Source of the DNA: Spirochaetia bacterium | Lineage (GTDB): Bacteria; Spirochaetota; Spirochaetia; SZUA-6; Bin103 | DNA: 64,000 nucleotides | Assembly: GCA_965208575.1 (NCBI GenBank) | Contig: CBDBOV010000003.1 | Coordinates: forward strand, 320,001-384,000 | Direction: 5' to 3' | In this document: positions 1 through 64,000 of the stretch, in pieces | Layout: each line of letters starts with the position of its first letter | How positions within the stretch are numbered: the first letter of the stretch is position 1 | Notes under the pieces: generated by a model | Databases searched by the model: none | What the model saw: only the letters and a program-made list of their open reading frames with translations | What the model was told of the DNA's origin: nothing | Program-made: the position numbers and the translations under genes

Positions 1-44
1 AGCGCGATCATGTAGGCGACGCGCCGCAGCAGGTAGCGAGCCAT
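1..44 (-). CDS. 5' end of peptide/nickel ABC transporter permease (DppB/OppB-like), runs off window
   Basis: Reverse strand reads MARYLLRRVAYMIAL, a typical OppB N-terminus; lies downstream of a family-5 SBP. Confidence 0.7.
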   Translation of the reverse strand, partial: MARYLLRRVAYMIA

Positions 45-151
45 CAGCTATGAGCTCTTGTCATGGGGCCCGGCGGTGGGCTTTCGGCATGGCGGGGCGG
101 CGGCGCGGCCCCGAGAGTCCAGGTTGTCCGCCGCCGCCCACCACAGGTCGT

Positions 152-2152
152 TTACTTGAAGTAGAGCTGCTCCGCCTCGATGTTCAGGTCGCCCCACCAG
201 GCGGCGCTGCCGAAGTAGCCCTTGGGCACGTTGACCAGGTTGGACTTGGCGATTACCAGGTGCGGCTGCCCGCCGACGATGCCCTGCATCAGCAGGTTGT
301 CGAAGTGGTAGCCATAGATCTTGCGCGTCACCTCGAGGTACTCGGGCGAGCCGAGCACCGTCTGCTGCAGTTGCTCGCCCCACTGGAAGAGCTGCTTGAA
401 CTCGTCGGGCGGTTCCTCGCCCGGCAGCACGCCGCCCTCGTAGTCGCTGAGGCTGCGCGTGCCTTCCTCCACCTGGATCCAGGCCATCAGCCAATCGCCC
501 CACAACGGCGCCCAGTGCAGGTCGTGGGAGCCATGCACCCACGCCTCGCGGTCGATCATGTACTGGCGCGCCTCGGAGGGAAAGCCCCAGGTGCCGACGT
601 TGACCTCCAGCAGGTTGCCATCCCGGCGCTGACCGTGCAGGGCGTTGTCGGACAGCTTGATCTCCGTCAGCAGCCCGACCGCGCGCCAGTACTCCCGGAT
701 CAGCTCGATCGACTTGCCGGTGGCGCTGTGCTCGCCCTGGATGCGGCCTTCGATGGTGATCGTGAATTGCTCGCCGTTATCGCCGAGGCGCCAGCCGTCG
801 CCGTCGCGCTGGTCCAGGCCGACCGCGTCGAGCAGCCGGTTGGCCTCATCCACGTCGTAGGCGTCCATCGGGTTGTTGCTCCACTCCGGCGGCGAGAACG
901 TTGCCCGCGACACCGGGAACACCATCGGCTCGCCGAGCCCGAAGTACACGCTGTCGAGCACCTCGTCCGCGTTGATCGCCAGCGACATCGCCTGCCGGAA
1001 GCGCAGGTCGCGGAAGATGTGTCCCTTCTCCTCGTGGGTCTGGTTGAACGCGAATGCGATCGGGATATGGTTGACCGGCACCTCGCGCAGGTCGTAGCCG
1101 CCGTCGGCCTCGTTCTCCTTGTACAGGGCGTAGTTGTCGCTGGTGGCGTTGACGAAGTCGTAGTCCACCTCACCGGCGATGATCTTGAGCTGGATGGTCT
1201 CCATGTCGGCGATGCCGGCGATGATGCGGTCGAGGTAGGGGAGCTGCTGGCCGAGCTCGTCCACCTTGTAGAAGTAGGGGTTGCGCTCATGCACCTTGGT
1301 GGTGTCGGTGACCTCGATCAGCTTCCACGGCTGCATGGTGGGGCGCGGCTCGTTGTCGTCGATCAGGTGGCGGAAGCCGTTCTGGTATTCCCAGTCGTGG
1401 GCGTTGAAGGCCAGGTTCCAGCTATCGTAGCCGAGCTCCTTGGCCAGGGCGTCGGCCTCCGGGTTGTACTTGATGTGGAACTTCTCCATGTAGTGCTTGG
1501 GCAGGTAGCTGTGCCAGTCGCCGCCGGCCGGCTCGCCCATCTTGGCCAGCATGACCGGGTAGGGCACGTCGGTTTCCAGGCGCACGTTGTAGTCGTCGAT
1601 CTTGATGGCGCGCCGCACCTTGTTCATCCAGAACGCCTGTGTGCCGCTGCCGACCCGCGAGTCGAAGTGCCAGTCTTCGTATGCGAACACGATGTCGTCG
1701 GCGGTGAACGGCGTGCCGTCCGACCACTGCGCACCCTCGCGCAGGGTGATGGTGAGGCTCAGGAAATCGTCCGCGAGATCGAAGCTCTTGGCCAGGTTGG
1801 GCACCACCGTGGTGTCGGCCCGGATGTAGGCCAGGTAGCTGCCGCGCTCGGTCTCTTCCTGCAGCGTGTTCCACGGTTCGGTGCTGTTCACGAACACGTA
1901 GATGGTGTCGCCGTAGGTGCCGACCGAATCGATCGGCTCCATCACCGGCGGCTCGACCGGAAGCCGCTCCGCCACCGGCGGCAGTTCTCCCGCTGCCACC
2001 ATCGCCGCGAGCATCGGCGCTTCCGAGTATTCGCCGCTGACGACTGCGGCCATCGTTGACGACTCGGCGGATCCACTGTCGGACTCACCGCCGGCAAAGG
2101 CGCCTGCACTGACCATCAGGAGTGCAAGCCCCGTGGCAAACAACTTGTACAT
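152..2152 (-). CDS. ABC transporter substrate-binding protein, family 5
   Basis: Signal peptide MYKLFATGL..AFAGG; motifs EAPMLAAMVAAGELPPVAERLP, LREGAQWSDGTPFTADD, ERNPYFYKVD..LPYLDRI. Confidence 0.9.
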   Translation of the reverse strand: MYKLFATGLALLMVSAGAFAGGESDSGSAESSTMAAVVSGEYSEAPMLAAMVAAGELPPVAERLPVEPPVMEPIDSVGTYGDTIYVFVNSTEPWNTLQEETERGSYLAYIRADTTVVPNLAKSFDLADDFLSLTITLREGAQWSDGTPFTADDIVFAYEDWHFDSRVGSGTQAFWMNKVRRAIKIDDYNVRLETDVPYPVMLAKMGEPAGGDWHSYLPKHYMEKFHIKYNPEADALAKELGYDSWNLAFNAHDWEYQNGFRHLIDDNEPRPTMQPWKLIEVTDTTKVHERNPYFYKVDELGQQLPYLDRIIAGIADMETIQLKIIAGEVDYDFVNATSDNYALYKENEADGGYDLREVPVNHIPIAFAFNQTHEEKGHIFRDLRFRQAMSLAINADEVLDSVYFGLGEPMVFPVSRATFSPPEWSNNPMDAYDVDEANRLLDAVGLDQRDGDGWRLGDNGEQFTITIEGRIQGEHSATGKSIELIREYWRAVGLLTEIKLSDNALHGQRRDGNLLEVNVGTWGFPSEARQYMIDREAWVHGSHDLHWAPLWGDWLMAWIQVEEGTRSLSDYEGGVLPGEEPPDEFKQLFQWGEQLQQTVLGSPEYLEVTRKIYGYHFDNLLMQGIVGGQPHLVIAKSNLVNVPKGYFGSAAWWGDLNIEAEQLYFK

Positions 2153-2321
2153 GGGGTCTCCTTGTAAAGGGGAGCGCGAGACGCTCCCGCCCGAGGTCCG
2201 GTTCATAACGAACGACGAACCCAAAGTTCGCTCGAATATAAACGTGCGCGGCGCGGCCGGTCTACCCGCACCGGGCGTTCGGCGGCGTTCGGCCTGGCGT
2301 TCGGCGGCTTCGGCAGGTCCG

Positions 2322-3188
2322 CTACCAGGCGCGTTCCCGGCGCTGGCTGCTGTGCTGCCACGCGGACGCGATCTGTTCCCAGGTGGCGGCCTGACCCGGA
2401 TCGCACCGGCTGCGCGCCGTGAACGCCATGTCGGCGTGCCACAGGTGGGCCATCGGGGTGCCGACCGGGCTGTAGCGGAAGTCGATCGACCAGCGCACCA
2501 CCTCGGCGCGGTTCACGGTGGAGCGGTGGAACACCAGGTTGTCGAACAGCACGAAGTCGCCGGGGCTCATGGCCACGGTGTCGACCTGCGCGCCCGCGGC
2601 CGGATCGAAGGCGGTGGTGCGGAACGACCCGTCCGAGGTGTCGTGGTCCTGTATGCCCATCTGCTGGCTGCCCGGGATGAACTGCAGGGTGCCGTTTTCC
2701 GCAGTCGTTTCCACCAGCGGCATCCACAACGTGAGCAGCGGGTGGTCGGCGGTGTCCGGCATGTAGCCGCTGTCCTGGTGCCACGGCAGGGTGGTCTCCT
2801 GCTCGTCGGGCAGCTTGGGGCGCACCCAGAAGTCGCCGTTGAACTGGATCTCGGGGCCGATCAGCGCCTGCACCGCGTCCAGGATGGCCGGCTCCACCCA
2901 CAGCTCGAACAGGGCGCGGCTGAACACCCGGCTGTGCCAGCCTACTTGGCCGAAGCGCTGCTTGCCGCCGCACTGACGCCAGACGTGGTGCCAGCGCCGC
3001 TCGAACGGCTGCTCTGCGGCGAGATCCTGGATCTCGCCCGCGCTCAGCATGTTGCGCGACTCGGTGTCCACGATCTGGTCGATCACGGCGGTGATCGCCT
3101 GCAGGCGGGCGGCCGGAATGGTGCCGCGCACCAGCAGATAGCCCTGCCGGGCGAAGGTGTCTCGGTCTGCGGTGGTCAATGCGGGCAC
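2322..3188 (-). CDS. Phytanoyl-CoA dioxygenase (PhyH) family Fe(II)/2-OG oxygenase
   Basis: PWHQD, ENGTLQFIPGS, FHRSTVN..VRWSIDFRY. Confidence 0.9.
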   Translation of the reverse strand: MPALTTADRDTFARQGYLLVRGTIPAARLQAITAVIDQIVDTESRNMLSAGEIQDLAAEQPFERRWHHVWRQCGGKQRFGQVGWHSRVFSRALFELWVEPAILDAVQALIGPEIQFNGDFWVRPKLPDEQETTLPWHQDSGYMPDTADHPLLTLWMPLVETTAENGTLQFIPGSQQMGIQDHDTSDGSFRTTAFDPAAGAQVDTVAMSPGDFVLFDNLVFHRSTVNRAEVVRWSIDFRYSPVGTPMAHLWHADMAFTARSRCDPGQAATWEQIASAWQHSSQRRERAW

Positions 3189-3251
3189 GATGCGGTCTCC
3201 TCGCGGGGTGATGGCAACCGCTAACAGCGCCCGCGCGGTGATGTCAAGCCG

Positions 3252-3980
3252 TCAGGCGGGGTAGATGTCCATCTGGGTGAGGTCGATCGGGCTGCCGAGC
3301 AGCAGGGTGACGAAGCCGCCGTCGTGCACCGGCTCGCCGTCGGCGTCGAGGCCGCCCTCCTCCAGCAGCAGCATGAGCGGGTTGCTGGCCGCCTGCTCGG
3401 TGTGGTAGTCCATGGCCAGTACGGGTACGTTCAGGCGGGCGCGCTCGTCGTGGTAGTCGCCATACAACGGCTGCGGCGTGACGGCGCGGAAGTCGAGCTG
3501 CTTCTCCTCGCCGCCGTCGTGCACCGGCGGAACATCGGGGTGGGTGGCGAGCTGCAGGTCGTAGGGCACGAAGTTGTCGGGGTCGGGCGGCTCCACGAAC
3601 AGCCACTGGTAGCCGTGGTGCAGCAGCATGGCGCGGTTGCCGGGCTGAAAGCCGTCGGGTTGGAAGTAGATGCGCAACTCGACGTGCTCGCCGGTGAGCA
3701 CCGCGGCCAGGACGTAGGTGGTCTCGGCGTCGGTGATGTCGAACAGCAGGTACTCGGCCAGCACGGTGTCGCCGTGGCTGCGGAAGCGGTAGTGGCGCTT
3801 GCCGGTCACCTCGTAGTTGATGCCGCCGGCGGTGACGTTGCCGGCCTGGTCGGCCTCCTGGAGCGCCTGGAAGTCGCGTAGCGCCACCGAACTCTTGACC
3901 GCCAGCAGGCGCCAGAACTCCGGCTGATCCTGGTTGTACTGCGCCGCCGGCTCCTCGCGCCGGCGGCGCTTCCAGAACAT
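3252..3980 (-). CDS. Hypothetical beta-rich protein, possibly DUF2491/DUF4178 (YjfK-like)
   Basis: 242-aa ORF with GC-biased codons, last gene of the DUF350 operon; family assignment from context only. Confidence 0.6.
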   Translation of the reverse strand: MFWKRRRREEPAAQYNQDQPEFWRLLAVKSSVALRDFQALQEADQAGNVTAGGINYEVTGKRHYRFRSHGDTVLAEYLLFDITDAETTYVLAAVLTGEHVELRIYFQPDGFQPGNRAMLLHHGYQWLFVEPPDPDNFVPYDLQLATHPDVPPVHDGGEEKQLDFRAVTPQPLYGDYHDERARLNVPVLAMDYHTEQAASNPLMLLLEEGGLDADGEPVHDGGFVTLLLGSPIDLTQMDIYPA

Positions 3981-4002
3981 CTTGACGCGCCTCCGCGCCG
4001 GG

Positions 4003-4734
4003 CTAGTAGCGGCGCGAGCCGGCGCGCATGACGAAGAACACCGCCAGGATGATGGCGATCACCATCAGCCCGGTCCAGAAGCCGGACGGGCGGCCGCCGT
4101 AGTAGGCCCCCGGCGCGGGGCCGTAGTAGTAATGGTTTCTGGACATGAGCACGCCGAGCATGGCGGCGTCGGCCATCGCGCTGTACAGCACCCAGGTGCC
4201 GAGGCCGGGGTGCAGGTAGCCGTAGCCGCCGAGCCCGGCGTTGTAGGTAACGTTGACGTTGCGCCCGTCGACGCGGGTGGTCTGCGGAATGTGCCCCGGC
4301 CGGCTGCTCGGCTGGCTGGCGTAGCGTGACGGATACTGGCTGGCGTTGCGGCTCACGAACGCCTGCTCCGCCTGCTGCCGGCTCTGAAAGGTAGTGCCGT
4401 TGGTGCGCGCGCGCTGGTAGTTGGCCTGGCTCACGCCGCGGGTGTTGGCGCGTGCCGTCGAGCCGCGGGTGCCGGACAACGACTGGCGGGTGGTGGTGCC
4501 GGTGCGCTGCCGCGTCGAGCCCCACGAGCTGACCGAGCGGCGCGACGAGAAGCTGCGTGACGACGAGAAGCTGCGGCTGCTGAACGAGCGCCCGCCGGAG
4601 AACCCGCCGCGGCGGGCGAAGGCGTCGTCGGCGACCATCAGCAGGGTCAGCGCGATCGCCCCGGCGGCGAGGATGCGGCGCCGCGCCAGGGAGCCGCGCA
4701 ACCGGCGGGCGGGCGGGCGTTGCGGCGCGTTCAC
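4003..4734 (-). CDS. Exported protein with RGG/SR-rich N-terminus and C-terminal TM helix
   Basis: GTG start overlaps DUF350 stop (GTGA); signal ..ADDAFA then RRGGFSGGRSFSSRSFSSS; C-terminal FWTGLMVIAIILAVFFVM. Confidence 0.75.
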   Translation of the reverse strand: MNAPQRPPARRLRGSLARRRILAAGAIALTLLMVADDAFARRGGFSGGRSFSSRSFSSSRSFSSRRSVSSWGSTRQRTGTTTRQSLSGTRGSTARANTRGVSQANYQRARTNGTTFQSRQQAEQAFVSRNASQYPSRYASQPSSRPGHIPQTTRVDGRNVNVTYNAGLGGYGYLHPGLGTWVLYSAMADAAMLGVLMSRNHYYYGPAPGAYYGGRPSGFWTGLMVIAIILAVFFVMRAGSRRY

Positions 4735-5648
4735 TGCACTTCTCCCGCAACGGCGGCGCCTGCGCCGGCGGCCAGGCCGGGGTTGGCGGCGGTGCTGAAC
4801 AGGATGGCGATGACCAGGAAGGCGGCCGCGGCGATCACCGCCGCCGCGGTGTTCTTGTGCTCGGCGACCTCCTGCGACAGGACGCCGTGCGGCAGGAACA
4901 CCTTGTCGGCGATGACCCGCCCGACCAGCAGCAGCAGCAGGCCGCTGCCGGCAATGACGGCGGTGATCAGCAGTTCGCGGCCCAGGTCGCTGCCGGCGCC
5001 GGTGAGGGCGGTGCGGACGATCAGCCCCTGGGCGACCAGGAACGAGCCGAAGCTGATGCCCACCGCCGGGTTGGCGTCGTCCTCGATGCTCTTGTGCACG
5101 TCGTAGCGGGTGATCGCCTGGAACACGAGGCCGTCGATGATCAGGATCAACTGCCCGGCGGCCCAGTAGATCATCACGTCGCGGATCAGCAGCATCAGGC
5201 TGCCGCTGGTGCCGGACAGCACGCCGGAGAGCATCAGGCCGGTGGCGATGCTCATGCCGCCCACCACGTAGCCGGTGCCGACGTTCTTTTCGTCGCCGAT
5301 CTCGGTGCTCACCTTGAACGTGAACAGCACGAAGCGGTCGTTGATCATCATGCTCATGCGCAGCAGCACGATCGCCATCGCCCCGGTGATCACGATGCCG
5401 GCCAGTTCGCCGAGCAGGTCGCTGGTGGTGCCGAGCAGCGTGGCGGAGATGGCGAACGCGAGTCCGACCAGGTAGCCGCCGAAGCTCACCGCCACGGCGT
5501 TGTTGCGCTCGGTGGTCAGGTGGCGGTCGATGTCGTAGCGCGTGGTGAGGTTGTAGAACAGCTTGCCGAGGAACACCAGCACGATGCCGGCGCCGAAGTA
5601 GGGCAGTTTCTCGACCACGAACTCGAGCGTAGTGGTCAGTGCATCCAT
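4731..5648 (-). CDS. DUF350 (YjfL-like) membrane protein, tandem domains
   Basis: Repeated TRYDI/V..NxAVxxSFG motif (TTRYDIDRHLTTERNNAVAVSFGG; ITRYDVHKSIEDDANPAVGISFGS); ~8 TM helices; AGGAG RBS. Confidence 0.85.
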   Translation of the reverse strand: MDALTTTLEFVVEKLPYFGAGIVLVFLGKLFYNLTTRYDIDRHLTTERNNAVAVSFGGYLVGLAFAISATLLGTTSDLLGELAGIVITGAMAIVLLRMSMMINDRFVLFTFKVSTEIGDEKNVGTGYVVGGMSIATGLMLSGVLSGTSGSLMLLIRDVMIYWAAGQLILIIDGLVFQAITRYDVHKSIEDDANPAVGISFGSFLVAQGLIVRTALTGAGSDLGRELLITAVIAGSGLLLLLVGRVIADKVFLPHGVLSQEVAEHKNTAAAVIAAAAFLVIAILFSTAANPGLAAGAGAAVAGEVQ

Positions 5649-5807
5649 GGGCCACTCCTTGACGGGCGGCGTGTCGGCACTTCGTCCGGCCGTCCCCGCT
5701 AATATATCGTCCGGCTTTCCCGCGCGCCAATCGCGGCGGGCCGGGGCCTGCCGGGGCCGGCCGCGGCCGGGCCGCGCCGGTGTACGGGCGCTGCGCGGAG
5801 GTGCACA

Positions 5808-6686
5808 ATGGCGGCCATGAACCGATATCGGCGCGTGCGCGAGCGCACGTACGAGGTGCTGGAGAAGGTCGCCGAGGGCGACCGGCTCTCGCAGGCGGTC
5901 GACGTGGCCATCATCGCCGTGATCCTCGCCAACATGGCGGCGGTGGTGCTGGAGTCGTTCGCCGGGCTCTCCGATCGCTACGCCGCCTGGTTCTCCGCGG
6001 TGGAAGTGGTATCGGTGATACTGTTCACGGCGGAGTTGGCGCTGCGCCTGTGGACCTGCGACCTGCTGCGCCCGGGGCGCTCGTGGCCGGTCGCGGTGGT
6101 GCGCTTCCTGGTATCGCCGATCGGGCTGATCGACCTGCTCGCCATCCTGCCGTTCTACCTGCCGCTGCTGATCCCGGTCGACCTGCGCGTGGTGCGCGTG
6201 CTGCGCCTGGTGCGCTTCCTGCGCCTGCTGAAGCTGACCCGCTACACGCGTTCGGTGGCGACCATGGCGGCGGTGGTGCGGGAGCGCCGCCACGAGTTGA
6301 TGGTGGCGGTGTTGCTCACCGCGATTCTGCTGGTGGTGGCCTCCACGCTGATGTACTACCTGGAGTCGACGGTACAGCCGGAGGCGTTCCCGAACATTGT
6401 CGCCTCGCTGTGGTGGGCGGTGGCCACGCTCACCACCATCGGCTACGGCGACGTGTTCCCGGTCACCGGCCTCGGCCGCCTGCTCAGCGGCATCATCGCC
6501 GTGCTCGGCATCGGGCTGGTGGCGCTGCCCACCGCGATCATCAGTTCCGGGTTCGTCGAAGCGCTGGCCCGCAGCAAGCAGGAGGAGGGCGATGCGAAGG
6601 CGGCCGGGACCGACGCCGGCACCGGTGCCGTGCAGGTGTGCCCGCACTGCGGCAAGCCGCTCGATGCCGGAGCCGAACGGGACTGA
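5808..6686 (+). CDS. Voltage-gated potassium channel (ion transporter) with C-terminal CPHC knuckle
   Basis: S4-like RVVRVLRLVRFLRLLKL; selectivity filter TLTTIGYGD. Confidence 0.95.
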   Translation: MAAMNRYRRVRERTYEVLEKVAEGDRLSQAVDVAIIAVILANMAAVVLESFAGLSDRYAAWFSAVEVVSVILFTAELALRLWTCDLLRPGRSWPVAVVRFLVSPIGLIDLLAILPFYLPLLIPVDLRVVRVLRLVRFLRLLKLTRYTRSVATMAAVVRERRHELMVAVLLTAILLVVASTLMYYLESTVQPEAFPNIVASLWWAVATLTTIGYGDVFPVTGLGRLLSGIIAVLGIGLVALPTAIISSGFVEALARSKQEEGDAKAAGTDAGTGAVQVCPHCGKPLDAGAERD

Positions 6687-6695
6687 CCGCGCCGC

Positions 6696-8015
6696 TCAAT
6701 CGTCGTCCCTCACCTTGACGATCGCGGCCGTCGCGTCGCCGAACTCGTACCAGGGGCCGGTGCCGGTGATGCGGGTCCCGATGCGCGCGAAGACCCAACC
6801 GTCGGGCTCATCGACGCTGTCGACCTCCAATCCGACACGAAATCTCACCTTGGTGCTGCCGGCTCCAACCCGCACCTGGTACAATCCGGAACGTCTCAGC
6901 ACGCTCCCTTGTTGGGTCAACCACACGGCCACGGTCAGGGCTTCAGACACCCGGTCCTGTGGGGCCAGGATGAACTCTACCGCTCCGTCGCCTTCGTCGT
7001 AGACGGCATCATCCGTGACGATCGAGATGCGCGGACCCAGAGGTTTGTACGCTCTGGTCCCCGCCCCGAGGTAGAACCATTCGCCCACGACGTTTCCTGA
7101 CACCGTGCGCGAGGCCACAAGACAGTCGCAGCCGCCCGGCAGGTTGATCGTGTACGTCCTCCCGGCGGTAGACGGAACGCGAACTTCCGAGATCAAATAC
7201 TCGGAATCATAAGCTCCCCACCACAGGTCGTAGTGGGTGATGGCCGTGTCGGTCGCCGTCCACCGCACGGTGATGCTGGTCGCCGTGACCATGGCGACCT
7301 CGAAGATCGGCGGCGTCCGCGGCGGGCGCCGCGGCGCAGGCGTGGGGGGCGGAGGCGCCGCGGTCTCCACGGTGACGACGAGCGACCACTCACCTTCCTC
7401 GCCTGCGTAGCGCGCCCGTACCCGTATTTCGTACGCGGCACCCGCATCGAGATCCGGGATGGTGTATTCCGTCGGCGTACTCGGGAGGTCGGTTGCCATG
7501 GTCCAGTCCGTGTCACCGTCGCGGCGCCAGTGCAACTCGTAGCCGGTGATTGCCGAATCGGTCTCCGGGGCCTTCCAGGTCACCGTGACGGCCGTCGCGG
7601 TTCGCGTGCCCGGCGCCAGCACCGGCGGAGGCGGCGCCGTCTTCACGGTGACGATGTGCGACCACTCACCTTGCTCGCCCGCGTATCGCGCGCGTACCTG
7701 TACCTCGTACCGGGTACCCGTATCGAGATTCGGGATGGTGTATTCGGTCGACGCGCTTGGGAGGTCGGCTACCATGGTCCAGTCCGCGTCACCGTCGCGG
7801 CGCCAGCGCAACGCGTAACCGGCGATCACCATCGCCGTGTCCGGCGCCGTCCACTGCACGGTGGCGCTGGTCGACGTGGTTGCCCCTGCGGAGAGCACCG
7901 GCGGCGGAGGTGCGGGCGGTGTTTCGTCTTGCGGAGCCTGAATCTTCGGATGCATCCCGCCACATGCGCCCACGAGCAACCCTGCGAGTGTCAGCAGGAC
8001 AAGCAGCCGTCGCAC
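6696..8015 (-). CDS. Fibronectin type III repeat lipoprotein, copy A (3 FN3 domains + Calx-beta-like domain)
   Basis: Lipobox LLVGAC; FN3 motifs W..P..I.GY.L.W and YEVQVRARY..GEWS; start codon uncertain. Confidence 0.85.
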   Translation of the reverse strand: MRRLLVLLTLAGLLVGACGGMHPKIQAPQDETPPAPPPPVLSAGATTSTSATVQWTAPDTAMVIAGYALRWRRDGDADWTMVADLPSASTEYTIPNLDTGTRYEVQVRARYAGEQGEWSHIVTVKTAPPPPVLAPGTRTATAVTVTWKAPETDSAITGYELHWRRDGDTDWTMATDLPSTPTEYTIPDLDAGAAYEIRVRARYAGEEGEWSLVVTVETAAPPPPTPAPRRPPRTPPIFEVAMVTATSITVRWTATDTAITHYDLWWGAYDSEYLISEVRVPSTAGRTYTINLPGGCDCLVASRTVSGNVVGEWFYLGAGTRAYKPLGPRISIVTDDAVYDEGDGAVEFILAPQDRVSEALTVAVWLTQQGSVLRRSGLYQVRVGAGSTKVRFRVGLEVDSVDEPDGWVFARIGTRITGTGPWYEFGDATAAIVKVRDDD

Positions 8016-8044
8016 GTCGCGGCCACGGCGCCATACCGGCATGG

Positions 8045-8250
8045 GCGGCCTGCTCAGCGGCATCGCCGCCGTGCTCGCATCGGGCCGATGGCGCGGCCCA
8101 CGGCGATCCGGATTCGTCGAGTCGTTCTCCCGCACCCAACCGGAAACAGGCAAAGGGAAGGCATCGACACCGGCTCCGGTGCCGGACACGTGCGCCCGCA
8201 CTGCGGCAGGCCGCTCAGTGTCGGAGCCAAAACAGGACTGACCGCTTCGC
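8045..8250 (+). pseudogene. Degenerate duplicate of the K+ channel 3' end
   Basis: Aligns with ~6475-6695 (cctgctcagcggcatc..gccgtgctcg; cccgcactgcggca; ggactgaccgc) with indels. Confidence 0.85.
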
Positions 8251-9609
8251 TCAATCGTCGTCCCTCACCCTGACGAACGCGGTGGTGATGTCTCCCACTT
8301 CGTAGTAGGGGCTGGTCTGGACCCGCGCGGAAACCCAACTGTCGGGCTCATCGACGCTGTCGACCTGCAATCCGACGCGGAATCTCACCCTGGTGCTGCC
8401 GACCCCGACCCGCACCTCTATCGTTCCGAACTGTTGCAGCATGTTTTCGTCTTCCGCCACCCACACGGACACGGTCAGGGGTTTAGTCACCCTGTCCTGT
8501 GGGGTCAGGATGAACTCGACCGCTCCGTCGCCTTCGTCGGCGAAGGCGTCGTCCGTGATGATCGAGATGCGCGGACCCTGAGGTTTGAATGGCACTATGG
8601 TATCGGCCGCGAGGTAGAACCATGGGCCCTCGACCGCTCCTTTCACCGTGCGCGAGCCGACAATACAGTGGCAGGCCCCCATGTCGATCGTGTACGTCTC
8701 GGTGGTAGACGGCACGCGAACCTGCGAGTACGCTCCCGGCTCCACCGGCACCAGGAACCCTTTCCACTTCAGGTCGTAGTGGGTGATGGCCGGATCGGTC
8801 ACCGTCCACTTCACCGTGACGGTGCTCTCCGTAACCATGGTTACCGTGAAGATCGGCGGCGTCCGCGGCGGCCGCCGCGGCGCAGGCGTGGGGGGCGGGG
8901 GCGCCGTGGTCTCCACGGTGACGACGAGCGACCACTCACCCTCCTCGCTTGCGTAGCGCGCCCGTACCCGTATTTGGTACACGGTGCGCGCATCGAGGTC
9001 GGGGATGGTGTATTCCGTCGGCGTACTCGGGAGGTCGGTTGCCATGATCCAGTCCGTGTCACCGGCGCGGCGCCAGTGCAGCTCGTAACCGGTGATTGCC
9101 GAATCGGTCTCCGGGGCCGTCCAGGTCACCGTGACGGCCGTCGCGGTTCGCGTGCCCGGCGCCAGCACCGGTGGCGGCGGCGCGGTCTCCACGGTGACGA
9201 TGTGCGACCACTCACCTTGCTCGCCCGCGTATCGCGCGCGTACCTGTACCTCGTACCGGGTACCCGCATCGAGATTCGGGATGGTGTGTTCGGTCGACGC
9301 GCTTGAGAGGTCGGCTGCCATGGTCCAGTTCGCGTCACCGGCGGGGCGCCAGCGCAACGCGTAACCGGTGATCACCATCTCCGTGTCCGGCGCCGTCCAC
9401 TGCACCGTGGCGCTGGTCGACGTGGTCGCTCCTGCCGAGAGCAGCGGCGGCGGCGGTGCGGGCGGTGTTTCGTCTTGCGGAGCCTGAATCTTCGGATGCA
9501 TCCCGCCGCATGCCCCCAGGAGCAACCCTCCGACCGTCAGCAGGAGAAGAATCGCCTGCACGTCGCCGCCGCGGCGTATCACTGCCCTGCGATACATGGC
9601 ATTCTGCAT
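8251..9609 (-). CDS. Fibronectin type III repeat lipoprotein, copy B
   Basis: Lipobox LLLGAC; first two FN3 domains near-identical to copy A; same VRDDD C-terminus. Confidence 0.85.
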   Translation of the reverse strand: MQNAMYRRAVIRRGGDVQAILLLLTVGGLLLGACGGMHPKIQAPQDETPPAPPPPLLSAGATTSTSATVQWTAPDTEMVITGYALRWRPAGDANWTMAADLSSASTEHTIPNLDAGTRYEVQVRARYAGEQGEWSHIVTVETAPPPPVLAPGTRTATAVTVTWTAPETDSAITGYELHWRRAGDTDWIMATDLPSTPTEYTIPDLDARTVYQIRVRARYASEEGEWSLVVTVETTAPPPPTPAPRRPPRTPPIFTVTMVTESTVTVKWTVTDPAITHYDLKWKGFLVPVEPGAYSQVRVPSTTETYTIDMGACHCIVGSRTVKGAVEGPWFYLAADTIVPFKPQGPRISIITDDAFADEGDGAVEFILTPQDRVTKPLTVSVWVAEDENMLQQFGTIEVRVGVGSTRVRFRVGLQVDSVDEPDSWVSARVQTSPYYEVGDITTAFVRVRDDD

Positions 9610-9796
9610 CGTAGTTGCATGGCGGCCGATTGTCCATCACCGAATCATATTCAGAATGGATAATGGAATGTCGTTTTCGTGTTTTTGATGGATGGAACGA
9701 AGGGGTTGCGCGATTGAAGCCTTGTCTCGCACAGTCGGCGGCAGCGTTGCACGGTTGCAGCCTTCCGGACGAGGTTGCGCGGGCGCGGGAGATGCG

Positions 9797-10657
9797 ATGA
9801 GGCTGGTGGTGTTCGGGGGTTCGGGCAGGATTGGGCGCCACGTGGTGGCGGAGTTGATCGCGCATGGGCACTCCGTGGTCAACGCCGACCGCTCGCCGCC
9901 GCCGCACGTGAGGTGGCTGTATGACCAGGCTGGTGCGGAGCTGTACGTGCACACGGACCTGTCGCGGTTGGGTGACGTGGTATCGGTGCTGCGCGGCGCC
10001 GATGGCCTGATTCAACTGGCGGCGATTCCCAACCCCACCGGCCATGTGGCCGGCGAGGTGTTCCACACCAACATGGTGACCGACTTCAACGTGCTGGAGG
10101 CAGCCGACCTGCTCGGCATACCGAAGCTGGTGATGTCGTCGTCGATCAACGCGCTCGGCGCCTCCTTCAATCGCACGGTGGTGGCGCCGCGCTACTTCCC
10201 GGTCGACGAGCAGCACGAGACGCGTTGCGAGGAGATCTACTCCACCACCAAGTGGCTGGGCGAGGAACTGGCCGCCGCCTACGCGCGGCGGCGCGAGGTG
10301 CAGATCGCCAGCCTGCGCTACACCTGGGTGATGGACGAGGCGATCCGGGAGCGGACGCGGGCCGGCGGCGATCCGCTGGCGCAGCAGGAGCGCGGCGCCA
10401 AGGGGTTGTGGTCGTGGATCGACATCCGCGACGTGGCGAGCGCCTGCCGGCTGGCGCTGGCGGCCTCCTGGCGCGGCCACGAGCGGTTCTGGATCAACGC
10501 CGCCGACACCACGCTGGACCTGCCCACCACCGAGGCGCTGGCCAGGTGGTACCCGGGCGTGCCGCTGAAGGCGCCGCTCGCTGGCCACGCCGCCGTGCTG
10601 AGCATCGCCAAGGCGCGCCGCCTGCTCGGCTGGCAGCCCGCCCACTCCTGGCACTGA
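9797..10657 (+). CDS. NAD-dependent epimerase/dehydratase
   Basis: VFGGSGRIG Rossmann motif; YSTTK catalytic motif. Confidence 0.9.
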   Translation: MRLVVFGGSGRIGRHVVAELIAHGHSVVNADRSPPPHVRWLYDQAGAELYVHTDLSRLGDVVSVLRGADGLIQLAAIPNPTGHVAGEVFHTNMVTDFNVLEAADLLGIPKLVMSSSINALGASFNRTVVAPRYFPVDEQHETRCEEIYSTTKWLGEELAAAYARRREVQIASLRYTWVMDEAIRERTRAGGDPLAQQERGAKGLWSWIDIRDVASACRLALAASWRGHERFWINAADTTLDLPTTEALARWYPGVPLKAPLAGHAAVLSIAKARRLLGWQPAHSWH

Positions 10658-10785
10658 CGCGCCGTTTCCGGTCGGCCCGCCGCGGCCGGGTGGCCGGCGC
10701 TGGCGACGCCGCTGATGGCGCCTGGTGAGCCGGCCCGCCGCGCGGGGGAAACGGGCGCCGCCGGGCGGGTGTCGCCGGCGGACCG

Positions 10786-11448
10786 CTACCCCGGCGGCCG
10801 GCTGTTTACCGCGGCCGGCGACCAGCCGGCGCCGCCGGGAGCCGGGGCCACGCGCGCCGTCCCGGCCGGGCGCGGCGCGGTGCGGCGTACCCGGGCGCGA
10901 GCGGCGTAGTAGCTGAGCAGAACGAAGGAGGCCGCCCCGAGTTGTCCGAGGCAGGTCTGCCAGGTGGGGTAGATGCCGAACCAGTTGCCCAGCCAGTAGG
11001 GCATGGCGAGGCCGACGATCGGGGTCACCGGCAGCCAGGCGACCGCCTGCATCACGTGCACGGTGCTGCCCACCAGGGTGATCAGCACGGCGCCGATCAG
11101 GACCCCGGTCACCACCAGCATCTTCTTGTGGGGCAGCTTCTTCTCCAAGTGCAGGGTGACCACGCCGACGGCCGCTACCGCGGCCGACCCGAGCAGCACG
11201 CCGGCCAGCACGGTGTCGGCGCCGGCGCGCAGGAACAGGGCCTGCAGGAACAGCGCCGTCTCGAACCCCTCGCGGTAGACGCTGACGAAGCCCAGCGTGG
11301 CGAAGCCGGCGAGCTGGCCGGCGGCGCCCGCCAGCAGGGTGCGCCTGCGACCGTGGAACTTGGCGATCCAGCCGCTCCAGTACACCTTGTGGAAGAACCA
11401 GTTGGTGATGAGCAGCAGTACCGCGATGGCCAGCAGGGACACGACTGC
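10786..11448 (-). pseudogene. FTR1/EfeU iron permease, C-terminal fragment lacking its 5' part
   Basis: NWFFHKVYW and YREGFE motifs; begins mid-domain with no RBS. Confidence 0.8.
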
Positions 11449-12377
11449 AGGCCGCGACCGCGACGCTGCGCGCCGTGGCCGGCGATTACAACGACGTGTT
11501 GGCGGCGCACGGCTTCGACTACCAGGCCGCGTGGAACGCGCAGGCAGAGGAGTTGCGTCTGCTGGTGGACGCCGGCAGGGATGCCTGGGTGGCCGCGAGC
11601 ACCGCGTACGAGCTGAGCGAGGGCATCATCGCCGGCGTGCCGTCCCTGGCCTACTACGACGTGTGGATCGACGCCGGCCCGTCCGGCGCGGAAGATCCCG
11701 CCGAGGCGCTGGACTGGACCCTCACCATCGAGGAAGGCAACGTGATGGAGAGCCCCGGCAACCTGTTCCATCACCTCACCGAGCCGGTGCTGTGGGGGAC
11801 CATGGACGACTGGAGCGGTGCGCGCGTCGACCTGGACCGCGACGGCGCCGTCGCCAAGGTCGGTGACTCGCTGCCGGAAGTGAAGATGTTCCTGGCGGTC
11901 GCCGGCGCCATCGACGACGCGGCCATCGAGATGGGGCAGGCGGTCGATGGTTGGGACCCCACCCTGAGCGACGTGTTCACCGCGCTGGTGGTAATGGTGC
12001 CGACCATGAACGAGTACTTCGGACAGTGGAAGGAGTCGCGCTACGTGGCCGGCGCCGCGTCGGGCGAAGCCAGCTTTGTCGCCGTGAGCCGCCTGTTCGA
12101 CATCAACGGCATCCTGACCGGCCTGGACGTTGCCTACCAGCACGTCACCGGCCTGGTGGCGGAGCAGGACGCCTCCCTCGATGCCCAGATCCGCGCCGGC
12201 TTCGAGCAGTTGCTCGGTTACGTCGGCGACCTGTACGACCAGGAACGCGCCGGGCGGCAGTTCACCGCGGCCGAGGCCGACCTGTTCGGGACCGAGGCGC
12301 AGGAGTTGGCCACCACCCTGTCGGCGCTGCTCGCGCGTGCCGCCAAGGTGCTCGAGATCACCCTGGACTTGGCGTAG
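11445..12377 (+). pseudogene. Imelysin/EfeO-like (peptidase M75) iron-binding protein lacking signal peptide and 5' end
   Basis: AWVAASTAYELSEGIIAGVP, PGNLFHHLTEPVLW, FTALVVMVPTMNEYF; abuts the FTR1 fragment. Confidence 0.7.
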
Positions 12378-12730
12378 CCGCATGGTCAGCGAAACGCACG
12401 AACCGGAAGCCGAGCACAGCGGCTGCCCATGCGCCAAGCCGGCGCCGAGCAGGCGGTGTGCCCGTGCGGGCGCATGGTAGCCGCGGACGCGGTGTCCGAC
12501 CGCGCCGCGACTGCCGCCAGCATGGAAGCTCCGCGCCCCGAACAGGGTGCCGCCCCGCCCGTGGCCGCCGCATCGCGCTAGCGCGGCAACCATATCGCAA
12601 GCCCGTGACGCACCCACGACATTCGTGGTGTGTCGCGGGTTCCATCGCGGACTCACGGGCGCCACGCGCGGCGCGGTCTCCTCGTCGGCGTCCAGCGCGC
12701 GTCAGAATGCGCGAATTGCGGGCCATGCAT

Positions 12731-15304
12731 CTATTGGTGCGGAGCCCTCGCCGCCCTGCCGGCCTGGGCGGCGACCAGCGCGGCGCAGGCGTAGGCGGCG
12801 ACGGCGACCAGGCCGAGCGCGGCGATTCCGTGGGCCACGGCGAGCAGCGTGCTGGCCACCGCGCCGACGACCGAGGCGCAGCCGTTGGCGGCCCAGGCGA
12901 GGGCGCGGGCCGGTGGGTCGGGGGCCAGCAGGCGCAGCCCGAGCGGGAACGCCACCCCGACCGCCGCGCCGAGCGGCGCCAGCAGCACGACGATCGCCGC
13001 CACGCGCACCACGCGCGTCAGCCCGAGCAGCCACGGCACGGCGAGCACCCCGGCGACCGCGCAGGCGAGCACCACGACGGCGGCCACGCATACTGCCAGC
13101 CAGGTGCGGTGCTGCGCGATCCGCTCGGATGCCAGTCCGCCGGCGGCGGACCACACCAGCAGGGCGCCGAGCACCACCTTGAAGCTGACCACCGGGTCGC
13201 CGAGAGCTACCGTGAGGCGCTGGATCAGCATCAGTTCCATCAGGATGAAGCCCAGCCCGATGGCCAGGAAGTAGCCGACCAGGGCGGCGCGCGGGACCGG
13301 CGCGGGGCGCCGGGCGGCGCGCAGCCAGGGCACCGCGAGCAGCACCAGGGCGAGCAGCAGCGCCTCGGCCAGCACCGCCAGGGCGACCACGTCGCCGGAC
13401 AGCAGCAGGCCGTACAGGCGCCCGCCGGTGGCGCGCTGAAAGTCGGCGAGCCGGCTCCAGCGCACGAAACGGTTGAAGAACGGCCGGTCGTCGGTGGGCG
13501 GACGCAGATCGATCAACCCGGCAGCCAGCGCGGCCGGTGTCGGAGTCCAACGCCGCGGCCCGCGCCGCGCTGCGCCGCCGGAGCGTTCGGAGTCCGCCGC
13601 TCCCGGGGGTGACCGCGCCGTCCCGGCGGCGGGCGAAGCTGCCTGCATGGTGTCCAGCACTTCAGCGACGGCGAGCGCATGGAACGGTTCCGCCAGCCGG
13701 TTGAAACGGTTGGTTTCCTGCGGGTCAAGATCGGGCGCGGCGACCAGGTCGAAGCCGTGCCGGGCGGCGAACGAGCGCAGGCGCGCGACCCGGTCCGGCG
13801 GCCACGGTCGCCGACTGACCAGCAGGGTGAAGGAATCCCAGTTGCGGATCATGGCCAGGTGGTCGCGCGGCGAACTGCGCGCCGCCGGCGGCAGCGCCTG
13901 CACGGCGACGGCCGCCAGCCGCGGCGCGTTGGAGGGCGGCAGCAGCAGGCGCCGCGACACCGACAGCACGCCGTCCGGCTCCAGCACGGCCAGGTAGTCG
14001 CGGAACGCCTGCACCGTCAGCAGCGGCTCCTGCGCATGGCTCTCGGTACCGGCCAGCGACGCTCCCCAGGCCTCGACCAGGACGACCCCGAAGCGCTGCC
14101 CGCGGCGCACCAGGCGGCGTACCAGGGCGCGCGGCTCATCCTCCACAACCTGCATCGCAGCGTTCGGCGGCCGCGGCAGATCCCGGAGGCGCCGAGCCAT
14201 GACGCGGCTCGGCTCCGCGACCACTACCCGGCCGCTCGCCGGCAGCGCGGCTGCCAGCAGCACCCCGCCACCCTCCTGCAGCACCAGCGCCGGCCGCGGC
14301 GCCGCGCCGAGGTGAAAGGCCGCGGCGGGATGGATCGCCGTCAGCCAGGCGCCCGCGTCCACGCCCCCGCCCGCGCCCCCGCCTTGCGCCTTCCCCCTTG
14401 GGACCGTGTCCTCTGCCACGAACAGCGCCGCGTCGCCGTCGCGAACCAGCGCACGCTGCGCCGGCACCACGATGCCCGCCCCGAGACTGAGGCCGGGAGC
14501 GAACCGGATGGTCGGGCCGGCCACTTCGTCGATGCGCCCGCGGATCGTGTCGTGCCGGGTGACCTGCCGGGTGTCGGGGAAGCGCAGCACGTGAGACAGG
14601 TACTTGTAGGGTCCGGGCCGTGGTTCCAGCGCCGGATGGGCCAGCACGATGCCGGCGCCGAGCACCGCCGCCGGCAGCGCCAGTACCGGCAGCAGCCGGC
14701 GCGCGCGCCGCGTTCCGCCGCCACCGGTGGCGGCGGCCGGTTCGGGCAGCAACGCGAGTGGCAGCAGCACCAGCGCCGGGATGACCAGCGCGGCGCGCAG
14801 CCCGGCCAGCGGCAGCAGCGCCAGCGGCAGCAACACTCCCGCCGCGGAGCCGGCCATGGCGGCGGCGTACACCGCTCCCGGGCGCTCGGTGCCGGCCGCG
14901 AAGGCGACCGCCGTGACCAGGCCGGCGAAGAAGAACGGCACCGCGCAGGCGAGGTAGCTGACCGCCAGGAACAGGAGCTGGAGCGGCTCGCTCGGGATGC
15001 GGAAGAAGTCGAGCGGCAGCAAGCGCAGTACCATGAACATCGCCACCGAACTGACCGCCATGGCGGTGGCCGAACGCTGCATGGTCCGTACCACGCCGCC
15101 GGACGTGGCCAGGCGGGTGTCCCGCCAGCGCCGCCCGCCCGCGGCCAGGTTGAGGTAGGCGCCGCTGGCCGAGAACCCGAGCAGCGCGACGCTGATCACC
15201 ATGAACGACAGGTGATGCCACTGGGTCAGCGCGAAGTAGCGCGCGAGCAGCGCTTCCAGCGCCAGCGCCGCCGCCGATACCGCGAATACCAGCGCCAGCG
15301 CCAT
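12731..15304 (-). CDS. Multi-TM spermidine-synthase-like (SAM-fold) membrane protein
   Basis: N-terminal FMVISVALLGFSASG; central degenerate MTase fold (LLTVQAFRDYLAVLEPDG); PPTDDRPFF; C-terminal AWAANGCASVVG. Confidence 0.8.
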   Translation of the reverse strand: MALALVFAVSAAALALEALLARYFALTQWHHLSFMVISVALLGFSASGAYLNLAAGGRRWRDTRLATSGGVVRTMQRSATAMAVSSVAMFMVLRLLPLDFFRIPSEPLQLLFLAVSYLACAVPFFFAGLVTAVAFAAGTERPGAVYAAAMAGSAAGVLLPLALLPLAGLRAALVIPALVLLPLALLPEPAAATGGGGTRRARRLLPVLALPAAVLGAGIVLAHPALEPRPGPYKYLSHVLRFPDTRQVTRHDTIRGRIDEVAGPTIRFAPGLSLGAGIVVPAQRALVRDGDAALFVAEDTVPRGKAQGGGAGGGVDAGAWLTAIHPAAAFHLGAAPRPALVLQEGGGVLLAAALPASGRVVVAEPSRVMARRLRDLPRPPNAAMQVVEDEPRALVRRLVRRGQRFGVVLVEAWGASLAGTESHAQEPLLTVQAFRDYLAVLEPDGVLSVSRRLLLPPSNAPRLAAVAVQALPPAARSSPRDHLAMIRNWDSFTLLVSRRPWPPDRVARLRSFAARHGFDLVAAPDLDPQETNRFNRLAEPFHALAVAEVLDTMQAASPAAGTARSPPGAADSERSGGAARRGPRRWTPTPAALAAGLIDLRPPTDDRPFFNRFVRWSRLADFQRATGGRLYGLLLSGDVVALAVLAEALLLALVLLAVPWLRAARRPAPVPRAALVGYFLAIGLGFILMELMLIQRLTVALGDPVVSFKVVLGALLVWSAAGGLASERIAQHRTWLAVCVAAVVVLACAVAGVLAVPWLLGLTRVVRVAAIVVLLAPLGAAVGVAFPLGLRLLAPDPPARALAWAANGCASVVGAVASTLLAVAHGIAALGLVAVAAYACAALVAAQAGRAARAPHQ

Positions 15305-15317
15305 GACGCCGCCTCAC

Positions 15318-16130
15318 TCAGCGCTGCAGAGCGTGGCCGGTCATCGGAACGAACAGGACCCCCAGGATCAGGTCGACCGTGTAGTCGGCGCCGCTGCCGC
15401 CGCTGCCGGTCTTGGTGACCAGCACCAGGTTCTGGTAGCTGAACGGATTGCCGAGCGGCAGAATCATCGTGCCGCCGGTGGCAAGCTGCTCCAGCAGGGG
15501 CGCGGGGATGTGGTCGATGGCGGCGGTGATCATGATGTGGTCGAACGGCGCGTGCTGCTCGACGCCGAAGTACCCGTCGCCTTCGAACGCGCGCACGTTG
15601 TCGTAGCCCAGCGCGGCCAGCCGTTCCTTCGACTGCGTGTGCAGCAGCGGCCGTATCTCGATGGTGAACACCTCGCCGGCCAGTTCCGCCAGCACCGCCG
15701 CCTGGTATCCGGAGCCGGTGCCCACCTCCAGCACGCGGTCGTCGGTCTCCAGCGCAAGCTGTTGCGTCATCAGGGCGACGATGTAGGGCTGCGAGATGGT
15801 CTGGCCGTCGTCGATCGGCAGCGCCGAATCGCGGTAGGCGCTGCCCTGCATCCGTTCCGGCACGAACAGGTGGCGCCGCACGCGGCCCATAACCTCCAGC
15901 ACCCGCGGATCGTCGATGTCGCGCGCCCGCAGTTGCCGTTCTACCATTGTTCGGCGGGCCCGGACGGTGGCTTCGTCCTCGTCGGCTGTGCGGTTCGCGT
16001 GTTCCTCGGCGCCCGCAGGCGACAGCAGCAGCAACAGCGCCGCGCCAGCGGCCAGACTGGCGCCGGCGCACGGCATGGCCGCGAGCGAGTGGGCCGGGCG
16101 GCGGGCCGCCGCGTGATTACCGAACAGCAT
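15318..16130 (-). CDS. pcm: Protein-L-isoaspartate O-methyltransferase
   Basis: GQTISQPYIVA, VLEVGTGSGYQAAVLAEL, APFDHIMITAA; start codon uncertain. Confidence 0.93.
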   Translation of the reverse strand: MLFGNHAAARRPAHSLAAMPCAGASLAAGAALLLLLSPAGAEEHANRTADEDEATVRARRTMVERQLRARDIDDPRVLEVMGRVRRHLFVPERMQGSAYRDSALPIDDGQTISQPYIVALMTQQLALETDDRVLEVGTGSGYQAAVLAELAGEVFTIEIRPLLHTQSKERLAALGYDNVRAFEGDGYFGVEQHAPFDHIMITAAIDHIPAPLLEQLATGGTMILPLGNPFSYQNLVLVTKTGSGGSGADYTVDLILGVLFVPMTGHALQR

Positions 16131-16187
16131 GGCATCAGCAACTATACCTCTCTCGGCCACGGCGCGCACGCTGCACTGAATCCGGCG

Positions 16188-17231
16188 CTAGCGAATCTTG
16201 ATCAGGGCGACGATGAACACCATGGTGATCATCGCCTGCAGCAGCGTGAAGCGGACCAGCACCTGGCTCGCCGACCAACCGGCGCGGTGGCGCAGGTGGT
16301 CGTGCAGCGGGAAGCGGACGTTGTGCAGGATGCTGATCTTGAAAAAGCGCAGCAGGGCGACTTTCAGCAGCCCGGTGCCGCCGTTCACCAGCAGTACCCC
16401 CGACACGATCAGCAGCATGAACGGATTGCCGCTCTTGATCACCAGGATGCCGAGCAGCAACCCGACCGCCCGCGAGCCGGCATCCCCCATCAGCAACTCG
16501 CTGGGATGTGCGTTGTACCACAGGTAGCCGAGCAGGCAGCCGAGCATGGCGAACGCGCTGATCGCCCAGGTGGCGCCGTCGGCGTAGTGGGGCAGCAGCA
16601 GGTAGGCGGCGACATCGTCGTGCCCGACCACGAAATAGAGGAGTCCTCCCAGGGTGATCAGCGCGATCACGGCCAGGCTGCCGGACAACCCGTCGACGCC
16701 GTCCGTACAGTTGGTGGCGTTGATGGCGACCCACAGCAGCACGGTGGCCACCGGAATGCAGATCCAGGGCGAAATCACCAACGGCGCGGTAACGAACGGC
16801 AGCCACACCTCGGTCGGGCCGGAGCCGCACAACACGACGGCGGTCAGCAGCGCCACCGCGAAGTCGATCGCGCCGAGCCAGTATTCCGACAGATCGGTGC
16901 GGTCGTCGAGCGATCCGGCGGCCATTGCCAGCGTCACCATGGCCAGAACGAGCAGGTGGTGGACATCCCACGGCACCGTGATCAGCGCCACCACCAGGTA
17001 GACGACCACGAATACGGCCCCGGCGCTGGTCGGCTTGCCGCGCGCCGCCTCGGTGTCCACGGCGAACTCCCGCCCGCGGTCGCGGGGCAGGCGCGACGCC
17101 ACCGCGGGCAGCAGCCGCCAGGTCACCAGGCCGGACAGGACGATTGCCGCGCCGGCCAGAAAGATGTGCGACGTGAACAGGCGAAATGGGCCGTAGAGGG
17201 GTTGCAGCACCTCGCCGAGGAGGAAGAGCAC
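16188..17231 (-). CDS. mraY: Phospho-N-acetylmuramoyl-pentapeptide transferase
   Basis: GKPTSAG, NATNCTDGVDGL, NAHPSELLMGDAGS, FPLHDHLRH. Confidence 0.92.
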   Translation of the reverse strand: MLFLLGEVLQPLYGPFRLFTSHIFLAGAAIVLSGLVTWRLLPAVASRLPRDRGREFAVDTEAARGKPTSAGAVFVVVYLVVALITVPWDVHHLLVLAMVTLAMAAGSLDDRTDLSEYWLGAIDFAVALLTAVVLCGSGPTEVWLPFVTAPLVISPWICIPVATVLLWVAINATNCTDGVDGLSGSLAVIALITLGGLLYFVVGHDDVAAYLLLPHYADGATWAISAFAMLGCLLGYLWYNAHPSELLMGDAGSRAVGLLLGILVIKSGNPFMLLIVSGVLLVNGGTGLLKVALLRFFKISILHNVRFPLHDHLRHRAGWSASQVLVRFTLLQAMITMVFIVALIKIR

Positions 17232-17279
17232 TCGCGCAAAGCGTAGCGCGCCGCTTGGGCCGCGGTCAAGGCGAGCAGC

Positions 17280-17500
17280 GCCATTGCCGGGCTAAACGGC
17301 CTCGGCAGCTCGCTGATCTACTCCGCGAGCAAGGCGGCGGTGATGAAACCTGACCCGCGGCATGGCGCACAGCCAGGCGCCGGAGGTGCAGGTCAACTGC
17401 GTGGTGCCGGGCCTGGTGGAGACGCGCTGGATCGCCACCGTGAGCGAGGAGCACGCCCGCCGGGTGGTGCAGCCGCAAGACGCGGTGTACGAGTTGTTCC
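17280..17500 (+). pseudogene. Short-chain dehydrogenase (SDR) fragment, frameshifted
   Basis: IAGLNGLGSSLIYSASKAAVM, frameshift at ~17347, then LTRGMAHSQAPEVQVNCVVPGLVETRW (YxxSK and VN.V.PG motifs). Confidence 0.75.
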
Positions 17501-18103
17501 CGCTCCGCGCCGTGCAGGTGATCGTACGATTTCGAGGGGCGCGCTCGGGCATGTCGGGATCCAGCTCGATTATACGCGCAACCGCGGGCCGGGCGAATGG
17601 GGCGATGCTGATCGGATGCCGCATGGCGGGTTTCAAGTTGTGCCGGGAGGCCTCGGCACGGGATTTCGGGACGCCGGAGGGTGCGAATGCAAAGGCGTGG
17701 TGGCGGTCGACGAAATCGGCACGCACCGGTCTCACCCCATCGCTCCGGTCGGCACGGCAGCAGATGGGGACGGGGCGGGCTGCCGCGGGCGCCGGTGTCG
17801 TGAGGGCCCCACGTACCGGGCGGGTCGGACAAATCGTTGCGGCGTGGGGTGGGTTCCTGCGTGCCGCAGTGGCCGGCGTTCGTCCTGCACAAAACTGCAG
17901 AAAATCGGGCGCAGGGGTTGACGCACTTTTCTGCTGCCGCTGAAGGCCCCTGGCGGGCCGTGAAGTCCGCCAATGGTGTGCGACCGTCAAGTGGCTGACC
18001 GCGTGCCCCTGGAGCCGCCAATTCGCGCCCCACGGGCGTTGCCGGTACCGGGTCGAGGACCTGCACGAAAGTGCTATCTACAGGCTAGTATTATATTTAA
18101 GGC

Positions 18104-21100
18104 ATGATAGACGTGACCGGCGGGACCGGCAGACGACCCTTCAGCTCACTCGGTGATCAGCAGCTCCTGGAGCAGACCAGGCGCCTGGCGGCCAACCAGC
18201 GCGGGCTCGAAGTGCACATCCTGGACCATCTCGACGAGATCGACCGTCGCGGGCTGGCGCTGCGGCGCGGGTTCTCGAGCCTGTTCGACTACGCGGTGCG
18301 GGAGTTGCGGTTCACCGATGCGGCGGCGCAGCGGCGTATTCAGACCATGAGGTTGTGCCGGCGGCATGGCTGGGTGCGGGCCATGCTGCACAGCGGCGAG
18401 CTGAGTGTGACGTCGGCGGCGCAGTTGGAGACCGCGTTTGGGGCGGCCGAGCGCCAGTGCCGGAGAGCGAGCGCGCCCGTCGATGAGGAGCGCTGCCAAG
18501 GTCTGCATGGGCTGCCTGCTGCGCCGAGCGCAGCGGGTGCCCAGGATGCCGAAGCGTCGGGAGCGGGGATGGCCGGTGCCGCGGCGATGACGGCATCGCC
18601 GCGGCCCGGCGTGGCCGCCGTCGACCAGGAGGCGGGGGCGCTCGGTGACGCCGGGGGCCGCGAGGACCCGTATAACGGGAACGACGGCTGCGGGCGACCG
18701 CCGGACGAGCCGGTGGCGGGGTCGCTCGGTGCCGCCGGAGGCCACGGGGACCGGCATGCGGTGAGCGACCGTTGTAGGCCATCGTCGGACGAGCCGGCGG
18801 CCGTCGGCGCCCGCCCGGCAGCGGCGGGTGCGCAGCCGGTGGGCCGATTGGATTCGAGTGCCGCCACCTCGGGCGCTGCGCCGGCTTCGACGGCCGCAAC
18901 GCTGCACGCGCCACCGCCTGCGGTGCCGGGGCGTGTACCGCGGCCCGGGATCGCGGGCAACGCGGCGGCGGCCACGCCGGTGGTGCCGGTGGCGAGCCAC
19001 GCGGCTGCGCAGCACCGCGGCGCCCGGCATGCCGATGCGCTGCCGGCGCGGCGGGTGTCGAGCGGAGCCGCCTGGCACTGTCCGGCACCGTTGCACGCTC
19101 CCGGTCCCGCCGTGGCCTCCTCGGACCAAGGCCCGGCCGCGCCAATTCCACCGCCGGCGAGTGGCGCCGAGCCGGTCCCGTTGCCGGTCGTGGCCCCATC
19201 GGAGCCGCGGCGCACCGCTGCGCTCGCACCGGCGCCGTTGCGGGGTGATCGGAACCCGGAACTTTGTTCCAACCCGGACCCGTGTGCCAGCCCGGAGCGG
19301 TCCGCCGGGCCGGTGTCGGCCGCCGCGCTGCTGCACCCGCGGCGCCAGCGCGAGCTGATCGAGCAGGCCGCCGGCATGAGCACGCGCCAGGTCGCCGGCC
19401 TGCTGGCCAGTGCCGCTCCGCAGGTGGCGCCGCCGCGCGACACGCTGCGTGCGGTGGCGCCGGACCGCTACACGTTGAAGGTGAGCATCGACCAGGAGTG
19501 CGAGCAGGGACTGCGCCAACTGAAGAACTGGCTGTCGCACGTCGACCCGCGCATGTCGTGGGGGGACCTGGTGGCGCGGCTGGTGCGCGAGGCGGTGGCG
19601 CGGCACGACCCGCGGGGCGGCGGTGGCAGGCGGGGGCGTACGGGCGGCGCGGCAGCATCGCCGCGGTGGGAGCGGATCCGCACACCCTCGATCGTGGCGG
19701 CGGACGCGGGCGCCGGCGAGCAGCCGCGGGCCGCGACGTCCCCCAACGCTGCCGGGGTGCGCGGCGTTGCGCCCGCCGCCCCTGCGGGCGGTGCGCGGGC
19801 AGTTGGCACCCGCGCAGGCGGCGCTGCTTCGGCCCCGCCCGCCGTTGCTGCGGCGCCGGAGGGTCAGAGCGCCGGCGGCGGCCCTGCCGGCGGCGCTGGT
19901 GCCACGCCGATCCGGCCGGCCGCGGCTGCGGCGCTGATGTTGGCCGGCGGCGGCTCCGCCGGCGGCGCTGGTGCCACGCCGATCCGGCCGGCCGCGACTG
20001 CGGCGCTGAAGTTGGTCGGCGGCGGCTCCGCTGACGGCACTGGTGCCACGCCGATCCGGCCGGCCGCGACTGCGGCGCCGAAGTTGGCCGGCGGCGGCTC
20101 CGCCGGCGGCGCTGGTGCCACGCCGATCCGGCCGGCCGCGACTGCGGCGCTGAAGTTGGTCGGCGGCGGCTCCGCTGACGGCACTGGTGCCACGCCGATC
20201 CGACGGGGCACGACTGCGGCGCCGAAGTTGGTCCGCGGCGGCCCCGCCGACGGCGCTGGTGCCACGCGGATCCGGCCGGCCGCGACTGTGGCGCCGATGT
20301 TGGCCGGTGGCGGCTCCGCTGACGGCACTGGTGCCACGCCGATCCGACGGGGCACGACTGCGGCGCCGAAGTTGGCCGGCGGCGACCCCGTCGATGGCGC
20401 TGATGCCACGCGGATCCGGCCGGCCGCGACTGTGGCGCCGATGTTGGCCGGCGGCGCCTCCGCTGACGGCACTGATGCCACGCCGATCCGGCAGGGCACG
20501 ACTGCGGCGCCGAAGTTGGCCGGCGGCGACCCCGTCGATGGCGCTGATGCCACGCGGATCCGGCCGGCCGCGACTGTGGCGCCGATGTTGGCCGGCGGCG
20601 CCTCCGCTGACGGCACTGATGCCACGCCGATCCGGCAGGGCACGACTGCGGCGCCGAAGTTGGTCCGCGGCGACCCCGTCGATGGCGCTGATGCCACGCG
20701 GATCCGGCCGGCTACCACTGCGGCGCCGAAGTTGGCCGGCGGCGGTTCCGCTGACGGCACTGATGCCATGCCGATCCGGCGGGGCACGACTGCGGCGCCG
20801 ATGTTGGCCGGCGGCGTGTGGTCTGCGCGTGGTGCGGGCGGCACGCCGGGGGGAGCGTCGCCGCGGTGCACCCGCGATGTTCCGCTCGGCCCGCGCCGGT
20901 CGCCGCCGCGGCGCTCCATTCCGGCGGCTGTCCGGCGTCACGTCTGGCTGCGCGACGGGGGGCGCTGCCGTTATCGGGATCCGCTCACCGGTCGCCGCTG
21001 CAATTCGTCCCACCTGCTACAGATCCACCACCTGCTGCCGGTTGCCGACGGGGGCGGCCCGGAGCCCGAGAACCTGGCTCTTGCGTGCCTGGCGCACCAC

Positions 21101-21151
21101 CGCATGTGCCACGGCTACGGACCAGCTCCGCCGCCGGATCCGTCGCGGTAG
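18104..21151 (+). CDS. HNH endonuclease with DUF222-like N-terminus and long low-complexity/repeat insertions
   Basis: N-terminal ILDHLDEIDRRGLALRRGFSSLFDYAVREL; C-terminal IPAAVRRHVWLRDGGRC..C..LQIHHLLPVADGG..ENLALACLAHH. Confidence 0.85.
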   Translation: MIDVTGGTGRRPFSSLGDQQLLEQTRRLAANQRGLEVHILDHLDEIDRRGLALRRGFSSLFDYAVRELRFTDAAAQRRIQTMRLCRRHGWVRAMLHSGELSVTSAAQLETAFGAAERQCRRASAPVDEERCQGLHGLPAAPSAAGAQDAEASGAGMAGAAAMTASPRPGVAAVDQEAGALGDAGGREDPYNGNDGCGRPPDEPVAGSLGAAGGHGDRHAVSDRCRPSSDEPAAVGARPAAAGAQPVGRLDSSAATSGAAPASTAATLHAPPPAVPGRVPRPGIAGNAAAATPVVPVASHAAAQHRGARHADALPARRVSSGAAWHCPAPLHAPGPAVASSDQGPAAPIPPPASGAEPVPLPVVAPSEPRRTAALAPAPLRGDRNPELCSNPDPCASPERSAGPVSAAALLHPRRQRELIEQAAGMSTRQVAGLLASAAPQVAPPRDTLRAVAPDRYTLKVSIDQECEQGLRQLKNWLSHVDPRMSWGDLVARLVREAVARHDPRGGGGRRGRTGGAAASPRWERIRTPSIVAADAGAGEQPRAATSPNAAGVRGVAPAAPAGGARAVGTRAGGAASAPPAVAAAPEGQSAGGGPAGGAGATPIRPAAAAALMLAGGGSAGGAGATPIRPAATAALKLVGGGSADGTGATPIRPAATAAPKLAGGGSAGGAGATPIRPAATAALKLVGGGSADGTGATPIRRGTTAAPKLVRGGPADGAGATRIRPAATVAPMLAGGGSADGTGATPIRRGTTAAPKLAGGDPVDGADATRIRPAATVAPMLAGGASADGTDATPIRQGTTAAPKLAGGDPVDGADATRIRPAATVAPMLAGGASADGTDATPIRQGTTAAPKLVRGDPVDGADATRIRPATTAAPKLAGGGSADGTDAMPIRRGTTAAPMLAGGVWSARGAGGTPGGASPRCTRDVPLGPRRSPPRRSIPAAVRRHVWLRDGGRCRYRDPLTGRRCNSSHLLQIHHLLPVADGGGPEPENLALACLAHHRMCHGYGPAPPPDPSR
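19870..20815 (+). repeat. 13 x 72-bp in-frame tandem repeat (24 aa, AGGGSADGTGATPIRPAATAAPKL)
   Basis: Counted directly; later units alternate as a 144-bp higher-order dimer; no spacers. Confidence 0.95.
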
Positions 21152-21322
21152 CGCCAGCTTCACGCCGTGGCCGCGTGCGGAGTTGGCCGCCCGTCGCGCG
21201 CTCCGGCAAGCGGTCTGTCGTCGATCCCGGCCATGCGAATGCTGCCGTTTCCGGCGTTCGGACCCACGCCGGAAGGCAACTTGAGCGGGCTGCGCCGGGG
21301 GCGGTAGGGTCGGCGGCGCGTG

Positions 21323-22010
21323 ATGAGGTACCAACCGCTGCCGCTGGCAGAGCGCATTACCGTTCACGGGGCGCGGGTGGACCCCGGCGCTCCGCCCGAC
21401 GGTCTGCGGACGCTGGAAGAGGGTTGCTGTCGGTGGCGGGAGTGAGGGGGCAGGTGATCTACCGCGCGCCGGGATCGCTGTTCGAGACCCGCGCCACGGT
21501 CACGCCCGGCGGTGACTACCTGCTGACGTTCCCGACCGACAGCGCCGGCCACGACCCGGCCGAGGGCCACTGCCACTATGGGCGCGCGGACCGCAAGGTC
21601 AACGACCTGGTGGCGTTCCGTTCATCCGACGGCGGCGAGAGCTGGCACGGCCCGCGCGTCGCCTTCGCCATCGACTACAACCAGCACGGTTTCGTACCGT
21701 TCATTCCGCGCGGCGGCAGCCTTCTCCATGCGTTCGGGACGCAGCCGATCTGGGACCGCTACCGGCGCGACCGGGGGCGGCGGGAGAACGCACCGATCGG
21801 CTACCGGCGGTCGCACGACGACGGGCACACCTGGGGCGATGTACGGCTGATCGAGCCGGACGACGACGCGGGATTCACCGGCATGTCGGTGATGCGCATG
21901 TGCGAGACCGAGGCGGGGAGCTGGCTGATCGGCTCGCACGAGGCGGACTGGAGCCACCGGCCGCTGCAGACGCGCCAGTACGTGTTGCGCAGCGAGGATG
22001 AGGGCGCATT
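21323..22010 (+). pseudogene. BNR/Asp-box sialidase-like protein, frameshifted and 3'-truncated
   Basis: Asp boxes RSSDGGESW and RSHDDGHTW, third cut at RSEDEG; probable ATG 21323 with frameshift at ~21420. Confidence 0.75.
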
Positions 22011-22217
22011 ACCCGGCTTTGGGTGCCCGAAGGCGGCGCGGCGCCGTATGACGGGGTTGTTGCGAGCCTTCGCGCCGGTGCTCGACCGCATCACCGTGCC
22101 GTCCGCCACGCGGGCCCGCGCACCGCTTCCTGCATTCCGTTCGCCAGTTATGAAATAGACACCTTTCTAACGGTAATCGATACGTCCATCATACTTTCGT
22201 TGAGTACCTTCGTGGCA

Positions 22218-25200
22218 ATGACGACGACGAGATACAGCACGACAGTTGTACGGAGGACATCCGCCGCGCTCGCCTTGCTACTGATAATTTTGACAGCGGC
22301 GGAGACCGCACAGGCGCAGACCTCGGTCAAGCTGGTCGGCAACACCGGGCAATCAAACGATAGCAATAGCAGTTTTCGAACCGATTACGACGACGCCGGC
22401 GGGTTCACCACCGGCCGCAATAGTGAGGGCTACAAGCTGACCAGCGTGGACCTCGGAGTTTTGCTGGCTGCCCCATTAGGAACGACGGAGCCGCAGTATA
22501 CGGTGAGCATCTGGTCGTCGAACTCGAGTGGCCATCCGGGCAGCAATCTGGGTACGCTCACGAACCCGGCCTCCCTGGTTCAGGGGACCAACTCGTTCGC
22601 CGCCGCCACGGGCATCGATCTGGACGCCCAGACAACCTACTGGGTGGTGGTGGACACAACCGCCGTGGGGGACAGACAATCTCAACTCCGTAGGACAGTC
22701 GCGAACGCGGAGGATGCGGGTGCGGCGACGGGTTGGAGCATTGCGGACGCTGGCCTTCAAAAACACATGAGCGACAGTTGGACTGAAGATGAATTAGGGC
22801 ATTCCACTCAGTTCGCCGTCCACGGCCACGCGAAGGACGAATCCGCGCCGACGCTGGTCGGCGGCACGATTCGCGGGCAAACCGTGAAGCTGTACTTCAG
22901 CGAGCTCCTGAAGACGGCGGGGGGCCCGGCTGCGGGCCAGTTCACGGTCACCGGCAATCCCACCAACCTGGGGGCGGTCACCAGCGCCACGATCGACACG
23001 TCCGAGAGCAACATCATTACCCTGATGGTGACTAATGCCTCGGCCGCGGCCGATACGGTCACGGTCACCATCCCCACCACCACCGGCATCGAGGACCTCG
23101 CCGGCAATTCCCTCGCGGCAATCACGACGGCGTTCACGCTGACCAACATCAACCCCGACGATCCCGGCGCCCCGCTCCTTACCGCCGCGTCGGTCAACGC
23201 GAGAACGCTGACGCTGACCTACAACCAGAAGCTGCTGCCGAGATATCCGCCCGCCGCGGACTTCACCGTCTCGGCGAGCACGACGAGCGTGAGCGTGGAC
23301 AAGGTCGCCCTCACCCCCGGCTCGACGAGTTCGACCGTGGCGCTGGCTCTGAGCCTGCCGGTGAAGCACGGCGAGACGGTGACGGTAAGCTACAGCAAGG
23401 CCACGAAGCCGCGGCTCCAGAACGAGTGGGGCAGTCAGGTGACCGCGCTTTCCATCCGTGCGGTGACCAACGCCACCGACCCGCCCGTGGTCTTGATCAA
23501 GTCCGCTGGAGACGGGCAGCCAATAGAAGAAGGCCAGCTTGCGAGCTTCTCATTGAACATAGACCCGGTGCCGGTGTCGGAGGTCCAGGTCGAGGTGACG
23601 ATTTCGCAGACGGGCACCTTCGTGGCAAGCGAGCACCTGGGTGCGAGGACCGTGAGCATGCCGACCACCCAGTCTCACATCTTCAATGTGCCCACGGTAC
23701 ACAACGGGGCGGATCAGGCGGACGGGGCGGTGACGGCGACGCTTGTCGCGGGTACCGGCTACACCGTGCACGCGACGAAGAACGCCTTCACCACGGTGGT
23801 GCGCGACATCGACGCGAGCCCGCCCGCGCCTCCGGCGCCACCGTCACCGTCACCGTCGCGCGGCAGCGCGCCGGCGGCTTCGGCGGGCGCGGACGTGGAG
23901 GTCGACCCGGGGGCTTCGGTGACGCTGAACGCCTCGCGGAGCTCGGACCCGGACGGTGACGCGCTGGCCTACGCGTGGGAGCAGGTCTCGGGCGCGGCGG
24001 TGACGCTTTCCGGTGCGAACACGGCGCGGGCTGCGTTCACGGCTCCGGCCGCGCCCGGCGCGCTGGAGTTCCGCCTCACGGTGACGGACCCGGGCGGGTT
24101 GTCGGACAGCGACGTGGTGACGGTGACGGTGCGCGACCTGGCGCCGAGCTTCGGCGATGCGGCGGTCGCCGCGCTGGTGCTGGTGTCGGGCGAGGCGATG
24201 GCGCCGGTGGTGCTGCCGGAGGCGGCGGGGGGCAACGGGGCGCTCTCCTACAGCTTGACCTCCGAGCCGACGGGGCTTGCGGGGCTCAACTTCGACGCGG
24301 CGGCGCGGCGGCTGTCGGGCAGGCCGGGGACGGAGGGGAGCTGGGTCTTTACCTGGCGGGCGCACGACGCGGACGCAAACCGGGCGGACGCGGACGCGGC
24401 GACCCTGACCTTCCGGGTTACGGTGGATGACTCGGGCGCTGCGATGGTAAAGCACACGGTGCGGCGCACGCTGTCGGCGGTGGCGGGGCGGGCGCTGTCG
24501 AGCGCGCTCGACAACATCGGGGCGCGCATCGAGACCTCGGTGCCGGCGAGCGGTCTGACGCTGGCCGGGGAGACGTTGCCGCTCGGCCTGCCCGCGGCGC
24601 GCCTCGCGGGTGCGTGTGCGCCGGACGCGCGCGGCCGCCACGGGTTCGGGACCACGTTCGGGCAGGCCGGCTTCGGCGCGGCGCGCGACGGCTGCGCGCC
24701 CGACGCGCGGGGCCGGAGCGTCGCGGCGGCGGAGCTGCTGCACGCGAGCGCGTTCTCGCTGACGCCGGGCGCGGCGCAGGCGGCGCCGTCGGCGCTACTG
24801 TGGTCGGTATGGGCCCGCGGCGACCTTGGCACGTTCGCGGGCCGCCCGGAGCCGGGGATACGCTACGAGGGCGAGCTGCGCACGGGCTGGCTCGGGATGG
24901 ACGTGCGCGCGGGCGCGTGGGTGGCGGGGCTTGCGGTGAGCCACGGCACGGGCGAGGCGGACTACCGCTTCGAAGAGCGGGGCATGTCCCGGCGCGGCCG
25001 GCTGCAGACGTCGCTGACCGCGCTCTACCCCTATGCAAGCTGGACCGTGGTGGACGGCCTGGAGCTGCGCGGCGTACTCGGCGCCGGGCTCGGCGAGGCC
25101 GTGCATCGCCTGGACGGCGACGAGCGCGAGACGAGCGAGCTCTCGATACAGATGGTGTCGCTGGGCCTGCGCCACGAGCTGCCCGCGCTGGCGCGGATCG

Positions 25201-25896
25201 ACCTCGCGGCGCGGGCCGACGCGAGCCTCGCGCGGATGGCGACCGGAGACGGCCCGGACTACGTCGACGGCGTGACCGCCACTACTTGGCGCTTGCGAGC
25301 CGGGCTCGAGGCCTCGCGGCGCTTTGCGCTGGGCGGCGACACCGCGCTCGCGCCGGTTCGTCGAGGCGGCCGGGCGGCACGACGGCGGCGACAGCATCAC
25401 CGGCAGCGGCCTCGAAATGGCGGGCGGGCTGCGCTTCATGACGCCGCGTCTGCAGATGGAGGCGCGCGGGCGCTGGCTCGCGTTGCACTCGGAGGAAGGC
25501 GCGGAGGAGCGCGGCGTGAGCGCGACCGTGCGCATGGCGCCCGGGGCGCACGGGCGCGGGCTGTCGCTGTCCCTGAGCCCGCGCTGGGGCGCGGGAACCG
25601 GCGGCGCGGAGGCGCTGTGGCGGGACCAACTGCCGCAATCGCCCGGAACCCCGGAAGGCGATGCCGCCGCGCTCGACGCGCAGATCGGCTATGGTGTGGG
25701 TCTCACTCCGCACGGGCTGCTGACGCCGTTCGCCGAGACCGGGCTCGCCGGCGCGGACCGCTGGCGGCTCAGGCTCGGCGCCCGGTTCGACGCCTCGCAC
25801 CTGGATCTCGGCGTCGAGGTCGCGGGCGAGCGCGTCGAGAGCGGCGCGGCCGAGCCCAAGCACGCGCTCAGGTTCGACCTCAGGCTGCGGTTCTGA
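22218..25896 (+). CDS. Large surface/autotransporter-like protein (SwmB-like repeats, Calx-beta, PKD/REJ, Ig-like, C-terminal beta-barrel); frameshift at ~25356
   Basis: Signal peptide ..AETAQA; SSDPDGDALAYAWEQVSG; LPEAAGGNGALSYSL; barrel ends LRFDLRLRF; extra G in gcgccggttcgtc. Confidence 0.8.
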
Positions 25897-25987
25897 ACCG
25901 CGCAGCCGGCGGCGGCCGGCGCCGGGGCGGGTGAGCGGTGAGCGGGTGAGCCCGACCAGCGCAAATGCAGAAGCCGGTTGACGGGGG

Positions 25988-26230
25988 TTATTCCTCGTCG
26001 CGCTCGACGATGTGCAGGGCGGCGCGCGCCTGCTCCGCCTGGTCGCCTACCCCGCCGAGCCGGGCGGCGAGGTCGGCGCGCAACTCGGCGGCGAACTCCT
26101 CCAGGATGGCACGGATTTCGGCGCACAGTCCGTCCAGGCGGGAGCCGAGGTCGGAGCGCATCGCGGCGATTTCGGCGCGGATCTCGCGCAACTCGGCGAG
26201 GACGTCGCGAATCGTCGGCTGGGCGGGTTC
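25988..26230 (-). CDS. Small coiled-coil hypothetical protein
   Basis: Heptad pattern DVLAELREIRAEIAAMRSDL; start unclear. Confidence 0.4.
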   Translation of the reverse strand, partial: EPAQPTIRDVLAELREIRAEIAAMRSDLGSRLDGLCAEIRAILEEFAAELRADLAARLGGVGDQAEQARAALHIVERDEE

Positions 26231-26389
26231 ACTTATCCGTACAGCCTACCGCGCCCGCCGGCGGTGAGGCAATGGGGCGACCGGGGCGCCGCCACCCGCC
26301 GCCGCCGGCCACCATCCGCCAGCTTGCCCGCCATGCTCACTATCGCAACAGGGTCGAAAATCCATTACTCTGACCTGTCGCCGGAGCTT

Positions 26390-27856
26390 ATGGGAGAGCA
26401 CATCAGCCATCACTGCGGGCTGTGCGTCACACACACGCTGCACGACGCCTACTCGTTCATCAAGACGCTGCAACACCGCGGTCGCGATGCGGTGGGGATC
26501 GCCGGAATCGGCGACGACCGAATCGATGCCCTCAAGTGGATCGGCACGGTGGAGACGGTGGACCTGGTCGACCTGCACAAGATCATGCCCAGTTCCGGCT
26601 ACCATACCTTCCTGGCGCACGTGCGCTATGCCACCAAGGGCAGCAAGCGGCGGCTGCTGGAGGACGCGCACCCGCACGTGATCGGCGGCACGATGGCGGA
26701 CAACGGCAGTCACGTCATCTACACCGACTGCGACGCCGTGGCGGTTCACAATGGGCACGTCGAGGAGCGGTTCCTGAACGGGGCGGGTCGCGGGGGGCAC
26801 GGGGCCGACAGTTGCGACACCGCCCGTCTGCTGCGCCTGTACTGGGAACAGGGTGCGATCGAGTTGATGCGCGCCATACCGGGCGCCTACACCATGGCCA
26901 TTGCCGATCGACGCTGCGACGAGGTGCTGGTACTGCGCGACCGCACCGGCATCCGCCCCGGCGTGCTCGGCATCAAGGACGGCAAGCACGTCGCGGTGTC
27001 GGAGGATATCGCGCTGCGCAAGAACGGCGGCGACTACCTGGAGGACCTCGACCCCGGCGCGGTGTACTATTTCGACGCCGCCGGCGGCTACCGCAAGCGG
27101 CAGGTGGTGAAGCCGCGGCTCGCGCACTGCTTCTTCGAGTGGAATTACTTCGCCGATCGCGACTCGATCGTGGAGGGGCTGTACGTGAAGAAGCTGCGCC
27201 GCGCACTCGGCGAAATGCTGGCCGAGGAGCTGGCCATGGATCGCGTCGACTTCGTGAGCTACTTCCCGCGCGCGCCGGAAGACGCCGCGCGCGGGCTGGC
27301 GCGGGCGTCGAACACGCCGTTTCAGCCGCTGTTCTACAAGCTGCGCGGCGAGCGCGCCTTCCAGGGACCGAGTGCGGACGAACGGTCGCAGTCGATATTC
27401 AGCAACATCTACCTGATTCCGGGGGTGGTGGGCGGCGTCCGCGGGCGTTCGCTGCTGGTGGTGGAGGATTCCATCGTGCGCGGCAACAACATTCGCCGCG
27501 AGCACGTGCTGTTGAAGGAACTGGGGCTGGACGAGGTGGTGCATGCGCTGTATACGCCGCCGATCGGCATCGTCGGCGACGATGGCGTGCCGCGCGGCTG
27601 CCTGTTCGGGGTGGACATGCCGCCGGGCGACCAGTTCTTTGCCCGCGACCGCAGCGTGGAGGAGATGAGCGAAGATGCCGGCACGCGCATCGTGTTCCTG
27701 ACCACCGAGGGGATGCTCAAGGTGTACCAGCGGCTCGGCATCTCCCCGGACAACCTGTGCACGTACTGCATCGGCGGCCCCCACCCCTACGCCAGGGCCG
27801 GCTTCCCGGCCGGCGCACCGGCGCGCGCGAGCGAAGCGGTAGCCGCGGGCGGGTAG
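26390..27856 (+). CDS. purF: Amidophosphoribosyltransferase-like protein (divergent)
   Basis: Propeptide + CG, QHRGRD, HVRYAT, HNGH, CFFEWNYF, VEDSIVRG, C-terminal CTYC. Confidence 0.75.
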   Translation: MGEHISHHCGLCVTHTLHDAYSFIKTLQHRGRDAVGIAGIGDDRIDALKWIGTVETVDLVDLHKIMPSSGYHTFLAHVRYATKGSKRRLLEDAHPHVIGGTMADNGSHVIYTDCDAVAVHNGHVEERFLNGAGRGGHGADSCDTARLLRLYWEQGAIELMRAIPGAYTMAIADRRCDEVLVLRDRTGIRPGVLGIKDGKHVAVSEDIALRKNGGDYLEDLDPGAVYYFDAAGGYRKRQVVKPRLAHCFFEWNYFADRDSIVEGLYVKKLRRALGEMLAEELAMDRVDFVSYFPRAPEDAARGLARASNTPFQPLFYKLRGERAFQGPSADERSQSIFSNIYLIPGVVGGVRGRSLLVVEDSIVRGNNIRREHVLLKELGLDEVVHALYTPPIGIVGDDGVPRGCLFGVDMPPGDQFFARDRSVEEMSEDAGTRIVFLTTEGMLKVYQRLGISPDNLCTYCIGGPHPYARAGFPAGAPARASEAVAAGG

Positions 27857-27934
27857 CACGCGCCACCCGCCCCGCGGCCTGTGGCAGCCGGCGGCGAAGC
27901 CGGCTGCCCGTTGGGTTCTGCTCCTGGCGACCGC

Positions 27935-28972
27935 TTAGCGCCAGCCCACCTGGTCGAAAATCCGTACCGCGGCGGCGTTGTTCTCGCCGAGCCGATGCAG
28001 GCCGAGGGTGTCGCCCTTGAGCTCGCCCCACGACTCCAGCAGCGGCGCCGGCTGCACGTTGCGGTTTACCGGGTACTCGTAGTTGGCATGCGCCCACACG
28101 CGCTGGGCGGTTTCGCCGGTGAGGAACTCCAGCAGGCTCAACGCACCGTCCACGTTCCGGGAGCTGGCGGTGATGCCGGCGCCGCTGATGTTGATGTGCG
28201 CGCCGCGGCCATCCTGGTTGGGGAAGAACACCCGCACCTGCTCGCCCACCGCGCGTTCCTCGGCATCGGACGAATTCAGCATGCGCCCCACGTAGTAGGT
28301 GTTGACGACGGCGATGTCGCCCTCGCCGGCGGCCACCGCCGACATCTGGCCGCGGTCGTTGCCCTTCGGCGTGCGCGCCATGTTGGCGACGATGCCGGCC
28401 GCCCATTCGCGTGCGTAGTTGTCGCCGTGGTTGGCGATCATCGATGCGAGCAGCGACTGGTTGTAGATGTTGGACGAGGAGCGGATCAGGATGCGGCCGG
28501 CCCAGCGGGGATTGGTCAGGTCCTCGTAGTTGGACAGCTCGTCCGGCGTCACCCGGTCGGGGTGGTAGACCACCACGCGCGCCCTGCGGGTGAGCGCGTA
28601 CCAGTAGCCGTCAGGATCGCGCAGGTGCTCGGGAACCTGTGCCAGCAGCACCGGAGAGGACACCGCCTGCAGCACGCCCGCCTCCTTGGCGCGATGCAGC
28701 CGTCCGGCGTCCACGGTCATCAGGATGTCGGCCGGCGACTCGGCGCCCTCGCGCAAGAGCCGCTCGATCAGCTCATCGGAGCCGCCCTCGACCAGGTTCA
28801 CCTTGATGCCGGTCTCTTCCTCGAACAGCCGGTAGAGCTCCAGGTCGACATCGTAATGGCGGTGCGAGTAGACGTTGACCTCGCTCTCTCCCGCCGCCTC
28901 CGCGGCCGCGGCAGTGGCCACTCCAATCAACACGGCTGCGGTCAGCAGCAGCCGTACCAAGCGATACGTCAT
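27935..28972 (-). CDS. Fe(3+) ABC transporter substrate-binding protein (FutA/FbpA-like)
   Basis: VNVYSHRHY, SPADILMTVDAGRL, RSSSNIYNQSL, VNTYYV, HINISG. Confidence 0.93.
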   Translation of the reverse strand: MTYRLVRLLLTAAVLIGVATAAAAEAAGESEVNVYSHRHYDVDLELYRLFEEETGIKVNLVEGGSDELIERLLREGAESPADILMTVDAGRLHRAKEAGVLQAVSSPVLLAQVPEHLRDPDGYWYALTRRARVVVYHPDRVTPDELSNYEDLTNPRWAGRILIRSSSNIYNQSLLASMIANHGDNYAREWAAGIVANMARTPKGNDRGQMSAVAAGEGDIAVVNTYYVGRMLNSSDAEERAVGEQVRVFFPNQDGRGAHINISGAGITASSRNVDGALSLLEFLTGETAQRVWAHANYEYPVNRNVQPAPLLESWGELKGDTLGLHRLGENNAAAVRIFDQVGWR

Positions 28973-28985
28973 GGTATCAGCCTCC

Positions 28986-29035
28986 ATTAATTGAATTAAT
29001 CAGGTACAATGAGATTAATAAAGATTAATTAAGTC
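28986..29035. promoter_or_regulatory. AT-rich candidate metal-repressor (Fur-like) operator and promoter
   Basis: attaattgaattaat..aatgagattaataaagattaatt, an AT island directly upstream of the Fe SBP in a GC-rich context. Confidence 0.5.
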
Positions 29036-29147
29036 AAGCGAAATCGCCGCGCGCCGTCGTCTTTTTTTCCGCGGTGGCCGATTGACACGCTCACAGTGCG
29101 TGGCCACGCTGGTTCGTGGGTTCCGGGTTCAGCGGAAGGAGGATAGC

Positions 29148-30062
29148 GTGACGCTTGCAGAACCGACCACCGTTCAGGTAGGCGATATCGAGATGCACGC
29201 CGACGATCTCGATCCGGGCCGCGCGGCGGCGATCTACGCCGAGCACGGCTGCCTGGTGGTGCGCGGCCTGATGCGTGCCTATGCCGAGGCAATCGGCGCC
29301 GACGTGGTGCGCACCATGGAGCAGGCGATCCGGCTCTACGAGGCCGGGCGCTACACGGCGTCCAAGGTCGGCTTGGGCACACCCGACGGCACGCTCCTGA
29401 TCCCGGCCCCGGCCGGTTTCGAGCGCGACTGGCAGGTGATGGTGACGAGTTGCCAATACACCACCAGCAGCACCTTCCTGCGTTCCGCGTTCGACCCCGA
29501 TCTGCTCGGCATCGTGCAGGCGATTCTGGGCGACGAGGTGGAGATCTTCGGCAACGGCCAGACGCTGTGCAAGGAACCGGCGGGCGGCCATCCGAAGCTG
29601 CTGCACCAGGACGCGTCCTACTTCGAGCACAAGTACGAAGGTCCGGTCGGGGTGCTGTGCTACACCATCCGCACCACGGTCGAGCGCGGTGCGCTGCACG
29701 TGGTGCCGGGGTCGCACCGCCTGGAGATCCTGGAGCACGTCGACACCGAGAGCCACCTCGGACTCGACCCCGCGCAGTGGACGTTCGACCGGGCGCTGCC
29801 GATCGAGGGCGACGCCGGCGACGCGATCTTCTTCCACGTCAAGATGATCCACGGTTCGCCGCCGAACCACTCGCAGGTGCCGCGGCCGGTGTTCATCCAC
29901 CGCTACCGGCGCGCGGATGACTACGCGGTGATCAGGGCCTCGACCGTCGAGGACCGCAAGGCACGCGCGGCCGAGGTGGACGAGGCGAAGAAGGAGAATC
30001 AGCTCGGCCTGATGGTTGCCGGCTTCCGCGGCTACGCCGACGACCGCGCGGCGCACAGTTGA
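29148..30062 (+). CDS. PhyH-family dioxygenase
   Basis: LHQD, GALHVVPGSH, IHGSPPN; GGAGG RBS. Confidence 0.9.
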   Translation: MTLAEPTTVQVGDIEMHADDLDPGRAAAIYAEHGCLVVRGLMRAYAEAIGADVVRTMEQAIRLYEAGRYTASKVGLGTPDGTLLIPAPAGFERDWQVMVTSCQYTTSSTFLRSAFDPDLLGIVQAILGDEVEIFGNGQTLCKEPAGGHPKLLHQDASYFEHKYEGPVGVLCYTIRTTVERGALHVVPGSHRLEILEHVDTESHLGLDPAQWTFDRALPIEGDAGDAIFFHVKMIHGSPPNHSQVPRPVFIHRYRRADDYAVIRASTVEDRKARAAEVDEAKKENQLGLMVAGFRGYADDRAAHS

Positions 30063-30086
30063 GCACCGGCTGGCGACAACCGGTTG

Positions 30087-31016
30087 TTAGAACCGCTCGC
30101 GGGTGGCCCACGCCTTGATCAGGTGGTGGGCGATGGCGATGGGGCCGGGCACGGTCAGCACGTCGCTGTCGCCGGCGAGGGCGCGCAGCACTTCCCGGCG
30201 TTCGAACCAGTGCACGTCGGACATTTCCTCGTTGTCGAAGCGGATGGTGGTGCTGGCGGCTTCCGCCAGGCAGCCGATCATGAGCGAGCAGGGGAACGGC
30301 CACGGCTGCGAGGAGTGGTAGCGCACGTTCTTGACCCGGATGCCGGCCTCTTCCATCACCTCGCGCGCCACCGCCTCCTCGATCGCCTCGCCCTGGTCCA
30401 CGAACCCGGCGAGCGCCGAGTACATGCGCATGCGTGACAGGCGCCCGCGCGACTGGCCGAGCAGGCAGCGGTCGGTGACCGGGTCGGCGACCACGGTGAT
30501 CACCACCGGATCGGTGCGCGGGAAGTGCTGCGCGCCGCAGGCGGCGCAGCGGCGCACCTGGCCGCCCCGCTGCGCGACCGTGGGTTGACCGCAGGCGGAG
30601 CAGAAGCGGTGGCGGCGGTGCCAGTCCAGGTTCGAGCGGGCCTGCGCAAGGATGCCGGTGTCCGCGCCGGTCAGCACGCCGCCGGCGCTGCGGCAGTCCT
30701 CGAAGCGCCACCCCTGCCGGCCGGCGATGCGGCCGGCGGCGTCAGCGAATTCGGACAGGTCGACGGCGAAGTGCGCCACGCCGTCTGCCAGCCCGAGCAG
30801 CATCGGCTCCGCGTCCGGCGCCGCCGCCCGCACGTGTGCGCCGTCCAGCCAGCCGAGCCCCGGTTGCGGGAGGTCGTTCAGCAGGACTTCGAGATTGCAG
30901 AACGGCAGGTATCGGCTGCCGGCGGCGCGCGCCGCGGCCGCGATCCATGCCTCGTCGCGCCGTTCCCGTTCGCCGCGGTCAAGCGGGTTGCCTGCGAAAG
31001 GGTGTGGGTCTCTCAT
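30087..31016 (-). CDS. nudC: NAD(+) diphosphatase
   Basis: CxxC..CxxC, FPRTDP, Nudix box GEAIEEAVAREVMEEAG, SQPWPFP. Confidence 0.95.
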   Translation of the reverse strand: MRDPHPFAGNPLDRGERERRDEAWIAAAARAAGSRYLPFCNLEVLLNDLPQPGLGWLDGAHVRAAAPDAEPMLLGLADGVAHFAVDLSEFADAAGRIAGRQGWRFEDCRSAGGVLTGADTGILAQARSNLDWHRRHRFCSACGQPTVAQRGGQVRRCAACGAQHFPRTDPVVITVVADPVTDRCLLGQSRGRLSRMRMYSALAGFVDQGEAIEEAVAREVMEEAGIRVKNVRYHSSQPWPFPCSLMIGCLAEAASTTIRFDNEEMSDVHWFERREVLRALAGDSDVLTVPGPIAIAHHLIKAWATRERF

Positions 31017-31127
31017 ATGCCGCGTCTGTCGTAGCAGGGATGCCGTTCCCGTTCGCCGCGGTCGAGGGGGTTGCCGGCGAATGGATGGGGTTCTCTCATG
31101 TGGCGCGGCTACCGTAGCAGGCTTGCC
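30960..31127. repeat. 83-bp diverged tandem duplication of the nudC 5' end
   Basis: Two copies of ccgttcccgttcgccgcggtc..tctctcat..cgtagcagg; ATGs at 31016 and 31099. Confidence 0.85.
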
Positions 31128-31259
31128 GGCGCGAAGCGAGCGCGCCGGCGGTGAAAGGCAGCGCGCCGCCGGTGGGGGCGGGCGCGTTGCCGGGCGACGC
31201 GGGCGCAATCCGGACGGGATGCGAGCGCGCGTCGAAGTTGCTCGGGGCGGCGCCCGCGC

Positions 31260-31466
31260 TCAACGCCGGCGGCGCTGTAGCACGACCCGGACGCCGAGGC
31301 CGACCGGGAATGCGACGATCAGGGCACCCAGAATCAGCACGATGGCGGCCGGTCCGAGGCCGGGGATGGCGTCGATGCGTTCCCGGATCCATGCCAGCAG
31401 CGTCGGGTCGGCCGGCTCCGAGTGGTGCAGCAGTACCGGCAGAATCGTCACGACCGGCAGCATCAC
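31260..31466 (-). CDS. Small membrane protein
   Basis: 68 aa with hydrophobic helix AAIVLILGALIVAFPVGL, immediately after the MFS gene. Confidence 0.55.
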   Translation of the reverse strand: MMLPVVTILPVLLHHSEPADPTLLAWIRERIDAIPGLGPAAIVLILGALIVAFPVGLGVRVVLQRRRR

Positions 31467-31472
31467 GTCTGC

Positions 31473-32786
31473 CTACGCGGGTTGCGGAGCCGCCACGTAG
31501 CGGCTGGAGTAGCGCCGCTCGCGGATGCTGAGGCTCACCAGGCCGGCGCCCGCCAGGGTCGCCACGCAGGCCAGGAACGCGTAGTCGTAGCTGCCCTGCG
31601 CGTCGAACACCAGGCCGAACAGGTACACCGCCAGCGCGCCGCCCGCCTGGTGCGCGAAATTGATCAGGCCGGCCAGGGTGCCGAGGTGGCGGACGCCGTA
31701 CACGTCGGCGGCCAGCGAGGTGGTGAGGGGCACGGTGGCCAGCCACGAGGCGCCGCCCACGATGGCGAAGCCCCACAGCGCCGCGGACCCGGGCAGCACC
31801 ACCAGCAGCAGGAAGGCGACGCCGCGCACCAGGTACACGGTGCCGAGCAGGATCCTGCGCGGCACGCGGTCGGAGAGCGGCCCGACCAGCAGCACGCCGA
31901 CCGCGTTGATGCCGCTCAGCAGGCCGAACGCGAGTGCGGCGGTGGCCGGCGTGATGCCCTCCGCGCCCGCCCAGCGCACGTAGTGCACGGAGATGGAGGC
32001 GGTAGTGACGCCGCACACCCAGTAGGCGATGGAAAGCTGCCACATCGGCGCGGAGCGGAACGCGTCGCTCCAGCGGCCGGCCAGCAGCGGCCCGGCGGGA
32101 GCGGGCGGACGCGCGCCGCCGGAGAGCGCGCCGTCGCCGTCGGGCTGCAGGCCCAGGTCCGCCGGGTCGTCGCGCAACACCAGGTAGAGCAGCGGCACGC
32201 CGAGCACCAGCACGATGCCGCCGCCGATCAGCCAGGCGCTGCGCCAGTTGGTCCACAGGAACAGGTAGGTCAGGAACGGGACCAGCACCAGCCCGCCGAC
32301 CGAACCGCCCGACGTCAACAGGCTCATCGCCGCGCCGCGCTTGCGCCGGAACCAGCGTACCACGACCGCGCCCGGCGGCCCGCCGGCCAGCCCCGCCGCC
32401 GCCAGCGACATCACCGCCCCGTAGATGACGATCAGGTGGAACACGCTGTTCGCGGCCGCCATCAGCAGCACCGAGGCGCCGAGCAGCAGCGCCGCCACGG
32501 TGATCACGATGCGCCCGCCGATGCGGTCGATCAGCCAGCCCATCATCACCTGGCTGGCGCCGTTGACGAACCAGCCGACCGATGCCGCCAGCGAGACGGC
32601 GGCCACGCCGACCCCGAACTCGGTCTGCCAGGTTTCGACGAAGATGCCGAATCCCTGCCGAATGCCGATGCTCAGGAACATGGCGAAGAACAGGGCGCCC
32701 GCCACGTACCAGCCGTAGTACGGCCCCGAGTGGTGCGGCTGCGACGGTGCCGCCGGATCGGCGCCGGGCGGCCCTTGGCTGGTCAT
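31473..32786 (-). CDS. MFS transporter
   Basis: GWLIDRIGGR motif A; 12 TM pattern; YYGWYV N-terminus. Confidence 0.92.
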   Translation of the reverse strand: MTSQGPPGADPAAPSQPHHSGPYYGWYVAGALFFAMFLSIGIRQGFGIFVETWQTEFGVGVAAVSLAASVGWFVNGASQVMMGWLIDRIGGRIVITVAALLLGASVLLMAAANSVFHLIVIYGAVMSLAAAGLAGGPPGAVVVRWFRRKRGAAMSLLTSGGSVGGLVLVPFLTYLFLWTNWRSAWLIGGGIVLVLGVPLLYLVLRDDPADLGLQPDGDGALSGGARPPAPAGPLLAGRWSDAFRSAPMWQLSIAYWVCGVTTASISVHYVRWAGAEGITPATAALAFGLLSGINAVGVLLVGPLSDRVPRRILLGTVYLVRGVAFLLLVVLPGSAALWGFAIVGGASWLATVPLTTSLAADVYGVRHLGTLAGLINFAHQAGGALAVYLFGLVFDAQGSYDYAFLACVATLAGAGLVSLSIRERRYSSRYVAAPQPA

Positions 32787-32802
32787 GGCGCCGGGAGGGG
32801 CC

Positions 32803-33609
32803 TCACGCGCTGCGCCGCCACAGCAGCGGATTCTGCCGTTCGTCGTCGAGCGGGTCGCCGATTTCGAGCGCGGCCACCTGGGCGTCGGACAGGACGTTCT
32901 GGATGCCGTTGAACACCGAGCCGTCCGGCATGTAGCCGGCGGTCATCGCGCGCCGCCAGGTGGGCGTCATGTTGGGACCGGCGCCGTGCGCCAGCAGACC
33001 GTTGTGGAAGCCGGCGTCGCCCGGCTCCATCTCGCCGGCCACCGGCATGACGCCGCTGAACTGCGGGAACTTCTCGAAGTACTCCGATATCTCCACGCCG
33101 ATGCCGGTATCGCTGAAGTCGTTCACCCTGTGGCTGCCCGGCAGGTAGTACATGCAGCCGTTCTGCAGCGTCGCCGGGTCGAGCGCGATCCAGATCGACA
33201 GCGCGTGCGGCGAGTGGTAGGACCACTTGGGGTTGTCGGAGTGCCAGGCGGTGGGGTTGGCCCACGGCTGCTTCTGCAGCGTCTGGTCGTGCCAGATCCG
33301 GATGCCGTCGATGCCTTCCAGCTTGCACAGCATCTCGCCCAGCTCCGCCGCCAGCATGTACTTCTTCACCGCGGCGCTGATCTTCCACAGGTTGAGACGC
33401 TGCACGAACACGCGGTCGTAGAAGGTGTCTCCCTCGATCCACCGGTCGCCGGTGTTGTCGGTCAGCTTGTTCCTGCCCATCTGCGCAACCGCCTGCTCGA
33501 CGCCGGCGCGCAACTCGCCGAGTTCGGCGTCGTCCAGAAACCGGCGCACGACCAGAAATCCGTTGTCGCGGTACGAATTGATCTGTTCGTCGGTCAATCT
33601 TGTATTCAT
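32803..33609 (-). CDS. PhyH-family dioxygenase
   Basis: WHSD, NGCMYYLPGSH, AHGAGPN. Confidence 0.9.
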   Translation of the reverse strand: MNTRLTDEQINSYRDNGFLVVRRFLDDAELGELRAGVEQAVAQMGRNKLTDNTGDRWIEGDTFYDRVFVQRLNLWKISAAVKKYMLAAELGEMLCKLEGIDGIRIWHDQTLQKQPWANPTAWHSDNPKWSYHSPHALSIWIALDPATLQNGCMYYLPGSHRVNDFSDTGIGVEISEYFEKFPQFSGVMPVAGEMEPGDAGFHNGLLAHGAGPNMTPTWRRAMTAGYMPDGSVFNGIQNVLSDAQVAALEIGDPLDDERQNPLLWRRSA

Positions 33610-34478
33610 CGTTCTCCCTTCCGGTCGTCACTGTATCGAATTGGTGCCGCGCTGTCCCCGCGGGAGCCGCGCGCGCGCAGCCACTCGACGGCGGCCATGA
33701 ACAGCAGCGCGAGCGCGAACAGGAAGGTGGCCACCGCCAGGATCGCCGGGCTGATCTCTTCGCGGATGCCCGACCACATCTGGCGCGGCACGGTGCGCTG
33801 CTCCAGGCCGCCGATGAACAGCACGGTCACCACCTCGTCGAACGAGGTCGCGAACGCGAACAGCGCGCCCGACACCACGCCCGGCGCGATCAGCGGCAAC
33901 TGGACGCGGCGGAACGCGGTCAGCGGCCCGGCGCCCAGGCTGGCCGCGGCGCGCACCAGGTTGCGGTCGAAGCCGGCCAGCGACGCGGTGACGGTGATTA
34001 CCACGAACGGCGCGCCCAGGGTGGCATGGGCCAGGATCAGCCCGAGGTGGGTCTGCGCCAGGCCGACCGAGGAGTAGAAGAAGAACATGCCTACCGCGGA
34101 GATGATCAGCGGCGTGATCATGGGTGAAATCAACAGTGCGGTAACGGCTGCCCGGCCCGGCATGGCCGGGTGGGACAGGCCGAGCGCCGCCAGGGTGCCG
34201 AGCAGCGTGGCCAGGATGGTGGCGGCGCTGCCGATCACCAGGCTGTTGGCGAGCGCCCGGTGCCACTCCCGGTCTTCCGCGACGTTCCGGTACCAGCGCA
34301 GCGACCAGGCGTCGGGATCGAGCCGCAGCATGCCCTCCGTGAAGGTGAAGTAGGGTTCCGCGTTGAAGCTCAGTGGCACCACCACCAGCAGCGGCGCGAT
34401 CAGGAACAGCAGCACCAGGCCGCACAACGTCGAGAACGCCAGGCGCGCGGCCCGTGCGCCGATGGTACGCGTCAGCAT
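33606..34478 (-). CDS. Polyamine-type ABC permease (PotC-like)
   Basis: AAASLGA EAA loop, SFDEVV. Confidence 0.9.
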   Translation of the reverse strand: MLTRTIGARAARLAFSTLCGLVLLFLIAPLLVVVPLSFNAEPYFTFTEGMLRLDPDAWSLRWYRNVAEDREWHRALANSLVIGSAATILATLLGTLAALGLSHPAMPGRAAVTALLISPMITPLIISAVGMFFFYSSVGLAQTHLGLILAHATLGAPFVVITVTASLAGFDRNLVRAAASLGAGPLTAFRRVQLPLIAPGVVSGALFAFATSFDEVVTVLFIGGLEQRTVPRQMWSGIREEISPAILAVATFLFALALLFMAAVEWLRARGSRGDSAAPIRYSDDRKGER

Positions 34479-34481
34479 GGG

Positions 34482-35699
34482 TCAGCCCAGGCGCAGGCGG
34501 GCGATGCCCACCACGCGGTCGTACGCCGCGTAGAACGCCAGCACGCACAGCAGCAGAATGCCGCCGAGCGCCGCCGCCAGCCCCCAGTTGAGCGATTCCT
34601 GCATGTGGTAGGCGATCAGGTTGGAGATGAGCTGTCCCGTGCGCCCGCCGACCAGGGCCGGGGTGATGTAGTAGCCGAGCGCCACGATGAACACCAGCAG
34701 GGTGCCGGCGCCCACGCCGGGCAGCGACAACGGCCAGTACACGCGCACGAACCCCTGCACCGGCCCCGCGCCGAGCGAGGAGGCCGCGCGCAGGTATTGT
34801 GGATGGATGGCGCGCATCACGGAGTACAGCGGGAGCACCATGAACGGCAGCAGCACGTGGGTCATGGCGATCAGCGTGCCGGTCATGTTGTACACCATGG
34901 CGAGCCGCCGGTCGTCGCCGATCGCGCCCGCCGCCACCAGCAGGTCGTTGATCACTCCCTGCGTCTGCAGCAGCACGATCCACGACGTGGTGCGGACCAG
35001 GAGCGAGGTCCAGAACGGCAGCAGGACGCCGACCAGCAGCAGGGCGGCGCGGCGCGGCGGCGCGTGGGCGATGAGGAAGGCGAGCGGGTAGCCGAGCAGC
35101 AGGCACAGTGCCGTAACCGCGAGGCTGACCAGGAAGGTGCGCGCGAACAACTGCAGGTAGATGCGCTGCTCCTCCGGCCGGCGCACGATGCGGCCGTCCG
35201 CGCCGCGGTCGCGGTCGAGCGCGTTCAGATAGTGGCGCAGCGTCCAGCGCTGCCCGGCGCGCTGCAGCGCCAGCCAGGTGCCCGGCTCTCCCCAGGCGGG
35301 ATCGGCCGCCACCATCGCCGCCCGCCAGGACTCCGGCTCGGCGTCCTGCAACCGCCGCGTGCTGCGCGTGATAACGCTGCGCAGTCCCGACTCGATGCGG
35401 TTTACGCGCGTCGCGATCTGGCCGATGGTGCGTTGCTCGCGTGCCCGCAGCAACTCTTCCGCGGCAGCCGCGAACACCTCCTCGCCCGGCGCCTCGCCGC
35501 CGTCCCAGGCGCGCAGCAGGGCGAGCGTCCGCGGCAGCGCGTCGGCGACGGTCGGGTCGTGCACGCTGCGCACCAGCATCGTCGCCAGCGGCGCTACGAA
35601 CGCCGCGCCGATGAACGCCACCAGCGGCAGCACCAGGGCCGCGGCGCGCCAGCCCCCGCCGCTGCGCCGGAGTCCGGGGCCGCGCCGCGCCGCGGTCAG
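34482..35699 (-). CDS. Polyamine-type ABC permease (PotB-like)
   Basis: LPFWTSLLVRT, LLPFMVLPLY, GYYITPALVGG; start approximate. Confidence 0.88.
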   Translation of the reverse strand: MTAARRGPGLRRSGGGWRAAALVLPLVAFIGAAFVAPLATMLVRSVHDPTVADALPRTLALLRAWDGGEAPGEEVFAAAAEELLRAREQRTIGQIATRVNRIESGLRSVITRSTRRLQDAEPESWRAAMVAADPAWGEPGTWLALQRAGQRWTLRHYLNALDRDRGADGRIVRRPEEQRIYLQLFARTFLVSLAVTALCLLLGYPLAFLIAHAPPRRAALLLVGVLLPFWTSLLVRTTSWIVLLQTQGVINDLLVAAGAIGDDRRLAMVYNMTGTLIAMTHVLLPFMVLPLYSVMRAIHPQYLRAASSLGAGPVQGFVRVYWPLSLPGVGAGTLLVFIVALGYYITPALVGGRTGQLISNLIAYHMQESLNWGLAAALGGILLLCVLAFYAAYDRVVGIARLRLG

Positions 35700-36778
35700 C
35701 GTACCAGCCACGCTCCGAAACGCTCGTTCACCTGTTCGCCGAAGTCGGCCCACCAGGCCCAGTCGTTGAACACCGACCGCTCCAGCCGCTCCGGGGTGGC
35801 CGGCATGTGCGGCGCCATCTCGACGCCGGTGTCCGCGTGCGTGGTGATCAGCGCCATGGCCGAGCCGCGGACCGGGCTGTAGGAGATGTAGCGGCTCATC
35901 GCGGCCATCGACTCCGGGCGGGCGGCGAACGCCAGAAACTCGAGTGCCGTATCCAGGTTCGGGGATCCCGCCACGATGGTGAGCTGCCCGTGATCCAGTA
36001 CCTGGCCGTCCCAGACGATCTCGAACGGCTGATTCTCCACCACCTGCGCGTCGAACAGGCGCCCATTGTAGGCGGTGGTCATCACCACCTCGCCGTCGGC
36101 CAGCATCTGCGGCGGCTGTGCTCCCGCCTCCCACCAGATCACGTGTTCCTTGATCGAATCGAGCTTGGCGAACGCCCGGTCGATGCCGCCGGGAGCACTC
36201 AGCACCTCGTATACCCGGTCGACCGGCACGCCGTCGGCCACCAGCGCGAATTCCAGGTTGCCGTACGGCGAGCGGCGCATCCCGCGCCGTCCGGGGAACC
36301 GTTCCAGGTCGAAGAAATCGGCCATCGTGGCAGGCTGCTCACCCGGGAAATGGTCGCGGTGGTAGGCGTAGACGGTAGAGTAGAAGATCAACCCGACGCC
36401 GCAATCGGACAGCGTACCGGGCAGGAAGTCGCCGGCCGCCTCGGCCGCGTCCTGGTCCGGGAACAGGGCGGCGGGGTCGAGCTCTTCGAGCAGGCCCTCG
36501 TCACAACCGCGGATGGCGTCCGCCGACTCCAGGTCGACCACGTCCCAGTGCACGTTGCCGGTCTCCACCTGCGCGCGGATCTCGGCCAGGCCGCCGTTGA
36601 AGTCTTCCATGCCGATTCTGGCGCCGGTGTCGGCGCCGAACGGCTGCAGCAGCGCCCGGTCGGTGGCTCGGCCGTAGGCACCGCCCCAGGACACCATGGT
36701 CATCCGTTCCTGCGCCCCCGCCCAGGCGGCAGCCAACAGGCCGGCCGCGGCAAGGCACGCGGCAATCTTTTTCGTCAT
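35696..36778 (-). CDS. Polyamine-type ABC substrate-binding protein (PotD-like)
   Basis: Signal peptide, VSWGGAY, WDVVD, AYNGR. Confidence 0.9.
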   Translation of the reverse strand: MTKKIAACLAAAGLLAAAWAGAQERMTMVSWGGAYGRATDRALLQPFGADTGARIGMEDFNGGLAEIRAQVETGNVHWDVVDLESADAIRGCDEGLLEELDPAALFPDQDAAEAAGDFLPGTLSDCGVGLIFYSTVYAYHRDHFPGEQPATMADFFDLERFPGRRGMRRSPYGNLEFALVADGVPVDRVYEVLSAPGGIDRAFAKLDSIKEHVIWWEAGAQPPQMLADGEVVMTTAYNGRLFDAQVVENQPFEIVWDGQVLDHGQLTIVAGSPNLDTALEFLAFAARPESMAAMSRYISYSPVRGSAMALITTHADTGVEMAPHMPATPERLERSVFNDWAWWADFGEQVNERFGAWLVR

Positions 36779-37941
36779 CGTTCATCCTCCTCCGGCTCGC
36801 GGGAGTCCGCCAGCGCGCGGCAGTCCGCGGCCGCCCAACCGATCGCTATCTCGTCTCCTTCCAGCATCGCGCCGTGCCCTACGATGTTGGGGATCCGCAA
36901 GAGGTACTCGGTACGCCGGTCCACGCTCGCGTGCACGACCAGGTGGTCGCCGAGGAACGTGATCATCTCCACGCGCGCCGGAAACTGATTGCGGTAGGCG
37001 CCGTTGCGCCGGGCAATGCCGATCCGCTCCGGGCGGATGGCAACGGTCACCCGGTCGCCGGGCACACAGTCGGCCACCCGGTACGCCACCACGGTCCGGC
37101 CGTTCACGTCCACCCGGCAGTAGTCGCCGTCGACCGCCGCCACGCTGCCGTCCACCAGGTTGTTGCCGCCGATGAAGCGCGCCACGAACGGTCGCTCCGG
37201 CTCTTCGTAGAGGATCTCCGGCGCCGCCACCTGCTCGATGCGCCCGTCGCGAAAGACCGCGATGCGGTCCGACATGACCATCGCTTCCTGCTGGTCGTGG
37301 GTGACGTACACGATGGTGACGCCGAGACGGCGGTGAATGCGGCGGATCTCGTACTGCATCTCTTCGCGCAGGTTGCGGTCGAGCGCACCGAGCGGTTCGT
37401 CCATCAGTACGAGGTTCGGTTCGAACACCAGTGCGCGGGCGATGGCCACCCGCTGCTGCTGGCCGCCCGACAACTGCCCGGGACGCCGCTCCTCGTACCC
37501 TTCCAGCCGCACCAGGCTGAGCGCGCGCCGCACCCGCTGCCGGCGCTGGTTCGCGTCGACGCGCCGCACCTCGAGCGGAAACGACAGGTTCGCGCCGACG
37601 CTGAGATGGGGGAACAGCGCGTAGTTCTGGAACACGACGCCGATGTTGCGCTGCCGCGCGGGCAGATCGTGCACCGAGCGCCCGTCGATGCGGATGGCGC
37701 CGGACGAGGGCGCCTCGAACCCGGCGAGCATCATCAGGCAGGTGGTCTTGCCGGAGCCCGACGGTCCGAGCAGGGTCAGGAACTCACCGGCGCGGATATC
37801 GAGGTCGAGGTCGCGAACCACCATGGTGCGCCCGTCGTAGCTCTTGGCGATGTTCCGGAACTGAACGTGCGGCTGATCGGATGCTGCGCGGCGCGTCTTC
37901 GGCCCGGCGGCAGGAGCACCGCGCTCCATGGCGGTCGCCAT
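36775..37941 (-). CDS. ABC transporter ATP-binding protein (PotA-like)
   Basis: [27 protein letters not shown]-like C-terminus. Confidence 0.93.
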
Positions 37942-38085
37942 GATACCAATTTGCTGCCGCGCGGCGCGCCTGTCAATTCGGCCCGCGACCCGCGACCCGC
38001 GGCGCAAGGCGCGCGCGTGCAGTCATGCACGCCTGGCAACGGTTCGGTATACTGCGGGCCGCAACAATTTCGAAGGAGATTTCAC

Positions 38086-38607
38086 ATGGCACGGAGTGGA
38101 GAGATTACGTTCAGGGGCAATCCGATGACGCTGGCGGGCGAGCGGCTGGACGCCGGACAAGCGGCGCCCGACTTCAGGCTGCACTATTTCGACGACGGCA
38201 TGCAGGAGCTCACGCTTGCCGATCTGAAGGGCAAGCCGAGTCTGATCAGCGTGGTGCCGTCACTGGACACGCCGGTGTGCGCGGCGCAGACGAGCCGCTT
38301 CAACGCAGAGCTGGCGGCCCTGCAGGACAAGGTCAACGCGGTCACGGTCAGTTGCGATCTGCCGTTCGCGATGGCGCGCTTCTGCGGCAGCGAGGAGATC
38401 GCCAACATCCGGGTCGCGAGCGACTACCAGGAGCGTGCGTTCGGCGCCGATTGGGGGACCCTGATCGAGGAACTGAAGCTGCTTGCGCGCGCGGTGTACG
38501 TGCTCGATGCGGACGGCACCGTCGTGTACGGGCAGATCGTCCCCGAGGTGGTCGACGAGCCGGACTACGACGCCGCGCTGGCGGCCCTCAAACAACAACT
38601 CGCGTAG
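38086..38607 (+). CDS. tpx: Thiol peroxidase
   Basis: VPSLDTPVC, SCDLPFAMARFC, EPDYDAAL. Confidence 0.95.
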   Translation: MARSGEITFRGNPMTLAGERLDAGQAAPDFRLHYFDDGMQELTLADLKGKPSLISVVPSLDTPVCAAQTSRFNAELAALQDKVNAVTVSCDLPFAMARFCGSEEIANIRVASDYQERAFGADWGTLIEELKLLARAVYVLDADGTVVYGQIVPEVVDEPDYDAALAALKQQLA

Positions 38608-39338
38608 CGCCCCCCAAGCGGCCGGCCACCGCGCCGCTTCGGACCGCCGGGCCGGCGGCGCGCCAGCCGCGGCCGCGGAGACGCGGGTTCCCGCATGGAT
38701 GGGGCCGGGCGTGCGCGTGCAGGGGCAATCAGCATGCCACGCACCTATACTCTCCTCCTGCACGACACCGTGCGCGCGTACCTCCTGTCCCTGGGCGGCC
38801 GCGCCCGGCAACGCCTGCGCGAGAAGCTGGAGTTCCTGCAGCTTGGCCTGTGGGACACCGGCGTGCGCGTCAAGAAGCTCAAGGGAGCGGCGCGCGCGGT
38901 GTTCGAGGCGCGGCTGACTCGCGGCGACCGGATCCTGTTTACGCTCGGACGTGACACGGGCGGTGCCACGCCGATCTACGTGTGGGGCGTGGTGCAACAC
39001 GACGACGTCAGCGCCGCCGAGCGCCGCATCGTGCCGGCGAACGCGCCGTTTCTCGATTTCGAGCCGTTCGCCGTCGAGAATCTGCCGGAATTGGACGCGG
39101 ACTCGCTCGACGGCGAGTACTTCTCGCTGCTGCAGTCGCACCCCGCGGCCGCGCCCGGCGCCGGCGCGCGCCGCGACGCGCCGGCCGCGGCCGAGTGGTC
39201 CGCGGATGGCGCGGACACCGGGCCGCAACGCTGGCTGGTGGTGGACGACGAGGAGTGGCGGCGCCTGCAGGAGGCGCATCGGAGCGACCACCTCGAGCTG
39301 TACCTCTCCCTGACGCGCGAGCAGGCGCGCTTGCTTAG

Positions 39339-41315
39339 CCGAGGTTTGAGAGGCCGTTCTTGTAACTGTTTCCTATTACAGGAATTAGCGTGTTCATGGG
39401 TGTAAATCGTGTCCATGTAAATAGTCCTGTGGTTCAGCGTTAATTTTCTCTCATCTGGTTGACATGTAATTATTAAATGATCTACCATTCCCTCCGTAGG
39501 GTGCCCATGTACATCGACACCGTCCCCAACCGCAACTCTCCCCCAGCCGTCCTCCTCCGCGAGTCCTTCCGCCAGCACGGCAAGGTCAAAAAACGCACCA
39601 TCGCCAACCTCTCCAAGTGGCCCGATCACCTCGTCGAGGGTTTGCGCGTCCTCCTCAACGGCGGTATCGCTCTGCGCTCTCCCAACGAACTGCTCTCCAT
39701 CTTGCGCAGCTATCCCCACGGCCACGTCGCCGCCGTCCTCGGTTCCCTCCGCAAGCTCTCCCTCCATTCCCTCGTCGCTCGTCCCGCCTCCCGTGAACGC
39801 GACCTGGTCGTCGCCATGATCGTCGCTCGCGTCGTCGACGCTCGCTCCAAACTCGCCACCGCTCGCGGCCTGAACCCCGAAAGCGCCGTCTCCTCCCTCG
39901 GCCACCTGCTGCAGTTGGGAGCCGTCGACGAGAATGAGCTGTATGCCGCCATGGATTGGCTGCTCGCTCGCCAGCACGGCATCGAGCAGCGCTTGGCCAA
40001 GCGCCATCTGCATGACAACACGCTCATGTTGTACGACCTGACTTCCAGTTACTTCCATGGCCACACCTGCCCGTTGGCGCGCCGTGGTCACAGCCGCGAC
40101 GGCAAACGCGGCACCTTGCAGATCGTGTTCGGCCTGCTGTGTACCGCAGACGGCTGTCCCATCGCCGTCGAGGTATTCGAGGGCTCCACCAGTGACCCCA
40201 AGACGGTCGCCGCTCAGGTCGACAAGATTCGCAACCGTTTCGGCTTGCAGCGCGTCGTGCTGGTCGGCGACCGCGGCATGCTCACCGGCGCGCGCATCCG
40301 CGAGGACCTGCAGGGGATCGACGGCCTGCGCTGGATCACGACCCTGCGGGCGCCCACCATCCGCAAGCTGATCGAGGCCGGCGAAGTGGCGCAGACCATG
40401 TTCGACGAGCGTGACCTGGCGGAGATCAGCTCACCCGAGTTCCCCGGCGAGCGGCTGATCGTGTGCCGCAACCCGATCCTGGCCGAGCAACGGCAGCGCA
40501 AGAGGCAGAAGTTGCTGGCCTCCACGGAGGAGGAACTGACGCCGATCGTGACGGCCACGCAGCGCGCCAAAAAGCCGCTGCGCGGCGCCGCCGCGATCGG
40601 CCTGCGGGTGGGCAAGGTGATCAACCACTACAAGGTGGGCAAGCATTTCACCACCACCATCACCGACGACTCGTTCTCGTTCGTGCGTGACCTGGACAAG
40701 ATCGCGGCCGAGGAAGAACTGGACGGGCTCTACATCGTGCGCTCCAACGTGGAGCCGGAGCTGTTCGACGCCGAGCAGACGGTGACGGCGTACAAGGATC
40801 TGGCCAAGGTGGAGCGCGCCTTCCGCAGCATGAAAACGGTGGATCTGAAGGTGCGACCGATCTATCACCGCAGTGCTGACCGGGTGCGGGCGCACGTGTT
40901 CCTGTGCATGCTGGCCTACTACGTGGAGTGGCACATGCGCAGCAAGCTGGCGCCGGTGCTGTTCGACGACCACGACCGCGCCGCCGGCGAGGCGCTGCGC
41001 GAGTCGGTGGTGCAACCGGCGGAACGCTCACCGGCCGCACACCGGAAGGCGGCGAGCAAGCGTACCGACGACGGTCTGCCGGTGCACAGCTTTCGCAGCC
41101 TGATGAGCGAGTTGGGGACGCTGACGGCCAACCGCGTGCGGATAGTGGATAGCGGCGCCACGTTCACCATGCACAGCGAACCGACCGCGCTGCAGCAGCG
41201 CTGTTTCGATCTCCTGGAGGTCAGCGCCCAAGTGTAGCCAGTAACGGACATCGGCTGTTGAGCGCAATTTTCAGATCAATAACGAATTAACAAGATTCCC
41301 GCTCTGGAACTTCGG
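39339..41315 (+). mobile_element. IS1634-family insertion sequence (1977 bp)
   Basis: Imperfect terminal IRs CCGAGGTTTGAGAG / CCGAAGTTCCAGAG; 5-bp TSD CTTAG at 39334-39338 and 41316-41320. Confidence 0.95.
39507..41237 (+). CDS. IS1634-family DDE transposase
   Basis: LYDLTSSYF, RGHSRD, VGDRGM, VERAFRSMK..VRPIYH; TTGACA-18-TACCAT promoter at 39459-39488. Confidence 0.95.
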   Translation: MYIDTVPNRNSPPAVLLRESFRQHGKVKKRTIANLSKWPDHLVEGLRVLLNGGIALRSPNELLSILRSYPHGHVAAVLGSLRKLSLHSLVARPASRERDLVVAMIVARVVDARSKLATARGLNPESAVSSLGHLLQLGAVDENELYAAMDWLLARQHGIEQRLAKRHLHDNTLMLYDLTSSYFHGHTCPLARRGHSRDGKRGTLQIVFGLLCTADGCPIAVEVFEGSTSDPKTVAAQVDKIRNRFGLQRVVLVGDRGMLTGARIREDLQGIDGLRWITTLRAPTIRKLIEAGEVAQTMFDERDLAEISSPEFPGERLIVCRNPILAEQRQRKRQKLLASTEEELTPIVTATQRAKKPLRGAAAIGLRVGKVINHYKVGKHFTTTITDDSFSFVRDLDKIAAEEELDGLYIVRSNVEPELFDAEQTVTAYKDLAKVERAFRSMKTVDLKVRPIYHRSADRVRAHVFLCMLAYYVEWHMRSKLAPVLFDDHDRAAGEALRESVVQPAERSPAAHRKAASKRTDDGLPVHSFRSLMSELGTLTANRVRIVDSGATFTMHSEPTALQQRCFDLLEVSAQV

Positions 41316-44300
41316 CTTAGCAGCGAGCCTCCGCTGCTGCTGTCCGGCACGGCCGGCAGCGGCAAGACCACCATCGCCGTCTACTTCCTGTTGCGCCACC
41401 GCGTGCGACGGCTCGACGCGGCGGCCGGCGGGCGCCATGTGGCCGCGACGCTGCAAGGGTCGCCGTCGGCGCCGGAGCGGGCGCTGTTCCTGACCCACAG
41501 CGCCCAACTGAAGCGTTTTCGGAGCGGATGTATCGCGGCCTGGTGGCCGCCACCGACCTGGAAAAGGCTCCTCAGGCGGTGCGCTTCTCTACCTACCGGG
41601 AGCTGCTGGAGGAGATTCTGAGCCGCGCCGGACCGCGCGAACCGCACCGGCGGCCCGCGGGACTTGCCGAGTTTCGCGCCATCTTCCAGAACCACCCGGC
41701 AGCGGCGCGCTACGACGCCGAGCTGGTGTGGGAAGAGATTCGGGCGATCGTGAAGGGCGCGAAACCGCAGGTGAGCGGTCGCCGGTTCAGGGAGTTGGCG
41801 GCCCGCGCCGGCGCCGCCGCGGCTACCGGGCGGGAGCGCGCCGAGTTGGCGGAGTACGTGGTGCGGCTGGCCAACCTGGAGGCGGGATCCCGGCTCGACG
41901 CGATGCGCGCCCGCAGGACCTCGTTCGCGACACTGCGCGAGTTCGCGGCCTGCCTGCGCGGCGGAGACCTGTCGCGGCTGGACGAACAACAGTTCCTGCT
42001 CGATGCCGCGCTGCGCCTGGTCGAAAAGCAGTCCGCACGCCTGGGTCAGCCGCTGTTGACGCTGCGCGAGTACGAAGGGCTCGGAGCCAAGCGCGCGCCC
42101 AACTTTCCGTTCGAGCGGCAGGAGATCCACGCCTTGGCCGGGTACTACCAGGAACAGCTTGAAGCGGGCGGGTTGCACGACGAGATCGACTTGACCCGGG
42201 CGGCGCTGACCTACCTGGAGCGGCACGACGACCAGTTCCGATTCGACCTGGTGGTGTGCGATGAGGTACAGGACTTCACCGACCTGCAGTTGGCGCTGCT
42301 GTTTCGCCTTGCCGAGGATCCGCGCCGCACCGTGCTCACCGGTGACCCCAAGCAGATCATCAATCCGAGCGGGTTCCGCTGGCAGGAGGTGCGCGCCCGC
42401 TACTACGAGCGCGGCCTGCCGGTGCCGGAGATGGTCAACCTCAGCATCAACTTTCGCAGCGTTGGGAACATCGTCGGCCTTGCCAACGAGCTGCTGGTGC
42501 TGAAGCGGTCGCTGGTCGGCGCCGCGGCCGGCGAGATTACCGAACGCTGGATGTTCCGGGGGCGGCCGCCGCTGCTGGTCGAGGGGCTTGTCGAGCGCGA
42601 AGTGCTGGACGCCGTGCGCCGCGGCGGGGCGGGCCACGTGGTGCTGGTGCGCACGGCGGCGGAGCGCGATCGGCTGCGCGCGGCGTTGCAGTCGGAGCTT
42701 GTATTCACGATAGCCGACGCCAAGGGCCTGGAGTTCGACGCGGTACTCCTGTGGCGGTTCGCGGCCGCGGAAGGGGCGCCGGGACTGTGGCGGCGTATCG
42801 CCGCCGGACAGGTGCGCGGCGCCGCCGACGCTCCCCACATCCGCCACGAATTGAGCCTGCTGTATGTCGCGGTGTCGCGGGCGCGCAACACCCTGGTGAT
42901 CTGGGACGGCGAGACGGTCAGTCCGGTCTGGGGCATGGCGGCGCTGGCCACGCACGTCTACCGGTCACCGGACGCCGACGCCCTGGCCGCCACCTGGCAG
43001 CGGGTTTCGACGCCCGCCGAATGGGAGGCGCAGGGTGACTACTTCGCCGCGCGGGAGCACTACGCCGCCGCCGAAGAGTGCTACCGCAATGCCCAGGCCT
43101 CGGCCAAGGAGGAGGTGGCGCGCGCCCACCGCCTTGAACAGGAGGGAGAGCACCGCACCGCCGCCGGCCTGTTCGCCAGCCATGGCCGCGCCGAGCGGGC
43201 GGCGGCGAACCTGGAGCGGGTAGGGGAGTACCCGAATGCCGCCCGGCAGTGGCGCCGCGCCGGCGATGAGGAGCGTGCCGTTTCGTGCGAGGCGCGCCAC
43301 TACGAGGCGGCCGGCAACTTCAAGGCGGCCGCGAAGCGCTGGCGGCAACTGGGTGACGAGGCGGCGATGCTGCGCACCTGGGAACGCGGTCGCCAGTACC
43401 GGCAGATGGCGGCGTTCTACCGGGAGCGGAAGGTGAGCGGCGAGGCGGCGCGTTACCTGAAGCTGGCCGGCGACCATGCCGCAGCGGCGGTCGAGTTTCG
43501 CCGCGCCGGCATGCTGCAGCTTGCGGCGCAGGAGTTCGAGCGTGCGCGCGACTACAGGCGTGCGGCCGCACTGTACCGGCGGCTCGGAGACAGCGCCGCC
43601 CTGCTGCGCTGCCTGGGATCGATGCACGTCGGCGGCGCCCACGAAGCGGCGCTGGTGTACGAGGGCCAACGCAACTGGCAGAAAGCGGCCGAGCACTTCC
43701 GCCGCTACGCCGACAGCTCGCCGGAGGCGCGCGCCGACCTGGAACGGCGCCTGGCCACCATCACTCCCAAGCGCCCCGGCATGCGTGCGGCGGTACGCAT
43801 GGACGCCCTCGGACATCACCGGGGCGCGGCACCCATATACGAGCGCCACGGCCACTCGCTCCGCGCCGCGGAGCTGTACAGCGCGAGTGGCGAGCATGAA
43901 CCGGCGGCGCGCTGCCTGGCAGCCAGCGGCCGGCTCAAGGATGCCGCTCTGGAGGCACTGCGCGCACCCGCGGACAGCGCCCTCGATGTTGCGGTCGAGA
44001 ATCTGTACGGCTACGTGCTCGGCAACCCGGCGCCTGGAGCGCGGGTTGCGCAGGACAAGCAACTCGTGACACGGGTCGGCGAACTCGCGCGCGCAGCCGG
44101 GCGCCTGGCGCGTGCCGGCGAGCACCGGCGTGCACTGGCGCACTATCTTGCGCTGCGGAAACTGCCCTTGGAGGGGGACGCGTTCCGGGCCGAGTTGCTC
44201 GTCGCCTATGCCGGCCTGGAGCGCCATGGCGACGCGGTCGAACATTGCCTGCGGCAGGGTGCGCCCGGCGCGGCGCACGACTACCTGGACGAATATCCCG

Positions 44301-45097
44301 ACGCGGACTGGCCGATCGCCGAGGTGGAGCGGCTGGCACAGGGCGCGGACGGACGGCTCGGCGGCGTCGACAACGGCGACATCGCGGAGGTGCTGTTCCG
44401 GATCATGAATGCCTGCTTGCTGCGTGGCCGTGAGGCCGACCGACGGCCGCGCCTGACCGCCCTGCTGCGCGGCATGGCGCCGGAGTTCGCGTTCTGGACA
44501 CCTCTGTCCCGCGATTGCAGCGAGCTGCTGATCGCGCTGCGCAGCTACGATCACGTGCTGGGCGTGGTGGCGTACCTCTCTGTCTCCGGCATCGAATCCG
44601 CCGACCAGCGGTACTTTCTCGACCGGCTGCAAACAGTGGCGGAGGTCGAGCGGGACCGGGAGCTGGCGCTGTGTACGCTGCTCGGGGACGACGCGGCGTT
44701 CGAAGCGGCAATCGCCGATATCGAGCCGGCGCGGCACAATGTTGCGCTGTTTGCCGAGAGCGGCGCGCGCTACGGCGAGGCGGTCGCCATCCTGCTGGCT
44801 TCGGGCGAGGCCGGCGCCGCGGCGTCGGTCTGCCTGCAGCACGGAGACTTCGCCGAGGGCGGGCGCATCTACGAGCAGTCCGGAGACCTGCGACAGGCGG
44901 CGCGCACCTTTCGCGACGGTGAGCGGTACGACGATGCACGGCGCTGCTACGCGGCGCGCGGCGACGAGGCGGGGGTAGCACGGGTGTTCGAACGGGAGCG
45001 CCGCCATGACGAGGCGATGGCGATCTGGGAGCGCCTCGGCAGGAAGCGCGAAATCGAGCGCCTCGCCCGCAAGATGGCGCGCGGCGGATAGGCCGCG

Positions 45098-45730
45098 TCA
45101 GTTCCATCGGTAGCTGTACAGCCGCGCGCCGTTCAGCAGGAAGCGGATCTTCACGGTGTCCGGCAGCGCGCCGGGATCGCCGTTCCGCCAGCGCAGCTCG
45201 CCGTCCAGGTCGTCGCCCCGCAGCGGCACGCACCGTTCGCGCGAGAAGCCTTCGAGTACGCTGCCGTCGGCGCGGCACAGCTCCGCCGCCACGCTGCCGC
45301 GGCCGGCGTCCGCATTCACGACCAGCGTCCCGGCGCCGGCTGGGCGCGGCACCGCCCGGGTCGTGACCATGCCCGTCTGCGGAGCGTGCAGGGCGATGAA
45401 CCGGTCGCGCCGCCAGGTGGCGCGCGCCAGACACTTGACTCGCTTCTCCAGGTCGGTTTCGCCGTGCGTGTGCCGGCAGCCGGTGTAGTACCAGTGAATG
45501 TCGTCGCCCGCCACGACCGGTTCTTTGGCGGTGCCGATGATCATGCCGCGGTCGAAGCCGTCGCCGCGCGGGATCGCCGGCGTGCGCTCGCGGTCGGCGT
45601 GCTCCCACAGCACGCCGCTCTTGCGCCCGACCTGCACCTCGCGGTGGATGCCGCGCTGCTGCTCGATCAGCGTGGGATCCAGCAGCAGGACGCTCTCGCC
45701 GGCACGGCCTTCAGCGTTCATGGCGCCCAT
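45098..45730 (-). pseudogene. Glycoside-hydrolase-like beta-propeller protein, probably internally deleted
   Basis: N-terminal LLLDPTLIE joined almost directly to C-terminal motifs (DDIHWYYTG, ATWRRDRF, VVNADA, LYSY). Confidence 0.5.
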
Positions 45731-45756
45731 TATGACCGATCCGGCTCACGCCGGCG

Positions 45757-47118
45757 TCAACCTCGGGCGTCGCGAGCTGGAGCACCGCCGCCGCTGCCGG
45801 CCCGCCGCCGTGCCACGCGCGGGTCCGCCACGCCGAAGCGCAGCACCAGCCAGCCGGCCAGCGACAGCACCACGCCGGCCGCGAACACCGCCCGGTAGTT
45901 CACCGTGTCGATCAGCCACCCGCCGGCAATCGGCGCCGCCAGGGCGGGCACGGCCAGCAGGGTGGTGGTGAGCGCGGTGTAGGTGGCCACGCGGCCGGCG
46001 GCGCCCAGGTCCATGGCCAGGCTCGGTCGAGACACCCTGATGCCGGCGTCGGCCAGGGAGAGGAGGGCAAAGGCGGCATACATCCACGCCGCCGCCGGCG
46101 CCACCAGCACCACCACGCCGGCCGCCGCGCACAGCAACGCCGCCACCTCGATGGCGGCCCGGTGTCCGAAGCGGTCGCCCCACCAGCCGATCAGCGGCGT
46201 GCCGACCGCCTGGCTGATCAGCGCCGCCACGGTAAGGGTGGCGGCGAAGGCGTCGCTGATGGCAAACGCCTCGCGCGCGTAGATCACGTAGAAGGTCACG
46301 CCCAGTGCGCCGAAGATCACCAGGAGCTGGCTCAGCAGGAAGCGCGCGAAGTTGTGATCGCGGCGCAGCACGGCCGGCAGTTCGCGCAGGTAGGCGCCCA
46401 GGCGCACGCGGGCCCGCTCGGGGGTGTGCGCCGGCTCGCGGTTGAAGGTCAGGAAGGTCCAGGAGATCGCCTGGCCGGCGAAGGCGAGCAGAAAGCAGGC
46501 GGCGAACGACCGCGGATAGGGCATGGTGTCCAGGATGTGCCGCGCCAGCAACGCGCCGCCGGCGCCCATCAGGGCTCCGATGGCGGCGCCGAGGCCGAAC
46601 ATCATCCCCTTGCGGTCCGGGTGGATGATCTTCGCCAGCATGGCGCGCCACGCCGGCGACGCCACGCCCACCGCGCCCTGGCCGACCAGCAGCATCGCCA
46701 CCAGGAAGAGGTAGGAGAACCACGCCGGGGCGACCGGCCACAGCAGGATGCCCAGCCCCAGCACCAGCCACGGCACGCGCTCGAACACGCTGATGCGCAC
46801 GATCCACGGCTTTTTGCGCGCCAGCGACTCGGCGCGCGCGGCCATGAGGAGCTGCGGAAGGTGGGAGGCGACCAGGTAAACCGCCGGGATCAGCCCGATC
46901 AGCACCCGCGACTCGGTCAGGTAGCTGACATACAGCGGCAGGATGGTCGAGATGAAGACGAAGCTGCCGGCCAGGTTGACGAACGACAGGTCCCCGACGT
47001 TGACCCAGAAGTTCCAGCGCCCGTTGCGCCGGACGAGGTTCCGGTACGCGCGGTCGCCGGCCGGATCGGCTGGCCGGCCGTCGTGTCCGCCGGGATCGGG
47101 AGGGCTCTCGTTCATCAC
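45757..47118 (-). CDS. MFS transporter
   Basis: 12 TM pattern; GWWGDRFG motif. Confidence 0.88.
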   Translation of the reverse strand: MMNESPPDPGGHDGRPADPAGDRAYRNLVRRNGRWNFWVNVGDLSFVNLAGSFVFISTILPLYVSYLTESRVLIGLIPAVYLVASHLPQLLMAARAESLARKKPWIVRISVFERVPWLVLGLGILLWPVAPAWFSYLFLVAMLLVGQGAVGVASPAWRAMLAKIIHPDRKGMMFGLGAAIGALMGAGGALLARHILDTMPYPRSFAACFLLAFAGQAISWTFLTFNREPAHTPERARVRLGAYLRELPAVLRRDHNFARFLLSQLLVIFGALGVTFYVIYAREAFAISDAFAATLTVAALISQAVGTPLIGWWGDRFGHRAAIEVAALLCAAAGVVVLVAPAAAWMYAAFALLSLADAGIRVSRPSLAMDLGAAGRVATYTALTTTLLAVPALAAPIAGGWLIDTVNYRAVFAAGVVLSLAGWLVLRFGVADPRVARRRAGSGGGAPARDARG

Positions 47119-47143
47119 GCCCGCCGGCGGCTCGGCGCGCCGG

Positions 47144-48316
47144 TCAGGAGGCTACCGTCTCCCACGCCCCGCTGTCCCATGAACGCGCCGCCGCCTGCTG
47201 CACGCGCGCCACCGCCGCGGCCGCGGCCAGCGATCCACGCCCCGGCGTGCCGGCCGCAACCGCGCTGAGAAACTCCGCCAGCTCGATGGTAAGCGTGTCG
47301 TCGTAGCCGATGCCGATGCCGGCGCCGGGGTTGAAGCGGCCGTGGTACGGGTGCTGAGGCCCGCCGATGGCGGTGGTGAAGCCGTCGCCGGCCGCGCCGT
47401 CGCCGTCGCCGCCGGCCAGGCGTACCTGCAGCTCGTTGAGGCGCTCGAAGTCCCAGGCCAGTGCGCCGCGCCGCCCGTTCACCTCGAACGCCATCTGGCA
47501 CTCCGGTCCGAAGATCACCCGGCACGCCTCCAGGGTGCCGCGCGCGCCGCCGGCGAACTCCACCAGCATGCCGACGTAGTCCTCGTTGGAGACCGGGCCG
47601 GTGGGACCGCCCGCCCTGGCGGAGAAGTGGGTGCCCTCGCCGGGCGTGGCCAGGGGTCGTTCGGCGATGAAGGTGTGGCGCTGGCTCACCACGCGCCGGA
47701 TCGGCCCGGCGATGAAGTGGGCCATGTCGACCACGTGCGAGATCAGGTCGGCCAGGGTGCCGCTGCCGGCCTGCTCGCGCCGGAAGCGCCACGAAAGCAC
47801 GCCGTTCGGGTCGCGCCCGTAGCCGCTGAAGAAGCGCCCCCGGTAGTGGGTCAGCTCGCCGAGCCTGCCGGCTTCGATCAGCCGCCGCGCATGCTGCACC
47901 ATCGGCGCGAACACGTAGTTGTAGCCCACCCCGCTGACCACGCCGGCGCGCTCCGCCGCCGCCGCCACCGCGAGCGTGTCCTCCGGGCTGCGTCCGACCG
48001 GCTTCTCGCAGAACACGTGCTTGCCGGCGGCGACCGCCGCCTCCGCCATGGTACGGTGCAGGAAGTTGGGCGCCGTCACGTCCACGACGTCGACGTCCGG
48101 TGCGGCAACCGCCTCGCGCCAGTCGGCGGTGGTGCGCGCGAACCCGTAGCCGCGCTGCGCCGCCTGCCGCCGCGCCGCCACCTCGTCCGCGCACACCACC
48201 AGCCGCGGCTCCAGTCCGCGGTCGGCAAACCGATGCCGAGCCTGCAGATAGGCGCGGCTGTGCGCCTCTCCCATCCAGCCCATCCCGATCACCGCGATGC
48301 CCAGCTTGCTGCTCAT
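47144..48316 (-). CDS. Gfo/Idh/MocA oxidoreductase
   Basis: IGMGWMG, CEKP, DLISH. Confidence 0.92.
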   Translation of the reverse strand: MSSKLGIAVIGMGWMGEAHSRAYLQARHRFADRGLEPRLVVCADEVAARRQAAQRGYGFARTTADWREAVAAPDVDVVDVTAPNFLHRTMAEAAVAAGKHVFCEKPVGRSPEDTLAVAAAAERAGVVSGVGYNYVFAPMVQHARRLIEAGRLGELTHYRGRFFSGYGRDPNGVLSWRFRREQAGSGTLADLISHVVDMAHFIAGPIRRVVSQRHTFIAERPLATPGEGTHFSARAGGPTGPVSNEDYVGMLVEFAGGARGTLEACRVIFGPECQMAFEVNGRRGALAWDFERLNELQVRLAGGDGDGAAGDGFTTAIGGPQHPYHGRFNPGAGIGIGYDDTLTIELAEFLSAVAAGTPGRGSLAAAAAVARVQQAAARSWDSGAWETVAS

Positions 48317-48394
48317 CCTGGCAGTATATTCGCACATACCGGGCGTGCCGATCCGCCGGGGTTAGCTTGCGCCAGCCGTGCCGCGGAGTTGTGA

Positions 48395-48811
<417 letters not shown>

Positions 48812-48891
48812 GCACCTGACGGCCGGCGGCGGCCGTGCGCCTCGAATTCCGGAGCTTGTCGACGATGCAAGGATCAGCAACGGCGCCGGAG

Positions 48892-49878
48892 ATGGCGTAT
48901 GCTACGGGCGTGGTGAAGGAACTGAGGGTGGCGCTCGTGGGTTGCGGGCCGCGCGCGCACAGCCATGCGCGCCTGGTCGAGAGGACGGACGGTGTGCGCC
49001 TGGAGGCGGTATGCGATCCCTTGGCTGCGCCGCGTGGCACGATGGCGGATGAGTTTGGCATTGGTCGCCGTTACGAGCGGATCGACGAGATGCTGGAGGC
49101 CGTGACACCGGATGCGGTGCTGGTCAACGTGCCGCCGCACGTGAATGCCAAGGCGGCGATGGTGTGCCTGGAGGCGGGGGTCGACACCCTGGTGGAGAAG
49201 CCGCCGGGGCTGCACGTGGCCGAGACCCGTGCCCTGCGCGCGGCGGCGGCGCGCAGCGGTGCGCGCTGCATGGTGGGGTTCAACAGGCGCTTCAACCCGC
49301 TGATCCGGGAGGCGAAGCGGCGCGTCGCCGAACGGGGCGCGCCGGTGACCGTGGTCGGGGCGTTTCACAAGAACCTGGTCGAGCTCGAACGGCAGGGGAA
49401 GCTCGCCGAGCCGACGCTGGCGCGGTACTTCTACGAGACGCCGATTCACGCCCTGGACTGCGTGCGCTGGCTGGCCGGCTCCCCGGTGCGGGAGGTGCAC
49501 AGCTTCTCGCGGCGGGCGGTGTCGCGCCACCGCGATGCGTTCGGGGCGGTGATGCAATGCGACAACGGGTGCATCGTGCACTTGGTCGCCAACATCACCG
49601 CCGGCGCGCGGCTGGAGCGGTACGAGATTCACGGCGCCGGCATCTCCGCTTACCTGGAAGGGGTCAAGCGCGGACACGTGGTGGCGGACGGCGAGGAGAC
49701 CGAGCTTGCCGGCCCGGGCACCGGCACCGGAGCCGAAACCGGCGGCGGCGGCACCCTGGAGCAGGACCGCTACTTCTTCGACTGCATCCGCAACGACCGG
49801 CCCCTCGCGCTCCCGGCCTGCGACCTGGACGAGGCGGTCGCCACCATGGAACTGATGGCAGCCATCCACGGCGACTGA
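48892..49878 (+). CDS. Gfo/Idh/MocA oxidoreductase
   Basis: VGCG, VEKPPG, GFNRRF. Confidence 0.9.
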   Translation: MAYATGVVKELRVALVGCGPRAHSHARLVERTDGVRLEAVCDPLAAPRGTMADEFGIGRRYERIDEMLEAVTPDAVLVNVPPHVNAKAAMVCLEAGVDTLVEKPPGLHVAETRALRAAAARSGARCMVGFNRRFNPLIREAKRRVAERGAPVTVVGAFHKNLVELERQGKLAEPTLARYFYETPIHALDCVRWLAGSPVREVHSFSRRAVSRHRDAFGAVMQCDNGCIVHLVANITAGARLERYEIHGAGISAYLEGVKRGHVVADGEETELAGPGTGTGAETGGGGTLEQDRYFFDCIRNDRPLALPACDLDEAVATMELMAAIHGD

Positions 49879-50055
49879 TCCGGGCGCGGCGCCGGGCAGG
49901 CGGCTTCCCGCGCGCCGCCGGGCAGGGAGGTGGCCGCCGGATCGAGCCGCCGTCAGCCCCCGGCCCGGCCGCCAGCATCGCGCGCCGTGCTTCGTCCGCC
50001 GTATGGGCGGCCGCTTCGGGCTACCCCGGCAATTGGCGGCACCGGCACCGCCGGG

Positions 50056-51801
50056 TCAGCGCGCGACGGCCGTGGCGACCGCTGATACCGCGGGGGCGAG
50101 CACGGCGGGCTCGTCCGGCTCGGCGGCCGCCTGCGCGGCGATGCTGCGGTTGAGCGCGGATATGAGCGCCAGCGCCGAGGCCTTGGCGATGTTCGGGTTG
50201 GTACCGGCGCCGAAGCACTGCACGCCGCTGCCGGAGGCGATCTGGATGTAGGCGATGGCGGTGGAGTCGGTGCCCTGGCCGAGGGAGTGCTCGCTGTAGT
50301 GGGTAAGGCGAAAATCGGCCAGCCCCGCCGTCCCGAGGGCGTCCTTGAGCGCGTCGATCGGTCCGTTGCCGCTCCCCTCCAGCACCATCTCCACGCCATC
50401 GCGGGCGATGGTCAGCACCCCGTCCATGCGCGAGCTGTCATCGGCCGCGGTGGCGATGGCGTAGTCGATGAATCGCACCGGCTGATCGGCTTCCAGGTAC
50501 TCGGTCTCGAACGCCTGCCAGATCTCCTGTGCCTCCACCTCGCGTCCGGTGCGGTCGGTGAGGGCCTGCACCACCTGGCCGAACTCCGGCTGCATCGTCT
50601 TGGGCAGCAGGCAGCCGAACTCGGTCTCCATGACGTACGCCACGCCGCCCTTGCCGGACTGCGAGTTGATGCGAATGATCGCCTGGTAGGAGCGCCCGAC
50701 GTCGGTGGGGTCGATCGGCAGGTAGGGCACCGCCCACAGGGCGCCCGCTCCGTTGCCCTGCGCCGTCATGCCCTTGTTGATGGCGTCCTGGTGGGAGCCG
50801 GAAAAGGCGGTGAACACCAGCTCCCCGGCGTAGGGATGGCGCGCGCCTACCGGAATGTCGGTACAGTAATCGGATACCTCGATCAGGCGGCCGAGGTCGT
50901 GCAGGTCGAGTCCCGGATCGACCCCCTGGGTGTACAGGTTGAGCCCGACGGTGACGATGTCCACGTTGCCGGTGCGCTCGCCGTTGCCGAACAGCGTGCC
51001 TTCCACCCGCTCCGCACCCGCCATCAGGCCCAGTTCGGTGGCCGCCACGCCGGTGCCGCGGTCGTTGTGGGTGTGCAGGCTGAGGATGATGCTGTCGCGG
51101 CGCCGCACGTGGCGCAGGAACCACTCGATCTGGTCGGCGTACACGTTGGGCGTGGCCAGTTCCACCGTGGCCGGCAGGTTGATGATGATGCGCCGCTCGG
51201 GACTCGGATCCCATGCCTCGATCACGGCGTCGCATATCTCCACGGCGAAGTCGAGCTCGGTGCCGGTGAAGCTCTCCGGAGAGTACTCGTACACCACCTC
51301 GGTGTCGGTCCGCTCCGCCAGTTCCCGCACCAGCCGGGTGCCGTCCACCGCTATGGCGCGGATTTCCGCCCGGTCCATGCCGAACACCACGCGCCGCTGC
51401 AGCGTGGAGGTGGAGTTGTACAGGTGCACGACGGCCCGCGGCGTGCCCTCGATCGCCTCGAAGGTGCGCCGGATCAGGTGGTCGCGCGCCTGGGTGAGCA
51501 CCTGCGGGTAGACGTCGCCGGGGATCAGGCCGCGCTCGATCAGGGTGCGCGTGAATTCGAACTCCACCGCCGCGGCGGACGGGAATCCGATCTCGATCTC
51601 CTTGAAGCCGATGTCGGTCAGCAGGCGGAACATGCGCAGCTTCTGCTCCAGGTTCATCGGGTTAATCAACGCCTGGTTGCCGTCGCGCAGATCGACGCTG
51701 CACCAGATCGGCGCCTGCTCGATGGTACGGTTCGGCCACCGGCGGTCCGGCAGGTCGATGACCGGAAAGGGTCGGTACTTGGTGATCGTTCCTCGCTGCA
51801 T
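50056..51801 (-). CDS. leuA: 2-isopropylmalate synthase
   Basis: WCSVDLRDGNQAL, HTHNDRG, GNGERTGN, RINSQSGKGG. Confidence 0.97.
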   Translation of the reverse strand: MQRGTITKYRPFPVIDLPDRRWPNRTIEQAPIWCSVDLRDGNQALINPMNLEQKLRMFRLLTDIGFKEIEIGFPSAAAVEFEFTRTLIERGLIPGDVYPQVLTQARDHLIRRTFEAIEGTPRAVVHLYNSTSTLQRRVVFGMDRAEIRAIAVDGTRLVRELAERTDTEVVYEYSPESFTGTELDFAVEICDAVIEAWDPSPERRIIINLPATVELATPNVYADQIEWFLRHVRRRDSIILSLHTHNDRGTGVAATELGLMAGAERVEGTLFGNGERTGNVDIVTVGLNLYTQGVDPGLDLHDLGRLIEVSDYCTDIPVGARHPYAGELVFTAFSGSHQDAINKGMTAQGNGAGALWAVPYLPIDPTDVGRSYQAIIRINSQSGKGGVAYVMETEFGCLLPKTMQPEFGQVVQALTDRTGREVEAQEIWQAFETEYLEADQPVRFIDYAIATAADDSSRMDGVLTIARDGVEMVLEGSGNGPIDALKDALGTAGLADFRLTHYSEHSLGQGTDSTAIAYIQIASGSGVQCFGAGTNPNIAKASALALISALNRSIAAQAAAEPDEPAVLAPAVSAVATAVAR

Positions 51802-51840
51802 GGGGTTCTCCTTATTTTCTTCCATCGGCGAAAAATGGCG

Positions 51841-51890
51841 AAAAAAAAGCCCAGGTTCGCAGTTGAGCGCGTCAACTGTGAGCCTGGGCT
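51841..51890 (-). terminator. Attenuator terminator upstream of leuA
   Basis: Minus strand reads AGCCCAGGCTCACAGTTGAC..CTCAACTGCGAACCTGGGCT followed by a T run. Confidence 0.9.
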
Positions 51891-51913
51891 GCGGCTTTTG
51901 CTCTACGCCGTCG

Positions 51914-52015
51914 CTACATGCGGTCCCCGGCGGAGCACGCGACAACCCAGGCCGGTAGGCCCAGGAGGGTGAGAAGCAGGTTGCGTAGCAATGTATCAAG
52001 CCGCCGCGTGTCCAT
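51914..52015 (-). CDS. leuL: Leucine attenuator leader peptide (33 aa)
   Basis: MDTRRLDTLLRNLLLTLLGLPAWVVACSAGDRM; 9 Leu codons including CTA, CTT and TTG. Confidence 0.85.
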   Translation of the reverse strand: MDTRRLDTLLRNLLLTLLGLPAWVVACSAGDRM

Positions 52016-52031
52016 ACCGAAGTCCGCGCCT

Positions 52032-52060
52032 AACCTACCACGCCAACTCCCGGCAGGCAA
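52032..52060 (-). promoter_or_regulatory. Sigma70-like promoter for leuL-leuA
   Basis: TTGCCT-17 bp-TAGGTT. Confidence 0.55.
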
Positions 52061-52082
52061 GTACCCGTCTCCCCCTCCCTAG

Positions 52083-52292
52083 CGTGAGTGGGTCGGAAGG
52101 ATCGAAGAGGGGATACTTCGAGTAGTATTGAGGAAGCTGTCCGGCACGGCGCTCGATATATTCAGTGTATACACTGATCCTCTCAAGAGGAGAGTCCACT
52201 TCCGTGAACGTATCTTGTTTCATGATAACAACTTATCTGGATGAACCAGAGGATCCCGCGGTCAAATCAACGGGATAAGTAGGAAGGTCAGG
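52083..52292 (-). mobile_element. 210-bp MITE-like element derived from the left end of the IS at 62392
   Basis: Inverted copy of 62392-62601 (about 4 mismatches), flanked by CTAG on both sides. Confidence 0.85.
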
Positions 52293-52390
52293 CTAGGGTG
52301 GGACGCAGGGACGCGTGGGAGGAGTGGCCGCATGAGTGCGCACCGGAATGGATGCAGCAGCGGATCGCGGATCGAGTGGATGAGTGTGGT

Positions 52391-52948
52391 ATGAGGACGA
52401 TACTTCGCGTCGCGTGTGCGGTTAGGGCCAACCCAATGGCGTACACCGGTTCGCGCATTGGTGTTGGAGTTGGCGTGCTCGTGGCGGTGGCGGCTGCGTT
52501 GGCGTCGTGCGCCGAACCGGTCCAACTGAGCGTCTGGGTTCATCGTTCGGAGCTGCTCGGCGATTACGCCAACCCGCCCCTCTGGGAGTGGAGCGTGGGC
52601 GCGGGCGCCGGGGTCGCCGTCTTGGAGGCGTCGTTCGACGGTGGGCCGTATCGACCCCTGCATCCATCGACACGGGCGTTCCGCCCATCACGGCCTCTCG
52701 CGCCGGGAATTCACAGGCTCTCGGTCCGCGTAAGGACGGCGGGCGCATTCCCTTCGACGAATGAGTCAGCCGCGGTGGCGCGCGTGGTGGAAACGCCGGG
52801 TGTGCAACCGGTCCCGGACGATCCGTGCTATGCGCCGGGGGCGAGTCGGTCCGGATGTGGCGGAGTAGACTCCGGCCAGTGGCCACTGCGGCAGATACGG
52901 TTGCCGCTTTCGTGGCAGGCGATGGCCGGCGTCCGGCCCACCGAGTGA
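52391..52948 (+). pseudogene. Lipoprotein fragment truncated at the start of a subtilisin (S8)-like domain
   Basis: Lipobox ALASC; PDDPCY..QWPLRQIRLPLSW then stop. Confidence 0.5.
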
Positions 52949-53034
52949 GGTGCGCCACCGGCGCGGGCTGCGGGATCGACCGGTGCGAGCGGGCGGTAAC
53001 GCGTCGGCCGACGATGCCGGCGGGTTACTCCCGG

Positions 53035-53511
53035 CTACGGGATGAGGGCCGCCATTACACGCTGCAGGATCGGGATCAGCACCGCCGCGCCGCCCAGCAC
53101 GGCCAGGATCCAGCGCGTCTGGACAGTGATTTCCTTGCGGACGTCGGCGATCTCCTTGCGGACGTCGGTGATCTCCTTGCCGAGATTCACACTCACCGCG
53201 GCAATTTCCTTGCGGACGTCGGTGATCTCGTTGCCGAGATCCACCCTCACCGCGACGATCTCCTTGCGAACCTCGGTGATCTCGTTGCCGAGATCCACCC
53301 TCACGGCGGCGATCTCCGCGTTCGTTCGCTTTTCCGACTCCGCTACGTGACGCAGAAACCGCTCCTCCAGGACCTGGAGCAGTTGCTCCTTCTGCACTTC
53401 GCGCCGTTCTTCCTGATCGGATTCGATGTGGCGCAACATCTCGACCAACGACTCGGTCGCTGCTTCTCCGAGGCGCTCCTGCAACGGACGTGGCACGGAC
53501 AGCACTGCCAT
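53035..53511 (-). CDS. Coiled-coil repeat protein with C-terminal TM anchor (DUF1640/Bdr-like)
   Basis: 18-aa (54-bp) repeats EIAAVRVDLGNEITEVRK; TRWILAVLGG tail. Confidence 0.8.
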   Translation of the reverse strand: MAVLSVPRPLQERLGEAATESLVEMLRHIESDQEERREVQKEQLLQVLEERFLRHVAESEKRTNAEIAAVRVDLGNEITEVRKEIVAVRVDLGNEITDVRKEIAAVSVNLGKEITDVRKEIADVRKEITVQTRWILAVLGGAAVLIPILQRVMAALIP

Positions 53512-53672
53512 GACTCAAACTACCCGCTTCCCACTGTACCGGGGTCGGCGAAGATGGTCCATCGCTCGCGCCTGGTAGTACGTGGGCATTGCCCGCGCGG
53601 TCGTTTGGCTGGTAGACTGCGTTCGCACGCATACCCGGACGAGGTGTGCGGTATTGAGGGGCATCCAATTCC

Positions 53673-53987
53673 ATGTTGAAAAAGAGAGTCGAGGGAATCG
53701 TACACGGGGCAACCGACGTGGTTGCCGGAGCGCTGGACGCGCGGGCGAATTCGATTTCGGTGCGGCCCGACGACGAGTGCCTGATGCGGATCGACGAGCT
53801 GGTGGAGGCGGAGGTGTTCTCGGACCGTTCGTCGGCGACCACCTTTCTCGTTACCGAGGGCATCAAGGCCAATGCCGAGATGTTCGCCAAGATTCAGGAC
53901 GGATTCGCGGAGATTCGCCGGGTAAAGGAGCAGTTGCGCAACCTGCGCGGCGCCGATACGGCAAGCGAGGAGGCCGGGGAGGTGTAG
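53673..53987 (+). CDS. Hypothetical protein (possible ribbon-helix-helix plus coiled coil)
   Basis: ISVRPDDECLMRIDELVEAEVFSDRSSA resembles an RHH motif. Confidence 0.65.
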   Translation: MLKKRVEGIVHGATDVVAGALDARANSISVRPDDECLMRIDELVEAEVFSDRSSATTFLVTEGIKANAEMFAKIQDGFAEIRRVKEQLRNLRGADTASEEAGEV

Positions 53988-54087
53988 GACTGCGCTGCCC
54001 GGCGGCGTATTCCGGACGCTGCCACTCCGGACGCTGCTAGCGCCCTGAAACCGCCGCCTGCGGCGCCGCTTCCGGCCCAACCGGCCT

Positions 54088-54124
54088 GCCTAGAAGGCTG
54101 TCGGAACCCGACAGCCTTCTAGGC
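54088..54124. terminator. Perfect 17-bp inverted repeat at the trxB stop (terminator or IS scar)
   Basis: gcctagaaggctgtcgg-aac-ccgacagccttctaggc between convergent genes. Confidence 0.55.
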
Positions 54125-55069
54125 GGCGTGCTCCGACAGGTAGCGTTCGGCTTCCATGGCGGCCATGCAGCCGCTGCCGGCGGCGGTCACGGCCTGCCGG
54201 TATATCTTGTCCTGCACGTCGCCGCAGGCGAACACGCCGGGCCGGCTGGTGGCGGTGGAGTTGCCGGGGGTGATCAGGTAGCCGGACTCGTCGGTTTCCA
54301 GTTGGCCGGCGAGAAACGACGTGTTGGGCTCGTGCCCGATGGCGAAGAACAAGCCGCCGGCCTCGAGTTCGTGGTCGGCGCCGCTGTGCACGTCGCTGAC
54401 CCGTACGCCGCCCACGAGGTCGTCGCCGAGCACCTCGCTGAGCACGGTGTTCCACGACACGTCGATGGTCTCGTTGGCGAACACCCGCTGTTGCATCGCC
54501 TTGGAGGCGCGCATCTGGTCGCGGCGCACGAGCATGGTGACGCGGCTGGCGTACTTGGTGAGGAAGGTGGCTTCCTCGGCCGCGGTGTCGCCGCCGCCCA
54601 CCACGACCAGGTGCTTGCCGCGGAACACCGGCAGGGCGCCGTCGCACACGGCGCAGGCCGAGATGCCGCGCTGCCAGAGGCGCTCGGCGCCCGGCACGGA
54701 CAGCCGCTTGGCGGTGGCGCCGGTCGCGATGATCACCGTGCGCGCCGCCACCGTGGCGCCGCCGTCGGTGGTCACCCGGTAGGGCGGCGCGCTCAGGTCG
54801 ACCGCGCTCACGGTCTCGGTGACGATGCGCGCGCCGCTACGCTCCGATTGCCGCCGCATCAGGTCCATCAGCTCGGGTCCGCCGATGCCATCCGGGAAGC
54901 CGGGGTAGTTCTCGACGTCGGTGGTGGTGGTGAGCTGGCCGCCGGCGGCGACGCCGCCGGCCATGAAGCCCTCGTACATCAGCGGCTCCAGCATGGCGCG
55001 CCCGGCATACACGGCGGCCGTGTGGCCCGCCGGACCGGAGCCGACGATGACGCAGTTCTCGGTTGTCAC
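54119..55069 (-). CDS. trxB: Thioredoxin reductase
   Basis: [22 protein letters not shown]. Confidence 0.97.
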
Positions 55070-55088
55070 TCGCGGGCTGCCAGGCAGC

Positions 55089-55691
55089 TCAGGCGGAGAA
55101 GCGCTCGGCTACCGCGTCCCAGTTGATGACGTTGAAGAACGCGGCGATGTAGTCGGGGCGCCGGTTCTGGTAGTTCAGGTAGTAGGCGTGCTCCCACACG
55201 TCCATGCCCAGGATCGGGGTGTCGCCCTGCATCAGCGGGCTGTCCTGGTTGGCCGTGCTGTACACGGCAACGCCGCCCTCGCCCTTCTTCACCAGCCACG
55301 CCCAGCCGCTGCCGAAGCGCGTGGTGCCGGCGGCCGCGAACGCCTCCTTGAAGCCGTCGAAGCTGCCGCACGCGGCGTTGATGGCGTTGGCAAGTGCGCC
55401 GCTCGGCTCGCCGCCGCCGCCGGGGCCCATCACGGACCAGAACAGCGAGTGGTTGGCGTGGCCGCCGCCGTTGTTCTGCACCGCGGTGCGGATATCGGCC
55501 GGCACCTGGGAGATATCGCGCATCAGCTTGTCGATGTCCCAGCTCTCGAACTCGGTGCCGGCGACCGCCGCGTTGAGATTGGTCACGTAGGTGGCGTGGT
55601 GCTTGTCATGGTGGATGGTCATGGTCTGCGCATCGATATGCGGCTCCAGAGCATCGTAAGCGTAGGGCAGGGGAGGGGTCTCGAAGGCCAT
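55089..55691 (-). CDS. sodA: Superoxide dismutase (Mn-type residues)
   Basis: [28 protein letters not shown]. Confidence 0.95.
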
Positions 55692-55742
55692 GTGTTACTC
55701 CTTGTAACGCGTAGTTTATGAAGTGGGATTAACCTCACCGGC

Positions 55743-55771
55743 AAAGTACTATCGGCCCCCAAGGGGGTCAA
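55743..55771 (-). promoter_or_regulatory. sod promoter with a CCCCC-TT-GGGGG dyad in the spacer
   Basis: TTGACC-17 bp-TACTTT. Confidence 0.6.
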
Positions 55772-55860
55772 CCGCGCGCCCGCGGGCCCGCGCGCCGGGG
55801 CCTGCCGCGTGCGGCGCCGAGCCCTCACTCGGGTGGCGCGAGATTGCGCGGGTGGCGGGG

Positions 55861-56898
55861 TCAGCGCGCGGCGCTCAGTTGCGGCTCGCGATGCCGTCCC
55901 GGTGTTCGCCCCGTGCGGTCGCCGCGCTGCGCCAGGTGGCGCGCCACGATCGCCCGCGCGTCGGCCAGGTCTGCGCATTCCATCAAGGCCACGCGCAACG
56001 CCCGGGTGTCGGGAAAGCCTGCCAGGTAGGCCTTGAAGTGGCGGCGCATCTCCACGAACGGGCGCACCTCGCCGAGCAGGCGGTCGAACAGGGCGGCATG
56101 CTCCAGCATCGTTTCGAGCACCCGCTCCAGTCCCAGCTCGCGCTTGCGTACGGTGGGGTGAAACAGCCACGGATTGCCGAATATGGCGCGTCCGAGCATG
56201 ACGCCGTCGGCGCCGGTCTGCGCGGCAAGCTCGCGGCCGTGGGCGGGGTCGCGCACGTCGCCGTTGCCGATGATCGGCACGCCGCTGCCGCGCGCCTGGC
56301 GGACGGCGCGCGCGATGGCATCCCAGTGCGCGGCGGTGTTGGACAGCTCGCGTACGGTGCGGGCGTGCAGGGTGATTGCCGCCGGTCGCAACTCCAGCAG
56401 TACCGCGAGCCACTCCTCGAGTATGTCGCGCGCTATGCCGAGGCGGGTCTTGATCGATACCGGGAGGCCGCCGGCGCCCTCGCGCGCGGCGGCGTAGATC
56501 TCGCGCATGCGCGCCGGGTCGCCGATCAGCGCGGCGCCGGCGCCCTGGCGGAGCACGCGCCGGTCCGGGCAGCCGGTGTTGATGTCGATGCCGTCGAAAC
56601 CGAGCTCCCGCGCCAGTTGCGCGCAGCGGTAGAACGGCTCCGGGCGCGGTCCGAAGAACTGCACCACCAGCGGCCGTTCGCTCTCATGGTAGGTAAGTTC
56701 CGCCAGCAGCCGGTCGCGCCCGCGCGAGCACAGGCCTTCGCAGGAGGTGAACTCGGTCATCATCAGGTGCGGCCGCCCGCAGCGCGCGATGATCTGCCGG
56801 AACGCCGTGTCGGTGACGTTGGCCATCGGCGCGAGCAGCATCATCGGCCGCGGCAGGGTGTCCCAGAAACTCGGCGGAGGAACGGCGTTGACTTGCAC
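55861..56898 (-). CDS. tRNA-dihydrouridine synthase
   Basis: LAPMANVTD, DINTGCP, LHART, GNGDV. Confidence 0.93.
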   Translation of the reverse strand: MQVNAVPPPSFWDTLPRPMMLLAPMANVTDTAFRQIIARCGRPHLMMTEFTSCEGLCSRGRDRLLAELTYHESERPLVVQFFGPRPEPFYRCAQLARELGFDGIDINTGCPDRRVLRQGAGAALIGDPARMREIYAAAREGAGGLPVSIKTRLGIARDILEEWLAVLLELRPAAITLHARTVRELSNTAAHWDAIARAVRQARGSGVPIIGNGDVRDPAHGRELAAQTGADGVMLGRAIFGNPWLFHPTVRKRELGLERVLETMLEHAALFDRLLGEVRPFVEMRRHFKAYLAGFPDTRALRVALMECADLADARAIVARHLAQRGDRTGRTPGRHREPQLSAAR

Positions 56899-56915
56899 GG
56901 CGCCTCAACCTACGT

Positions 56916-57926
56916 TTGTTGGTGCCCGTGGGTCCAGAGTCAAGCGAAACGACAGCAACGACCGCAGCCCCGGCGGTTGTTCCCACCGCCGCGGCGGACA
57001 CCGCCTACCGGCGCAAGCCCGAGTGGCTGCGTACCCGTCCCGCGGCCAGCGAGGAATTCGGGGCGGTGCGGCGCCTGATGCGCGCCAAGGCGCTCACCAC
57101 GGTGTGCGAGGAGGCGCGCTGCCCCAACATCCACGAGTGCTGGGGTACCCACGGCACCGCCACGTTCATGATCCTGGGCAGTGTCTGCACGCGCCGCTGC
57201 CGGTTCTGCTCGGTGGCTACCGGCCTGCCGACCGAGCTGGACCTGGATGAGCCACGGCGGTTGGCCGAGGCGGTCGCCGAGATGGGGCTGCGCCACGTCG
57301 TGGTGACCATGGTGAACCGCGACGACCTTGCGGACGGCGGCGCCGGGGTGTGCGCGGCAACGGTGGCCGCGATCCGCGCCGCCTCGCGCTGCAGCGTGGA
57401 GCTGCTCACCTCCGACTTCGGCGGCGACGCAGCGGCCATCGCCACCGTGGTGCGCGCCGCGCCGGAGGTGCTGTCGCACAACGTGGAGACGGTGCGCCGC
57501 CTGACGCCGCGGGTGCGTTCCCATTCCCGCTACGACCGTTCCCTCCGTTTCCTGGAGACCGCGCATCGCCTCGCTCCCCACCTGCTGGTCAAGTCCAGCC
57601 TGATGGTGGGGCTCGGCGAAACGGCCGAGGAGGTGCGCGCGACGCTGCGCGACCTGCGTTCGGTCGGCGTGTCGATCGTCAACATCGGCCAGTACCTGCA
57701 GCCCACCGCGCAACAGCTCTCGGTGGTACGCTACTGGCACCCACGGGAGTTCGCCGACCTGCGCCGCGCGGCGCGGGCCATGGGATTCATGCACTGCGAG
57801 GCGGGGCCGTTCGTGCGCTCCTCCTACCACGCCGGCGAACAACTCGCGGGCCTGGCGGCGCGCCACTCCGGCGCCACGTTCAACGGCGCCGGCCCGCCGT
57901 CAGATAGCGGAGCGTCCTCGCGGTAG
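56916..57926 (+). CDS. lipA: Lipoyl synthase
   Basis: CEEARCPNIHEC, CTRRCRFC, VRSSYHA. Confidence 0.97.
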   Translation: MLVPVGPESSETTATTAAPAVVPTAAADTAYRRKPEWLRTRPAASEEFGAVRRLMRAKALTTVCEEARCPNIHECWGTHGTATFMILGSVCTRRCRFCSVATGLPTELDLDEPRRLAEAVAEMGLRHVVVTMVNRDDLADGGAGVCAATVAAIRAASRCSVELLTSDFGGDAAAIATVVRAAPEVLSHNVETVRRLTPRVRSHSRYDRSLRFLETAHRLAPHLLVKSSLMVGLGETAEEVRATLRDLRSVGVSIVNIGQYLQPTAQQLSVVRYWHPREFADLRRAARAMGFMHCEAGPFVRSSYHAGEQLAGLAARHSGATFNGAGPPSDSGASSR

Positions 57927-57954
57927 CAGGCAGACGCACCTGCGACCCGGGCCG

Positions 57955-58890
57955 TCAGCCGGCAAACAACCAGGCGTCGGCGAGCACGATGACGAGCAGG
58001 GCCGGGAGGTAGAGTACTGACGCGCGCAGCAGCCGGCGGGCGCTGTCCTGGTCGCGACGGCGGGCGAACGAGATTCCGGCCGCCAGGTAGAGCAGCCCGA
58101 TCACCAGGGCGCCGGCGGCGTAGGCGGCGCCGGCCGTGCCGGCGGCGGTGAGCGACATCGACACCGGGATCAGTACCGCCAGAAACACGATTACCTGAGT
58201 GGTCAGAAATCGGCCGCCGGCGCCGACATCGCTGGCCATCTTCAGGCCGGCGCGGCGGTAGTCGTCGCGGTAGGTCCAGGCGATGGCGTAGAAGTGCGGA
58301 TGCTGCCAGAGGAACAGGACGGCGAACAGAATCCAGGCGCCGGCCTGCACGCCGCCGGTGGCGGCGGACCAGCCGATCAGCGGCGGCAGGGCGCCGGGAA
58401 TGGCGCCGAGCGGGGTGTTCAGCCAGGAGCGGCGCTTCATCGGCGTGTACACCAGCAGGTAGAGCAGCGCCGCGAGTGCGCCGATCAGCGCCGGCAGCAG
58501 GCCGCCGCCGCGCCACAGCAGGAGGGCGCCGGCGGCCAGCAGCAGCGCTCCGAAGCAGGCCGCGGCGCGGCGCGACACCGCACCGCGCGGCAGCGCGCGC
58601 CGGCGGGTGCGCTCCATGCGCGCGTCCACCTCGTGCTCGAGCACGTTGTTGAGGACACCGGAACCGGCGGACAGCAGGGCGGTACCGATCAGCACAAGCG
58701 CCAGCACCGCACCGCCGTCCGGCGCCGCGCCGGCCGCTCCGTAGCCGAGCGCCGTGGCGGCCACCACCATCAGCACGATGCGCTCCTTGACCAGGGAGCG
58801 CAGTGCCCCGAACCGGGACCACGTGGCGGCGCGCAGCCCGGCGTGGCCGCCGGTGGCGGCGCGCGGCGCCGGGGTGGGGGCGCCGGTCAT
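57955..58890 (-). CDS. ctaB: Heme o synthase (protoheme IX farnesyltransferase)
   Basis: DARMERTRRR, YTPMKR, LWQHPHF. Confidence 0.93.
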   Translation of the reverse strand: MTGAPTPAPRAATGGHAGLRAATWSRFGALRSLVKERIVLMVVAATALGYGAAGAAPDGGAVLALVLIGTALLSAGSGVLNNVLEHEVDARMERTRRRALPRGAVSRRAAACFGALLLAAGALLLWRGGGLLPALIGALAALLYLLVYTPMKRRSWLNTPLGAIPGALPPLIGWSAATGGVQAGAWILFAVLFLWQHPHFYAIAWTYRDDYRRAGLKMASDVGAGGRFLTTQVIVFLAVLIPVSMSLTAAGTAGAAYAAGALVIGLLYLAAGISFARRRDQDSARRLLRASVLYLPALLVIVLADAWLFAG

Positions 58891-59059
58891 GGCCGTTGCT
58901 CCACGGCAGCGGCGGCGTGCCGCAACGCGAAGGACGCGGCCCGGCAGCGGGGCACACCGCCACCGCGGGCGCCGGCCATGGCGTTCACGAGACGCGCCGC
59001 AACCTCACGGCACTGTCCCTGGTATCGCGACCGGTTGCCTGTGCGCCGACAAGGCGCGT

Positions 59060-59320
59060 GCGTGCAGCGGCATGCAGGCAACCTGAGTGGGCTACCCATG
59101 GCGGCGCGGTTGCGTGGGCGCGGCGGATGGCGTTCGTGCCGGAAGCGGGATGCACCGCAACCTGAAGGGCTACCCATGGCGGTGCGGTTGCGTGAGCGCG
59201 GCGGATGGCGTTCGTGCCGGAAGCGGCATGCAGCGCAACCTGGAACGGCTACCCATGGCGGCGCGGTTGAGTGAGCGCGGCGGATGGCGTTCGTGCCGGA
59301 AGCGGGAAGCACCGCAAAAG
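59060..59320. repeat. Three or more tandem ~78-bp copies of the ctaA 3' end, including its stop codon
   Basis: ggctacccatggcgg..gcggatggcgttcgtgccggaagcgg at 59090, 59168 and 59247. Confidence 0.9.
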
Positions 59321-60286
59321 GAACAGCAGCGAGACGGCGAGCAGCGCCGCACCAAGCAGGACGTGGAAGCTGGCCAGCGCCGGGGAGCGCGCGGTGAGCA
59401 CGGTGAGCACGCCGAGCAGGGCCTGCAGCACGGTCGCCGTGTTGATCCACTTCAGCAGCCGCCGTGCGGTCGGAAAACCGCCGCTGCGGTAGACGGCGCG
59501 GTTGGCAGCGACCACGGCGACACCGACGCCGGCGGCGCCGAGCCGGTGGAGGAAGTGGATCACCATCTGTGCCTTGGTGACCGGTTCAAGCAACAGTTCG
59601 AACCGGCGGGCGTTGACGTGCGCGAGCATCCGGTCGTTGAACAGCGGCACCAACTGGCCGCCCATGAGCGGAAAGTCGGGTATCGCGATGCCGGACTCGG
59701 TATGGCGCATCAGCGCCCCGAGCAGCAACTGCAGGTATACCGCCGCGATCAGGGCGATGGCGGCAGCGTACACGGCACGGCTGTGTGGCGAGGGTTCGGA
59801 ACGGTCCCGCGGTGCGGGCGCCTGGGCGGCGGTGTGGCGCCCGGCCCACTCGCGCGATTCGGCGTAGGCGATGAACACCAGGAGCAGCAGCAGCGTCTGC
59901 GCCAACACGGCATGGGTCATCGAGACCGGCGTCGGCAGCAGCAGGAGCACCGTCAATCCGCCCAGCCCGCCCTGGATCAGAATCACCACCAACGCCAACC
60001 AGGCCAGAACCCGCACCCACCGCCGCCGCTCTCGCCAGTTCACCACCAGCGCCTGAATCACCACCAGCAGGCCGACGGCGGCGGCCGCCATGCGGTGGCC
60101 GTGCTCATACAGGATGCCGCCCACCATGGGTGGGAACAGCATGCCGTACGAGAGTGGCCAATCGGGTACCGCCAGCCCCGATCCGGTGCTGGTTACCAAG
60201 CTGCCGATGAACACGAGCAGCAGCGTCGCGCCGGCGGAGACCTTGGTCAGCACGCGCACGCGGGCGTCAGTAGGGATTGTCACCAT
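59249..60286 (-). CDS. ctaA: Heme A synthase (COX15/CtaA)
   Basis: GSGLAVPDWP, YEHGHR, HFLHRLGA. Confidence 0.9.
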   Translation of the reverse strand: MVTIPTDARVRVLTKVSAGATLLLVFIGSLVTSTGSGLAVPDWPLSYGMLFPPMVGGILYEHGHRMAAAAVGLLVVIQALVVNWRERRRWVRVLAWLALVVILIQGGLGGLTVLLLLPTPVSMTHAVLAQTLLLLLVFIAYAESREWAGRHTAAQAPAPRDRSEPSPHSRAVYAAAIALIAAVYLQLLLGALMRHTESGIAIPDFPLMGGQLVPLFNDRMLAHVNARRFELLLEPVTKAQMVIHFLHRLGAAGVGVAVVAANRAVYRSGGFPTARRLLKWINTATVLQALLGVLTVLTARSPALASFHVLLGAALLAVSLLFLLRCFPLPARTPSAALTQPRRHG

Positions 60287-60363
60287 GAATGTCGCCGGGC
60301 GGGTGGAAGATACGCTTTTTCAGGCCACCGGCAACGGCCGCGCCACGCCGCGCGTGCGAGCGG

Positions 60364-61014
60364 TTAGTGGATCGGCACCATGGCAAATGCCAGTGACGAC
60401 TCGATTTCGCGGACGGCGGAAGCGACTTCGCGTGCGATCAGGTCGAGCTTGCTGATCTGCCGGATGCGCGGCGTGACCTGCTTCAACTCGCGGCTCGAAA
60501 GGAGGCTGCTGAAGATGCCGCACACGTCGGCGAGCGCGATCAGGACCACGTCGCGGACGTCCGGGATCTGGTCGGTGAACAACACCTCCATGATGCGCAG
60601 CTTGACCTCGCGCAGGGTCTGGTTGTCGATCACCGGGTAGCGGCGGGTGTGGAATACCCACAGGAAGCGCCCCTGCTCTTCGCGCAGAATGCCGCGTTCG
60701 ACCAGCCGCGAAAGCGAGCGCTCGCGAATATCTCTTGCATAGGGAGTGATTTGCTGAATCCAGTCGCGGGTGTTGTAGGTCACCATCGAGCTGGTGATGC
60801 GGCGGAACGTGGGCTCGAGCAGGTCGTCGTCGATCGGTGTCCGGTCTACCACGAACAGACGCTCCGGATCGGTGTCGATGCGCCCTTCCATCGCCAGGTC
60901 CATCAGCACCGATCCCGCCAGCGCGAATTCGAGGGATTGCACCGGCAAGTCGACAAACGTACCATCGCCGTCGTCGAGCAACAGCAACATGATCTCTTCA
61001 GAGAACCTGAGCAT
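60364..61014 (-). CDS. GPP34 (Golgi phosphoprotein 3) family protein
   Basis: EEIMLLLLDD, LAGSVLMDL..GRI, LVERGIL..FLWVF..RRYP. Confidence 0.85.
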   Translation of the reverse strand: MLRFSEEIMLLLLDDGDGTFVDLPVQSLEFALAGSVLMDLAMEGRIDTDPERLFVVDRTPIDDDLLEPTFRRITSSMVTYNTRDWIQQITPYARDIRERSLSRLVERGILREEQGRFLWVFHTRRYPVIDNQTLREVKLRIMEVLFTDQIPDVRDVVLIALADVCGIFSSLLSSRELKQVTPRIRQISKLDLIAREVASAVREIESSLAFAMVPIH

Positions 61015-61169
61015 GCACCTACCTCCTCACTCGCCGCGACCGGCGAGGACAGCGTGTTTCATAACCATGACACATCAGCCGGCAGTGGTCCAGTCCGCCG
61101 GCAGTGGTCGCCAGGGTCGCCGGCGCGGGTGGCGCCGCCCCGACCGGACGTGCCCGCTGAGGCGCCGCG

Positions 61170-61622
61170 ATGGCTGACGGCGCGGCGCCTCGGCGCCACG
61201 ACCGGCACGACCGCCACAACCGCGACTCTGGCGACGCCGGCATCATCGCCGCGGCGACCGCGGCGCGCGGCTTCTCCTACGCCCCCTACTCGCGGTTCCG
61301 GGTCGGTGCCGCGGTGCGCACCGACAGCGGCACCATCCATGCCGGCTGCAATGTCGAGAACGCCGCCTATCCGGAGGGGGTGTGCGCGGAGGCCTCCGCC
61401 CTGGCGGCGATGGTTATGGCGGGCGAGCAGCGCGTGACGGCGGTCGCCGTGGTGGGCGCCGGGGAGCAGTTGTGCACGCCGTGCGGCGGCTGCCGCCAGA
61501 AGATCCGCGAATTCGGGCGCGCCGACACGCGCGTGCTGGTGTGCGGCCCGGAAGGGCTGCGCAGAGAATTCAGTCTCGGCGAGCTGCTGCCCGAATCGTT
61601 CGGCCCCGACAACCTCGCGTGA
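61170..61622 (+). CDS. cdd: Cytidine deaminase
   Basis: YAPYSRFRVGAA, GCNVENAAY, CAE, PCGGCRQ. Confidence 0.95.
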   Translation: MADGAAPRRHDRHDRHNRDSGDAGIIAAATAARGFSYAPYSRFRVGAAVRTDSGTIHAGCNVENAAYPEGVCAEASALAAMVMAGEQRVTAVAVVGAGEQLCTPCGGCRQKIREFGRADTRVLVCGPEGLRREFSLGELLPESFGPDNLA

Positions 61623-61648
61623 ACAGCGAGCAGCCGGCAGCCGGTTGC

Positions 61649-61864
61649 TCAGGCGGCGGTGTTCAGCAGCCGGTCGATCAGGACGAATGCGAGGGCGGCC
61701 TGCTCGTTGCGCGACAGGTCGTTCTCGATGGTGGCGAGCAGCCGGTCGATGCGCGGCCCCGCCTGCGGGTCCTCGCGGGCGAGGCGGAACGCCGCTTCCA
61801 GTTGCGCCTGGTTGATGCAATACACCGACTCCCCACCGGTGATGTCGACCGACCGGACCGCCAT
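61649..61864 (-). CDS. Hypothetical protein
   Basis: 71-aa ORF directly downstream of the iscA-like gene, GC-biased codons. Confidence 0.6.
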   Translation of the reverse strand: MAVRSVDITGGESVYCINQAQLEAAFRLAREDPQAGPRIDRLLATIENDLSRNEQAALAFVLIDRLLNTAA

Positions 61865-61870
61865 GCGCGG

Positions 61871-62215
61871 TCAGACGGCGAAACTGGAACCGCAGCCGCA
61901 CGCCTTGCTGGCGTTGGGATTGCGGAACCGGAAGCCGAGATTGATCAGGTCGTCGGAGTAATCGATCTCCAGGCCGTCGACGTGCTGCGAACTGTTGCGG
62001 TCGGCGAGGATGCGGACGCCGCCGGAGCCGAATACCTTGCGGTCGAAGGGGGTTTCGGTGGTGTCGACCGCGGCTTCGTAGGTCATCCCGGCGCAGCCCC
62101 CCTCGGTGACCCAGATGCGGAGGAACTGGTCGGCTTCTCCGGTAATCCGGGTGATCTCGGCGATGGCACGCTCGCTGACGTTGATCAGCGGCTGGCTGGT
62201 AATGGTTTGCTGCAC
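61871..62215 (-). CDS. HesB/IscA Fe-S cluster assembly accessory protein
   Basis: GGCAGMTY and NPNASKACGCGSSF. Confidence 0.93.
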   Translation of the reverse strand: MQQTITSQPLINVSERAIAEITRITGEADQFLRIWVTEGGCAGMTYEAAVDTTETPFDRKVFGSGGVRILADRNSSQHVDGLEIDYSDDLINLGFRFRNPNASKACGCGSSFAV

Positions 62216-62391
62216 GGCGCGACTCCTCGTGAGCAAGCTACTGTCGCCGCCCGACCGTGTCAAACGGCGGCAACCGCGCCGGGGCGACCGCACGGCGCCG
62301 GGTCGTTCGCCTCGTCGCGCAACATGCTCATCTAGCGCCCCAACCGCCGCCTGCCGGCGTCGCCTTTGGCCCATCCCGTCCTCTCGACTAG

Positions 62392-64000
62392 CCTGACCTT
62401 CCTACTTATCCCGTTGATTTGACCGCGGGATTCTCTGGTTCATCCAGATAAGTTGTTACCATGAAACAAGATAGGTTCACGGAAGTGGACTCTCCTCTTG
62501 AGAGGATCAGTGTATACACTGAATATATCGAGCGCCGTGCCGGACAGCTTCCTCAATACTACTCGAAGTATCCCCTCTTCGATCCTTCCGACCCACTCAT
62601 GCCGGTTCTCCTTGACTGTCTCCGTACTAAGTGTATACACTGATTGCAGTGGCCACCCTCCAGAAAAAGGTCTCCCGCGGGCACACCTACTGGCAGATCG
62701 TCGAGTCCAGACGCGTCAACGGCAAACCACGTCCCATCGTCCTCGAACATCTCGGCAGCGCAGAGAAGTTGCTCCAGCGCCTCCGTGAGGCTCCCACCCG
62801 ACCGGCAAAGGCGAAGGTCATTCAGTTCGGTGCGTTGGCCGCGCTCTGGCAGATCGCCCAAGAGTTGGATGTGGTGGGCCTTATCGATACCCAGGTCCCC
62901 AAGCGAGACCAAGGACTGTCCTGCGGACAGTATCTGCTGGTGGCGGCGCTGAACCGTTGTGTGGCCGCCTCCAGCAAGGCTTCTCTGTACCAGTGGTATC
63001 GACGCACGGTGTTGAATCGGCTGCTCCCCGCTGCACAGCGCTCGCTCGCCAGTCAGCGATTCTGGGATCACATGAACATGCTCGACAGCGCTGCCATCGG
63101 CGCGATTGAGCAACAACTGGCGCAGCGGGTGATCGACCACTACCGGATCGATCTGCGACCGCTCATCTTCGATGCGACCAACTTCGATACGTTCATCGAC
63201 AGTCGCACCGTCAGTGCACTGGCACAACGTGGCCACGCGAAAAGCAAACGCGCCGATCTGCGGATCCTGGGCTTGGCACTCCTGGTAAGCTGCGACTACC
63301 ACATTCCGCTGCTCTCACACCCGTATCCGGGAAATCAGAATGACGCCGCGATGTTCTCGAGCTTGATCGAGACGCTGATCAGCCGCTGCAAGCAGTTGGC
63401 CCAGGACTGCGAAGATGTCACGCTGGTGTTCGATGGCGGCAACACCTCGAGAGCGAATATCGAGGCGCTGCAAGCCGGCCCATACCATTTCGTCACCTCC
63501 TTGACCGTGACTCAGCACGAGGATCTGCTGGCGGTTCCCGCCGGCAGGTTTCACTCCTTCACTGACCCACGGCTGGCCGGGGTGACCGCTTACCGCAGCG
63601 ACAAGGTGATCTGGGGTGAGCGCCGCACCGTGGTGGTCACCAACAGTCGCCGGTTGCTGGACGGGCAGCTGGCTGGGATCAACCACGCGTTGCGCAAGAA
63701 GCGCGCTGCGTTGCGCGCCTTGCGCAGCAAGCTGGCGCGCAGCCAGCTACCGGGAGCAAAGGGCAAAGGCTACAGCAGAGCATCCTTGCAGAAGCATTTC
63801 GACACGATCACCTCGGGTCAGTACGTAAAGCAGATTCTCAAGGTTCAGATCAGCGAATCCGACGGCGTGCTCAGTTTTCGATTTCGCACCGATTGGGCAG
63901 CGTACCAGCGCTTGCAACGCCGGCGCTTGGGCAAACGCATCCTGTGCACCGACAACGAGTCGTGGAGCGACCAGGAGATCATCTTGGCCAGCCGCGCTCA
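62392..64000 (+). mobile_element. Second IS1634-family element (runs off window)
   Basis: Starts CCTGACC after CTAG; 257-bp non-coding left end, then transposase. Confidence 0.88.
62649..64000 (+). CDS. IS1634-family transposase (partial)
   Basis: GTG start, MATLQKKVSRGHTYWQIVESRRVNGKPRP; FDATNFDTFID, RGHAKSKRADL, LVFDGGN. Confidence 0.9.
   Translation, partial: MATLQKKVSRGHTYWQIVESRRVNGKPRPIVLEHLGSAEKLLQRLREAPTRPAKAKVIQFGALAALWQIAQELDVVGLIDTQVPKRDQGLSCGQYLLVAALNRCVAASSKASLYQWYRRTVLNRLLPAAQRSLASQRFWDHMNMLDSAAIGAIEQQLAQRVIDHYRIDLRPLIFDATNFDTFIDSRTVSALAQRGHAKSKRADLRILGLALLVSCDYHIPLLSHPYPGNQNDAAMFSSLIETLISRCKQLAQDCEDVTLVFDGGNTSRANIEALQAGPYHFVTSLTVTQHEDLLAVPAGRFHSFTDPRLAGVTAYRSDKVIWGERRTVVVTNSRRLLDGQLAGINHALRKKRAALRALRSKLARSQLPGAKGKGYSRASLQKHFDTITSGQYVKQILKVQISESDGVLSFRFRTDWAAYQRLQRRRLGKRILCTDNESWSDQEIILASRA

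Follow-up and report, generated by a model that had tools for sequence, protein, structure and literature searches.

The window, the whole stretch of 64,000 nucleotides from a Spirochaetia bacterium that was analysed, harbors between positions 38734 and 45091 a pseudogene copy of a ~1458-aa single-polypeptide protein, in which a disordered linker connects a RelE/YoeB-fold domain to a complete SF1A helicase that is followed by a TPR-like solenoid. Three collinear pieces on the + strand represent this single gene, as seen from the layout of the open reading frames and their translations. The N-terminal piece (38734..39339, +; 202 codons), which shares 87% identity with residues 1-204 of the best intact homologue (P0004; 1466 aa, 91% identity), encodes the RelE/YoeB-fold domain (38743..39033, +; residues 4-100, delimited with the AF2 model, Foldseek, VIA and hhalign), the disordered linker, a conserved NAPFLDF motif and the helicase Q-motif (LTREQ). 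The middle piece (41322..41519, +; 66 codons), with 88% identity to P0004 residues 203-277, contains the Walker A motif GTAGSGKT (in SGTAGSGKT; 41346-41369, +) and motif Ia (LFLTHS), and the third piece (41519-45088, +; 1190 aa) comprises the remaining SF1A UvrD/PcrA/HelD-like helicase (41519..43006, +; assigned from Pfam UvrD-helicase and UvrD_C, invariant columns and Foldseek) and a TPR-like alpha-solenoid of ~690 aa (43007..45088, +; from the model of paralogue type P0079 and Pfam matches in homologues), and is followed by the stop codon (45089..45091, +). The reconstructed gene has 1458 codons, of which 1458 are alignable with intact homologues, in agreement with the original prediction of one protein of ~1460 aa.

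The double inactivation proposed earlier, by an insertion sequence just before Walker A and by a frameshift, was borne out by the sequence, the IS copies of the genome and related contigs. The insertion sequence (39340..41314, +; 1975 bp) lies after the Q-motif and eight codons ahead of Walker A, exhibits imperfect terminal inverted repeats and encodes a DDE transposase (39477..41237, +; 586 aa) that matches Pfam DDE_Tnp_1 and the NCBIfam IS1634 model NF033559 (323.8 bits against a cut-off of 100; E 2.2e-96). The 7-bp target-site duplication GCTTAGC is found, without assigned strand, at 39333..39339 on the left and 41315..41321 on the right. The same genome contains 24 full-length copies with at least 99% identity, each spanning 1-1975, which fix the ends of the element, and the depth over it is 600-2800 as against 5-70 in the flanks. 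The transposase type, the inverted repeats, the 7-bp duplication and the multiple copies place the element in the IS1634 family. The second lesion is a 1-nt deletion in a T run (41516..41519, +), where the window reads AAGCGTTTTCGGAG and relatives read AAGCGGTT[CT]TCGGAG, after which the original frame runs to a stop at 41619-41621. Across 41361-41633, the contigs of runs X1 and X2 are identical to the window, and a near-identical contig in run X13 displays one extra T behind 41515. Related strains carry IS-free alleles and in-frame alleles, and dN/dS values of 0.15-0.51 represent purifying selection on every domain; with the near-identical IS copies, these observations mark the insertion and the deletion as young. 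In this genome the IS1634 family has expanded massively, and the locus is just one of the genes hit; an intact shorter paralogue persists elsewhere and may cover the function of the broken gene. The N-terminal piece, foreseen at ~220 aa, is still an open reading frame of 236 aa (38695..39405, +), which uses an alternative upstream ATG and whose last 22 aa are IS-encoded.

The AF2 model of residues 1-100 (pLDDT 76-91) exhibits a beta-alpha-alpha-beta-beta-beta-beta topology followed by a helix. The best Foldseek matches of this domain were aRelE, YoeB, RelE and YafQ (aRelE 1wmi, E 6.6e-5, TM 0.74), and the VIA Z scores ranged from 5.9 to 11.3 for ranks 1-25, nearly all of them chains of the RelE/HigB/YoeB/YafQ/ParE superfamily, such as 6af3 (11.3), YoeB (9.7), aRelE (9.5), ParE1 8c24 (9.2) and Cami1 8phb (8.3). 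The N-terminal ~100 residues are therefore predicted to adopt the compact RelE/ParE (BECR-fold) superfamily fold. Eight residues of the domain are invariant (W40, E58, R66, F69, T70, W84, H89 and D90) and four are nearly invariant (K47, K48, R60 and Y82). R66 opens beta4 and H89 comes after beta5, positions whose counterparts we take to be R65 and H83 of YoeB. When the domain was aligned by hhalign with the YoeB of the same genome, FEARLTRGDRILF fell opposite WSRRITREHRLVY at a probability of just 0.2%; a catalytic equivalence to the ribosome-dependent RNases, with Glu/Arg/His in the YoeB type and Lys/Arg/Tyr in the RelE type, may exist, judged from the topology and the residue numbers of these toxins.

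A sequence link to the superfamily was also observed. The profile of the domain matches stand-alone 93-aa proteins (E 8e-6 to 5e-3, in a database of 5.8 billion), named RelE/StbE in one source, and hhalign joins the two groups at a probability of 98.2% (alignment A5; E 4e-14), with the motifs VKK[LI]KG, FEAR, R[IF]xF and VVGxHD in common; together with the structural matches this upholds the RelE-like N-terminus of the original prediction. The stand-alone proteins reach Pfam HigB-like or ParE models weakly (3/18 each, E ~1e-3). They differ from the present family in being small, single-domain and not adjoining helicases, as a helicase match was found in 0/80 of their loci, and no uniform partner ORF was seen among 37 loci. 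The domain itself has no PDB sequence match.

The motor contains, in 41519..43006, motif II (CDEVQD), motif III (GDPKQIINPSGFR), motif IV (NFRS), motif V (TIADAKGLEFD) and motif VI (LLYVAVSRARNTL), and among 38 homologues LTREQ, GTAGSGKT, LFLTHS, CDEVQD, GDPKQIINPSGFR, NFRS, AKGLEFD and YVAVSRARN are invariant or nearly so. A helical insert of ~210 aa is included in this part of the protein. Pfam recognises UvrD-helicase (1.4e-8) and UvrD_C (1.4e-7), and Foldseek with the full-length model returned PcrA 1pjr (3.6e-10), HelD 8qn8 (5.1e-10) and UvrD 2is4 (2.5e-9), as well as AddA, Rep and RecB. Judged from its sequence and its modelled fold, the motor is an SF1A UvrD/PcrA/HelD-like helicase with the full motif set (Q, I, Ia and II-VI), as the original prediction of a UvrD-type helicase had it. 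It does not score as an orthologue of UvrD, PcrA, Rep, RecB or HelD, the best NCBIfam score being 36 bits against equivalog cut-offs of 419-1144.

The tail is built of ~10-residue helices with a 13-residue period and the pattern GxxxxAAxx[WFY]xxx, as seen in the model of paralogue type P0079. In Pfam, matches to TPR, SNAP and Clathrin-repeat models come from a number of homologues and distant relatives; the window's own protein gives none to TPR at E up to 1. The tail is a TPR-like alpha-solenoid rather than a canonical TPR, the 34-residue motif being unrecognised by Pfam, so that of the predicted TPR solenoid the ~690 residues of helical repeats after the helicase stand and the assignment to Pfam TPR does not hold for this copy.

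The protein belongs to a family that is large and unnamed. In the exhaustive search, 178 cluster representatives from many phyla scored E 1e-30 or lower, and the HMM of the N-domain is present in 107/149 representatives. Among the HMM-positive representatives is a distant group, 800-1900 aa in length, with classic TPR, Sel1, LRR or SNAP-like repeats at the C-terminus. Differential conservation was observed for the parts of the protein, with mean pairwise identities of 0.63 for the N-domain, 0.65 for the helicase core, and 0.45 and 0.36 for the tail. The N-domain is constant and not swapped in all members examined, and a sensor would be expected to combine, as this family does, a constant N-domain and helicase with variable C-terminal repeats. 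The gene is found in Spirochaetota, Acidobacteriota, Ignavibacteriota, Marinimicrobia, KSB1, Calditrichota, Aminicenantes and Desulfobacterota; multiple copies, tandem copies and fragments occur within single genomes, and one member lies on a cyanobacterial plasmid, adjoining DUF262 and DUF3696 genes.

We tentatively read the intact protein as a single-protein, helicase-gated translation-arrest immune system, a reading held with a little less than even confidence. The variable repeat tail would recognise a trigger, perhaps an invader protein or nucleoprotein state, the helicase motor would bind nucleic acid and turn ATP hydrolysis into a conformational switch, and the invariant RelE-like domain would then act on translating ribosomes, most likely through A-site mRNA cleavage by the conserved E58/R60/R66/H89 set, so that translation would stop as in abortive infection. 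The mechanism proposed earlier, in which the TPR senses, the helicase switches and the RelE-like RNase acts, is likewise an inference. In favour of the immune reading are the RelE kinship, the constant N-domain and motor with their variable repeats, the patchy spread over several phyla with multiple copies in single genomes and a plasmid-borne member, the published precedents for RelE-type domains in defence (below) and the link to virus-induced TRANK1. Several observations argue against an immune role. The N-terminal piece matches no Pfam, NCBIfam or PADLOC model and no PDB sequence, its catalytic likeness to YoeB/RelE is tentative, every domain is under purifying selection, zero copies were found in 50,697 phage records (IMG/VR gave one marginal partial match only), and the survival of the 236-aa reading frame suggests that the free domain is not strongly toxic alone.

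The neighbourhoods speak in the same direction. No conserved neighbour was found across 65 loci, which confirms the predicted single-gene nature and also argues against the immune reading; with no adjacent antitoxin gene in the window either, the arrangement of a type II toxin-antitoxin system does not apply. The neighbours in 22 loci (170 ORFs, searched with Pfam) are mainly transport or metabolic genes, with toxin-antitoxin, Abi or mobile genes in ~8 loci, and PADLOC reported a specific candidate-defence neighbour in 1/11 loci, so the enrichment in defence islands, a check proposed earlier, did not emerge from this small sample, which has no background control. No system-specific model of PADLOC-DB 2.0 fits the protein, which gave generic GajB or DRT-helicase matches at 1e-9 over ~90 residues. 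The surroundings in the window are housekeeping genes without defence neighbours, and both flanks are collinear with a congener. Anecdotal adjacency was observed to SmpB at one locus (L021) and to YchF and RF3 at another (L071).

The main rival, which we consider possible and clearly less probable than the immune reading, is that of a lineage-specific RNA or ribosome surveillance factor with no immune role, in which the RelE-like domain would occupy the vacant A site when ribosomes stall or collide, possibly cutting the mRNA, the helicase would strip or translocate the mRNA and the solenoid would recruit partners. The host's own family retains the gene almost universally (21/23 genomes) and in synteny, which is unusual for defence genes and therefore counts against the immune reading, and the purifying selection on every domain, the mainly housekeeping neighbours and the anecdotal adjacencies to SmpB, YchF and RF3 would suit a surveillance factor, as would the equal conservation of N-domain and motor across phyla, in keeping with a target that is itself conserved, for example the ribosome. 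However, the distribution is patchy, with the gene present in only 10/301 genomes of the host phylum and missing from the sampled genomes of most families; the gene is dispensable here, where it is broken twice, though a paralogue remains; and both the expansion of paralogues with their fragments and the TPR/Sel1/LRR swapping of the C-terminal repeats, unexpected for a fixed housekeeping partner interface, speak against it.

We regard it as improbable that the protein is an accessory helicase akin to UvrD/PcrA/HelD and associated with DNA or transcription, with the RelE/ParE-fold domain as an adaptor devoid of catalysis, binding for example gyrase in a ParE-like way or RNA polymerase, and the solenoid as a scaffold. 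The top structural matches of the motor, PcrA, RNA polymerase-bound HelD, UvrD, AddA and Rep, are consistent with such a role, ParE toxins match the N-domain model nearly as well as RelE-type RNases do (ParE1 8c24, above), and sequence-level matches of the domain to characterised RNase toxins were found neither in Pfam and PDB nor with the genome's own YoeB; against this, its nearest sequence relatives are labelled RelE/StbE and have the invariant Glu, Arg and His positions in common, repair or replication genes are not conserved nearby and the distribution is patchy. A cis-regulated toxin-antitoxin-like stress or dormancy module, with the helicase and solenoid as a built-in antitoxin until a physiological, non-viral signal arrives, is very unlikely, for while the N-domain is homologous to the small stand-alone proteins, the neighbours include no separate antitoxin-like gene, the host genome is rich in toxin-antitoxin toxins (16 ParE_toxin and 3 YoeB matches) and the accessible part of PMC11980606 describes toxin-antitoxin gene fusions in the superfamily, a 1350-aa ATP-driven regulator far exceeds the needs of neutralisation, the truncated N-terminal reading frame persists here without the supposed inhibitor and nothing links the gene to stress regulons.

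The immune reading finds partial counterparts among known systems. Avs and the bacterial NLR-like STAND sensors are single genes with an N-terminal effector, a central NTPase and C-terminal TPR-like repeats. The present family resembles them in this tripartite single-gene layout and in repeats that vary between relatives, but its NTPase is an SF1A helicase with all motifs instead of a STAND ATPase, its effector is constant rather than swapped, and it displays no defence-island association in the loci scanned. UvrD, PcrA, Rep, HelD and the GajB of Gabija are similar in motor fold and motifs, whereas the present family falls far under the equivalog cut-offs (TIGR01075, 34 bits vs 1144), contains the ~210-aa insert, the RelE-like domain and the solenoid tail, and has no GajA partner. 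In CnuH of CoCoNuT, an SF1 helicase is likewise preceded by a RelE/colicin D-fold 'RNase toxin-like' domain, detected by structure only, without similarity to characterised toxins, and predicted to target RNA in defence; moreover, a distant relative of the present family (P0241) also has an OB-fold ahead of the RelE-like domain. CnuH is, however, UPF1-like (SF1B), has an SmpB-like OB domain and is encoded in multi-gene McrBC-type operons, whereas the present family is UvrD-like (SF1A), stand-alone and equipped with a long repeat tail. Identity with CnuH was rejected on the UvrD-like motor and on the lack of McrB- or McrC-type (CnuB/CnuC) neighbours, none of which occur among the 170 ORFs. Cami1 (CARF-RelE, 8phb) likewise combines a RelE-fold effector and a sensor domain in one polypeptide and stops translation in defence, but its sensor is a CARF domain for cyclic oligoadenylate, it has neither helicase nor repeats, and it depends on type III CRISPR. 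The accessible part of 10.64898/2026.09.30.754977 reports both CARF-RelE Cami1 and, with type I-K Tiamat, a helicase that bears a RelE-like domain, the latter, compared here by its description there, differing in its multi-gene neighbourhood with Tiamat and a methyltransferase.

The resemblance to eukaryotic TRANK1 that had been pointed out is real at the sequence level. The helicase-solenoid part matches TRANK1-like proteins database-wide at E 1.7e-19 (nemertean) and 2.2e-7 (chytrid), the two eukaryotic sequences examined, and the pairwise alignment of P0003 (188-637) with P0373 (1492-1999) reaches E 4e-32 with 26% identity over 521 columns, closer than the likeness to canonical UvrD models (Pfam, E 1e-8). 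The likeness extends from the helicase insert (LTxxEYxxxGxKxAPNF) over motifs II-VI and, past the helicase, takes in an STxxEWxxxGDxF element and the initial repeats of the solenoid, and for these two sequences the similarity thus appears family-specific, reaching beyond generic helicase motifs into the repeats. The TRANK1-like proteins differ in their length of ~3000 aa and in ankyrin and TPR regions N-terminal to the helicase. At the matching position, a RelE-like domain is no more than hinted at by hhalign (probability 2.6% and 6.6%), without conservation of the catalytic-type residues. In chicken and crocodile cells, TRANK1 belongs to the genes that virus or viral mimic induces first, according to the accessible parts of PMC8517014 and PMC5702629.

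A broader proposal, which we put forward as speculative and rather doubtful, is that the RelE-helicase-solenoid protein is an ancient antiviral effector extending from bacteria and archaea to eukaryotes. TRANK1 would be a descendant with the helicase-solenoid and a degenerate RelE-fold remnant ~200 residues before Walker A, and the prokaryotic form would resemble an NLR sensor whose ribosome-directed RNase is gated by an SF1A helicase instead of a STAND ATPase. Should the main reading hold, the family would be a class of single-gene immune or RNA-surveillance machines in prokaryotes that has so far gone undescribed, uniting a translation-arresting RelE-type domain with a helicase motor and a sensor made of variable repeats. 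Its bacterial proteins, which are amenable to expression, mutation and phage challenge, would then offer a first way into the mechanism of TRANK1, which is large, induced by viruses in vertebrates and specifically related in its helicase-repeat module.

The gene lies on the plus strand of the window at 38734-45091 and was found in three collinear pieces of translation, at 38734-39339 (202 codons), 41322-41519 (66 codons, starting with SEPPLLLSGTAGSGKTT) and 41519-45088 (1190 codons), which together represent one gene of 1458 codons, all of which (1458/1458) align with intact homologues. The first two pieces are split by an insertion sequence (IS) of 1975 bp at 39340-41314, whose ends were set exactly by 24 full-length genome copies and whose transposase (39477-41237) reaches 323.8 bits with NCBIfam IS1634, where the cut-off is 100. 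The 7-bp target duplication GCTTAGC is present on both sides of the IS, and the insertion point falls after the helicase Q-motif (LTREQ) and before Walker A. A 1-nt deletion in the T run at 41516-41519 is the second lesion; it shows in comparison with two intact congeners, which read AAGCGGTTCTCGGAG and AAGCGGTTTTCGGAG where the window has AAGCGTTTTCGGAG. The residual N-terminal ORF (38695-39405, 236 aa) is still open. The original prediction had described an IS before Walker A, a frameshift and an open N-terminal remnant, and its description of the sequence was right in every particular (three pieces, IS, deletion, open remnant ORF); the gene copy in the window is dead.

Contigs from public sequencing runs were compared with window positions 38600-42000. 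Between 41361 and 41633, contigs of X1 and X2, two runs of one sample, are the same as the window, which means that the shorter T run does not come from an assembly error confined to the window; in X13, a run of another study, a nearly identical contig contains one extra T behind 41515 (depth 7.9 of 10.9), which restores the reading frame. Contigs joining 39335 to 41320 through 'CG' were observed in X1 (depth 8.8), X2 (4.7) and X13 (4.5), and the homologue with 91% identity, which has no IS, reads exactly the same at this junction; X5 likewise has a contig that spans the empty IS site, with the extra T in 0 of 6.83 and one unlisted gap somewhere in 41315-42000. The dN/dS values of the window copy against intact congeners range from 0.15 to 0.45 in every region and are not above that between two intact copies (0.27-0.66). 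As IS-free and in-frame contigs exist and dN/dS is no higher than for the intact pair, the gene died recently, in a genome where the IS is spreading. The IS1634-family element has 35 matches in the host's own genome, including 24 full-length copies at 99-100%, five at 95% and six partial ones; one of the 23 other copies lies at G000:C3:292743-294717, about 27 kb upstream of the window start. Read depth reaches 600-2800 over the IS against 5-70 over its flanks and is 10 to 50 times the flank depth, and the copy expansion suggests ongoing genome erosion. Parts of the stretch were also contained in runs X13 and X16-X20, labelled as sponge or coral-reef metagenomes; the X13 contigs depart from the window at a single letter between 41356 and 41876, so this type of habitat contains a very close relative. 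In RNA runs, 0.05-0.09 of the words of the stretch were found.

The full set of SF1 motifs of UvrD type claimed in the original prediction was recovered, as the window protein matches the Pfam UvrD-helicase and UvrD_C models and, across 38 homologues, every SF1 motif is invariant or close to it. The full-length structural model was that of a short-type member, P0079 (1169 aa, mean pLDDT 78), which displays the RelE-like domain, a disordered linker (residues 108-166), a helicase with a helical insert of about 210 residues, and a solenoid from residue 769 with helices of about 10 residues every 13 residues. Foldseek searches with the motor returned PcrA, RNA-polymerase-bound HelD, UvrD, AddA and Rep. 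The claim of a TPR tail stands as to the helical solenoid and its weak scores in homologues (TPR, SNAP and clathrin-repeat models), but not as to the window's own tail, which gave no match to the Pfam TPR models; 'TPR-like solenoid' is the accurate name. Tandem Repeats Finder detected only two trivial short arrays in the solenoid DNA, so the repeats are ancient rather than recent DNA duplications.

The N-terminal piece had no match to the Pfam, NCBIfam or PADLOC models, and the profile of the N-domain (residues ~1-100), built from 38 loci of several phyla, found nothing significant among PDB sequences, the best being the McrB N-terminal domain (E 0.06). The AlphaFold2 model from 38 homologues covers residues 1-100 at pLDDT 76-91, with the topology strand, two helices, four strands, helix, and the best solved structures in Foldseek were an archaeal RelE (1wmi, E 6.6e-5, TM 0.74), YoeB, RelE and YafQ. 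In a Foldseek-independent fold search, places 1-25 were almost exclusively RelE, HigB, YoeB, YafQ and ParE chains (Z 11.3 to 5.9), and the CARF-RelE protein Cami1 was among the fold matches (Z 8.3). The profile also retrieved stand-alone proteins of 93 aa, named RelE/StbE by one source, at E 8e-6 to 5e-3 among 5.8 billion sequences, and profile-profile comparison with these gave a probability of 98.2% (E 4e-14). The modelled fold and this sequence link both support the RelE-like N-terminus that had been proposed. The motifs common to both groups, VKK[LI]KG, FEAR, R[IF]xF and VVGxHD, cover the invariant residues E58, R66, H89 and D90 of the fused domain and the nearly invariant K47, K48 and R60. 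R66, which opens strand 4, and H89, directly behind the last strand, occupy what we take to be the places of the catalytic Arg and His of YoeB, and by topology they may be the counterparts of these residues. The hhalign comparison of the N-domain with the genome's own YoeB gave a probability of 0.2%; this genome is rich in type II toxins (Pfam ParE_toxin, n=16; YoeB_toxin, n=3). A quick scan of 37 loci revealed no uniform partner (antitoxin) ORF beside the stand-alone genes.

The C-terminal 1198 aa, used as query in a word-indexed search, retrieved 431 relatives, among which the close ones all measure 1410-1520 aa (such as P0004, the best intact homologue, 1466 aa). When 1.84 billion representatives were scanned exhaustively with HMMER, 2554 hits reached E <=1e-3 and 178 reached <=1e-30. 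The N-domain HMM was found in 107 of the 149 best representatives, the remainder being mostly fragments. Members are named 'UvrD-helicase domain-containing protein' or 'hypothetical' in databases. Differential conservation was observed along the protein: the RelE-like domain (mean pairwise identity 0.63) is as conserved as the helicase core (0.65), and the two halves of the tail are lower, at 0.45 and 0.36. In a distant group of proteins 800-1900 aa long, N-domain and helicase are retained and the C-terminus is a different one, made of classic TPR_1/TPR_2 arrays, Sel1 repeats or SNAP-like repeats. Individual variants of the distant group include P0241 (1899 aa) with an OB-fold ahead of the RelE-like domain and P0211 (1376 aa) with a second P-loop/UvrD_C module behind the repeats; P0181 and P0192, of the same group, are without the N-domain and have tails of TPR plus LRR, or Sel1, the relative with LRR (P0181) giving no match to the N-domain HMM. 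The host's own genome also harbors an intact shorter paralogue at G000:C6:1433596-1437177 (L082, L084), with an open frame of 1233 aa, which encodes a RelE-like domain, a helicase and, of the solenoid, part A alone, at 67-73% identity; the long-plus-short pair is present in a congener too (L001/L002). The architecture is classed with effector-NTPase-repeat conflict proteins and RelE-fused helicases. No description of a RelE-UvrD-repeat protein or of prokaryotic TRANK1 relatives was found in the literature, and the words helicase, UvrD and TPR are absent from the main text of a survey of multidomain RelE/ParE toxins (Gerdes 2025, PMC11980606).

Among species-representative genomes the carriers are mostly Spirochaetota, with further ones in Acidobacteriota (including Acanthopleuribacter and Sulfidibacter), Ignavibacteriota, Marinimicrobia, KSB1, Calditrichota, Aminicenantes and Desulfobacterota. 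The gene is carried by 21 of the 23 genomes of the host's own family (the two without it are 81% and 90% complete), by 9/37 genomes of the order's other seven families, and by 10/301 evenly sampled genomes of the phylum, for which the N-domain profile was the query and frames are always at least 1360 aa except where a contig end cuts them. Some genomes contain two to four copies or fragments, at times within 20-32 kb, such as G003:C5:2822681-2854413 and, in G022, L003 and L036 about 20 kb apart; these clusters suggest local duplication and decay. All-against-all BLAST of flanking ORFs at 65 loci revealed no conserved neighbour, the largest cluster covering 10 loci at scattered positions with generic families. 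Pfam annotation of 170 flanking ORFs at 22 loci gave mainly transporters, metabolic enzymes and regulators; about eight loci (L013, L014, L016, L026, L035, L046, L058, L063) have TA, Abi or mobile genes. With PADLOC (E <=1e-15; 83 ORFs, 11 loci), L035 alone had a specific candidate-defence neighbour, the remaining matches being generic ATPase, regulator or subtilase, and the defence-island enrichment named as a check in the original prediction did not appear in the sampled loci (Pfam, 22 loci; PADLOC, 1/11). The 35 kb surrounding the window copy consist of housekeeping genes, and on either side their order is that of a congener. A 210-aa ORF without a Pfam match, convergent to the gene (45098-45730, minus strand), sits at the same place in the congener (82% identity) and is not among family-wide conserved neighbours. 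At L021:9405-9920, in a deltaproteobacterial MAG, smpB (Pfam SmpB, 5.5e-61) immediately precedes the family member in the same orientation, at a distance of 70 nt, an adjacency absent from two related loci. No match was found in the phage records searched, and IMG/VR gave one marginal match of 42 residues. Among plasmids, 130 records matched, one of which includes the N-domain: L096 (NC_019755.1, 16408-19695), a distant member of 1095 aa on a 29-kb plasmid of the cyanobacterium Crinalium, adjoining ParA, DUF262, DUF3696 and two integrase genes. The Shigella/Escherichia plasmid matches, restricted to helicase residues 517-871 at 24% identity, were rejected as generic.

When the database search was limited to proteins of more than 2097 aa, three matches appeared; the sources name two of them TPR and ankyrin repeat-containing protein 1(-like), one nemertean (E 1.7e-19) and one chytrid (E 2.2e-7). 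The pairwise alignment with a TRANK1-like protein (E 4e-32, 26% over 521 columns) spans the helicase insert, motifs II-VI, a post-helicase STxxEWxxxGDxF element and the first solenoid repeats; as it extends past the motifs into the repeats, the likeness is specific to the helicase-plus-repeat module and not generic to UvrD. The resemblance to TRANK1 originally noticed is thus a family-specific sequence match. Weak, positionally equivalent matches to the N-domain profile were observed in two eukaryotic TRANK1-like proteins (P0375, 1019-1068; P0373, 997-1052), about 200 residues before Walker A in both, for example in the segments RLFESHLNGGSRIIFQL...AIRVWGF and KKIKMLAGGDW...VHKIK...RLFRVKIPGG (hhalign probabilities 2.6% and 6.6%); that these might represent a RelE-like remnant is a lead only. 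TRANK1 was reportedly one of three genes up-regulated in chicken ileum 12 h after influenza infection (PMC8517014) and was among the top viral-mimic-induced genes in crocodile cells (PMC5702629).

Beyond the anatomy, kinships, distribution and pseudogene state established here, we tentatively read the intact protein as a self-contained, helicase-gated translation-arrest protein, a reading with slightly less than an even chance. It is favoured by the constancy of effector and motor beside variable repeats; by the patchy, multi-phylum, multi-copy distribution; by the precedents for RelE-helicase and RelE-sensor proteins in defence, as described in PMC11090510 and preprint 10.64898/2026.09.30.754977; and by the virus-induced eukaryotic relative. 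The sampled loci with no defence-island signal, the stable syntenic retention within one family, the purifying selection throughout, and the survival of a truncated, apparently harmless N-terminal ORF speak against this reading. A role in ribosome or RNA surveillance is the best of the other explanations, with a lower probability. A DNA- or transcription-associated helicase in which the RelE/ParE fold serves as a non-catalytic adaptor is unlikely, and a cis-regulated TA-like stress module is highly improbable. As a translation-arrest protein, the intact gene product would sense a trigger through its variable tail, with the helicase motor as the switch and the conserved RelE-like domain as the part that acts at the ribosome.
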